The notes beneath the pieces are model-generated. The model was not told the origin of the DNA. It did not search any database and was given only the letters and a program-made list of their open reading frames with translations. DNA of 64,000 nucleotides from Mytilus trossulus (Eukaryota), in NCBI RefSeq assembly GCF_036588685.1, contig NC_086386.1, forward strand, positions 35,588,001 through 35,652,000, in the 5' to 3' direction. The first letter of the stretch is position 1. Each line of letters starts with the position of its first letter. Position numbers and translations under genes: made by a program. Below are positions 1-64,000 of this stretch, piece by piece.

Positions 1-285
1 AGGAAGATGTGGTGTGAGTGCCAATGAGACAACTCTCCATCCAAATAACAATTTAAAAATTAAACCATTATAGGTTAAAGTACGGCCTTCAACATGGAGC
101 CTTGGCTCACACCGAACAACAAGCTATAAAGGGCCCCAAAATTACTAGTGTAAAACCATTCAAACGGGAAAACCAACGGTCTAATCTATATAAACAAAAC
201 GAGAAACGAGAAACACGTATATATATTACATAAACAAACGACAACTACTGTACATCAGATTCCTGACTTAGGACAGGTGCAAACA
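1..285 (+). repeat. High-copy interspersed repeat (GAAGATGTGGT..GCCAATGAGACAACT family)
   Basis: Related copies at ~26300-26660, ~36380-36800 and ~63650, and reverse copies at ~16010-16195, ~17080-17210 and ~46755-46982. Confidence 0.75.
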
Positions 286-622
286 TATATAAATAGGCAT
301 CTTCAGTCTCAATTTCATTTTTGGATTTCTATAGTTTTATAATTGGTCAATTCCATGTTAAAACCTTTATGGGATCCAGCGAACGCTTCAAAATCTAATC
401 TATTACCTTTAGTGCTCGGAAAACTTAAGTGTAATTCCTATACTCTCAATAGGTGGTTTTTCCATTTCTATTCTCCTTTTCAAACTGCCCTTTCCAAGTA
501 CCATATATGTTTTGATTAAACAACCCTAACAAGCATCTACACTTTCATCAATACTTTTTTTGCAGTTTCTTTAATGATCAAATAATGCTGTAAAACATTT
601 ATTTTCATATGTTTGTAATTAC

Positions 623-814
623 CTTAACAAGATGTCCATGAACATCATTAATAACCAAAGAGACAGTGACTGCAAATGGACGGTATTCTCTTTCATCAAA
701 TGGTCTGACTTCAGCTTCAGCCACGTAAGGACCATCAGCTGCTTCACCAAGCTTCTTCTCTTTAGGAGTATCATAAAAGTCTGTAAATACTTGGTCTTCA
801 CCTAAATAGTTTTC
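623..814 (-). CDS. BLTP1: BLTP1 exon 15
   Basis: ENYLGEDQVFTDF...YRPFAVTVSLVINDVHGHLVK; CAG acceptor, GTAATT donor (a different frame from the ORF-track entry). Confidence 0.88.
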
Positions 815-3800
815 CTGAAAAATTTAAGATAAGGTGAGATGGTTAATCTGTGGTTTTAACACCATCTAACACAATTCAGAAATTGAAGGAACTGTTCCAA
901 TTTCTTCATTGTAACTGTTTTATGTAAATTCAAATCAGCAATAACTGATTAATATAAGATAATAATGAAATTTCAAAAACAAATTCCATCAAAGTACAAG
1001 ATGTGATCTCATAGTGATGTTAAAATAAAAATTACCTCTTTTTCAAAACATATATTGCAATCAACAAAGAAAGTCGAGTCAATAATCAAGTGCTGCAATG
1101 AAAGACCCTTAATAAATCCTTGTCAAGTAGCTGATAATATAAAAGAAATCTGATTTGAGAATGTAACAGAAAAAGAATTATATTTTTTTCCAATACTTAT
1201 AGATTATCCTTAGCTATCTCAAGGAGATTGGTTTCTCACTTCAGCCAGTTACAGTAACTGATATTCTTTCCTCCACTGTACTTCAGTGAGACAAAAACTA
1301 TCAACATAAAAAATCAAAGCGCTGTAAGCACTGTAGGCAGTTAACCAAAAACCAAGGCAAACATAATTATGAAAACTGTGGCAATGTTGCTTCAACTTTT
1401 TTTAAAGATTTAAAAGAACAAACATCAAACATTCATATATAATTGTACATTTATGTTCATTTGATGAATTAATCATTAAGGCAAATAATTCATATTTTAT
1501 CAAGGTTTTCAATAACATGGCCCCACGAACTCCACCTATATTTCATATAATTTGTTATATTGTCCCATACATGAATATATATGGTTTAGGGGTGGGGATC
1601 TTGACCGTTACCAAGTTTAGGTAATTTTTGTCTCTTGTGGATAGTTGTCTCATTGGCAATCATACCACATAACTTCCAGCTATTTTAACTAACCTATCAA
1701 AATTGAGAAGAAAACAAGAAGTAATTGTAACAGGATGCTGTTACGAAGTCTCCCAAACAAAGCTCCCGTAACTCGCCATCCATAAGGTCCCATGTTCATT
1801 TGATTTGATGTTTTGTCCCATACAAGAATATATATGGCTTACGGGTGGGGATCTCTACCATTTACAAGTATTCAAACAAGAGGGGGAGGGGATGACCCCC
1901 AGGGACTTTACCTATATTTCATTTGATTTGTTTTATTGTCCCATACAAGAATATATATGGTTTAGGGGTGGGGATGTTGACCGTTTGCAAGTTTTCAAAC
2001 AAGAGGGGTTGGGGTGACCCCCTCAGGACTTCCCTTTTATATCATTTCATTTGTTTTATTGTCCCCCACAAGAATATATATGGTTTAAGGGTGGGGATCT
2101 AGACCGTTTACAAGATTTCAAACAAGAGGGGGTGGGATGACCCCCTCAGGATTTCCCTTTTACTTCATTTTCATTTGTTTCATTGTCCCCTACAAGAATA
2201 TATATGGTTTAGGGGTGGGGATCTGGACCAGTTACAAGATAATAGTACATTCTCATATTGAACGGGGTGGGGGTGACCCCCAGGAACTTCCATTTAATTT
2301 CATTCAATTAGTTGTATTGTCCCATACAAGAATATATATGGTTTAGGGGTGGGGATGTTGACCGTTTACATGTTTTCAAACAAGAGGGGGTAAGGTGACC
2401 CCCCACGGAATTCCCTTTTATTTCATTTCATTTGTTTTATTGTCCCCTACAAGAATATATATGGTTTAGGGGTGGGGATCTGGACCATTTACAAGATAAT
2501 AGCACATTCTCAAATTGAACGGGTTGGGGAGGACCCCAGGGGACTTCCCTTTAATTTCATCTGATTTGTTTTATTATCCCATTCAAGAATATATGAGGTT
2601 TTGGGGTGGGGATCTGGACCATTTACAAGATAAAAGCATATTCCCAAATTGAAGGGGGTGGGGATGACCCCCAAAGACTCCCCCTATATTTCATGTGATT
2701 TGTTTTATTGTCCTAAAATCATTTCTGAAGACTACATGTATCTATCACTTACAGTTTTCAAGTTATATTCATTTAAAAAATTTAGAAAATAAAATCCCAT
2801 AGGGTTCTTAGTAAACCCCACCCTACTTTCTGCCCCCCCCCCCCCCCCCCCCCCAAATACCCCTTAATAGACCCCAATGCACAAACAAAAGATTGATGGC
2901 TCACCTAGACATATTAGTCTAACATTCTATGAAAGCCTAAGTTAAACTTTGTTTGGGAGACTTGAAAATACCCCTTGAAATTGCAGTAATATGTTCAACT
3001 TGAAAAGCATTTAACACGCATTACCAACATTTATCACTGATAAAAAAAAATTATACTGTTACCAGGTTGTTAGATAAACTGTTCCCAGCTGTAACAATGT
3101 ATTGGATTTTCACATTAAAATTGGTGTACAAAATATTTTCTGCTTTTTCTTTCTTTTACATATGTCTTTTGGTTTTCAATTCTAGTGTTTGTATTTATTT
3201 ACCATGCATAGATGTATTTTGTCACCTGTCTGGATTTTTTAGTAGCCAAATCCGGGATAACCCTTATCCGCTTCCGGAATCGAATCCGATATTGTAATCT
3301 CGTGGCAGCCATTTTGGTTTCAATGTTGTTTTTGACAGATAGTGAGATACGATTTTACTCGGATTTACACATTATTTCTCGGCGATTTTATGTATAAAGC
3401 TAGCGGTTGAACAAATTGAACATCGCTGTCATGAATAGTAATAATGAAAATAAGTGTGAGATCGTTTATTAGTAAACTTTGGTAAAAATGTTTGCAAAAT
3501 TATTTTTTTATATTCTTTCAAGGTCCGTCGGGCATGTGCGTAGCTAGTAACCAAGTAGAAAGTCCGACAGCAAAAGTGGACGGTCGCAGACCTCGCTAAT
3601 TTGAACTCCTGCGTCCAAATTATAAAGATACGAAAATTTCGTCTTCTTTTCAATTCAAAATTTCTGCCAACACCGTGATCAGTTGAACTTATAAACGTAG
3701 TTGATTACGTATTGACGACAAACAATATTCCTACGATTTTGCAATTTAGGAAATCTTAACTACTTGTCTTTGGAAATTTTCGGCGATTAGATATTTCATA

Positions 3801-6800
3801 CATTTGTTCTTTGACATCTTAGCCAAAAGCTCAGGGGATAATAAACTACATAAGGATTCCTAATGTGCTCTACTTCCTATGTGCAACTTCAAAACTTTTG
3901 GGAAAATCGACGATCATTTAAGGTTTTTCTGGTCATATTTTTTGTAATCCAGAATAAAAAGTATAAAAAAAACTGTCCAATAAGTCACAAATAATATAGT
4001 AGCCAGCTAGATGATAACAATGACACGTATTTCAGCATTTATTGGGTAGCACACAAATCAAGGGTGCTCGCATAAGGCAGCTTAACTGCCTAACAACAAT
4101 TATTCCATATTCCCTTCAAATCATTCTGGTAAAAGTATCAATAAAAACTCACTTTTACATGCAGAAAATTCCTAAGTAATGATCCATATATACACAACAT
4201 AGATGGAGCCACTTCCAGTTCCAATGCTATTAAATCTGGTTCCATGTTTGCTGGATCAAAGCCCTCAGGAGGCTCTGTTCTAATCACTTTACCACTGAAC
4301 GGTCCCATAGGTATATTTATCTCCTCCTCTATGATAGGTGTGGTCGGGGCAGATTTCTTCTTTTTGGTGGTGACTTCTTCCTCCACTTTATATTCCAGTA
4401 ATGGCATAGGGTGGTAAGTGTATCCTAGACTGATTGCTACATGTGTAGTTGTCCAACAGTCTATCCAGCCTTCACTATAAAATTATTAAAAAAAACATAT
4501 ATATTATCATAATTCAAATTGTTTTCCAGTAAGCAGAAGTTGCATTAAAAATCAAAACCCAGACTCTATTTACGAATATAAAGGAATTACAGTTTTGGGC
4601 CTATGAAGAAATTAGTTGTTGATGAACTTGATGTTGAAAGCTTGTCTAGATATCTGATTCATGTATTTGTTAATAACTGAATGTTTATCCACCATATCAA
4701 ATAATATGATTTCATGTAATTTTTTATTAAGCAATTCGCATAAAACATCAGAATTTAAGTAGACATTAGGTCAACTTGCCAACCAGTCACAGTCAAGTAC
4801 TAGAAATAGAACTTTTTTTAGTCTAACATTGCCTTTTTAAAATCCTAAGTCTGCATCTGCATATTCACTACTGTGGATTCATTGTTATTCGTTGGATACC
4901 AATTTGTCGTGGATACAGGTAAACTACGAATTCAAATGTTCAATGAATACTGTGGATTCATTTTTATTCGTGGTATACCAATTTTCGTGGGTTTCGTGGG
5001 TCACAGCGAACTACGAATTTAAGAATTCAATGAAGAATAATCCCGAGAAATGTATATGGAGTCGGATGTTTATTTCCGGTTATTTTATGCAGTTTTGGTA
5101 AAGTGTTGACTAGCAGTAAACATTGTAACATAACACATGTTTTTTATTGAAAGAAGATACAAGTATTTTGATTAAATCTATAATAAATATATGGAATGTC
5201 AGTGATAATTTACCTTTAAAATTGATTAAAACATAGTTTGGTTTACCAGTAATTAAAAATCAATAGGATTAAGTACGGGGATATTGCCCGTAGGTAATAT
5301 TGTTTATGACAGGAACATTTATGTTCACACCTTATACTAATATCACTGTTTATCTTATCCTGATTAGGGAAATGAGATTTCAATCATAAAGTTTTGAATG
5401 CCTTGTAGAATTTAGACAAGAATTTATTAATTGTACATCAAACAAATAATTAGTTGTCTCTGTCAATTACTGTAATCGAAGTTATCAATGAACACTTTAA
5501 CCTAGAATGACCAAGTGAGGATTTTGACAATTCAAAACTTTTTCAATGAATTCTTTCTTTTTTGTTTTGTTTTATTATTGATCAAACCAAGGAGGTTATA
5601 TGATCTCCTAAATCAAAAAGAAATCCACGAATTATGTATCTAATTTTTTGTTGTTGTAATCAGCGATCCACGAATTTATGTATACCACGAAACGTCTTTT
5701 TTTCTCTATCCAGGAAAATTGATACCCACGAAAATAAATGAATCCACAGTAACATATTTTCAATAGGTTTTGTGTACAGAGATTGGCTAAACCACGAAAT
5801 CAAATATCCACAAAAAATGATACCCACCAAAATAAATGAATCCACATAATTTGGATTATACAATTAATACATTCTATTTGTAAGCCTAATACTTCCAATG
5901 ATTCCTACCTTTCTTCAGTAAACCTTCTCCACTGACGTTTCTCTGGTTTAAAGGGTTTCTCTATTATTTTCCCATTCCTGTCCATTATCTTCATATTTTT
6001 GGATAAAGCCAAAACAATTTGTCTACTTGTGTTAGACTCTGGTAGGTAAAATCTACAGTAGGCGTTCTCTCCCTTTAATATATCAAAGATAAAAATGATT
6101 TTAAATTTGATTTCATGTTATGTTCAGTATACTACAATAAATTTTGGTACTTGCTTTTGCCATGTAGCTTCATTTGGAGTGACATTGAACATTTAGACAA
6201 ATAACTTTCAACAAATCATTAGTGCTGTTGTTGGACCAAAATCTGAATAGTAGGATAAATCTGGAAAAATAATGTCAAACAGGCAAAGTGGATACATGGA
6301 GGAGATATGTTAAAACTATTTCTCTAATTCTTTGTCAATTTATCCCTTTCTACACCCATTGTATAAAAAAGATTTAATCAACTTGTGGTTTGTTTGATTT
6401 CAGTACTTCATTGGTTAAAATCCAATTATGACATAGAATTTTGTTGCTTTCCTCTGAAATTGCTAATGTGACGCCACATAGAAAGAACACATCTTTTTGC
6501 AGATCATTCGAAAAGAAGGAATAAGTTTGCCAGCATGATGTTAGAAAATCATTAGAGAAACAGATTTCACAACCAAATCTCTGTAATACAATATTTATCC
6601 ACTCTCGACAGTTAAATTTTAAATATTTAAAATGCTTGGACAAGCCTCTCGTTTTAAATTTGAAAATTTAACTGTCGAGAGTGGATAAATATCGTATTAA
6701 ACTTGATGCAGTGGTAGAATCTATATATATCACAAAAACTTGGAAAGGATTGGCAATACTCTTTAGCAGACCTTTTTTCAAGGAGATCTTAAAAGGTAAT

Positions 6801-9800
6801 TACTTCAAATAAATTTTAAAAACAGTAAAAAAATATTTTCATTGGTTTTCAACATTTTTATTGAGCCTTTGACTTTTGTCGAAAAAGAGAGACTAAGCAA
6901 TCCTACATTACGTTGTCATCGGTGTCGGCCGCGGTGGCAGCAGCCACAAATATTCACTCTGTGGTTAAAGTTTTTGAGATTTTAATAACTTTCTTAAACT
7001 ATACTGGATTACTTCCAAACATGGACAGAAGCTTGTTTATGATCATAATAAGTATCCAGAAGTAAATTTTTTTTTAAATAGAATTCCAATTTTTCTGTAT
7101 TTAACTTATAAATGGACTTAGTTTTTCTGCAGGGAAACATTACATTCACTCTGTGGTTCAAGTTTTTAAAATTTTAATAGCTTTCTTAAACTATCCTGGG
7201 TTTGTACCAAACTTGGACAGAAGCCTGGGTTTGTACCAAACTTGGACAGAAGCCTGGATTTGTACCAAACTTGGACAGAAGCCTGGGATTGTACCAAACT
7301 TGGACAGAAGCTTGTTTATGATCAAAAGATAATATACAGAAGTAAATTTTGTAAAAAAAATAAATCCATTTTTTCCGTATTTTACTTTTAAATTGACTTA
7401 GATTTTCTGCCAGGAAACAACACATTCACTCTGTGGTTAAATTTTTTAAAAACATTTATAACTTTCTTATGCTAATTTTAATTTGTACCAAACTTAGACA
7501 GAAGCTTGTTTATGATCATAAGCTAGTATTTAGAAGGAAATTTTGTTAATATTTTGTACCTGTGTATCTGTATTTTACTTAAAAATGGACTTAGTTTTTC
7601 TTCCTGTTAACATTTAACATACAGTCTGCAGTTAAAGTTTTTAAACATTTATTAGATTCATAAACTATCCTGGATTTTTACTAAACTTGGACAATTAAAG
7701 TAAAGTATCAAGAGGAATATTTTAATTGATTTTTTTCCTCATTTTGTTGAGCCTGCGATTTTCAGCAAAAGTAGACGAGACACTGGGTTCTGCGAAACCC
7801 TTACAAATTTGTATTTCTACTCACCTTTATAACCAGTCCAATATGTACAGTAGAAGGTAAATAATCAGTATAGGGTAGGACCAGTGATAAGTCTAATGTT
7901 TGACCAGCAAAAGCTATATGAGCTATAAATAGAAAATTACATGTAGATAGAAATTATTTTCAAGACAGTTTATATATTGTACTGTAAACCGGATGGCTAA
8001 AGTTTGTCTATGTTATGGTAAACCATTTCTCCTTGTCATTTTCAAATTTAAACAAAATCAGACCCTTATTCTGACTTCTTAACAATAAACAGAACAACAA
8101 CTATTTTGGTGAAGATGTTACGAAGTTTAAAATCATAAGTCTGATGGATTTGTCCTTTTAAACAATAAAATATGTTTAGACTAACTTATTTTTATGTCAC
8201 AGAAAGTATCCCTACCAATATCTCATTTCTAATTTAGTTTCATGTCAAATCAAGTACAACTTCAAATTCATTCCCTTGTACTTTTTTTTAATGAAGTCAT
8301 TACAAACATCAAAAAGTAAAACAATAGGTTAACAATGACTTGAAGGATAACAACTGCTCTTTTGTACATGATGTAAATACATGTAAATGTTTAAGCCAAT
8401 TGTACCATTTTCAGTTTGAGTAGATGTAGTATCGATCCAGTTATATTCATTGGTCAGCAGTACAAGTTCAAATTCTTTAATAATAAGATTGATTGTCCAT
8501 GTGTAAGGTACAAAATGGAATATATCCTGCCTCTCTTCAGATGACCAATCCTCCATTAAATCTGAAATTTATCAAAACTGATTGAATTTATCAGTATTAA
8601 ATTATTAAATAATACTTCAATTTTACCAGAACAATATGATCTTTTGAATACCTTTAAGCTTATGACAAATTACATTCACATTTCTAGAAGTGTGCAATGT
8701 ATAATGCATATACACTTATTTACATGAGAAAAACAATTTGATTTCTTATATAATTCTTTTTATCCGTTAACATTTAGAGTTTTCAAATCTAAAATCCTTC
8801 CATCCTGAATGATGTAATTTAATACACGAGTAAAGAAAGAAGTTGAGATTATTGACAATGACACCTCAACTCTACCAAGATGATTAAAGGTCACCATGTG
8901 GTTTTATTTTATACTCACCTTTAAAAAAATGTTTGAGATGAAAGATAAGAAAGACTGTAGCTTTACAAGCAATGAAATCACAGACCCAATCTTGGTGATC
9001 ATTCCATGTCAGTGGGTATGAAGCTGTTACTGTAAACTGAAAAATAAATCACAGCAATGCATTGAAAATATGTTGTATAAAAATACAAGTGTCTAGTTTT
9101 TCCCAGTCATATTTCACGTAGATCAGGCATAAAAGGTTAAATATTTTTGAAAATTAGACACTAAAAAAAATCTTCAGATGAGTTTGTTCTTCTACAAAAA
9201 ACAAAGTTTCTCTTTAGAAAAAGGAAAAAGAAAAAAGAAAAAGGAAGTTTTTTTATGAGTCGGTACAAATATATATTTAATACCTACCTCAAAAGTTTCA
9301 CACTCTATAAGTGACCTATATTGTAAACTAGTGGAAGCATCTGCCAATAAAAACTGTCCCTTGACTGTTGTAACATAACCATCCTCAGCTATCATCCAAG
9401 GAATATTCATCTCGATGTAAGATCCAGGGTTGGCATTCATATGGATGGCTTGTGTTTCCTTCAAAGATAAATTTGACCGTTACAGATGGTGTGAAAAGTC
9501 TTTAACTTTTGTTTCGTAATTTTGAAACTATTTGAATACTGTGTATATATTAATTCAGAGATTTGCATGTACATTTTTTATGCAATTGTTGAAATGCCAA
9601 ACTAATTATTGGTGATTTGAGGAAACGCTACATACAAATAATGCTTTCAAAATTAGAAGTTTTAATTTTTGCAAAAACTATGCTATTGCAATTTTCGAAT
9701 TAAAGAAAATCATTGCAAAATTTTATGAACGAAATATAAAAATGTTAATTTCAATTTTAAAATATATTTTCCAATTATACAGACAACATCTATCATCAAA

Positions 9801-12800
9801 AATCACTTCCAATTGAAGTGAGACATACAAGTGACAATTGGAATGATTTGATCAAAGAATGTATTGCAGGATGATATTCTCTACAAATGATTGCTACTGA
9901 CATCAGCTAATAACACTTACAGCATTTTTAGTAAAAAGTATATCAATGGTAGATCTGTGGTACATGTTCATTCTAAATTCAAATGTTTTATATTGCCTCA
10001 GTTCACCAGGCTTTGGTTCAATGGTGGGTACCATGGCTTGGTAGTCTGCTGGGTAGAAAAACTTCCATAACAATTCCCTGCAAGATAATTAACATGTTCA
10101 TATCCTTTACTAGTTTATTATTTTACAGAAGTCACACAATTTTTCATCTATTAAATTTGATACTGATTTCAGTGTTCATTAAAAACATTTATCCTGGATT
10201 ACCCTTCGTAAGAAATGCTTCAGAAGAAACATACTAAAAAGCATTAGTAGAATGGTTAAAACGGTTTTAGATCAAGTTTACCTAATGGAGATTGAAACCT
10301 TAATTTAAGAACCCATACATAATTCATGACTGAAAATGTATAGTGAAATATATCTGTAAAAAAAACACAAAAAATATTTCAACTTAACACATTTTTAAAA
10401 ATTTGGAAAAAAAATGCTAAAAATTTTCACAATCAATATTTGAAGAATTTCTTATTATTTTACTGATAACTAATAAAACATTTACTGAATAAATCATAGG
10501 TAATGTCAATAACTAAACGAAAATTTTCATTTATGAAATATGTGTACCTTTGTCTATCAGCCCAAGGGCCATAATTAAAATCTGTATTTTTACCACATCC
10601 TGCCACCACACCAAAACATGGATATGTCCTCAGTACAACTGTTTCACCATCAGCTAACTGTACACTTTCTGGTTCATATGGAACAGTGCCTACAATATAA
10701 AACATAATGTTCTCAAACTTATCAAAAGTATATATTTAGATATTTTTCACTAAGAATTTTAAAATATTTCTACACAATAATGAGCAAGGATTTTGCTTAT
10801 GTCAACTTAGTTGTCTCCTCATTTCTTATTTACTCACTAGTCCTTTTCTTAAGACAATACACAAAGCAAGAAAGGCAAAGATCCTTTCTGGCCAAGTTAT
10901 TTTAAAAGTTATGCAAATCAAATCAAATTTGCACATGAATTAAATCATCCAATGGAGAATGCTGATAAAGGCAGTTGATTTAAACATTTGAAAAAAGGTA
11001 TAAAGTTTTCCTTATCCTGTTTACTTAACTTTGAATTTTTCGAAAAACTAAGGATTTTCTTATCCCAGACATAGATTACCTTAATAGCCGTATTTGGCAC
11101 AACTTTTTGGAATTTTAGATCATCAATGCTCTTCAACTTTGAACTTGTTTGGCTTTATAAATATTTTGATTTGAGCGTCACTGATCAGTCTTATGTACAC
11201 AAAATGCGCGTCTGGCGTACTAAATTATAATCCAGGTACCTTTGATAACTATTGTACCTTTGAGTATGTAATAGTATTTGATTTTCAATTTAAAGTGTAG
11301 AGGTATGTTATTAAAGGCTCTTTCAATTCTCCCTCTCTATTTTCAAGAATAGTAGCAAGCTGACTTGTGGTTTGCTGCTTGTGTTTGACTTGTAATCTTT
11401 GACCTACCTGGTTCATCCATAAAAAGGTGTACATTAATATTTCTAGTCTGTAAAACAACAAATCCTTCTCCCATGTTACGTGGTGGTCTAAAATTTAAAA
11501 AAAATATATGTTTTTAAAAATAACCTGTAAACATGCAAATGCACCTAAAATTCATAAATTTAAACTCAGTTTAAAACCTTTTTTTTTAACAAGTTTACTT
11601 CTATAACTGACTTCTTTAGAAAAATGGCGAGCCAAGGTTTATTTTATAACAACAGTTTCCACCAAAATAACTAATAATTTCAAAAACAAAAGAAGAACAT
11701 GTAAAATATAGTACGATACTGCAAAATAAATCAAGGGAGTTAAATTCAGTTAATAAAAATCTTTTAACACAGTTTATGTGTTCTCAGATATATGATACCC
11801 AGTATTCTAACATGACGTCCTTTAAACGCTTTGAGTACACACCCGTGGTAAAATATGAATATATTTCATGGGCTGTTCCCATTGTACCCCCAAGTCATAT
11901 GTTTTTTAATGAATGAGGAACCTGACGTCATAGAACGATGACGTAAGAATATAAGCATTTTACGGGAAAATTCACGATTGTGAATCTGAAAATCATCACA
12001 ACAAGGAAACGTTAACAAACGATGCTAAAATGCCATTTTTTTAATACATGTTAGACATGTAAGTAAATTATCATTTAAATTCATCCGTAATATATCTAAA
12101 TACGTTATTTTAAATAGTTAAAACATGTCACTTATTCAGTTTGCTCTGTTCTTTTACGTTAATTTAATAGTGTGTTTATTTCTTGGAATGGCAAATATTT
12201 ACCTCCACCTAGAGCGCTTCAATCCAAAAGAATTGCCGTATTTGACCTATTAGAATCGAAATAATTCATGGGGGCTTGAATATATCTAGATTTTACCACG
12301 GGTTGTCCCTTTATGCCGATATTTTACCCCTCGCTATCGCTCAGGGTAAAATATTTGTCATAAAGGGCCAACATATGGTAAAATCACGATATATTCAAGC
12401 CCCCATGAATTATTTCTTAATTCTAACATGACGTCCTTCAAACGCTTTGAGTACACACCCATGGTAAAATATGAATATATTGTTTGAACTGTTCCGATCG
12501 TACTCCCACTTTATATGCTTTTGTATGAAACAGCTACCCGATGTCATAGAAATATGACGTCAGAATATAGACATTTTACAGGAAAATACACGCTTGTTAA
12601 ACTGAAAATCATTACAAACAAGGAAACGTAAACAAATGATGCTAAAATGTGTTATTAAGCAATTTTTGAATACTTATAAGACATACAAGCACAACTGTTA
12701 TTTAGATTCATACAAACTTATCTAAATATTTTATTGTAAATAGTTTAAGCATGTCACTTATTCGTTTGCTCCGTTCTTTTATGTCAATTTAAAGGTGCGT

Positions 12801-15800
12801 TTATTTATGGGTACGGCAAATAATGCCTTCACCTTGAGCACTTCGATTAAAACAAATTGCTGTAACTGTCCTATTAGAATCAAAATAATTCATGGGGGCT
12901 TGAATATATCTTGATTTTACCACGGGTTGTCCCTTTATGCTGATATTTTACCCCTCGTTATCACTCAGGGTAAAAAAATTGTTATAAAGGGCCAACCCGT
13001 GGTAAAATCACGATATATTCAAGCCCCCGTGAATTATTTCTTAAATATAAAATCAGTTCATGATTGAAAAAAAAGTGGTGGCCTTCAGCTATTATCTGCT
13101 CTTTGGTCAGGTTTTAGTCTCTTTGACATATTCCCTATTTTCATTCTCAATTTGATAAAACTAAATATTTTTTTTATTCCCAACCGAAAATCACTGGTGG
13201 GAAAAATTACTCACTCATCAACTGGTCCATGATATTTAGGACTTGGTACAAACATAATTTTAAAGTTTTCAGCTTTTCCCTTTGCATCATGCATCAGTAT
13301 ATCAAATGGAGTTGATGCTGGTTTTGTTGTGTAAGTAAAATTTCCATCATCAAACTTCACTATCATAGAATTTGGTACTAAGTGGTTGCCAAAAACTACT
13401 CTTCCCTGAAAAACAGCAAAACAATATCTCCGTTATTCTAGGAACAACATTCAATAATCGATGGCAATATATTGAAGAGTCAAAATTTATCAAAGATACC
13501 AGGATGTAAATGTGAAACAAGATTTGTGCTTCATCTACAAAAGAATCATAAGTGGCACTCAAATCAAAATAGTTTGAAAACTGAATCTGTTACAAACTTG
13601 AACTCTTTCATCTTTAAATCTTGAAATATTTCAGGATGAGTTAGAGCTGTTTTCTATAGTAAAAATACTTAGAGCTGTAAACTGTGTTCAAATTTGCCAT
13701 ATTTTACTATCCTTATTATAAAAACATCTGTACACAGTAGTTTGAGGTGTTGACGGTTTTTAGCTAGAAGATTTATTTGTTACAGAAAACCATCAACGTA
13801 CTGATGTTTACTGATGTTTACTTGTACTTCTTGGTTTACCTGTACCGTGTTTACCCAAGAAGTCCATGAAAACTGATACCCCACTACTACTAATTAATCC
13901 ATAGAATCAAAGGAGTTAGCCATACATACAGAATTTATTTGTACTTTGATGACAGGAATCAAATCTCTCCACATGAATTCTTTCTTGCTGACAGATCTGA
14001 AATAATTTTATTTATAATAAATACAATAAGGACATATCACACATTGGAATAATAATAGCACCCGTATTAAGCTTTTTGAGACAAGTCCATTCTTTCAAAA
14101 TTCCAACCTACAATGTAGCTAGCCACTGGTTGGTAGTATTTTACCCATAAATCTTATTAATTTTATCATGATTTTGCTATAGTTTTAATATTGTATATAT
14201 AGACTGACAGCCTAGAAGGCAGAGTGGTCTAGATGGCTGGACAAAGTATAGGCAATGTTGTCATGATATCACAATAGCCATGATAGTATGAGTTTAAATC
14301 CCATCGAGCGAAGACTAAAAATTTGCAGATTTAACATTGTTGTGCTGATATTTAGAGTACTGTGGATTCATTTATTTTTGTGGGTACCAATTTTCGTGGT
14401 TTGAGGAAAACTTACATATTCGTGGATATTTAATTTCGTTGTTTTGGCAAAGTCTACACTCATTCCTTTACAAAATTTGTATTTCGTTGAACATTTAAAT
14501 TCGTGGTTTTCCTGTACCCACGAAATTTGGTATTCAACGGATATTAATGAATCCACAGTAATTATGAATATAAAAGTGTTTTTCAGCCATGAATCATTTT
14601 GTTATTGTTTCCTCAACTTATTCATTTTGTTCTTGATTTTGCCTTGTAGATAATATATATTACTTTTTATTTTCACTGTTTAGAATATAAGTTATAGAAT
14701 TATTTTGTACTTTGTTTCCTCATCTGATTCATTTTGTTCTTGATTCCTCATCTTAATCATTTTGTTCTTGATTTCTCATCTTATTCATTTTGTTTTTGTT
14801 TTTATCATAGTCTTTCAAATTGATTGGACTTCAACTTCATCAAAAACTACCTCGACCAAAAACTTTAACCTGAAGTGGGACGAACGAACGGACGAACGAA
14901 CGGACGAACGGAGGCACAGACCAGAAAACATAATGCCCCTCTACTATCGAAATGACCTTGTGTAAACTGGAAGTAGGTATTTTTGGGACTTTATTAATAT
15001 AAAAGTATATAGAACCAGATATTTTTGGAATCAGTGTGAAGTAAATATTTAAATATTATCGGAAGTAACATTTTTCAACCGTAAATCATCTCCCTAATTT
15101 GAATAAAAAGGTATAGAAACCATATATTTTTGGAATCAGCGTACAACAAGCTATCTTTTAACGATTGGAATGACATTTTAAACTTAATTTTACATCTTTC
15201 GTATTAAAACACTTTGTTTTTGGTGGAAAGACCTTCAATTGTTCTCTGAACAATTGGTTTTTAATTCATTTTGTTTTTGTTTTTGCCTTGTAAATATCAT
15301 ATATTACCTTTTCTTTTCACCGTCTTGGTTATTATCTTTTGAATCATTTTGAACTTCATCATCGTTATCTAATTTGCCAGAAAATAATTTTTCTAGATTT
15401 GAGTAATTGACAGATCTGTTATAAATGTGAACCTCAAGGTCATCCAAAAATATGGCAACTCTACATTCCATATGTGACAAATCTAAAAAAAAAAAAATAA
15501 AAAAAATTAGTAATCTTTATTTAAAAAAAAAAATCATGTCATGCTCTAATATAATTTTAACATTGGTAGGTTGAAAAATTGTCAATATATCTTGATAAAT
15601 CTTCACATTAAACTAAGCATTTACTAAGCAACACTATTGAGTCTCAATACCAGTTGTTAAAATCTTAAGCTATGGATGAACGTTGTAAAGTTAAGGACCT
15701 TTTCTATTATTACTTTGTATATTGTGTATACATATGTTCAGAACCATATGAGTATTTGTTCAAAACATTCGTAAAAAATATGTTCTGTCCCTGTATTCTT

Positions 15801-18177
15801 TGGTATTGTCATTTCCTTTGATTAGGAGCAGGATCAAAACATTAAATAATTAAAAATAATTAGATTTTTTTTAGAAATTTGAATTAAATAAACTCAAACC
15901 TAAACTGCATTTGTTTATGCATATCCTATTTCAGGAACAGTTGTAGTTTGTTTATAAGTCATTAAGTACTTCTCTTTTTGAAGTTTTCTTTTCTTTTTTA
16001 ATATATTTTCTTAGACCGTTGGTTTTCCTGTTTGAATAGTTTTACACTAGGTACTTTAGGGTCCGTTATAGCTCACTGTTTAGTATGAGCAAAGGCTCTG
16101 TATTGAACGCCATACTTTGACCTATAACGGTTTACTTTTTACACATTGTGACTTGGATGGAGAGACATCTTATTGGCACTCATACCACATATTCTGAATT
16201 TTTTTTTTATAACTTTATCTTTTAAGTAAAAGTCACTTTATTTCATCATGTTCATTAATCATGTAAAAATAAATTCCCATATGATAAATGTAAACAAATC
16301 AATATTTTATTCTTAGTATGAAACTCTTAGTTTGTGATACCTTGAAGGGTCATACATATACAGACAGTACATTTACAGTCACTTTTCAACATGCATCAAA
16401 GTAACTAACTGGACAGTATATATGGTCCAAATATTCAAATGGTCCAGGACATACAAATAACATAATAATTTTTTTTATTTCTTACCTTCTTTAATAGTTT
16501 TGGGTATAAAAGGTCTCCACCATTTAAATATAATCCATCCATTTTGAATTCTCATTGTAAAATCTTCAGTTATTAGATGTACATCTCTGAACATTATTTT
16601 TCCAGATAAAACAGAAAAAGAAAGGGAACCTGCAGAAAAACACAATAAAAAAGTTGCCAGGACTATCTGTATATAAAAGGTGCCATCCTGATTATCCAAT
16701 ATTTTGATAATTACATATAAATCAGTATGATTGAAACCACTGGTGGAAAAAGTGCAAGAGCTACATGTATGTGCAGAAAATTCCAAAAAAAATCATATTG
16801 GCCAGACATGACCTATACTGAAATGGGTTTTCCCAAAATGGCAGATTGGGATTCTTGTTACAATATGTTTGTTTTCCAAATATAAATTTTAGTCATTTCC
16901 TTGAGGATTGGGTTTTCAACCTTGCTTAAAATTGCACTATTTGTTGTTTTGCAATGCTTTAATGGTAATAAACCTGCCACTCAGGTATATTACAATGATC
17001 CTGAGGACCCTCAAGCTCCTTCTTACCCTAATGAATCCCTCTAGGAAATACTGGTTAATAGTTATAATGTGTACATAGCTTGCTGTTTGGTGTGAGCAAA
17101 GGCACTGTGTTCAAGACCATACTTTGACCAATAAAAGTTTACATGGTATCACAAATTGTGACTTGGATGGAGAGATGTCTCAATGGCTCTTATACCGCAT
17201 CTTCTTATATCTGTGTACCTGACAGTAGTGATCAAGCTTAAAACTTATATCATTAAGAAATTCCATTCCATGACAAGTTACTTTTTTATCTAATGCCTCT
17301 TCAGCATAACCTGTAATTTGTGAATAACATGAATAACTTCTTTATATTTTGTACACCTGTTTATATGTCCATATTCCCCTCTATCTGGTAAATGACGTCA
17401 TAAAGGCGTGCATAATTGACGAATTTTTTTCCCTGATGGATGAACTTGAATGTGGTCTATTGATAACTGTAATGGATAGTGAGTGCCTATTTACTTTGCC
17501 TCTACTTTTACTAGAAAAAGGATACCATTAACAAACTGAATTGAATTGTATGGGCATTTAGTGCTTTGCTTGCCCATGCTATGCTTTTATGTATGAAAAT
17601 ATTTGCTTCTGCAATATAGCAGTCATACTTTGTATATCTAAAGTGTATGTTTTAATAAATATTGTATGTGTTGTTAATGTTTTAAATGAGGCAAAAGCCC
17701 TAAAGAGCTTATGTGCCCTAAAGAGCTTATGTGTTATAAATGTTTCTTGTAAACACAGTTTAGAACATAATTTATTATTCTAGTTCTCTTTCTTTCCAAT
17801 GAATATTTTGCCATCATCCTTGTGCGCATACAGACCCCACCCCTTTCCACATAATGTTTGAATATTATCATGATTATATTTGGAAATATTGTAAACTTTA
17901 AAAAAAAACAGACCAAGTTAAAACCGAGTTAGTTCTCACCTAATCTGATGTGTCCAAAATTAGTAAATCTATTGATGACTGCTGTAAGGATAAGACCAAC
18001 CACTCTTGAGTTGTAAAAAGTCAGATATATCACCCAGATCTGTGCCAAAACAATGGATAAGAAGAACCAGTACCATTTTGAATCAGATAACTGGTCCTGG
18101 ATATCTTGAATGAGATTAGGGCCCTTTTCTGTGTTGTTTTTCAGATCTACTTCTAGTGACAACATTGTTAAAATCAT
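623..18177 (-). CDS. BLTP1: Bridge-like lipid transfer protein 1 (KIAA1109/tweek/LPD-3 orthologue), 5' part: 15 coding exons, continues beyond window start
   Basis: Hand-spliced GT-AG exons 17940-18177, 16486-16629, 15308-15482, 13930-13996, 13215-13405, 11408-11487, 10548-10689, 9921-10077, 9288-9458, 8919-9036, 8406-8561, 7825-7922, 5909-6072, 4153-4474, 623-814 total 2415 nt (805 codons) with consistent phases. The protein has an N-terminal TM then IYLTFYNSRVVGLILT...GSLSFSVLSGKIMFR...WRDLIPVIKV...GRVVFGNH...NYGPWADRQR, matching the KIAA1109 N-terminus as I recall it. The start may instead be the ATG at 18165. Confidence 0.93.
1713..2963. mobile_element. Non-autonomous Helentron-type (HINE-like) element with an internal ~120-bp tandem array
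   Basis: Sub-terminal inverted repeat AAGTCTCCCAAACAAAG (~1746) / CTTTGTTTGGGAGACTT (~2947) encloses about seven to eight copies of a unit containing TACAAGAATATATATGGTTTAGGGGTGGGGAT. The family assignment is inference from architecture. Confidence 0.55.
4153..4474 (-). CDS. BLTP1: BLTP1 exon 14
   Basis: EGWIDCWTT...YTYHPMP...FDPANMEPD...YGSLLRNFLHVK; TAG acceptor, GTGAGT donor. Confidence 0.9.
4869..5848. mobile_element. Nested pair of MITEs with TA-CTGTGGATTCAT termini
   Basis: Left ends TACTGTGGATTCAT at 4869 and ~4948; right ends ATGAATCCACAGTA at ~5751 and ATGAATCCACA at ~5846. Confidence 0.6.
5909..6072 (-). CDS. BLTP1: BLTP1 exon 13
   Basis: GENAYCRFYLPESNTSR...QWRRFT; AAG acceptor, GTAGG donor. 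Confidence 0.85.
6584..6699. repeat. Palindromic (fold-back) repeat; second copy at ~28045-28130
   Basis: ATATTTATCCACTCTCGACAGTTAAATTTT ... AAAATTTAACTGTCGAGAGTGGATAAATAT. Confidence 0.7.
6860..7805. mobile_element. HINE-like element with larger internal units and a 29-bp tandem repeat (~7195-7312)
   Basis: TTGAGCCT..AAAAG..GAGACT motif near both ends; (TGTACCAAACTTGGACAGAAGCCTGGGTT) x4. Confidence 0.55.
7825..7922 (-). CDS. BLTP1: BLTP1 exon 12
   Basis: HIAFAGQTLDLSLVLPYTDYLP; TAG acceptor, GTGAGT donor. Confidence 0.88.
8406..8561 (-). CDS. BLTP1: BLTP1 exon 11
   Basis: DLMEDWSS...FVPYTW...NEYNWID; CAG acceptor, GTACA donor. Confidence 0.88.
8919..9036 (-). CDS. BLTP1: BLTP1 exon 10
   Basis: ASYPLTWNDHQDWVC...KATVFLIFHLKHFF; CAG acceptor, GTGAGT donor. 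Confidence 0.9.
9288..9458 (-). CDS. BLTP1: BLTP1 exon 9
   Basis: ETQAIHMNANPGSYIEMNIPW...TSLQYRSL; AAG acceptor, GTAGGT donor. Confidence 0.88.
9921..10077 (-). CDS. BLTP1: BLTP1 exon 8
   Basis: ELLWKFFYPADYQ...STIDILFTKN; CAG acceptor, GTAAGT donor. Confidence 0.9.
10548..10689 (-). CDS. BLTP1: BLTP1 exon 7
   Basis: CGKNTDFNYGPWADRQR; TAG acceptor, GTACA donor. Confidence 0.88.
11035..11250 (+). repeat. Retrozyme-type repeat with a degenerate type I hammerhead (11175-11218)
   Basis: gcgtca CTGATCA gtct-tatgt-acac AAAAT gcgc GTC tggcgt; core mutated. Confidence 0.65.
11408..11487 (-). CDS. BLTP1: BLTP1 exon 6
   Basis: PPRNMGEGFVVLQTRNINVHLFMDEPG; TAG acceptor, GTAGGT donor. Confidence 0.88.
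11804..13044. mobile_element. Head-to-tail dimer of a ~620-bp element, each unit ending in a ~160-bp palindrome
   Basis: Units start ATTCTAACATGACGTCC (11804, 12420) and end GAATTATTTCTTAA (12420, 13044); hairpins at 12258-12416 and ~12882-13040. Confidence 0.75.
13215..13405 (-). CDS. BLTP1: BLTP1 exon 5
   Basis: GRVVFGNHLVPNSMIVKFDDGNFTYTTKP...FVPSPKY; CAG acceptor, GTGAGT donor. Confidence 0.9.
13930..13996 (-). CDS. BLTP1: BLTP1 exon 4
   Basis: FMWRDLIPVIKVQINS; CAG acceptor, GTATGT donor. Confidence 0.85.
14358..14560. mobile_element. MITE with TA target duplication (Tc1/mariner-like)
   Basis: TA-CTGTGGATTCATT ... AATGAATCCACAG-TA; same family as 4869-5848. Confidence 0.75.
15308..15482 (-). 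CDS. BLTP1: BLTP1 exon 3
   Basis: DLSHMECRVAIFLDDLEVHIYNRS; TAG acceptor, GTAAT donor. Confidence 0.88.
16486..16629 (-). CDS. BLTP1: BLTP1 exon 2
   Basis: GSLSFSVLSGKIMFRDVHLITEDFTMRIQNGWIIFKWW; CAG acceptor, GTAAG donor. Confidence 0.92.
17940..18177 (-). CDS. BLTP1: BLTP1 coding exon 1 (TM anchor)
   Basis: WYWFFLSIVLAQIWVIYLTFYNSRVVGLILT; GTGAG donor at 17939. Confidence 0.9.
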
Positions 18178-18294
18178 ATTGTAAGGTTGTTTTTGGAAGG
18201 CTGGTCTTATGAATTAGAAATGATTATGTACAACCCCAACTCTCAAAACTGAAATCATGTTTTCCATGTTTTTTGTGTGTATTTGCAGAGAATG

Positions 18295-18500
18295 ACAGTC
18301 ACCGCCATTTTTGTATATTCAACAATTTATGTTTCATAATGAGAAAAGTTGCTTCATGTTGATCATTTTTGCATAAAACGTTTGTTTTCCTTCAGATTTG
18401 ACGTTCAATGAAAACAGGGGAGATCATAGCAGTCGAAACGGAAGTAAGTTTCTACTTCCTGTCATTGAATCGCTGTAAAGTTAGAAAACGCGGGAAATAT
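18295..18500 (-). promoter_or_regulatory. Putative BLTP1 housekeeping-type promoter (YY1 and ETS motifs)
   Basis: AAAATGGCGG (YY1-type) on the minus strand at ~18302-18311; CGGAAGT at ~18439 and CTTCCTG at ~18455, 130-280 bp upstream of the ATG. Confidence 0.45.
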
Positions 18501-19055
18501 AAATAAGACTCACTTCAGTACGAGTCGACATGAGTTTATACTGTACCTGTGTAGATCAACTGTGGTTCAAACAAATGAGAAAGGCTTAATAGCAAAGATT
18601 AAAATGTAAAAAAAAAAAAAAAAATATTAATAAAGAATACTTTTCATTTTTCCATTGCAAAGGGACTTGTCTCTCTATAGATACTGTATTGGAAAATAAT
18701 ATACTTTATTTTTTTTAATTTTTTTTTTACATTTTACTTCAGTTTAAAAAAAAAAGGTTTATACTACTAATTGTTAACGAGGCTGGTATAAGGTATTGCC
18801 GGGTATTCTTTACTGTGACGGGCATTCGACCACGAGATACGCGTCAATCCATTAACATGATCAAACAAGACAGAACTGTATTATTCTGGCCTTTTGTAGT
18901 CTTGTAGTCTTGTAATTTTTTTTAGTCCATTTATATATTAAGGAGTTAAGTATGACGTCCATTATCGCTAAACTAGTGACACTTTTTTGTTTTGAGGGCC
19001 AGCTAAAGCACGCCTTCGGGTGCGGGATTTTCTCGCTGTGCTAAAGACCCATATA

Positions 19056-19258
19056 TGAGGGGGGATAGGAGGGGTCCTGATCCCGAAATCCCGGGCTTAA
19101 AAACACTAAATCCCGAGATCCCGAAATTAAATAAAGTAAATCCCGGCATCCCGAAATCCGAAAAAAAGAATTCCCGGATCCCGAAAGGGTCAATCCCGAA
19201 ATCCCTAGCTTAAAAACAGCCGATCCCGGAGTCCCGATAAAGGTCCTATCCCTCCTCA
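19056..19258. mobile_element. MITE with internal ATCCCG repeats, inserted into another interspersed repeat
   Basis: TGAGGGGGGATAGGA / TCCTATCCCTCCTCA termini flanked by TATA on both sides; the host repeat resumes on either side. Confidence 0.65.
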
Positions 19259-19615
19259 TATATGTGGCATTTGACTGTTTTCTGCTCTTTGGTTGGGTTG
19301 TTATGTCTTTGACACTATCCCCATGTCTATTCTCAAAATGAAATAGTGTATTATGTATGACACAACTCTCATCGATTATCGTTGGGTAAAATATAAAATC
19401 CCGTGGCAGGGGTGACAAAAGTTTGAAAATGTGAAGATTCAACCACCTACGATAGTAGAGGGGCATTATGTTTTCTGTTCTGTGAGTCCGTTCGTCCGTC
19501 CGTTCGTCCGTCTGTCCCGTGTCAGGTTAAAGTTTTTGGTCAAAGTAGTTTTTGATGAAGTTGAAGTCCAATTAACTTGAAAGAGTTATCAAAGGTACCA
19601 GGATTATAATTTAGT

Positions 19616-19662
19616 ACGCCAGACTTCGCGCGTTTCGTCTACATAAGACTCATCATTGGCGC
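19616..19662 (-). ncRNA. Minimal type I hammerhead ribozyme motif (C3 mutated), within retrozyme fragment ~19584-19698
   Basis: Reverse strand: gcgcca aTGATGA gtct-tatgt-agac GAAAC gcgcgaa GTC tggcgt. Confidence 0.6.
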
Positions 19663-21739
19663 TCATTTCAAAATATTTATAAACCAAACAAGTACAACTT
19701 AGTACACATGTTCCCTATGATATGATTTTTCTAATTTTAATGCCAAATTATAGTTTTGACACCAATTTCACCGCCCACTGAACACAGAAAATGATAGTGC
19801 GTGTGGGGCATCCGTGTACTATGGACACATTCTTGTGTTATGTTAACGGATTGCAGCGTAACTCGTTATCGAATACCGGTCATCAATTGTATGTGTTGTT
19901 TTTTTTGCGCAAATGATACTATGTAGTTTTAAAACAGGTGGCGGCAAATGCAGGGGGGGGGGGGGGCACTTCAAACTTTTTTGGGTAGGGGTGAGCAGCT
20001 GAGACATCAAGTACCCTACCCTTTTCATATATTTTGTTTATCAAAAATATATACCTTGTCATATATTAATGAACAAAAAACAGACCTATCGATATATTTG
20101 GATATTTTTCATCTTCTGATACATTAGAGTTTACAAAAATTTTGAGGTCCCGCTCATTTTACGTTTTTGTTTAGAAGCAACGCAGTCGCAATAATCACAC
20201 ATTGCTTTTCCAATAAATTCTTCACTTTTCTTTTTGCCAGTGCTATTTGCCCCTTTTATAACTTTAATTATGAAGAAATTTCAATTTGAAAAGACAATAA
20301 TGTTTTATCAGATAATTGTAGTAACACTTCAGATAGTATCACTTTTACTGAGTTTACATTAATTAAAAACTGATTTGTCGTTTCCTCTTGAAGGACGCTG
20401 ACACTATGCTATGGAATTTGAAACTGTCTAAAATGCAGGTTGCGGGTTGCGGGTTGCGGGTCGCGGGTTGCAGGTTGCGGGTTGCAGGTTGCCACAAGCA
20501 TAAGCATGGGATGGTGTATGCTACGTAATTTTACTTGTTTCACTTGTTATAACAATTTTATGATCAATGTTAAAGGCATGGTCGTCAATTACAATACACA
20601 TCATTCTTGTGTAAATAAACTTACAACTAAAAATAGAAATCTATCAATTTACATTAATTACAATATCTTGATGGGCATCAAGACTTGACACGGTTTTTAT
20701 TTTAAGTGGTAAATTAAAGACTTTGCCTTTAAACTAGATATATATGTACATCATTGTATATATTTTTGATTAACAGTGTTTCTGGATTCTTTAGCTAAGT
20801 TCTATTGCATTCTTAGCAAGGATCCTTCTCAAAAGTCTACCTATTCGAAGTCTTCTTTTTTTTCGCTTGATGCTCCTTTTAAATTTTTACTGGTTTATAA
20901 ATAGGCTATGAAAGGCATTCTTTTTATAGTAACGTGTTGCAGGGGAAATAGAAATACAGAGCGTCTGTTCAAACAAAAACAAAAGCCAGATAGACCGTCT
21001 GTTCTAACAATAACAAAAGCCAGATAGACCGGGGAAGAAAGGACTATGACAAGTTCTAAAAAGGTTGACGTATTAAAAAGAGTTATGCCCCTAAAAAGTA
21101 TTATTTATTTTTAGAAAATATTCTGTGAGCTGACCATATACATGCACGTATCTCTGGGTTTTTTTTTGTTGCTGTCCTTGAGTAAAGTTTCAAAGAAACA
21201 ACGTTTTAGTTTGACTTGGGAGCTCAGAGAAACTATGATAATTGCAAAAGACAAGCAAAAATTCTGAATCACTGAATACAGACCATCAAACAGAGCTGTC
21301 CCTTCTGCCAAAACAAATCTCAATTTTTTGGAAAACATTTGAAATACTCTGAAGAGCCTCTAGGATTTTCTGGATGATAACTTGGACATGTCTTCCCATT
21401 TGAAAATTTCTGTACTCGGTCTTGTCTTTCATGTATTGTCAAAATATTAATTTACATGTATAAACATAAGAATTGCACCTCCAATTTTCATCAGGACGCA
21501 AAAATGAGCCAACTTGACCGTTTATGTGTTGAAGATCGTATTGTTAAATAATACTGCTTACTTAAACTTCATTGTCTTGGATTGAGAGTTGTCTCATTGA
21601 CACTCGTACCACATCTTCTTATGTGTGTACTAGTGTTGTACCCATGTTGTTTTTGTATCAGTGTTATATGTCTACTAACCTCTAGTTTTCAACTTTATTA
21701 TTATTTATAACAACTGTCACATACATTTAACATTTACCA

Positions 21740-22703
21740 AGAAAACTAAACATTGATCAATGCACCATGCCAGACAGACAGACATGTACAGCTAACAATT
21801 CTTCCGTACAACAAATATAGTTGACCTATTACTTATAAATTAAGAAAAACAGACCAAAACATAAAAACTTGACACTGAGCAATGAACCGTGAAAATGAGG
21901 TCATGGGCAAATAAAACCTGCGCGGCTGACATCATATCACGTCACGACATAGATCATAAAATATTTCCATACACCAAATATAGGTGACCTATTGCATATA
22001 GTCATAGTGTAAGAAAAAAAACCAAAACTCCAAAACTTAAGTTTGACCACCGAACCATGAAAATGAGGTCAAGGTCTAGACATGTAATCTTTACAATTGT
22101 TCCATACATGAAATATAGCAGTCCTATCGCATACAGTATAAGAAAAATAGACCAAAACACAAACACTTTACTATAACCACTGAACCATGAACATGAGGCC
22201 AAGGTCAGATGACACCTGCCAGTTGGACATGTGCACCTTACAGTCCATCCATAAACCAAATATAACTAGACCTATTGCTTATGGTACCGGAGATATGCAA
22301 TTGACCACCAAAACTTAACTTTGTTCACTGTTCCGTGAAATGAGGTCCAGGTCAAGTGAAAACTGTCTGACGGGCATGAGGACCTTGCAAGGTACTCTAC
22401 GCACATACCAAATATATTATCCTATTACTTATAATAAGAGTAATTTAACATTACAAAAAATCTTTACTTTTTTTTTCAAGTACTGATCTGTAGTCACTGA
22501 ACCCTGAAAATGAGATGAAGGACATTTGACATGTGTATGACAGAAACTTCGTATCATGAGGCATCTATATACAAAGTTTGAATCACAAGGTCTTCCACCT
22601 TCTAAAATATAAAGCGTTTAAGAAGTTAGCTAACGCCGACGCCGGATCACTTTCCATGCCTATTTCGAGCTTTCTGCTACAAAAGTCTCAGGCTCGACAA
22701 AAA
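21740..22703 (+). mobile_element. HINE-like element with ~150-bp tandem units, inside the MULE
   Basis: Repeated AACCATGAAAATGAGGTCAAGGTC units; terminal GAGCTT..AGGCTC hairpin followed by an A-run. Confidence 0.55.
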
Positions 22704-22799
22704 GTAAGAGAAGGAAAGTTGTTTATTTATCTTTATTCTTATTTATGAAACAAAGTCATGAGGTAGTTCAAAAGAACAACTAATACAACTGGAATGTCT

Positions 22800-25700
22800 T
22801 TACAGTAACTTTATGTTTTTAAACATGTAAAACCCTACGGAATGCAACTTATCTATGTAAGACTCTGTGAGGTTTACTCTTTCTGGAACAGTAACCGAAC
22901 CAGGACAGAAACTTGAGTGAATAAGTTTTACACACCGACTGTTTACATGATAGTATGCATTTGCCATTTTCCCATCCTTTCGTATGTACCATTCATTGTT
23001 TTCCTTATTGTAAGATGGTCTGAGTTCGAGATGACGTATGACAACATCGTTAGGTTCTTGTTTGTCTGTAGCAGTAAAGCTTTTTTCACAGCCGTAACAT
23101 TGGGATATTAAACCTTGCAGGAATGTAAATTCATATATTTTATGTTCTGTGACACATGCTGTTGACACTTTTAAGTCTCTACAAGTGTTTCCTTGTGAAG
23201 AAGATGGTTGAAGGTTCATAGGTTGATTGTTGTTTGTCTGCCAGTCACGACGTTTTTTGTTATAATTTTTCGGACTTCAAAAGCTGTATAGCTATACTGC
23301 AATAAAATTTCATCTTCTGATGAAAATCCGATAGCCAAAAGAACAAAAAGCCTCTGCTTACATGGAACTTTTCCTTGCCTTACTTGAGCTTGTATTTCGG
23401 AAAATGGACATGAACAATTGGTTGTTTTGTCAAAATCAATGCTATAAAATTTACAACTGCTAGTTTTGATTGTAATACATGCTTGACTCGGAGAATATTG
23501 TTCAACATCTATGATTTTAAATACGTTTGGTTCGTTTGCTTTTTGCAGAGACACAGCGTAATTAGTACTGTGGTATGTTCTGCGCCGGCCACTTGGACGT
23601 GTTTTGTCTTCCGGTCCCTTATCAGCTCTATGTGCATCTCTTTCATTTGATTTAAAGGAAGACGTGGATGGTTGACATGGAGCAGTGCCTCCTTTGTACT
23701 GTTGGTCTAACTCTTTCATTAATTGTTCAGCATTTTTTGCTTCCTTTTCTCTACATTTGCCTTGTCGTAAATGCTTTGATGGACCTCCGCCAGATTTGGT
23801 AAACCCAAAACAGTATCCTTCAACACTTTTCTCAAATTTAAAACATTCGGAAATATCGAATATTGCAGTTTGTAAAATGTTTAATCCTGTACCACCTGTA
23901 AGCGACATAGACGCATGGGATGCCTCTGCCAAATTGGTAGATGGTACATATGTATCTCTGAATGCCTCCATTACATGGTTTCTCCGATTATCCCACCATA
24001 TCAACCACCTTTTCAACTGTTGTTTTCCTGATGTTTCGATAAATTTTTCCATCTGCGAGTACGCAGCATTGTACATCAGTGGTGTTTCAGCGTTTATTAA
24101 TTTATTCATGTGCTTTTTAAAAGCAGTAACAGCTGTATCTTTAAACCTCTCCCCAATAAATGCACTTGCTGCATGACGGTTTCCACAGGTTCGTAAATGA
24201 AACTGACAGGTCACAATTTTTTCATCATAATATTGTTTGCCATATCGTTTCTCAAGTGACGCGTGCACCCCCCCCCCCCCCCTCCTTCATCTAACATTAT
24301 GCCTGAATATGGTCGGAATTCTGGGATTTTATTTTCCCTGAATGATTGTAACATTTTATCAACTACAGACATGGCAAGGTCTACAGTCTTTTTATTCTCA
24401 TTTTCACAGTCCATACGAACAAGCCATGTGACATTTTTAAGTAGGGTATGATAAACACTTAATCCAAAACATTTCAAGTTTTTCCCCTTGTCGATTATGA
24501 CCATATTAACTTTAAAATCCATGAGAGCCCACTCTTCTCCTAAAAAATGGTCTTTGTTAGTCATGTTTCCTAATGTCTCCAATTTTTTTTTTAATGACTT
24601 TATTATATAAGTTTGGAAGTCTTCTGGAGTTTTTGTTTCTGTTATCTTTTTTACAATGGTGTTGCCTTCCACTGTGGAATGATAAATAAACCACTTGTCT
24701 CCATGTTCTTCTTTGATCTGATATTCAAAAAGAAGAAAAGGGTCATTGTATTGATGAAGACATTTCTCCTGCAGTTTTGATAATTTTTCTGACAGAGGAT
24801 CTTTATTGAAAGTTTGATTTTTCAAATTTCTAGTTTTCCTTGGATCCGATAAACTTTCGGCAATGTCCTCTACCTCTTCTCTGGAAGTTTATGTCTCTAT
24901 AGTTTTCATAATGAGCCTGTTTGTCATTTCTCTGGGTTTTAAATTTGGCATAATATCAAAAGTTTCTTTTATTTTTTCTTTAGGTAGTTTTGGTCTTTTC
25001 ATTGGGAAGCATGTATGAGATCCGTGGTGATGAACAGTAACATACTCGAGTACACTTTTTTAAATTCCCATATCTTGACAGCTTTGCAAGGGACGAAATC
25101 CACTAGGTTATTACACTCCTCACAGAAGACTTTCCCATCTCTGTTAACTAAATGGATACTATTTGGCTTTCCAAAATACTCTTTAAATGGACACTTTCTG
25201 TATTGACATTGGAAAGAACCTTTACAATTTGATCTCACCTATTGTTTTAGGGAATTCTTTGGTGAACGATTTGTTGTAACGTGTCCAATTTCTACCATCT
25301 TTTGTTGACTTCATATTTTGACCTTCATTTTTACTGTAGGAAACTCTATATGTGCAATTTCCATCAATGTTCCATGGAATTTCTTCCTCTATTTCAATTT
25401 CGCTGTCTGATGAATCTAACATCCTGGAGTAAGGTCGTTTTCTTTTTCCCAAAGAATATGTTCTCTTCCCATTTTCAGAAGTATCTTGTGTACTTGAATC
25501 GCTTAATTCAACAAATTTTCTTCTCCTTTTTGTTGTTAAGACAGGCATGTGATCTTGGTCATCATCAGAGGAGCTAGATATACATCTGTATTTATCTGGG
25601 GGTGAATGTACTGGACTTGATGTTATTTCAATGACATTGCTGCTGATTTTTTCTGGAGAATCCGATATGACAATAGGGTTTTCAGAGCTTATCTCTTTTG

Positions 25701-27748
25701 AGATGGAGTTTTCAGTTTCTTCAAGTTCAGGCAAATCATACTCAACTATATTCAGGTTGACAATAGATGAATTTTTATAAACATCTTCCAATTTTCTATT
25801 GGCAACTTCAAATGATAAGGATACAAACTTGCTTTCTAGACAAATGTCATCTCTCCCAATGAATTCAAAAAGGGCCGTTGCCTTAGTTTTTTTCTGAAAG
25901 TAGGAACCATCTATAACTTTTCCATTTTCGAAAAACTTCACAAATATCAGTGTATCCCTGAAACAAAATAACAGAATATTAAATATTGTTTTTTATGTGT
26001 GCATATTTTGTCCTTTTGTTCGTAAGTCTATCAGTTGTCAGGACTATTTTGGTGGTTCGTGATTTAGTTGATTATTCGTTTAAAGATAACTTCTGCAAGT
26101 TTCTAAAATTTAGTCTTTACTATTTTTATTCATCATCCCAATATGTAGTAGTTGAACCTCCTTATTTAAGTTCAAAGAGATCCATTCACCATGTTCACGT
26201 AAACTAAAGTTGTTGTCAAGACACAAAATGTGTCTTCGGACGACGCAGACGACGACGACATCATACCATTATATACGATAAAAAAATTTGTCGTCGTTTA
26301 AAAGATGTGGTATTATAATAATTGCAAATGAGACAACTCTCCACAAGAGACCAAATGACACAGAAATTAACAACTATAGTTCACGGTATGGCCTTCAACA
26401 ATGAGCAAAGGTCACACCACATAGTCCAACTATGAACGGTCCAAAAATTACAAATTTGAAATGATTCAAATCAGAAAACTAACGACCTAAAAACATTTAC
26501 AAAAAATATTTTTAAACAAAAATCTAATACATCAACAACTGACTCCTGTCTTGGTACAGGCACATACATACAGAATGTGGCAGGGTTAAACATATTAGCG
26601 GGATCCTAACCCTCCCACTTACATGGGACAGTGATGAAACATTATAATTTGAGAACGAAATGTTCATACATGTAGTTTAATTTTGGACCCTTTTGACCTG
26701 AATGTAGACAAGCCAATTTAAAAATGGGGTCCAATATTCAACAAGATTTCTTGTTATTGTACAATACTATGCTACTAAGTTATTGTCTGGAAATTACAAA
26801 AAAATGCTCATATTTCCTGAACATTTATGGCAATTACTCCCAAACTTAATACGTGGCTTTCTCTTGTGATATGGAACCTTTTGGTACAAATTTAAGTGAG
26901 ATCCATACACTTTCATACAAGATACTGAAATTACAATAAACAGCTATGCCTGTCGCTTTTTCAATGACTTCTCAATGTCATTTCCGAAATGCGGGAAATA
27001 CTAAAGGAAGGTTTTCTTAATACTTAAAAATCAAACTTTTTTATGAAAATATTCCCAAAACTCGGAAACATAACAACCTTAAATTTAAAAAAAATGAAAT
27101 GGAGCTTACATCAATAGATATGATCAATTCAAAGTTTTATGAAAACTGCCAAAATCATTTTTGGCCTAGCATCGACCGAAAACTAGAATAAAACCCCCTT
27201 TTTAATGGAAAAAAAACATGATATTAAACCTAAAAACATACAATCTAAAATGTATGAAAGATGAAAGGGAGCTCACATCAATAGCTATTAACAAGTCACT
27301 GAAGTTTGTCCGACATGTTGACAACGAACTGACGGACAGGCTTTTTTATTGCCCCTATTCGGCCTCGAATTCCTAAACTATTGATACCATAATGTATCAA
27401 TTATAGAGTTACATAAAACCATCACCCCCAAAACTCAATCTCAATCGTTCTTTTTATTGTATTGAACCTTCTGGTAAAATTTCTTATTTCACTTAAACTA
27501 AAAGTTATCGCCTGGAAACTAATGTGTCCTGGCAACTTGAAACTTCAGGCCAGTTTAAGTTTGGACTAACTAATAAGGCTAGCGACATATAAACAACGGA
27601 AGCAAGTGCGGAGATTTAATTTTAATTGGTTCTCGAAAAGAAGAGGTTCCAAAAAGATTTTAACCAAAGGCAAAGACTTTTGATTTTATTTAAAAAAAAA
27701 TCGAGATGAAAAAAACATTAAATGGAATTCTTACCTTTCAGAAGTCAT
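22800..27748 (-). pseudogene. Spliced MULE transposase, frameshifted (GCM/WRKY-like Zn finger - DDE - SWIM - C-terminal Cys/His finger)
   Basis: Exon 27735-27748 (ATGACTTCTGAAAG|GTAAG) splices in frame to the acceptor at 25957. Motifs: DGRNW...CKGSFQC..C..CEEC; WALMD; IMLDE; CQFH; TNLAEASH; CSC..PCKQ; CYGC...YYHVNSRC. Frameshifts near 25235, 24830-25050, 24270 (poly-C) and 23220. Confidence 0.75.
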
Positions 27749-30275
27749 TTTCTTTTCTTTCAAATCTTTTTACTAATTCTAAGTACTACTTTTATCCTAA
27801 ATCTGTACAAATAAAAAATGAAAACAGAATATAAGCAGTGTAAAGGCAAATGATTGGTCGAAGTTTAATTGTGACGATAACTTTTCTTGGTTTTTTTCCT
27901 GAATTTTCCTATTGTGATTTCATAAAATAGGGACCCTGCCTGATGACATCACTTAAAAGATACAAAACTTTCTTCAAATCTTTAAAAAGGAAGGATAAAA
28001 ATAATTAGAGAAACAGATTCCACCACTATAACTCGTTTATTACAATATTTCTCAACTCTCAACAATTAAATTTTAAGTATTTAAATATTAAAAAAATAAC
28101 TGTCGGGAGTGGAGAAATATCATAACACACTTGTTGCATTTGTAGAATCTATATTTCTTAATATTTAAATGTAAGTTGTATTTTATTAAAGTTCATAACA
28201 TATATTATGTGGCTACTTTTGTTTTGTACCAAAAAACATCTGAAAAGTGACATAGTATGGCATATTTGATTGATTTTTCCGATTGCAGCTTGAATTTGAG
28301 GGTCTTAATTCACTCAATCTGTTCAAATCTTTCCCATGTTATTTAATGCCAAAATCAGCCTTAACCATACATATACATGTACACCTTTATATATACTCAA
28401 AGGATCTTTTGAAAATAATAAATACTTTTTTTTACTTTCAATCATTAGTCAAATTCTAAATGGACAATTGTAGTAAAACTGGCTCAAGTACCCCCCCCCC
28501 CCTTTTCCAAAAAAAAAAAGAAAGTAAAAAAAGCAGAAATAAGAAAACGTACCCTTCTCACTTATTTTGGCTGGGTCTGCAAACTAATGTTGACTCTCAA
28601 GCGTCTCTGTAATGTCAAAATTTTTATTTTGCGTCTTTACATAATAAAACTGACTGCCAAAGGAAGCAAGTTATTTTGTTTGCTTCTTGCACTAAATAAG
28701 TTGATGCAAGAAAGGGTATATACAATTATTTAAACCCAATAATTTCTTAATATTAGCCTCAAAGATGTTAAATGCCCACTGAAAGGAATTTAATTGTTTA
28801 TGTAACTAGATTAAGACAGATTAATGTGTTCTATGATAGAACCTGTTCAGCCTATGTAAATAAGTTTTTATTGCTTTCACTTTAATTAGAATCAATGTTT
28901 AGAACTATAATTAGCAATTGAGCAGTATGATAAGTATCAAACGATACAAGTATGTGTACTAAAATTATGATAATAAGTGAATTTAGTTATAATGAAATGA
29001 CAAAATCAAATACTGACAACTGATAACTGACCAAAACTTCTATCCTACTTTTATGCTTTATTACTACAGGATGTGTACTGTAAGAAATGATTTTAAATTT
29101 ATTAGTCATGGGGTAGATTTTATATATGTATTTTCACAATCCAATTAAAAACCGTTTTTAATTAGATTGGTATTTTCATACATATAATATTTATGTGTGA
29201 CCTGAAACCTGCATGCAAACTTCAACCCGCAACCTGCAACCCGCAACCTGCAAAATAGCACTTACCATGAATTTCTTCTAATGTTTCATGTATGCAAACC
29301 TTTCAATGTTAATGAGGTGGAAATGTCAAAATGATTGGATTTATTGCTCCTATATCTAACCTCAGTGGAAATACCACATTGAATAAATAGAATTTAATTG
29401 GTTTGACAAATAGCTGATGCATTTACGATTGTGGTTTAACCGCATTAAAAATAAACAGGAACATTTAATTAGTTTCAGATACTTATAATATATATCCAGC
29501 AAGTGATAATATCAACCTATTGATATATTTAATCTGAATTTCTCACCCTTTTCATATATCATGAAGCATGAAATAGTGACCTATTCCAGCGGCTCATCCC
29601 TACCAGTCATTACATAGGAAGTGGCCCCCCGAGAAAATGCAGCATGGAGAAAAAAGTTGTGGCGCAAAAGGACGCATTTTTAGCGCAAACGGATTCCTCC
29701 CATCATTTTTATCATGTACTATTGATCAAAGGATGTTTGATTAGGAATCGATCAAATTGAATCATCATTTATACAAAGCATATTGAATTTCAAAAATAAT
29801 AGAAAATTAACGGAGAAGATAGACGGATGAATACTCATTATATCAACCAAGACCTTGAGAATCAAGCACCTGTCGAATTGATTTATAATTCTAGAAAAGA
29901 CAGCTTACATGCCAATTAGAAATATAGATTTCATTTCGTATTCTGATCCAAACATACAATTCATTATCATTTATTTGTAAACTGATGCAAAGTGATATTG
30001 AGTCTATACTTATGTGTCAAATATTGCGACATGAACGCTTCAAGTTTTAGAATTAAAATAAATGTAACCAAATAATTATGATATTATTATATAATACGAT
30101 GTTGGTTTAAATTAAATTGGAGAATGCCTCGATATAATTATACCAATTATACCGGAAAGCTAAATTCAATAAAAGCCGTTGGTCAAACATCTTTTTTTCT
30201 TTTTGTTGTACAAACTTCCAATTAACGATGTTTCATGCGAGTAGGAAAATACATGTTAGTCTTGTATTATTTATA

Positions 30276-31195
30276 GGTTAGACAATACTTGTTCATGTTT
30301 TATGGAGATTTAAGCCCAAGGCGAAGCCGAGGGCTTAAATCTTCATAAAACATTACCAAGTATTGTCTGACCAATTTAGAACATATTCACACTTTCGAGT
30401 GACCTTACAAAATTACCCTTTCCCATTGTAATATTCAAACCTAAATAAGAGTTCACATTTTATAATGAACTAAATGTAAACATACTAGGTAATCATCATC
30501 GGAATGAAATAGCACTGACATAGTTTGTGAAGGATAAATTGTTTTTCTTCTGCTTCAGGTAAAATATAATACTTATATATCTTTAGTTTTTTTTTTTAAA
30601 AGCAACACAAAGTTATATAAATCCCCTTTTGAAATTTGATTTTTTTTATAAATGAAAAACTCTCTGTATGAATATTTGAATTCAGACCATTCAACATTAA
30701 ATGCTTACTTTTTATTGATAAATTTAAATGTTTTGTATTTTGAATAAAAAAGAAAATAATTTCCTCAAATGTTAGGTATAAAATGGTCTTTGGTTGGGTT
30801 TTTGTCCCTTTGACACATTCCCCATTTTAATTCTTAAATTTATTAAAAACAATATCAAAATCAAATAAATATCACTCTATTTATCCTTACCATTTGTTTT
30901 TGTGTTTTCTATATATGTGTATCATTAGAAAATGCATGAAATTTTGCAAAATTCAAAATGTTTTTATTTTAATCTTTGCTCTTTCATCTTAAATCAGTCG
31001 GATTTTCCCAAGAAAAACGCCTTAGGGGATCGTACACTTCGTTAGTGCATCTATTAAGAGTTCACTTTCATAATTAAGTGACAATGACAAGTCATTCATG
31101 TATAGCATTTCATAGTGCATGGAAAACCATGTACTATGAAAATTAGAGGGCAAAACACTGACTTTTCATTGGACGAGAAAGGTGAGTATGTTCTA
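30276..31195. mobile_element. Palindrome (30276-30372) plus adjoining inverted-repeat-bounded segment (30377-31195)
   Basis: ~40-bp arms around GGCGAAGCC; TAGAACATATTCACACTTTC vs GAAAGGTGAGTATGTTCTA. Confidence 0.55.
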
Positions 31196-31415
31196 ATTTA
31201 ATTTTAGTTTCTTGTGTACAATTTGGAAATTAGTATGGCGTTCATTATCACTGAACTTGTATATGTTTGTTTAGGGGCCAGCTGAAGGACGCCTCCGGGT
31301 GCGGAAATTTATCGCTACATTGAAGACCTGTTGGTGACCTTCTGCTGTTGTGTTTTTTTATTTGGTCGGGTTGTTGTCTCTTTGACACATTCCCCATTTC
31401 CATTCTCAATTTTAT
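31196..31415 (-). repeat. High-copy interspersed repeat (ATAAAATTGAGAATGGAAATGGGGAATGTGTC family)
   Basis: Near-identical forward copy at ~39352-39597; others at ~34962-35140, ~35225-35360, ~37497-37680 and ~18950-19335. Confidence 0.8.
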
Positions 31416-32598
31416 TCGTAATATTATAGGAAGTTTACCATTGGTACTCAGAAGACAACCAATTATTTCATAAATTCTTTTATTGGTTTTAAGAATTCTG
31501 TTTTATTATTACTTTTTGTTTGATGCAGTATAAATCTCGAATATGAATTTAAAACACAATTTCCTTTTCGTTTGATAAAAAAAAAATTATTTATTGAATC
31601 ATAGTGTTATTAGCCATCACAGATTCAACCCACCACTTTTTTCTTAAAATGTCCTGCACAAAGTCAGGAAAATGACCATTGTTATAATATCAGTTCGTTT
31701 CTGTGTGTGTTACATTTTAGAGTTGTGTTTCTGTTGTGTCGTAGTTCTCCTCTTATATTTGATGTGTTTTCCTCAGTTTTAGTTCGTAACCCGGATTTTG
31801 TTTTTTCTCTCAATCGATTTATGAATTTCGAACAGCGGCATACTACTGTTGCCTTTACTATAAGTGTAAACTGGAGAATGAATGAAATTCATGATATTTC
31901 AAAATTATATTCCTTCAGATATATAATTAAAAAAGTGAAACTAAAAAAGAACGTGAAAAAACATTTAACACTTTTTTCATTTAAACATTATTCGGGTTGA
32001 CCACACAGCACATTAAATATCAAGAGTTATCATATACTTAGACTAAATAACATATGATTTTTACTGTATGATAATAGCAATAAATTAACGTAAATTCCAT
32101 ATTTTTTCGAATTTGTGCTTAGCGGGCTGATATGAAAATGTATCACATGCCTCTGGTGATACTCTGCATATTCCGGAAAATGCACCTCAATGCTACGTTT
32201 TCTTTGAAAAACATTACAAAGTAGTGTTCAAAATAATTATTTGGATACTGGAAAGTTTATTGTTTAAAATTATAAAAAAACAAAACAAACAAATTAAAAA
32301 AAAACCAAACTAACAAATAATTAAACAAATGCATTTTTAAAAGTTTCAAACATGATCATTTAGAAAGTTACTTTAAAAAAAAATTCCAAACAGTGCTCGT
32401 TGTGTATATTTTTGTCGATTCGTACATACTAAAATATGTTTCTTCTCAGTTGAGGCATATGATAGAAACGTCCGTGAACTTTAAATTTCACTCTTTGAAC
32501 TGCTATTTGAGAACCACATAATTATATATAAAAGGATCAATATATATATGAATCTGTTATTTTTGTCCATTGTTGAAGCACATGATAAAAAGATCATA

Positions 32599-32723
32599 AC
32601 ATGTCATTTTTCATATCGCATGTATTATCAGCCCTCGATCAATATCAGCACTCGAGTCATGCGGCTCTTGGGCTGATATTGAACCTAGGGCTGATAAAAC
32701 ATGCGATATGAAAAATGACATGT
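32599..32723. repeat. Long palindrome (~55-bp arms) upstream of the FReD gene
   Basis: ACATGTCATTTTTCATATCGCATGT..ATCAGCCCT ... AGGGCTGAT..ACATGCGATATGAAAAATGACATGT. Confidence 0.7.
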
Positions 32724-33065
32724 AACACATGAATCTGTTTTTATTAATAAAATATACAAGCAGCCTTAACTAACGATTAACCGATGAGTCCTAATGAAAA
32801 TAAACATGATTTTCAAAGAAATGAGATGTCATTATAACAATTAAAACACCAATAATCAGGATATGCCACATTGATCATACGATGAAAGCAAATAAGATGA
32901 CAAAAACATGTTGTATTACTGGTTTTTTTTAGTAAAGAAATGAATTCTTTGGCCCGTTTGTATTAGAAAAGAAATAAAAAGAATATCGTTATTATATTTT
33001 ACATACACCTCAAAGCTTAAAGCTGTTAGTCGACTTATTATGATCTGGTTAATAGAACGATAAAG

Positions 33066-36000
33066 ATGTTATTGCATGCTTTTCTTATATTTTTACCTTT
33101 GTGCCGTGGTATATCAAGAACTGACCAAGACTTCTTCATTGATCATAACAAAACATTTCATTCTTGTGAGATAATAATACAAGAGTTAATTGAATCAGCT
33201 TTGGGATGTGCCAATTTATGTACCAGCAAGTCTAACTGCTGTGCTGTCAGTTTTAATAAAGTAACACACTCATGTAAACTGGCGTCATCTTGTGCATATG
33301 TAACACTACATTCAGAGACTACATGGATAATAAGAAAAACTGTCGATATAGGTAAGGAAATATATCATTTACACTCATACAAGCATATATATTATACTCT
33401 TCGGCAATCTCATTAAAATCCGATGTTCTGATACGCTACCGTATCAGAACATCGGATTTTAATGAGATTGACTCTTCGGCGTCTTTTGACTAGTAGCCTT
33501 TTTTGTCGTCCGGTTTTATGACAATGTTCGGCACTATGTCTATATGTTATCACGACACACGTATCATGTACAATAATATGCGCGCATAATTGGTCCATAA
33601 TTGGATTATTAGAGTATATTCTTATTCTTATACAGGCATTTAGAGAGAGACATAGTTGTTGCATTGGCACTCATACCACATCTTCTTATATCTATTTTCT
33701 TTAAACTATCAAACAGATATTTTATTCTATATTGGTCAAATATTTTTGAAGTAGTTTAAGAATAAGATTGACTGATTGTTGATTGTTTGACGTCCAGTGG
33801 CAAGTATTTCACGCATGATTAGTATGAGTTGATGAATAAGAGTATAAGCACTGAAAATAAATGCAAGTTGCTAACTACAGCTCTTGTTGTGCTAGAGTCC
33901 GTCTCCATGCTTAGTTTTGCATATATTTTTAAAGTTGACTGCATCACATTTCACTGCTTTTTCAGAATTTTGACAACTTCGTTCTATATAATAAAGCTAA
34001 TAATGAATTATATTGAAAAGATGAAAAAAAACAAAAAAACACCCTCAGCCTGTGTATAACCGGCTGAAAATTCAAAGTCCAATTTAATTTGTTTTTATTA
34101 AATATTTTAATAATATTTTTGCAAGATTTTATCACAACCAACTTATTTAAATTCAAATCATCGCTGAAACAAGTATTTTAAAACAAAAATCTATAGTAGC
34201 AGCTTGGTTGAATGCATTTTTTTAACAGATATCGTCAAACCTACCGACTTCAACTATTTACCTTTAGGAGACACTGTAAAATCATTTAAGAAAATACAAG
34301 CCTTGTAATATCTTATCAACTGGGAGATATATGCTCAGTATGCAAATGCGGCGCTGGAATGTTGCTACATAGAAATGGAAAGCTGAAATCTTCTCTTTTG
34401 CCATAAAGCTTTATTTTGAACCGACCTTCATTGTCCTTCATTGTCAACTTCTAGATGTAAATCCAATGCTGACAACCAAGGGCCCTTAATTGGTACAATA
34501 GATATTCTTCTGCTTATTTTTTTTTAATTTTTAGAACAATCTGCGATAATGGACTGTAGCGATTTACCAATGGAAAGCAGCGGACAGTATGAAATGATCC
34601 CATGTAATTCCAACGTAATTCAAGTTTATTGTGCAGAAGGCGGATGGTTGGTGCGTATCATTTAATCAAGATTCAATAGCTTATCTCAGTAAATGAATGG
34701 GTTAAACGATAGCTAAACGTTTACAATGCTTACCTTCCCCGTTATATAGAAATCATTTTTTTAATATTTTAAAGAGGAAATTTCGTGCCGGCAAAATCTT
34801 AATTTTCAATGCAGCTGTTCTGTTTCTATTTATTTGCCTTGTTCGTGTACTGCATAAAAGATTTAATTGTTCCTAGCTTGCTTAGACTATTGGCAGAAAC
34901 AAGCATTTAGTAAAAAAAATGTAGTCATACTGCAGAAAATGCTAAAGATGTACATTGAAAGACGTCCATTATCACTGTACTAGTATACATATTTTTTAAG
35001 GGGGCAGCCGTGAAAGACGCCTACGAGTGCGGGAGTTTCTCGCAACATTGAAGACCCATTGGTTGCCTTCGGCTGTTGCCTGCTCTATGGTCGGGTTGTT
35101 GTCGCTTTGAAACTTTTCCCATTTCTTTTCTCAATTTTATAACATGAGGGAAACTTGTTACAAAACGGCATTATCAAGGCCTTTAGTTGAATTCGAATGG
35201 CCAGATATGTATGCTTGAAATTTAGGATGGAAATTGAGAATATATAAAAGAGACAACAACCCGACCAAAGTGCAGAAAACAGCCGAAGTTTTAAACACAG
35301 CGAAAAAATCCCGCACCGGAGGCGTGCTTCAGCTGGCCCCGAAACAAAAATGTATACCTAAAAACGTGCTTGCATTTCCAGCACGCACGAAATACTGTCT
35401 TCTGCAATTCCTGAATGTGTGAAGGTAAATACTTGAATCTCAATAATATACAGTTTACGGTTACTTTTATGCTAATTGATATTTCACTTTTTATGCTAAT
35501 TGATATTTCACTTGTTATGCTAATTGTTATTTCCCTTTAAGGTGATCCAGAGAAGACTTGATGGCAGTACAGACTTTAACCGTAATTGGACAGATTACAA
35601 ACAAGGCTTTGGAGATATCACTGCAGACTTCTATATTGGTAAATTAATCGTATTGTTTTCAAGTCTTTATGACCACATACATGTATGCATACCACATTTA
35701 CATATTTATTATTGGTTTTACAGAGCATTTTTATTTGACAATACCGTAATTTTCTAGCTTCTTTTTTCGGCTATTTATCTCCAAATACAATTTATCAATG
35801 CTCGCTGCCTGTTCAACATTTTCGTTGAAAAATTAGAAGAACCATCTTCAAGCATACTAATGTAAATGATATATTTACAGTAAGATGTGATTTGACTGAT
35901 GTTTTTTTCTGAGATGCATTATTTTTTTAATTAGTTGATGTGAGTAATAAATTAGCTGTCAGTATCTGCTCTCAGATATTAACTTGGTGTCTTTTTTGTT

Positions 36001-38409
36001 TTGGTGATGTGTAATACAATGCCATGAAGTGTCTGTGTTGCTGTTACATATTGTTCTGTTTTGTTTCAGTCAGAAAAGTTAGGCCATTTTCAACAGTTTT
36101 TTTTAATTTTGTAACATAACTGTACTAGAGATGGGGTTTGGTGCCAGCAAACTAGTTTAAACCCGCCACATTATGTATATACATGCCCCAAGTCAGATGC
36201 CTGTAATTAAGTGGTTATCGTCTGTTGATGTGTACCATATTTGTTTTTGTTAATTTTTTTGTACATAAGTCCGTTAGTTTTCTCGTTTGAATTGATTTAC
36301 ATTCTTCATTTCGAGACTTTATATAGCCGACTATATGGCATGGGTAATTGTTGAAGTTGCACAGTCTTCGTTGTTATATAAAAAGAAGATGTGGTATGAT
36401 TGCCAATGAGACAACTATCCACAAAAGACCAAAACGACACAGACATTAGCAATAACAGGTCACCATACGGCCTTCAAAAATGAGCAAAGCTCATACCGCA
36501 TAGTCAGCTATAAAAGGCCCCGATAAGGCAATGGAAAACAATTCAAACAAAAAATTTAAACTAACGGCCTTATTTATGTAAAAAAAATGAACGAAAAACA
36601 AATATGTAACACATAAACAAACGACAACCACTGAATTTCCAGGCTCCTGACTTTGGACAGGCATATACATAAAAATGTGGCGGGGTTAAACATGTTAGCG
36701 AGATCCCAACCCTCCCCCTAACCTGGGACAGTGGTATAACAGTACAACATAAGAACGAACTATAAAAATCATTTGAAAAAGGCTTAACTCATCAGATGGA
36801 CAAAATACACGTAGAAAGGTTCGTTGTTGTTGTTATACACCAATTCATCATCCTTATCTGATTTGTGAAAAAAATAACAAATAATCAGCTTTTGTAATAG
36901 GTANNNNNNNNNNNNNNNNNNNNNNNNNNNNNNNNNNNNNNNNNNNNNNNNNNNNNNNNNNNNNNNNNNNNNNNNNNNNNNNNNNNNNNNNNNNNNNNNN
37001 NNNNNNNNNNNNNNNNNNNNNNNNNNNNNNNNNNNNNNNNNNNNNNNNNNNNNNNNNNNNNNNNNNNNNNNNNNNNNNNNNNNNNNNNNNNNNNNNNNNN
37101 NNNNNNNNNNNNNNNNNNNNNNNNNNNNNNNNNNNNNNNNNNNNNNNNNNNNNNNNNNNNNNNTTTTATTATGAATACAATCTTATTATTACAGGAAATG
37201 ACAATCTTCACACAATTCTATCTAGAAAGAACTACACATTGCGGATAGACCTGGAGGACTGGACAAACGAGAATCGATATGCAGAGTACAACACATTCCA
37301 TGTAGGAAATGAAACAACAAATTATGTACTTTCAATTGGTGAATACAATGGAACAGCTGGTAGGTGTAGACAAATTAAATCGAATCTATCATAAACAGTG
37401 TTTACCCATAGTAACTAGTATGTGAACAAAACAATCATATATAAATCAGTATAATGTTATATTCACATGTATATGAAATTTGTTTTAGAGCTAGACAAAT
37501 TGAGAATGGAAATGGGGAATGTGTCAAAGAGACAACAAACCGACCAAAGAGCAGAAAACAACCGATCGAAGGCCACTAAAGGCTCTTCAATACAGAGAGA
37601 AAATCCCACACTCGGAGGTGTGCTTCGACTGGCCCTAAACAAAAATGTATACTAGTTCAGTTATAATGGACGTCATTCTAAACTTCGGAAGAAATAAAAT
37701 AAACAAAGTGTCGATTAGTTTACCATCTTGAATATATAGTTTTATAAGAAGTGTACATCATGCTCATACTTTAATTTGGAATTCTATGCAATGCCTTCTA
37801 TATTTCTATTGTAAGATATAGTCTTATATTTTTTTTTATGTCAGCATATATGGTTGCGATTTAATTATAAATACAGGGTGAATCTATTAAAAAATCATGA
37901 TCTTGAACAAATAAATACAGACGGAGTTTATGTAACATTTCTGTAACAAACTCATATTTATATTTTTACTACATAATTCGTGTAGTTGGTTTTCTCGTTT
38001 GATTTATTTTTACATTTTGTCATACCGATGCAACTTACTATACATGAGGCATGGGTTCTGTTGATAATAAGAGTCAAAGTTGCCTGTAAAAATCCAGTTG
38101 GAAAGAACCGCAAAATACATGGTTATTGTTTTAATTCCAGGCGATTCCATGAAGGGGGAACGGTATTCGAAGGAGCTTGATGGCATGCAGTTCAGTACGT
38201 ATGATCGCGATAGCAGCATCTGTACTAAGCGTCTGAGATCTGGATGGTGGCATAATGTATGCACTGACGCAAACCTGAATGGTCAATACTACCCAGGAGT
38301 AAATCACACCAACGCAATTGATACTATCTTCTGGTGGACATGGCATCCTGATTTTATTCCACTGAAGTCCGTTACTATGAAAATAAAGTCCCGACTGAGA
38401 CAGACATAA
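33066..38409 (+). CDS. Secreted PAN/Apple-domain fibrinogen-related protein (FReD/FREP-like), 310 aa, 5 exons
   Basis: Exons 33066-33351, 34535-34650, 35542-35638, 37195-37359, 38141-38409 total 933 nt in frame with GT-AG sites. Signal peptide [15 protein letters not shown]; PAN pattern [18 protein letters not shown]; fibrinogen motifs [74 protein letters not shown]. Confidence 0.9.
33405..33470. mobile_element. 66-bp perfect-hairpin mini-MITE with a 9-bp TSD
   Basis: 31-bp perfect arms around loop CTAC, flanked by ACTCTTCGG (33396-33404 and 33471-33479). Confidence 0.8.
36904..37163. other. Assembly gap (260 N) in intron 3 of the FReD gene
   Basis: Run of N. Confidence 0.99.
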
Positions 38410-39159
38410 CTGTACCGTCAGTTAGTGAACTCATAAGATAGTTTTAACAATATACTGTCAAACTATATAATATCTGTAGTTCATGCTTAAATAGATCGTT
38501 ATTTATATATAAAAAAAAACCCATTATATTTGTGTTTCTTAAACTACTAAACCAATTTAAACTATTATTATTTATATGTTGTTTACATACGTAGATGACC
38601 CTTCTAAATACAATGTAGTTAAATGTATTTAGAGTGTTTCGACATATCCCATATAACTTGATCAAAGTAAATGCTATACTGATATTCATGACAGGTGGTT
38701 ATTTCCAAAATCTTATTTAATGCTATATTGTCGAACAGCATTAAAGTTAGATGTGCTGAAACTTCTGCTCAGAAATATCGGGATAAAATCATCTTCTTTT
38801 TTTTTTTTTTTTATCATACATAGAAATGGACTGCAGATACATTGCTTTTAATCACTGAAGATTATTCCAGATTGCTTTATATATGAAATAATCAACTTTA
38901 CACTAACTTTAGTATTAAACTTTGCATACTACATTTGTAGTAGTATAGAATATCCACATGACTATATTTGTATCTGTTTTGATTGGAGGACGTCTGAATC
39001 AAAATGAGTAAACCGATACTTCCAATTGTAAAATAATACATGTTGATGAGCTGTAAGTTAAAACATAGAAATGTGTTGTTCATTCATTTTATTTAAACAT
39101 GCTAAAACCACATAAAATGAAGCTAATAGATATCAAAGGTATCAGGAATATAATTTAAT

Positions 39160-39203
39160 ACGCCAGACTCGCGTTTCGTCTACATAAGACTCATCAGGGA
39201 CGC
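39160..39203 (-). ncRNA. Minimal type I hammerhead ribozyme with intact catalytic core
   Basis: Reverse strand: gcgtcc CTGATGA gtct-tatgt-agac GAAAC gcga GTC tggcgt. Confidence 0.75.
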
Positions 39204-39674
39204 TTAGAAGTACAAAGTTAGACGAGTTGTATATATAAATATACTTATTTTCTGTGACTGTGTCTTACATTAATTTGTAGGATCCTTTACAATAGATAAT
39301 TTAGCTGATCTGTAAGAATAACATCTTCATGCCTTATATATCATGTACTTTATAAAATTGAGAATGGAAATGGGGAATGTGTCAAAGAGACAACAACCCG
39401 ACCAAAATAAAAAAACACAACAGCAGAAGGTCACCAACAGGTCTTCAATGTAGCGAGAAATTCCCGCACCCGGAGGCGTCCTTCAGCTGGCCCCTAAACA
39501 AATATATACTAGTTCAGTGATAATGAACGCCATACTAATTTCCAAATTGTACACAAGAAACTAAAATTTAAATAATACAAGACTAACAAAGGCCAGAGTT
39601 TAGTACGACTCTAGATTAAAACTGACGTGAAAAGGTAACACCCGGCCACCGGAAGCTTCATTTTTATGAAGCCC

Positions 39675-39840
39675 AGGTGTTCGTGTGGGCTAGCGGGACG
39701 GCTACAGTGCAGTCTATTTGGTGTCACGATATTTCAGTAGCATGGGTTCGAATCCCGGCGAGGGAAGAACAAAAAAAAATGCAAAAGCAAATTTACAGAA
39801 CTAACATTTTTGGGTTCATGTTTAGACGAGTTGTATATAT
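39675..39840 (+). mobile_element. tRNA-derived SINE-like segment (Pol III B box)
   Basis: GGTTCGAATCC at 39745-39755 with a degenerate A box upstream; related decayed copy at ~14218-14350; TTAGACGAGTTGTATATA direct repeat at ~39218 and ~39822. Confidence 0.45.
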
Positions 39841-40089
39841 ACATACGTCTAAACATCAATATATTCGTAAAACAAAATAAATTGTTGTTAGAACTTAAAA
39901 TTCACCAAGTGCTTTTTGTCATGATATAGAAGTCTCTTCATGGTATATATTGTTAAGTTGTAAATTACAGAAATATTCTATAATGCTATTGCCACTACAT
40001 ATATAACAGCATTTGTTCCTTACAAAACATATATTATGGCATTAGATATAACAAAGTTTCCAACAGAAATTCTAATATGGATTCAAAGA

Positions 40090-40373
40090 TATAAATTGAA
40101 AACGAACCTGCGTGTGAAATTGAAAGAAAGGAAATTAGACCTTTATTAAAATCAAAACCGATCATACAAGGCTTTTTATAATCATGTGATCAGAAAATAA
40201 CAGCAATATAGAAAAATATTAATTTGAAAATTAGCGCCTTATAAGATCACGTGATTATTTAAACGCACTATTAAAGTAAATAATAATATCGTGTGTGTAC
40301 GTGTTTTTTTATGGCATTTAACATATGTGTCTATCATGTCTATGTTCTAAAGAAAATGAACTATCTTTGAAAG
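40090..40373 (+). promoter_or_regulatory. Putative promoter and non-coding first exon of cGLR copy 1
   Basis: Paralogous to ~48760-48914 (TTTGAAAATTAGCGCCT, GATCACGTG, AAAG|GTAAG donor at 40374); acceptor TTTAG at 41632. Confidence 0.55.
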
Positions 40374-41638
40374 GTAAGCATCTTAAGAAACTTTCAATTT
40401 GATTATTTGTTACGATGACATGCATGACGAGCATTGATATTTCTATGTTAACAAACAGTAACAGGAAATTGGTTTCGTTGAAACAAAACAAGTTTGAAAA
40501 TATAATCGTAGTTAAAAATATTTCGAGCTACTTTCATTTTCAAAAAATATATGATTAATGTTAATGTTTCGTTGTTAAATTACTTATTTAGTTTTAGAGT
40601 GTCTAAACTCTGTATTAGACACTCTAAAAACTATGCTAAATTGGTACAGGATATTTAAAACACATGGTGGGTTGAACCCAATGTGATGACTAGCCAAACA
40701 TCCCGCTTATATGGATGGCAATTATAAAAATACCACTAAACTCTGTAGTATATATAGGTAAACATTTAATCTATTATTTCAATACCCAATTCACGCAGTT
40801 AATTTATTGCAGAAATTTAACCAATGAAAGGATTAAAGTAAGCCCGTTTTATATTTATTCCAATCCAAATTATCTAAACAAATTAATAATCGTATATTGA
40901 AAATCTATATTCTTTATACATGAAATCAATTTTTTTTATTGGAAGTGCAGCACACATTGAAACAAACCATTTTTATCAAAAACACTGCCATATTCTTAAC
41001 TATGCTAAATTGGTACAGGATATTTAAAACACATGGTGGGTTGAACCCAATGTGATGACTAGCCAAACATCCCGCTTATATGGATGGCAATTATAAAAAT
41101 ACCACTAAAAAGACAACATAACGTGACAGGAATACAGTACAAATAAATGCAAGATACAACTAGTATAGAGAAATATAAGATATCTATCAGTTTTTAAGAT
41201 GTATCAATCGGTTTTAAATAAATTTTACCTAGTTAAGAAATATCTTATTTAGTTATATATAGGAACTCTTTTTTTTCAATAAATATAAGACATTATATGT
41301 AGTTTATATGTTATCTAATTAATTAACTTTATTATATATCTTGACCCGGATTATTATAGAAACTACTTCGATTAATGATGGTAACAAAAAATACAAAAAC
41401 ATAGTGCTAGGGTTCGCCTTCGTTTACGATTTGGTGTTAGCGTTTGCTTCGTTTTAAAGGCCCCGTTGTGACTCAGAGGTTAAGAAAAAAAATAAAAGCA
41501 TTGGTTACTAGTATTTCTTTTTGTTTTTTAATTGCATGCAGGGATAATTGTGTCATGCATTAATACATTCTGTCTTAATATATTAAATTTTCATTGATTT
41601 TTATTTTTTTTTATTTATATATATCAATTTAGGTGAAT

Positions 41639-43900
41639 ATGGAGAAAAGTGTATCATACTCTACAAAGGATTGGGATGATGTTCCAGACGTTCCTCTTCT
41701 CCACGTGTCATATCTCATTCATATATTATTACCAAGACGCCATTTTGGGCATGATCGACTTCTGATAAAAAAAACCCAGAAAATTCTTGAAAGACTTTCC
41801 TATGTAAAGGAGTTTATTCCAGACAAGTTACACATTGTTCCTGTCGGAAGTAAGTTAGAAGGTTGTGGGATACCAGTTGCTGTCAGATTGACTGATGAAC
41901 CATATATTGAATATATGTCTGATTTCGACGTAATGCTTGTGCGAGATGAATTCTCGACTTTGACCAAAGAATTTGAAAAAGATGGAACGAAAATGTCAGT
42001 TTTTATTGAGACTGCTCAAACTCACCCTGGATATGGACGTGTACGGTTCGCTTCTACAGTGAAACATGGCACAAACATGACAAACAACACACTGATACAT
42101 CACGGTGGTCAATCAGATGAATATTATTTGAACTTTTCTGCGATAATGCGCGAACAGGCTGACATGATGGCAACACATACAAATGATGGTTTGAACTATA
42201 ATCAACATGGTCCAGCCATTACTGCAGACGACCCAGTGCCTATGACACTGGAAAGATTGAAAACAACAAAACTGATTTACCCCCTAGACTGTATATTTGC
42301 TATTCCTTGTAATTCGTGGCCAGAATGTGCAATACCATGGATTAAGCGAAAACGCACTAATGATTGGCTGTAAATTGACACTATTAACTTGATTATATCC
42401 GCGGGATTCCATATGGTACCAGTAGCTCACCGATTAAGCAGTAATCCTGAAATTGAGTGGAGACTGTCATTTGCAAATGCTGAAAAAATACTGGCTGAAC
42501 AGGCGGTCACTTCAGCGCAACGACAATGTTATAGTTATCTTAAAATCTTACGTAAACATACTATGGAGGAAGACACTAAATTTTCATCTTATTACCTTAA
42601 AAACGTATTTTTATATTGTTGTGAAGAATTACCAGTTCGAATTTGGGAGGAAAACCCTGCTGGATGTGTTTTGTACATGCTAGATATTCTTTTAGAATGC
42701 GTTCAAAAAAGAAACATCCCTAGTTACTTTTTACCAGAAAATAACTTGATAGATTATTTAGATGATGCGGAATTACAATCCATCGAATCAGCTTTTCAAA
42801 CAATCCGTTGTAATCCGATTGCACCAATTTTAGAATTCACAGATTCAAGAATGTTCTGTTATGGTCAGGAAAGCTTAAGTTATAGGACAACTTTCCGAAG
42901 CATTGTTCAGCTAGTACTAAATGAAATTGTTTCAATTAAAGATGTTGATATTGGTAGAACCGTCTTAGGTTGCTTCACTGATATCCAATATAACATTGCA
43001 ATAGTGATGCTTGGCGAGAAGCGGACATCGTTTTCATACCATTTGGATTTTTATCACCATTTTGTACAGAAATATATACAGATGTCTTTTGTGGAATATG
43101 TTAATTATATGGGTATAGTTTTAGAAAAGCCTTCTTATGCGTTAACGTTTTATGAGAAATGTTTGGCTGGGGTAGAAAACTTCACAGAACTTGAATATTT
43201 GAAAGGAAATATGGCATGCATGTGTTTTGCTTTATCACTAACTCATGATGATAAATCGAAAGAAAGAAAATTGCGATTATACTAAGCAGAGAATATTTAC
43301 AACGAAGTACTGCAAAATAGTGGTATTCATTATGCTAGCACCATTAACTTTGCAAACTTTCTATGTTATAGCGAAAGATGGAAAGATGTAATTCAGTTGC
43401 TTGAAAAATTCATTGAGGCAGAGAGAAAACGACCATCGTCAATGCATAACAGTTATCACCCTAACGAATCTATAACACTGAATCTTCAGCTTCAAATGGA
43501 GGTCAAATATCGAGGCTGCTTCTTTGCAAGTTCTTTGTCATTTGCATATTATTTCCTAATAAAAGCAGCTATTGCAATAAAGTTGCCAAAAGTGTTAGAT
43601 ATTATGGAAAGCTTTGAAATGCACGGCCATTCTGTGAACAGTTATGGAGATCATAGACTTCTAGAATATATTAGACTTGACACTAAAGAATACATTCTAT
43701 CAGAGCTAGCTTTTTCCTACAGCTCTTATTTGCAACGAACACCGGCTAAAAAGCCACATCGGGTTGTAAACCTGAAAACAGATTTCAAATATTGTCTCAT
43801 CGTAGCTTATCTGCTATATGACAATGCTGCTAAAGCAACAAATTTACTTTTCAAAAGGAGATTCCTGTGTATTGATACAAGTGACCTTTACTTGTTTTGA
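41639..43900 (+). pseudogene. cGAS-like receptor (Mab-21 NTase + TPR-like) paralogue with two in-frame stops
   Basis: Colinear with the 50841-53093 gene, all in one frame. TAA at 42371-42373 and 43283-43285; in-frame deletion in the last TPR-like unit; VGS / SDFD / LDCIF motifs retained. Confidence 0.85.
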
Positions 43901-44033
43901 CAATGATCCGTTTACAGTTTGTTTGCTAATTCTTTTACACAGTAAATAAGTATGAAAAAGCATACATGCATTGTTATGTATTTGACACAAAATGTATAAA
44001 GAAAACTAATATATCAATTAGGAATTATTGTAT

Positions 44034-44486
44034 TAGAATCATATTCAAAACAGTGTGTTCCTGGCCTTTGATTGACGACCTAAATTATCCCATTGACTGG
44101 GACAGATTAGGTGAACGTTTGTCGGTAGCAATCACTGCTCACTATATAGCTATGTACTTGTTAAAGACACTGAATATGTGGGGTCACCAAAGGTTCTCAA
44201 CACCTAAATAACGCAATTCGTAAAACGAATCCGGAATAATACGATGTGTTGATGTATATCAATAATATAAATCAAAACATAAAGGTTATTCCTGAATAAT
44301 TTTTCGAATTATATTATTATTTAAGGCGTTAAGAACCTTTGGTGACCCCACAGTTTAAATCCTATAATAAGTAGGAAGTGAGAAATGGTCGTTACAAACA
44401 AACGTTCACCTAATCTGTCCCAGTCAAAGGGATAATTGAGGTCGTCAATCAATGGCCAGGACCACACTGTTTTGAATATGATTCTA
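44034..44486. mobile_element. Fold-back MITE with ~175-bp inverted arms and probable TA TSD
   Basis: TAGAATCATATTCAAAACAGTGTG ... CACACTGTTTTGAATATGATTCTA; absent from the paralogous region downstream of copy 2. Confidence 0.8.
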
Positions 44487-45939
44487 TGAGGAAATGAAAC
44501 ATGTGACTCGAAATTTGGATTGGACAAGATAGAAAATATGTCTACACAGAAAGTAGATGTCAAAATATATCAATAAAAAGCCAGTGTTACTTATATTCGA
44601 CCCTTAAGTTCAAAGTGTCAAACAAATAATCAGCAGCAATATTTGTAGAATCTGTTTCTCCACGTTGAGACACGAACAATACATTAAGTTACATGAAGCA
44701 TGCTCAATATCGTATTCATGCAGTTATTTTTCCATTTACAGCAACAGCAAATCACAGCTTACTTACATTTTTTTTTAAAACTAATTGGATCATACAATAC
44801 CGTTTGTTGCATTTTTGAAAGATTGAAGTATTTTTGTTAACTTGATTAGAACCACTTCGGTGGTTTCTTGATGGCATTTTCGTTTCGGGCGCGTGATATC
44901 GCAAGACTTAATATGTCTCCAGCAGACTATTATTTATCTTGTATTCTAGGACCTTAAAAATCGAATCAACTTATGTATTGAATAAAACAATGCTTCATTT
45001 CTCGCTGTAAGATTTGCAAATGGAAGTTCAACACCAAGTACGCTGTCCTGGATCAAGCGAGAAATCAATCAACGATAATCATAATTATTTTTCACTGAAG
45101 GTTTTCATGAGAAACCTTTATATAAAACTAGGCATATCCAAGAGGACACGTGCAAGACATGAACAAAAGTTTATTTGGTGGGTTTAAAATAAAACAGGTT
45201 TATTGTTTTGTACATAATTCATTTTCTCTATTGTGTGGTTAAACCTTTTGTCATGCCTTTGCATTAAAAAGCTTATTAAACAGGTATGGGTTCAGTTATT
45301 TAAAGCAATTAGAATGGAAATTCTTGTATAAATCATGTTGGAAAGTGCCAGTGTATACATGGTCATTGCTTTAATTTATTAAGAGTGTTTCGTGACATAA
45401 ACGTCGTAAAAAGTTAAATCATAAAAATACTGAACTCCGAGAAAAAAAGGAAAGTGCTAAATTAATTGACATAACCAAAAGATCAAACACATCAAATGAC
45501 TGGACAACAACTGTCTTAATCCTGACTTGGAACAGGCAATTTCTTATGCAGAAAATTGTGGATTGAACTTGATTTTAAAGCTAGGTAAACCTCGCAATTG
45601 TTTGACAGTCGCATCAAAATACATTATATTGACAACGTTGCATGAACAAAATAAACAGACAAAATAGGTTAAAATGTCAAAAAAGGGGGTACAAATGTAT
45701 ACTAGTTAAGTGATAATGGACGTTATACTAAACTCCGTAATATACACAAGAAACTAAAATTAAAAATTATACAAGACTAATAAAGGCCAGAGGATCCTAA
45801 CTTCTAACTAACGACCCTTCCCCTATACCTCTAGCCAATGTAGAAAAAATAAACAAGAATTTGCACAATAAAACTTTGTTCATAATAAGTCCTAGTCCGA
45901 TGTCAGAATAGGTAACAAAAGAAATTAATCATAATTACC

Positions 45940-46300
45940 ATGATACACATATGCAGGTGAAGGTGACATATTGCTACTGAGGTGGGGGAAATTGATAATT
46001 TCAAAATCAAAATAATCTTGTTTCTCATATAATAAGATTCTGGTACTGTGATGACTGTGTATGTCAAATCGAGGTATACGTCTATAAATGAGTCTGTTGT
46101 TTCTTTATTTTCTAGTCGTGGTGGATATATTAATGCAATCCAATCAGAAAAGGTTTTGATTGTTAATGGAAAGAACATCATAAATATATGTGAAATTAAA
46201 TGATCTGGGGTTTTTAATCTTCTTGTTTTTATGGCAAGTGTCTGAAGTAACTCCGATTGATATAAAAATTTAGAAGAGGTCAACAAGAAGAGCGTCGTGT
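45940..46300 (-). mobile_element. Decayed Penelope-like reverse transcriptase fragment
   Basis: (Y)DVLSINNQN / FSDWIALIYP / ENKETTDS / FIDVYL across shifted frames resembles the DDVLS..IYP.ELEIKETTD..FLD region of PLE-type RTs; recognised by eye. Confidence 0.5.
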
Positions 46301-46631
46301 CTTTTATTTCTAGTTCCGGTGAATAAAAGTGAATATGTGTATATACTGGTATTCATCACAGAGGACAGAAAGTTCCTGTCTATAACTATATTACAGTGAT
46401 CCTTTTTCAATGGGAGATACAACGGAAATGTTTTTGATGTATTTCTTTTCTATTTGCGAACTAAGTTATTGATGTGACCTTCAAGATGCGCACAAACAAA
46501 GGTGTTGAACATTTCAGTACAAGAAACCAAGTTACAAAGTGTCAAGGAATGACTTTTATTATGTGCAAATATTTGGTGGAACACACAGTTCAGTAACTGT
46601 AGTGCTTACATTACTGATCGGTTTGTCTTGA

Positions 46632-47298
46632 AGGTGGCACGGTAGTATTTACATTCCAGAATTTAGGTTGCTCTTTTGTGTACCATACCTAAGTCAATGT
46701 ATCTGAACGGTTTGATTGGACAAAAAAAAATATAGGATTAACTGAAAATACCTTATATATTTGTTTTTCGTTCATTTTTTTTATATAAATAAGGCCGTGA
46801 TTTTTTTTCGTTTGAATTGTTTTACATTGTCTTATCGGGGCCTTTTATAGCTGAATATGCGGTATTGGCTGTGCTCATTGTTGAAGGCCGTATGGTGACC
46901 TATAGTTTTTAATGTCTGTGTCATTTTGGTCTCTTGTAGACAGTTGTCTCATTGGCTATCATACCACATCTTCTTTTTTATATTTCCCAAACTGAGGGAT
47001 GAATCAGGTGTAAAAAATATGAAATAATTTTACATACAGATCAAAATGATTTTTTGAGAATTTTTTTAAATTGTGAATTCACTGCATGATAAAAACCCTA
47101 AAAGTACTAGTGGCCTTAGATTTTTCAAAATAGCAAAAAAAAGTAAACGGTCATGATACACATTCCTTTCTAAATAGTAAAATGAAGGTACTTAAGTTAA
47201 CTGTGAATATGGAATGTTTAGCAGTGTTAGAAAGTGGTGAAAATTCTAAAAAGGCTATCATTATCACTTATTGGAAAGGAAATACTACGGTGCCACCT
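46632..47298. mobile_element. Non-autonomous TIR element (Kolobok-like AGG termini) with a nested repeat
   Basis: AGGTGGCACGGTAGTATTT / AAATACTACGGTGCCACCT (1 mismatch); flanks TTGA and GTAG only weakly resemble TTAA. Confidence 0.55.
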
Positions 47299-48674
47299 GT
47301 AGCTGAGTATGACTATTATCTCAGTTTTATATTTTTCCTGTGTTCATGATTAATATTATTTTATTGGCTCACTTCTATATATGTATTAGACATACACTTA
47401 TAATTGTTTTTTTTAATCTAACTGACTTTATCGTCAAAAAGGCTTATGTGGGTTTTTTTTTATATCCAGAGTAAATGTTACTTTGTCAATTTATATTGTA
47501 TAAGATCAGTCTAATGAGTATTGACTATGGACTTCTGTTAAAGGAATTGTTTTCAATCACAACATATGTATTGTTCATTGTTGTTGACATTTAAAAGCTT
47601 ATGTCAGATATGTAAGATACTACTAGAATTATCTTTACTTTACAAAACGTCACTTTGCACTACAGTCAGAATTTTTGACTCCAATCAAGTCTTTAATATT
47701 AAATTCTCCAAAATTGCTAAATGGATTTTTAAAATCTTAAACTCATTTTAAAGCTGAAATAAACTTCTTTCTTACTCTCTATATATAAATCAATTTTAAG
47801 TTTAATTAATCTCAAAATATAGCGCATTAATTGCCAAAAAGTGGTCTTCCAAATTGGATGAAAATGTCACATTCTTGTCAAATGGTAGTAAATATTTGTC
47901 ATGTTTGTTATCCCTTTAATCAAACATATAAAATCTCCAAAACCATGTCTTAGATTTTTTTTATATATGCCTCCAGTAAGAATATATGTTGATTTAAACT
48001 CCTGGTGCCGAACCTGATTACACCTTAAGATGTTGTTTAATCTTCCGATTAAATAAGATATTTATAAAGAATATAATATATGTTGAAACATTTAGAAACA
48101 AATTATCCAAAAACTGGGAAAAAACACCCTTTAATCATATATATATCAAAGTCAAACAAAGGGGGTACCAAATTTTTTCCTTACAATTTCACATGTTTCA
48201 TGAACAATTGTTCTGAGAAATGAGCTTAAAACTGATTTTCCCCCTAGAACCCCTGTAAAGTCTGTATAAATGCAAACATTCCAATGGGAACACCCCAGGA
48301 GTGTTCTGATACCTTTACTATAACAATAAAACCACACACTTTGTGTCTTTGATGCTCTAATGCTGTAAATTATATGTGAACTGTCCAACACTAACTTGGC
48401 ATTTGGCGGGAGTTTGACGTCACATATCTGTGATCATGGTGATGTAGTAATTAAATATACAGACAAAGCTCCTCCTCTTTCCAGACAGTCTAAGATAAGA
48501 GAATAACATGATTGACCAGCTGCATATAATCAATGTTTAACAACATTATTCTCTTTATAAAGAATAATTTTCATCTGAATTTTAAAACAGAAATAAACTA
48601 TGTCTAAAATTAGCTAGAAATTAAAAGCATAAAAAAACATGTTCATAAAAAGATCAAGACCACCCTCTTCTTAA

Positions 48675-48914
48675 AAATCCACTTTCCCTTTCCCACATGA
48701 TTTTTAAATTTAATGGAACTGCAAAATTACTTATAAACAATAAATGATAGCAATCACTTAAAATTTGAAAATTAGCGCCTAAATTATACATGTTATATGA
48801 TCACGTGGATATTTAAACGTATTAAGTAAATATAAATATCTTGTTTGTACGTGTTTGTTGTGATGGCCGTTTACATGTGTTTACGTTCTACCGTAGTCAG
48901 CTAAACATTAAAAG
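48675..48914 (+). promoter_or_regulatory. Putative promoter and non-coding first exon of cGLR copy 2, with an ISRE-like site
   Basis: ACTTTCCCTTTCCC at 48681-48694 (GGGAAAGGGAAAGT on the reverse strand); AAAG|GTAAGT donor at 48915; acceptor TTTAG at 50834. Confidence 0.55.
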
Positions 48915-50840
48915 GTAAGTATATGATAAGAAACTTTTCATTTATTATTTGTTACTACAACTACCATGTTTGTTTAACAACAGCTTAAACTTTTTTCTTA
49001 TAAAAATAAACAAGTTTTCAGTTAAAAAATGGACATATTTCGAGCTACTTTCATATTTAAAAAAAAACTACGATTAATTCAAATTATTTGATCACAGTTT
49101 TTAGTTTCCAGGTTATTTACGTATTTATTTCTGAAAGTTCACTTTATTATGTCATTCAATTATCCATGCAGTTAATTTATTACTGTCTGCAATTAAAATA
49201 ATGAAATAACTATGGTAAGCCTTTTACATATCTATTCAATTTCAACATATATTATATTCTTTATAAATATCTTATTTAATCGGAAGATTAAACAACATCT
49301 TAAGTTATATTATATACTTGGTCAGATTTCTTAAAAGCAATACAAGATATCTCGTATAATTGATTTATCATATATCTTATTTTGCTTATGAGATATGTTT
49401 TGAAATATAGAAGATATTTTATTTGAATATATATCTTATTTAGTTTTATAAAATATCGGATTTTATATATAAGATATATATTATTTATTCTTATAAAATA
49501 TCTGATTTAATATATAAGATACATTGTTCTATTTATCATGTTTATATGATATATCAATTAGTTTATAATAATTTATAAACTAAGCTTAAGAGAGGCGATA
49601 CATACCAAAGGGATATTAAGAGTCATAAATCGAAATAAGCTGACAATGTCATGGCTACAAAAAGACATACAGACAAACAAAAGTACAAAATACACAACAT
49701 AGAAAACTATAAGGACTGAGCAAAACGAACCGCACAACAAATCTTGGGATGATCTCTGATTCTCTGAAAGGGTAAGCAGACATGTAAGATATCTTATACT
49801 TAAGAATAATGTATTATTATTTAAGTCGTTCACCGTCACAGATTATATCGGAAATGTTCCTTATGTCATAACAACAATTCCCTTCCCTTTCGACGAATGT
49901 GACTTACCGAATTAGGCTATTGACCAGATTTGTAAAAACATAAGCAACACGACGGGTGCCACATGTGGAGCAGAATCTGCTTACCCTTCTGGAGCACCTT
50001 AGATTATCCCAAGTTTTTGGTGGGACTAGTGTTGCTTAGTCTTTAGTTTTTCTATGTTGTGTCTTCTTTTTGTTATTTGTCAGTTTGTCTTTTTATTTTT
50101 AGCCATGGTGTTTTCAGTTTATTTTCAATCTATGAGTTTGACTGTCCCTCTGGTATCTTTTGCCCTTCTTTTTAAGAGATTGGTTTACAAGATATATTCT
50201 CTAGTTTATAAAGTTTATAAGTTGATAAGTCCTATTTAAAAATTATATAAATGGTTAAATAACCAGTTTCAATCCACCATTTTCTACTTTCGAAAATGTC
50301 TGTACCAAGTCAGGAATATGACAGTTGTTGACATTTGTTTGGTGTGTTTTCTCATTTTATTATGCTATTTGATTAGGGACTTTCCGTTTTGAATTTACCT
50401 CGGAGTTCAGTATTTTTGTGATTCTATTTTTTATTAGATATCTTACAGTTTATTATTAAGTTTATTACTATCTTATGTAGTTTATAGGATATCTTTTATG
50501 ATATCTTTAAACGGAGTAAACCGATAGTTTAAGGTATCAAAAAGTGAGAAAAAAAATCCTAGATCAACAAGTTATTAATATTTATCTTTAATTGAAAATA
50601 AACAGGTAGTAAACTCTACTTAAACTGGTGCTAGGTGCCGTCTTGCACTTGCCATTTCAATTGACTTTGAGATGGAGAACCGAAATAAAAGCATTGATAA
50701 CTGGTATTTTAGTTTTAATTTGATAATTTGATGTGTACATGTATATTGGGTTATGCATGATTACAACATACTTTTGTTTTCTGCCACTAAATACATAGTT
50801 CGTCTTCATTGAATTCATTTACTTATCTATTTAGGTGAAT

Positions 50841-53093
50841 ATGCAGAAAAGTGCAGCATACTCTACGAAGGATTGGGATGATGTTGCAGACGTTCCTCTA
50901 CTCCACGTGTCATATCTCATTAATATATTACTACCAAGACGCCATTTTGGACATGCTAGACTTCAGATCGAAAAACAGAAAATTCTTGAAGGGTTCTCAA
51001 ATGTAAAGGAGGGTCTTTCAGGCAAGTTACACATTGTTCCTGTTGGAAGTAAGCCAGAAGGCTATGGGATACCAGATGCTGTCAGATTAACAGATCAACC
51101 ATATATTGAATATATGTCTGATATCGACGCCATGTTAGTGCGAGAGGAATTTTCCGCTTCGGCTAACGAATTTGAAAAGGACGGAACAAGAAATCCAGTT
51201 GTTATTGAGACTTCTCACACTCACCCTGGGCATGGACGAGTACGGTCCAGTTCTCCAACAGACATAAACAGTAAAGTGTTATATCACGATGCCGAAACAG
51301 ACAAGTATTACCTGAATTCCTCTATAATAATGGAGGAACAGGTAAAAATGATGGAAACCAGCGCAGACGATGGCTTAGAATATTCTCTGCAATGTCCAGC
51401 CGTTTCGTCAGACGACCCTATTCCAATGACACAGGAGAGAGGAAAACAATCGAAACTTTTTCATCCCCAGGATTACGTGTTTGCTATTACCTGTATTTCG
51501 TGGCCAGAATGTGCAATACCATGGACTAGGCGGCAGCATACTAATGGTTGGTTGGCAGCTGACATTGTTGACTCGATTGTTTCGAAGGGAATCCATATGG
51601 TACCAGTAGCTCACCGATTAAGTTGTAATCCTGACATTGAATGGAGACTATCGTTTGCAAAAGCTGAACAAATCCTGGCTGAACAGGCGGTTACTTCAGC
51701 ACAACGACAGTGTTATGTTTATCTTAAAATCTTACGTAAGCATGCCATGCAGGAAAACACTAAACTTTCATCTTACTTTCTTAAAAACGTATTTTTATAT
51801 TGTTGTGAGGAATTACCAGTTCGAGTTTGGGATGACGACCCTGCTGGCTGTGTTTTGTACATGCTAGACATTCTTTTAGAATGCGTTCAAAAAAGAAACC
51901 TCCCTAGTTACTTCTTACCAGAAAATAACTTGATAGATTATTTAGACGAGCCAGAATTACAGTCTATTGAATCAGCTCTACAAACTATTCGTAGTGATCC
52001 AATAGAACCAATTTTAGAATTCACAGATTTAAGAATTTTCTGTTATGCTCAGGAATGTTTAAGTTATAGCACAACTTTCCGAAATATTGTCCGGCTAGTC
52101 TTAGATGAAATTGCCTCAGTTGAAGATGTTGATATTGGAAGAACCGTCTTAGGTTGTTTTACTGATATTCAGTGTAATATTGCATCAGTGATGCTAGGCG
52201 AGAAGAGGACATCGTTTTCATACCATTTGGATTTTTATCAGCTTTTTGTACAGAAATATATACAGATGTCCTTTGTGGATTTTGTTAATTATATGGGAAT
52301 AAGACTAGAAACGCCTTTCATTACGTTGATGTTTTATGAGAAATGCTTGGCTGAGGTAGAAAACTTCCCAGAACTTGAATATTTGAGAGGGAATATGGCA
52401 TGCATGTGTTTTGCCTTAGCACAAAGTCACGATGATAAATCGAAAGAAAGAAAAATGCGCTTATACCAAGCAGAGAAACTTTACAACGAAGTTTTACAAA
52501 ATAATGGTATTCATTTTGCTAGCACCATTGACTTTGCAAACTTTCTATGCGATAGTGAAAGATGGGAAGAAGCAATAAGTCTGCTTGCAAAATTCATTGA
52601 AGCAGAACGAAAACGACCATCGTCCATGCAAAACGGATATTATCCTGCCGAATCTACAACACTTAATGTTCAGCTTCAAAGGGAGGTCAAATATACAGGT
52701 TGCTTCCTAGCAAGATCTTTGTCATTTGCATATTATTTCATGATCAAAGCAACCATTGCGACAAAGTTAAAAAACTTGGCAGATATTCTGGAAAAATTTG
52801 AAAAGCATTGCCAGTCTGTGAACAGTTATGGAGATTATGAACTTCTGGGATACTGTGGACTAGATACTGAAAATTACGTTCTTGCAGAATTGGCTTTTTC
52901 AAAGGCTGCTAATTTACATCAAAATAATTTACTAGCACAGGTGAACCTTAATCTTTGCAGAGCCAACGATCAACCAGCCAAAAAACAGCCTCGGACTGTT
53001 AACTTGAAAATAGTTTTTAAATACTGTCTCAGCATTGCTTATCTGCTAGATGACAATGTATTTCAGGCAACAAATCTACTTTTTGAAAGATGA
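50841..53093 (+). CDS. cGAS-like receptor (cGLR; Mab-21-family nucleotidyltransferase) with C-terminal TPR-like repeats, 750 aa, single coding exon
   Basis: VPVGSKPEG (hGS), YMSDIDAM (DxD), QDYVFAI (third Asp), SWP, GIHMVP, EWRLSFAKAE, LSSYFLKNVFLY, LPSYFLPENNLI; helical tail GNMAC..AEKLYNEVL..DFANFL..WEEAI..LLGYC..AELAFSKA..LAQVNL. Confidence 0.9.
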   Translation: MQKSAAYSTKDWDDVADVPLLHVSYLINILLPRRHFGHARLQIEKQKILEGFSNVKEGLSGKLHIVPVGSKPEGYGIPDAVRLTDQPYIEYMSDIDAMLVREEFSASANEFEKDGTRNPVVIETSHTHPGHGRVRSSSPTDINSKVLYHDAETDKYYLNSSIIMEEQVKMMETSADDGLEYSLQCPAVSSDDPIPMTQERGKQSKLFHPQDYVFAITCISWPECAIPWTRRQHTNGWLAADIVDSIVSKGIHMVPVAHRLSCNPDIEWRLSFAKAEQILAEQAVTSAQRQCYVYLKILRKHAMQENTKLSSYFLKNVFLYCCEELPVRVWDDDPAGCVLYMLDILLECVQKRNLPSYFLPENNLIDYLDEPELQSIESALQTIRSDPIEPILEFTDLRIFCYAQECLSYSTTFRNIVRLVLDEIASVEDVDIGRTVLGCFTDIQCNIASVMLGEKRTSFSYHLDFYQLFVQKYIQMSFVDFVNYMGIRLETPFITLMFYEKCLAEVENFPELEYLRGNMACMCFALAQSHDDKSKERKMRLYQAEKLYNEVLQNNGIHFASTIDFANFLCDSERWEEAISLLAKFIEAERKRPSSMQNGYYPAESTTLNVQLQREVKYTGCFLARSLSFAYYFMIKATIATKLKNLADILEKFEKHCQSVNSYGDYELLGYCGLDTENYVLAELAFSKAANLHQNNLLAQVNLNLCRANDQPAKKQPRTVNLKIVFKYCLSIAYLLDDNVFQATNLLFER

Positions 53094-53934
53094 TGAATGT
53101 ATATGTATACTTATGTGGGTTTTACATGTTTTGACAATCGTCAGTTCATTGTAAATTGTTTTCCTAAGTAAAAAGTATGAAATAGCATAAAGGAATTGTA
53201 AGAATTGTTTTGTATTTGACATACGATTTAAATAAATATTATATGCTAATTTTGTTATATCGTGTGGCTGGAAATAACAAGGTCAAAGAATATATTTACA
53301 GAGCTCATTTTGATGAAAAGGGCGAAGTTAGCATGTATATACTGTTCTTAAGCCGAAAGTGTCAAACAAATTATCTGCAACAATATTTGAAAAATCTCCT
53401 TTCAATTTCAGACAAAACAATCTACTGGTTAACACATGAAACAACATAAAGCAATGTCATATTCATGTAGGTGAGGTACAACTGTGATTTTTACTTCAAA
53501 AACTGAGTCTAAATCTGCTTATGTAGAAAAATGTCTAGCGTTCTAAATTATAATCCTGGTACCTTTGATAGCTATTCTCTCAATAATGTGAAAATTCCAA
53601 ATTTTATAGCTATAAATACGTTACCATCATAAATTCTGAGTGTAACCCCAATTGCGTCAGGTCAGATGGAAAATCCCAACTAAAAATAAACGTACTCTCA
53701 CTGGTCCGGACATATACCCCTGTTTGCCCATATTCTTCCATTCAATTTCCATCTGCGACATCGGTCACACGTGCACATCAAGTTTTACAGATTCAACAGA
53801 GAAGTGTTTAGTTTTTTGAATAGCTTAATTGCTTTTCATATATATTGTGTATTTTATTGGAAATATATTCCCTTGTTTTGTTTAAATTTCTAAACAAATT
53901 ATTTGTGTTTTTTTTTACTAAAGTAAAATTTATT

Positions 53935-54105
53935 ATGGACTTTAATTTGAATAGTCCGTATGTAAGTATTCCTGGTTCGGACTATCTCTTAGATGGGTCA
54001 CTACCTTTAAGTCCCCCCCAAACTACCAGTACATTGACCGGAGTTTCGACAACGGTGTCTGGTAATGCTACCTATCCGACCCTTTCACAAGGTTCGGCCA
54101 TGCAT

Positions 54106-54136
<31 letters not shown>

Positions 54137-55825
54137 GGGTTACCTACGTCAACTTCGGTGACTCATACTTTATCTAGGTCTGTTAATTCAGCGGGTACTA
54201 TTAGTTCTGTCCCAGGTACAGCTATGGGCTTGAACTTGCCAGGTTCTAGACCCCCATTATCATATTGTGGGTATATGCTTCCCAACACGGGCACACAACC
54301 TTTACCCTCATGGTCTCAGCCACCTTGGCCACAGTCTTACCCTTATGGTGGGTTTATGCCAAACCAACCTGGTTTTTGGCCTTATAGGGACAATTTCTAT
54401 GGTCCCCCTTCTGGGGTAGCTACTGCACCACCTTTAGCTCCTGCTCTACCCCTAGCAGTATCTTTGACTTCTGCAGTAGCTCCTTCTACCACCGTACCTG
54501 ACTCTCAAGCTTCTAGTTCTTCTCATGGTACTCAGGTTTCTGATCATGCATCACCTTTGGATGGTTTACAGAAGTTACTCTTAGACTTTGGTGAGTCTTT
54601 CAAGGCTGAATTTAGTACTCTATCCAGTCATATGACTCTACTGGAAAATATAGTTTCTTCTCATCAACCTTCTACAGCTAAGTCTGTAGAATGTGATGAG
54701 AGGGAGGATGACGAGCTTTCTGTTTCCCCTGGGAGTCATGAAAGGGCTTTCCTCACTGATGAGCATGTTGAAAGTTCTTCTTCTCCCAAGGTATCGAAGA
54801 CGGCCCCTGAGCCTTCTTCTAAGTCAGCTCAACAACCTCCCACCAAGGAGACTGAGGATCCTCCTTCCTTGAAGGATCTTAGGGATAAGGTGTATACCTT
54901 GATGAGGGATGAAGCACATATCCCTTTTGCCTCTCCTTCCAAGCCGAAGAAACCTTCTTCAACTTTTGAAGCTTCCTGTGGTATTTCTCAGGATACTGTG
55001 ACTTCTCACAATTCTTTTCCTGAATCTGGCCATATGGCTTTTGCTTTACAATTTATTAATGAAGGTATCGCTAATTCTGCTAGTGAAAAGGTTGCTAATA
55101 ACAATATCTGAGGATTTGGAATGTCATCCTTTTCTGATCAGGTTAAGTACAAGGATTTTGATATCTTTGATTCTTCACTGGGTAGACTTGTTCCCAGTTG
55201 TGACAAATCTATGTCATCTTTATTGGGAAAAAAACCAGTAGATGGTCTTCGTCTCACTCAACCTGGTTGGTCAAAGACTGAGAATCTCCTTCGTAGTGCT
55301 TCTCAAGTTCTTGGCACAGCCGAACATTTTCTAGCTGCAACCGGACATTTGCTTAACAGCGAAGATTCGGTTGTTCCAGCAGAAGTACGATCCTTCTTAC
55401 TTCAACTGGATAAAGCTTTAGGTTCATCTCAGTTGCTTTTAATGGGTTCTATTGCTAATTGCACCCTATCTAAAAGAGCAGAGTTTCTTGAAAACATTTC
55501 TATCGCTGAGACTTTGAAAGATTCTTTACTGAAATCTCCACTCTCTGACAAGATGTTTGGTTTACCCTTACAGCGGGTTCAAGAGGAACTCAGCAAAAAC
55601 CCTCCTCCAGTCAAAGTTAGTGTACAAGTTACTAATGGCAAGAGGTCGGTTAATGCTACATCTAGTTCTACTAGTACTTCTGCTTCAGGTGGTCCTCCTT
55701 CTTCTGCTAAGAAAAGGAAGAATAACTACGGCAAACCGCAGAACAAACCCAATAACTCAGGAAAAAGCTCAGGTAAGCCTTCTGGTGGTTTTAAGGGTTC
55801 CAAGAAACCTGGGTCTAGTACCTAG
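53935..55825 (+). pseudogene. DIRS ORF1 (gag-like)
   Basis: ATG at 53935; frameshift at the poly-T/poly-G tract ~54105-54138; in-frame TGA at 55109-55111; Pro/Ser-rich N-half and basic C-terminal tail. Confidence 0.75.
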
Positions 55826-57932
55826 GTTCTTGCCCCCTCGTACGTTATTGACAGCTTCCCCAGGGGAAAATTTACAACAAGTTCCTCAAAAATCAATACC
55901 AGTAGGGGGGATGTTAAGTTTTTTCCTAAATCAGTGGAAGAAAATTACCTCGGACTGTTATGTGCTGTCAATAATTCGAGGGGGATTAACACTTCAGTTC
56001 AAGAACCCACCTCCTCTGTCTGCAGTTCCAATAAGTTTGTCTCATACTCAAGACCCAGTCAAGTGGCAACTTCTATCAGTAGAAGTGGACACTATGTTAC
56101 AAAAAGCTGCAATAGAGGAGGTGTCGATCTTAACTCTGTCTCCGGGATTTTATTCCCGTCTTTTTCTGGTTCCAAAGAAGACTGGAGGAATGAGGCCATC
56201 TATTCTGAACAAATTTCTTATTGTTCCCCACTTCAAAATGGAAACAAACAGATCCATCAGGGCTTCAATCTTTCCAGGAATGTGGACTACTTCTCTGGAT
56301 CTTTCAGACGCGTATTTCCACATTCCCATTTCCAAAACTTACAGGAAATACCTTCGCTTCGTTTGGAACAACAAAGTTTTCCAGTTCAAGGCTCTCCCTT
56401 TTGGCCTGTCTACAGCCCCTTTGGCTTTTACCAAAATCATGCAGGCAGCTATAGCTCACCTACATTCCCTGTCTATTCAGATTCATTCCTATCTGGACGA
56501 TTCCCTTCTCAAGGAATTTTGCCCAATCAAATTGAGGGTTCAGACAGATTTGGTCATCAATTGTTTTCTGTCCCTAGGCTTCCTTATCTCTTGGAAAAAG
56601 TCAGAGATAATTCTGTCTCAAGACTTTGTTTTCCTGGGAGAACATTTCCTAACCAGTGTAGGTCTAGTCCTCCCACCAGAGGAGAAATTTACAAAACTAT
56701 GTCAGAAAATACATTTATTCCTGACGGTTCAATCAGTCACAGCACGTCAATTCTTGCAACTTCTGGGTCTATTGAACTCTCTGGCAGATGTAATTCCATT
56801 GGGACGACTTCACATTCGTCCGCTTCAGTTTTATCTGCACAAGTTATGGATTGCAGCTTCACAAGAATGGGAAGCATTGATTCCAATCACTCAGCCTTTA
56901 TTTCCACACCTTCAATAGTGGTTAGTACGGGAAAATGTAATGAGGGGCCTATGTCTGTCCCCTCAAGTTCCCAGTCTAACATTATTCACAGATGCCTCCA
57001 CCCTCGGTTGGGGAGCATATCTGGAGGGGCTTACAATCTCGGGAGTCTGGAGTCCAGATCTTTTGGAAGAGCATATCAATGTATTGGAAATGAAAGCAGT
57101 TCTGTTTGCACTGAATCATTTCCAAATGTCTCTAAAGAATCAGTCTGTCATTCTGGCCACGGACAATACAACAGTTGTAGCTTATCTCAAGAATCAGGGA
57201 GGAACTCATTCACCTTCTCTTTATCAGATAGCCAGAGACATTCTCCTTCTGTGTTTTCAACTCCAGGTTCATCTAGTGGTGAGACATATTGCGGGGCACC
57301 TCAATATTCTAGCCGACACTCTATCCAGATCCCTTGCTCCAGTAAACACGGAGTGGGAACTACTTCAAGTAGTTTTCAAAGCTGTGACTCTTCATTGGGG
57401 GTCACCTCAGATAGATCTGTTTGCGACCAGTCTCAATCACAAACTTCTAACATTTGTGTCTCCGGTTCCAGATCCAAAATCTTTTGCGGTAGACGCAATG
57501 AGCCTATCTTGGAAAGGAATGTTCGGGTATGCCTTCCCTCCTTTCAGGTTTCTCTCCCCAGTACTTCAGAAAATAGCAGGGGAAAATTGCAAGATCATAG
57601 TTATTGCTCCAGTATGGCCAAAACAGTCTTGGTTTCCAGACCTTCTGCGCCTATCATGTGCTTGTCCTCTAGTTCTACCTCTGAGACCAGACCTTCTGTC
57701 TCAAATCAAGGGCAAGGTTCTTTATCAAAATCCAGAAAAACTTCATCTACACGCCTGGCTTCTCTCAGGGTTAGCCTCAGAAAGAGAGGTTTTTCTGAAG
57801 GAGCAACCAAGCATCTCACAAAGTCTGTCAGAGACTCCACTAGCATTGTCTATGATGCAAAATGGTCAATCTTCTCAGATTGGTGTAGTGAGCGGGAAAT
57901 TGATCCTTTCCAAGTCACTGTACAACAATTAG
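55557..57932 (+). pseudogene. DIRS ORF2: reverse transcriptase - RNase H - DNA adenine methyltransferase-like domain
   Basis: FYSRLFLVPKK, LDLSDAYFHIPI, PFGLSTAP, YLDD; FTDAS..GWGA, HINVLE, TDNTT, ADTLSR; IDLFA, YAFPPF. In-frame TAG at 56916-56918; apparent loss of ~4 aa after GGMRP. Confidence 0.9.
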
Positions 57933-58848
57933 CAGACTTTCTAGTTTTTCTTTTTGAATCCAAAGGATTATGTCCCTCTACTATTAAGGGATATAGATCA
58001 GCTATCTCAAGAACTATTCATATTTCTGGTGGCCCAGATTTTGGAATCAATGAGCATATTTCTCTTTTGGTTCGTAGTTTTAGTCTTGAAAGACCAAGAC
58101 AAAAAACTTTAGTTCCTAAGTGGGACCTGGGACTAGTTTTATCCTTTTTAAAACTTCCTCCTTTTGAACCAGCAGAAACAATAGATTTAAGGTTTCTTTC
58201 CTATAAATGCTGTTTTCTTTTAGCTTTGGCTTCTGGACGGAGAAGGAGTGAAATCCATGCCTTCTCTATTTCTGATGCTTGCCTTCTATTTAACAGGGAT
58301 AAATCTTCTGTTACTCTTTTAACGGATCCTGCTTTTTTGGCAAAGAATCAGATTCCAGATAAGGGTGCAGAACCAGTTGTGATTCCTGCACTCCCTAGCG
58401 ATTCTATTTCTGTACTTTTATGTCCAGTAAGAATCCTTTCTATTTATCTGGAAAGAACGTGTAGTTTACGTTCTGTTTCTAACTCAAGACTCTTTATTCC
58501 TATTAAAAAAGGAATCTCAGATCTTTCTGTTAAACTATTTCTACTTGGATATGCAAATGCATATCTTTAGCTTATGGTTCTTCTAAGGCAGAACTTTTAA
58601 ATAGTTTTAATGTTAAAGCTCATGATGTTAGGGGTATCTCTACATCCTGGGCTCTGTTTAACAGTGCATCTTTAGAAGAGGTACTGTCTGCAGGTTTCTG
58701 GAGAAATGAGAACTCTTTTATATCTCACTACCTCCAATCTATGGCTACTTTTGCCGAGAGTTTATACTCTCTTGGACCTATAGTTTCAGCACAAAGATTG
58801 AACTTTCCTCCTGTTTCTTCTGTTACAGGGGATTCAGCTTTATGTTAG
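55934..58848 (+). pseudogene. DIRS ORF3: tyrosine recombinase
   Basis: STIKGYRSAIS, ASGRRRSE, LCPVR; after a 1-nt frameshift at ~58533 it continues KAHDVRGISTSWA..GFW..SHYL to TAG at 58846-58848. Confidence 0.9.
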
Positions 58849-58856
58849 ATTCTGTT

Positions 58857-58954
58857 ACTCAGAATTTATGATGGTAACGTATTTATAGCTATAAAATATT
58901 TAAATTTTAAAGTAAATTTGGATTTTATTAGATAAATACTCACCATCATAAATT
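58857..58954. repeat. DIRS internal complementary region (ICR)
   Basis: First half is the reverse complement of 53602-53641; second half is the reverse complement of ~59125-59184. Confidence 0.92.
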
Positions 58955-61842
58955 ATAGGTCCCACCCACCTCCCCTTCATCCCCTTTCCTTATGTTTCTG
59001 TCTTGAGGAAATTGAATGGAAGAATATGGGCAAACAGGGGTATATGTCCGGACCAGTGAGAGTATGTTTATTTTTAGTTGGGATTTTCCATCTGACCTAT
59101 GACGCAATTGGGGTTACACTCAGAATTTATGATGGTAAGTATTTATCTAATAAAATCCAAATTTACTTTAAAATTTGAATATTTACTACACAACTGGTCT
59201 AAATAATGGCATCTAAACACTGAACCAGAACAATAAGTCTAAATATTATTACAATATTTAGATCTATCTAGTAGTAATTAGAAATCACATATTCAAGAAA
59301 GCATCACAAATTCTTTGATCTACCTTCTGTCCCTTAACCACCCATAGCCAAAGTCACCTCAAATACTAGGGTTGAGCTACTGTGTCTGAATAACATTGAG
59401 TGTTTGCAAATACTTTAATGGGTTGATTGGGCCAACTTCCCTTAAATATCTTTAATATTGATATAAATTAATTTTTGATGTAACAGGTCTTCTGATGTCG
59501 TTTTGTTTATCAGCCCATAGACATAATGTTGTCATGTGGCCATGATGTCATGAACATTCAGTGTGCACCACATTTTTTATGTTATTTCTTCAAAGATAGA
59601 AAAAATATTACAGTCATTCTTTAAATAATCAACTTCCTTGATTCCACCTAAAATGCATACAATTAAAGAAAACATCTAAACAAATATTTTATCTGTTTTA
59701 TTGTTTACAAATTTCAGATACACATTTTTGTGTATGTATATTTTAAATAAATTGCTAAAAAATAATTCATCAAGACCAACATGAGTTATAAACTACAACA
59801 TAATGAGTCAAATGTATTTGATAACACACTTCTTAAATATAACAATATATAAAGCATAAACTGTTGACAATTGTTGTTTTATCCTTCAGATGGGAGGTCA
59901 TAAACATGCAAATCTGACCTTGAATTTCACAACTTACATTTTGTTCAAGATAATTTTTTAAGAGACAATGGGAACAACCTCTGTACAGAGTTCATGCTTA
60001 AGATACACATATATTGAATATTTCTAAAATATACATTGAACCTATGGGTCATGTCTATGATCATGTGTGAATTCAGGAAATCACTAGATAGGAAATTCTA
60101 AACATGAGCTGAAAATTAAAATTTTATGGATATTACTATCTCTCTAAATATGAAACTATCGGTGATGTAATCTTACTTTGTGTAGATTGCCTTTGTACTG
60201 GGTTGGTCCATGAATGGGTTTAATACCTTTTAAAAATATCTAACATCAAATGATTTTCTACAATTTTTTGAACACTGTACATTAATATAGGATTATATTA
60301 AGCTAAATGTGTATATATCTTTAACAGAAATTTTATAAAAATTTTCATTTTCAAAATTTAAGAATGACCTGTGTTTAGGACATTTAAAGATGACTTCTTT
60401 ACCAATCTTTGACTACTTGCCTTTCTAAAATGGAATACTTTAAAAAGTAAGTCCAATTTCAAACTGGATTTAACATGTAAGAGGGATAGATAGATACAGA
60501 TAGAATAAAGGGCAAAAATAAAGAAGAGAAAAATGGAGAAAAAAAAGAATAATGAGTGATTGAATATGAAGAAAATAGAATAAGTGAGCAAAAGAATATA
60601 AAGAATAAAGAGTGATAGACAAAAAAACAATATAGAATAATGTGTCAAACAAAAATGAAGACCCAAACTCCAATCCCTACCCTCTTTTAAGTGATTTGTA
60701 AGATACACACAGTATGTCACTTAAAAAGACAGGAAAGGTAATAAGGAAGTCATTAAAGATACAGATGTATTTAGGAAACTTATTGTTTAATTGAGGTCTA
60801 CTCATAATTGTATAGAGTCTGAAAGTTTATAATGGTACATTTTATATCTAGGAACCTACAATGGCAAACAACATCCCTCTATTGTTTAGAAGAACATATT
60901 GTCTATTTGAATGAAATGAGAAGCCAGTATAATACTTCATAGAACAAAATAAATTAAGCTGGATCTCTAACAAAGGTTAATTTAAAAAAAACTGTCTCTT
61001 CGTATAAAATACCCTTATTAATACAATATATAGCCAAAAACATCAAGTTTATTTGGCAATGGGTGAGACAATTTACATATACTCAAAAATTCTTGTGTGT
61101 CTCAATTCGAACTAAAATGAAATTATGGACTTCAGTTTTCTTGAATGCATGTATTCAAGTTAACAAATATGTAGTTGTTTCATGTTTGCCAAGTATTATT
61201 GTCAAGTTAAAAGCAAGTGTTATCTACATAATGAAATAAAAATCTAATTATGACAATGTGTACATTATGCATTTTCTATAAATGAGGTAAAAAAAGAGCA
61301 TGCATACAGTTATTCAGTACATTTTTTACACATTTTTCTTTATAAACTTTCTGTGGCAGTGTTAGGATGTCCTATATTAAAATATCAATGTTTCAAAAAA
61401 TGTGTCATACAATGTAAGGTTAGAATGTAGGTCATTATCAATGAAATAATGAGTCAAATTCAAGTATGTCTCAACCTGAAATTTTTGTCTCTGATAAAGT
61501 AAACATCATATGATTTTGATTATTCCATACTAAAATTTAACCTTGAATGTTCTTTAATTGTTCTGTAAGAAACATATCGAAATATTTGATTACTTCAAGA
61601 AAATTTATTTCTATAGTTCACAAAATATTATTTATGTATAGTAGATTTTAAAAATTTAACTTCTATACATACTTTTATTACATGTATCCCTCAGCATATA
61701 AAATATCAATCTTTACGTCACCAAATATTTTTGTTTTAAATATTGCGGTCTAACATAAAATGTTGTGGTCATTAAAATTTTCAATGCCGTCTCTTAGATG
61801 AAAATATACTTTCACAAAATAAAACTTATGACAACCTATAAT

Positions 61843-61990
61843 ACAACATGGATGATTTGCAATGAAAGTCACATGACTACAACATGGATGAATTGCAATG
61901 AAGGTCACATGACTACAGAATGGATGAATTGCAATGAAGGTCACATGACTACAGAATGGATGAATTGCAATGAAGGTCACATGACTACAA
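61843..61990. repeat. 36-bp minisatellite, about 4 copies
   Basis: ATGGATGAATTGCAATGAAGGTCACATGACTACAGA repeated. Confidence 0.85.
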
Positions 61991-64000
61991 CAGGTGGCAT
62001 ACTTAGATCACATGATATATCACAGAACAATACTGACTGATGTATTTTCGCCTATAATTGTCAGATGGAAGCACATATTATCACCATTCAAGCTGTTTCT
62101 ACACAAACTTTAACTGTACAAAAATTGCTGTTTTCATTACTCATTACACAGATAGTAAGTTAATATATTTGTTCAAACTTTTACATCTATACATTTGTAA
62201 TTTTATTTTGAAGTTTTTTAAAAATAAAATTCCTGAAAACAAAATAACTGGAGCACACGTCTTACTTTATTAAACAAGTGAAAACCATTAATAAATGTAT
62301 CGCTGTCAAAAACATGAACAAAAGACATTTGCCGCTACCATACAATGCCACTACCATACAACATCATATTTTTCTTAACCTAAAATCACACATAGAAATA
62401 TCATACAGAGAGGTTAATAAACTACACTATAAAGTTTTGTTTGTTATTCTTATTTCTTATTTAAGGTAAAGTTTTACATATATTTTTGTTAGTTTATTGG
62501 CAATTATTTCTATGTGCTCCAATTTATAATCTTGCACTACAGATAAAATAAAATAAATGGATCTGAATAGCAATAATAAAAAGGTCTTCAATGTGAAGTT
62601 ATTTCTTAAATATGTAACCATCATTTTACTATTAGCAAAATATAGCCTAAAAGTATTTGTTAAAATGATTTGGAGACTTTTTTATAAATGAAATAACATT
62701 GATACATATATACATGTATACAGCATACATTTTTTAGAATATTTTTAATAGAAATGAAAAGAAATAGTTTTCCATAACAACCTATTTTCCTTTCTCCAAA
62801 TTTTCAAATGCATCAAGAACATTGCATGTGAACTCAAATAAAGTAAGAGGTCAAAGCCCAATAATAATATTGACAATCTCATCTTGAAAAATGTACTATA
62901 GAGGGCATTACAGAATATAATATACAATTTAATATCAAGTAAATACAAAAGCCTGCATGTATACATAAACAAATTATTATACCGAAACAGGCATTTGTCG
63001 TTGAAGATGATTTACATTGTGTTTGAAATCTTATTCTTCTGAAAAAATCTTAAATTTTATTTCAAACATTACCAAATATAACGTACTTTCCAAAATATTT
63101 ATGTAAACACAAAAGTTCTGGAACTGTCAAGTCAAAGTATCATGAAGATGCTGTTTTATTAACAATCATAAAGTTTTCAGTATGAAACTATTAAAATTTT
63201 TAAGTGTACTAAATTGTGTAATTCTTATACAACTTTTTTTATAAACATTCCCAAAATTTTAAATTCTGACAGATATTCTATTTTCTCCATTCCTAGATCT
63301 TTCTGGCCAAAGTGGTACCCATCTTGAGATAATATTAATGTTATTGAATGTAATCAAATGACACTCAAATAGATGACACATGGCGAGGTAACAGCACTAA
63401 GTTTAAATATACACTGTATGCTAATACAGCACTATAATAATTGTGGCACTAAACATGTACTATTTACAAAATTGACTGACACAATGAAATATATGAACAT
63501 TGCTATATATATCCTTCTTTTACTTGTTTTGAAACAATTGAAACATTTATTTATCAGGGGTTAGTTGTATCCTCCAATTGTAGTTTAGCTAAGTGTTCTT
63601 TAATTTGTATCTTTTTTATTTTAGATTTTCCGTACACCTGAAAATGAGATGATGTGGTATGATTGCCAATGACACAACTCTCCATCAGAGACCAAATGGC
63701 AAAGAAGTAAACATGTTCTATAAGAAGAAACTGGCTTACCTACCCATTCTTAAACATTCAAAACTTAAACAAATCTATTTGTTCTGTAATCTCTTATTAG
63801 ATGGGTAAAAATTTCATTGGTTACCTTTTTTTATTATCCGAATCATTAATAAAATATTTGTCCTGCGAAAAATATGAAACCATAAAATCAATAACTATTT
63901 TACTATCAAATTTCAAACATCACAAAAACTAGTCACACATTATAAAGCAATTTCACATACATGGACATTACTGTAAACATGAATCAACACTTGCATTCAT

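Follow-up and report, generated by a model that had tools for sequence, protein, structure and literature searches.

Mytilus trossulus carries, on the forward strand of contig NC_086386.1, a cGAS-like receptor (cGLR) which, judged by its sequence and its predicted structure, combines an intact active site with a TPR-like tail. The protein, hereafter P0001, belongs to an expansion already catalogued in bivalves, its architecture has been published, and the gene itself is not new. The distal part of the tail, aa 513-706, is according to profile comparisons a discrete TPR-derived domain that some Gammaproteobacteria also carry, in giant STAND/TPR proteins. From sequence and model we give roughly even credence to the reading that P0001 is a signal synthase, off by default, whose activity a ligand other than nucleic acid would control by way of the tail. 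All coordinates refer to the window, which is the whole stretch of 64,000 nucleotides analysed (contig positions 35,588,001 to 35,652,000).

The gene and its ends were defined as follows.

50841..53093 (+), intact coding sequence of the acidic tailed cGLR P0001, 750 aa (ORF, Pfam, NCBI/UniRef match, pI 5.27)
50833..50834 (+), AG resembling a splice acceptor, 6 nt 5' of the ATG (pyrimidine tract and AG)
53231..53236 (+), AATAAA, possible polyadenylation signal (sequence only)

The reading frame is a single exon that runs from the ATG at 50841 to the TGA at 53093 without internal stop; the opposite strand is closed, with no open frame there, and the protein is present in NCBI/UniRef, identical letter for letter. 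A length of 750 aa and a gap-free alignment starting at the ATG of P0001 are common to five records from Mytilus and one from Logan, and the M. edulis model CAG2194817 differs from the other orthologues in its N-terminus. A longer protein of which this frame would be an exon truncated at the 5' end was rejected, since the orthologous records start at the same ATG. The acceptor-like site also precedes a tandem copy of the gene and its AG is likely the end of an intron that follows a non-coding first exon. Two contigs from sequencing runs begin matching at 50838 and 50833, preceded by 53 and 19 unmatched letters respectively, which is a weak hint given that their RNA origin was guessed. Among 24 sequencing runs, with RNA origin likewise guessed, none contained half of the gene's words; run contigs cover parts of both P0001 and the tandem copy and cannot show expression.

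The catalytic core and the segment that precedes it contain five features.

50871..50942 (+), N-terminal segment specific to the clade, aa 11-34, modelled as ordered (conservation, pLDDT)
50904..52028 (+), two-lobed cGAS/Mab-21 nucleotidyltransferase core without zinc thumb, aa 22-396 (human cGAS matched by VIA at Z 29.6; Foldseek; Pfam)
51045..51050 (+), G69-S70 activation-loop motif (alignment of relatives)
51120..51128 (+), D94-I-D96 metal-binding pair (D at 94 in 45/50 relatives, D/E at 96 in 45/50)
51471..51473 (+), D211, third catalytic acid (D/E in 42/50 relatives; alignment to Sp-cGLR1 and MB21D2)

The 50 aligned relatives are single-core, single-tail full-length proteins obtained by the homologue and tail-profile searches. 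Of these, 38 retain the G, the S and the full set of acids, and 39 the three acids. D211 aligns to D184 of Sp-cGLR1 (8gjy) and to D207 of MB21D2 (7lt1), on the third catalytic strand. Two conserved core positions are changed in P0001, namely H131 (Y in 41/50) and C185 (G in 36/50). The N-terminal segment, in which D13, P32 and H22 are conserved in 45, 46 and 35 of the 50 relatives, co-occurs with the tail, and the AlphaFold model has a pLDDT of 90-98 over aa 1-30.

Pfam places Mab-21 at aa 179-279 (E 9.5e-8) and Mab-21_C at aa 288-378 (E 2.8e-16), both above cut-off. The AlphaFold model, made from 67 sequences (pLDDT 91.2, pTM 0.86), has the cGAS-like fold that had been anticipated, and VIA-align superposes the core, about aa 22-396, on cGAS with Z 29.6 and an rmsd of 3.1 Å over 316 aligned residues. 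Three properties by which Li et al. recognize a cGLR were found: a GS loop with an acidic catalytic triad (G69-S70, D94, D96, D211), homology over the nucleotidyltransferase lobe and the C-terminal helix bundle (Pfam; structural alignment of aa 22-396) and predicted structural homology to cGAS/cGLR. The zinc thumb of vertebrate-type cGAS is absent, residues 219-366 of P0001 being aligned to 172-336 of the cGAS chain and 17 residues shorter, and no His/Cys cluster occurs at that place in the P0001 sequence. In vertebrate cGAS the thumb is an insertion in the C-lobe. The original prediction of a 750-aa ORF with a full nucleotidyltransferase signature, Mab-21 lobes and a TPR-like tail was therefore accurate, as seen from the intact ORF, Pfam and the AlphaFold model.

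The cGLR pattern printed in PMC9980059 consists of h[QT]GS with spacers X8-20 and X50-90. P0001 falls outside this pattern, with V before GS, a spacer of 23 between S70 and D94 and one of 114 between D96 and D211. Table S1 of the same paper accepts orthologues with the same spacing as P0001, so its authors do not themselves treat the printed spacing as a definition of cGLRs.

Foldseek ranks MB21D2 first (E 5.9e-13), with Sp-cGLR1, Cv-cGLR1 and cGAS also in the top ranks, and MB21D2 is the top sequence match as well (E 4.5e-19). This is in favour of an alternative in which P0001 would be a silent or non-immune scaffold of nucleotidyltransferase fold, like MB21D2 or Mab21L1, that acts by nucleotide binding or protein modification and has a tail that recruits the partner or substrate. 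VIA-align has cGAS and MB21D2 tied (Z 29.6 vs 28.9), however, and the retention of the full triad and GS loop in 38 of the 50 relatives argues against a scaffold, as do the large expansion and the tandem birth-and-death, which suit immune receptors. We regard this alternative as unlikely. Human MB21D2 (7lt1) and cGAS have the two-lobed fold of P0001 (aa 10/22-405) at an identity of about 17-20%, but their solved chains do not have its tail, and P0001 is acidic and lacks the zinc thumb.

TPR fusion is a listed cGLR architecture in the text and Fig. 1C legend of PMC9980059, and TPRs behind a Mab-21 domain are on record for oyster (PMC8195603). Bivalves are given tens to >200 cGLR genes, and for three Mytilus species Table S5 lists 218, 119 and 55 genes for cGLRs alongside 9, 8 and 5 for STING (PMC9980059). 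The Mytilus orthologues of P0001 in that paper are 88-91% identical where measured, and the nearest named relatives of P0001 are Mytilus proteins at 89-92% identity. The five accessions looked up, including CAG2250369, VDI60472, CAC5380911 and CAG2194817, as well as a Mercenaria relative, are all in Table S1, which classes the orthologues as cGLRs and credits them with putative active sites. Table S2 gives these orthologues and the Mercenaria relative one row each, Mab-21 only, with the tail of 350 aa unannotated (PMC9980059). The tail profile also finds P0033 and P0038, which correspond to XP_033761808 and XP_045169367 and carry the label PEP_TPR_lipo in Table S2, among 30 of 51 TPR rows. The accessible parts of PMC9980059 and PMC8195603 treat the tail as generic TPR and do not mention a bounded domain of 190 aa, its insert or bacterial homologues.

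The biochemical screen of PMC9980059 used poly I:C and dsDNA as stimuli and included no Mytilus protein. It did include Crassostrea virginica XP_022294497 (sample 78, a 740-aa construct), which stands without 'active' note and outside the 15 enzymes followed up. By eye, samples 77 and 78 have the clade's N-terminal, GS and Asp motifs, and neither has an 'active' note; for XP_022294497 the empty note could mean failed expression or simply that it was unchosen, and is no proof of inactivity. P0027, a look-alike of XP_022294497, shares 37% identity with P0001 across 717 aa. That a clade member is outside the followed-up actives also suits the scaffold alternative. With the fusion published, the orthologues in Table S1, tail homologues labelled as TPR in Table S2 and a dsRNA/dsDNA screen already run on an oyster clade member, the idea that this gene is a candidate for novel biology found no support. 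Sp-cGLR2 from Stylophora (XP_022802921) resembles P0001 in being long (712-aa construct) and acidic at its ligand surface; it makes 2'3'-cGAMP and its ligand is unknown in that paper. Its printed row, from which kinship was judged by eye, does not show the clade's N-terminal motif, and the homologue search from P0001 did not retrieve it.

Charge bears on the nature of the ligand. Section 6 of PMC9980059 gives dsDNA- and dsRNA-sensing cGLRs a pI >8.5 and proposes that acidic ones sense ligands other than nucleic acid, the trigger of acidic cGLRs being an open question in that paper. P0001 does not fit the profile of a nucleic-acid sensor, with its high pI and basic ligand surface: the pI of P0001, which is a whole-chain proxy, is 5.27, that of the core is 5.05 with a net charge of -20, and none of 18 relatives has a pI above 6.9. 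These values speak against a conventional dsRNA or dsDNA sensor that would work through the back-face groove of the core with a tail that merely localizes or scaffolds, and so do the lack of a zinc thumb and the oyster relative missed with poly I:C and dsDNA. On the other side, the spine segment aa 20-62 taken alone is basic (net +4), may provide a patch for nucleic acid and was counted against the non-nucleic-acid reading, orthologues vary mostly in the core, with aa 26-50 and 126-250 among its variable parts, and 9 of the 15 characterized cGLRs respond to nucleic acid (PMC9980059). Direct sensing of nucleic acid by the core appears improbable to us.

The tail is the most conserved part of the protein within the orthologue group. 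Seven Mytilus sequences vary at 24 of 312 tail sites versus 87 of 394 core sites (Fisher p 1.3e-7, which is overstated since the sequences are related, in a comparison without synonymous-site control), i.e. about three times less in the tail. Identity in the group amounts to 93-98% for the tail and 85-91% for the core, with aa 395-512 being 97-98% identical in most orthologue pairs (range 96-98%). Between paralogues tails differ strongly, with a mean identity of 22%, and each of the 43 deeper relatives compared is closer in its core than in its tail. Hence, as far as sequences tell, the tail seems paralogue-specific yet nearly fixed within the orthologue group, for which one conserved partner fits better than an arms race. 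Strongly different paralogue tails would be expected of a diversifying pathogen sensor comparable with NLR repeats, with a separate microbial molecule for each paralogue to recognize; the tandem doubling of tails in the paralogous locus L006, in P0009 and in others points the same way, and so does the fact that elsewhere the domain neighbours STAND ATPases and arrays of WD40 or ankyrin repeats. A tail that is more conserved than the core among orthologues is nevertheless the reverse of an arms-race surface. Since it varies less than the core, the view that the tail is a fast-evolving pathogen sensor is disfavoured and we consider it improbable. A role of the tail in autoinhibition or in binding a fixed ligand may apply. 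The high conservation would also suit the fixed host partner of a scaffold.

Three features make up the tail.

52062..52376 (+), proximal helical hairpins, aa 408-512 (DSSP on models)
52377..52958 (+), discrete distal domain, aa 513-706, TPR-like hairpins round an alpha/beta insert (profiles, alignments, model)
52629..52715 (+), alpha/beta insert, aa 597-625, consisting of a strand, two short helices and a strand (DSSP; insert-only profile)

A model of the tail alone (pLDDT 89.3) shows stacked helical hairpins and one insert, at aa 597-625; in the model it is this insert that distinguishes the distal domain from plain TPR arrays. Residues 395-409 have a pLDDT <50 in the tail-only model and are ordered in the full-length model. 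Core and tail submitted as two chains to complex prediction without alignments scored 0.01 against a mark of 0.34, which counts neither way. The designation TPR holds in part. The solenoid is TPR-like in the model, but TPR_19 at aa 543-592 scores 16.1-17.3 bits, below the Pfam cut-off of 25, and P0001 reaches no curated Pfam TPR cut-off. Of 48,161 chains compared, the Pins TPR matches the tail model best (Z 14.0, rmsd 4.9 Å, 252 residues), at a level common to unrelated helical repeats, the leading rows being mostly TPR-type proteins. The TPR solenoids of Pins/LGN, OGT and Tom70 have stacked hairpins like the tail, with Z up to 14.0, whereas the tail of P0001 has the alpha/beta insert. Foldseek with the tail model gave no match at E <= 0.001, which does not show a new fold. 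The TPR-S sensor domain (PF20308) did not match P0001 and matched 2 of 40 aligned tail proteins weakly (best E 0.0013).

A profile of six tails identified 575 representatives at E <= 0.001. Classification of the 150 matches listed yielded 61 with a Mab-21 C-lobe, 48 long proteins without it and 41 that are short or start near the domain. The part they share is aa 513-706. It is doubled in L006, P0009, P0021, P0023, P0025 and P0026, while P0028 and P0049 have two Mab-21 cores each, those of P0028 each being followed by a tail domain. Profile-profile comparison of mussel tails with 14 proteins of non-cGLR type gave a probability of 99.9 over 191 columns, a match that is partly circular since the 14 came from the tail-profile search. 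A profile of the insert only, built from cGLR tails alone, finds its target in 24 of the 48 long proteins lacking Mab-21, in every case within the domain, and in none of 48 shuffled or reversed sequences; the whole-domain profile also matches, more weakly, at 20 places beyond the domain, which makes its score generic in part. Since the insert alone finds the domain, mere generic TPR similarity was rejected as an explanation. In the ESM Atlas the same two mollusc clusters rank first for the mussel tail (0.93, 0.90) and for P0119 (0.93, 0.93). A word search with the P0071 domain returned only itself, 1 of 1006 candidates.

Pfam scans of 32 of the 48 long non-Mab-21 proteins showed TPR, ankyrin, WD40, HEAT, NB-ARC, NACHT, kinase, OTU, RickCE and DUF294. 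In 8 of the 48 a DUF294-like nucleotidyltransferase motif is followed by the tail domain. The DUF294-like nucleotidyltransferase family is known as protein-modifying rather than signal-making, and this arrangement is a further point for the scaffold alternative. The long proteins are mostly metagenome-derived and at least one is from an animal (Haliotis, P0114). P0114 and related sequences are TPR proteins of 800-2000 aa with the distal domain and without detectable Mab-21 lobe, P0114 being the only one named as animal.

One Gammaproteobacteria genome, G001, has nine strong copies of the domain in frames of 1548-5062 codons. Its giant ORFs, on two contigs (C1 and C2; L021-L027, L030-L036), contain NB-ARC, DUF7779, TPR arrays and in some cases a DUF294 nucleotidyltransferase, and several form tandem clusters. 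One copy, of which the flanks were read, adjoins ung, ogt, alkA and pfa genes, and a copy in another genome, G082, sits among cyo, amino-acid-catabolism and lysA genes. Animal contamination was rejected as the source of the G001 copies, given frames of this length and the flank-read copy among bacterial genes. A search of G001 for DotA gave no match, nor did its controls, so that it carries no information on a secretion system or an intracellular life style. The domain has a patchy distribution: in the order of G001, 3 of 86 genomes match, one of them partly, and in a sample of 400 Gammaproteobacteria, with at most 5 candidates per genome scored, 21 match, of which 8 (G001 included) reach the distinctive part and 13 the generic TPR start only. 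In a tree of 118 domain rows, made with a quick method and unrooted, the two sets cluster, with 3 label changes needed, and therefore we claim no donor or direction. The literature searched, with subscription journals mostly outside its reach, yielded no description of the aa 513-706 domain or its bacterial homologues, and the accessible part of bioRxiv 10.1101/2025.09.04.674280 makes no mention of TPR. It is conceivable, though in our judgement unlikely, that aa 513-706 represent an undescribed, mobile and TPR-derived binding domain that has moved between host-associated bacteria, in which it would cap giant STAND, nucleotidyltransferase and repeat proteins, and marine invertebrates, in which it would gate a cGLR clade.

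The window contains a second, broken copy of the gene.

41639..43900 (+), broken tandem paralogue, 9.2 kb upstream of P0001, 70-72% amino-acid identity, with in-frame TAA at 42371 and 43283

At the DNA level 41469-43974 matches 50662-53199 at 78.8%, and the copy retains the acceptor site and the catalytic motif. Run X2, for which RNA was guessed, has contigs nearly identical to this copy, one of which begins at the acceptor site after 86 unmatched letters. About 1 kb downstream of P0001, overlapping frames with internal stops at 54038-58570 (+) match RVT_1 (E 2e-15) and an RNase H-like domain and have a weak phage-integrase SAM-like match (E 0.05). This suggests a tyrosine-recombinase (DIRS-type) retrotransposon. 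Neither the tandem copy nor the retrotransposon is needed to explain the P0001 gene. Elsewhere in the window, exon-sized matches to PAN_1 (33030-33416, +, E 2.5e-4) and Fibrinogen_C (36885-37394, +, E 1.5e-14) probably belong to a fibrinogen-related lectin-type gene; a run of N occupies 36904-37163. Four overlapping frames of 158-356 aa at 22800-25992 (-), without Pfam match at E 0.1, are possibly a decayed DNA transposon.

A core profile search of the 1.3-Gb genome found 47 of 60 scored matches in frames of at least 600 codons; these are the best 60 of 533 candidates, with one locus listed twice and frames read through stops. The distal tail domain was matched at seven places. One of the paralogues, L006 (592-3687, -, on contig C10 of the mussel genome G000), has 1031 codons, a tail doubled in tandem and Q-E rather than D at the third catalytic position. 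A second, larger group (L013, L015-L020) consists of single-exon cGLRs of roughly 660 aa with a weak distal-domain match (best E 1.7e-10 to about 1e-3). Possession of a tail may thus be a general feature of the mussel cGLR expansion. In this genome tailed enzymes look like the rule, though such entries figure in the published table with Mab-21 as their sole domain.

According to the mechanism we propose, the resting enzyme would be off, and the tail would bind one conserved protein or peptide partner and thereby relieve inhibition. The activating ligand would be other than dsDNA or dsRNA and be sensed through the TPR-like tail, and the product would be a cyclic dinucleotide acting on STING. 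The best single guess for the product would be 2'3'-cGAMP, because it is the commonest product in the published screen (PMC9980059). STING_LBD has 4 matches above cut-off in this genome by profile search, and Mytilus species carry 5-9 STING genes (PMC9980059). For a gated synthase that is off by default we counted the catalytic residues, the fold, the low pI, the near-fixed tail, the ordering of aa 395-409 and the STING sequence, together with the unflagged oyster XP_022294497 and the acidic Sp-cGLR2 that makes 2'3'-cGAMP, both as given in that paper; the changes at H131 and C185 were counted against it.

The clade offers clean boundaries for deletion, with the core at 1-396, the tail at 408-706 and the distal domain at 513-706. 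If the tail gates the enzyme, this would explain why full-length members were missed in a nucleic-acid screen, and cGLR sensing would extend beyond DNA and RNA. If the distal domain is indeed mobile, these would be the first cGLRs turned on by a protein ligand via a dedicated sensor module shared with bacteria.
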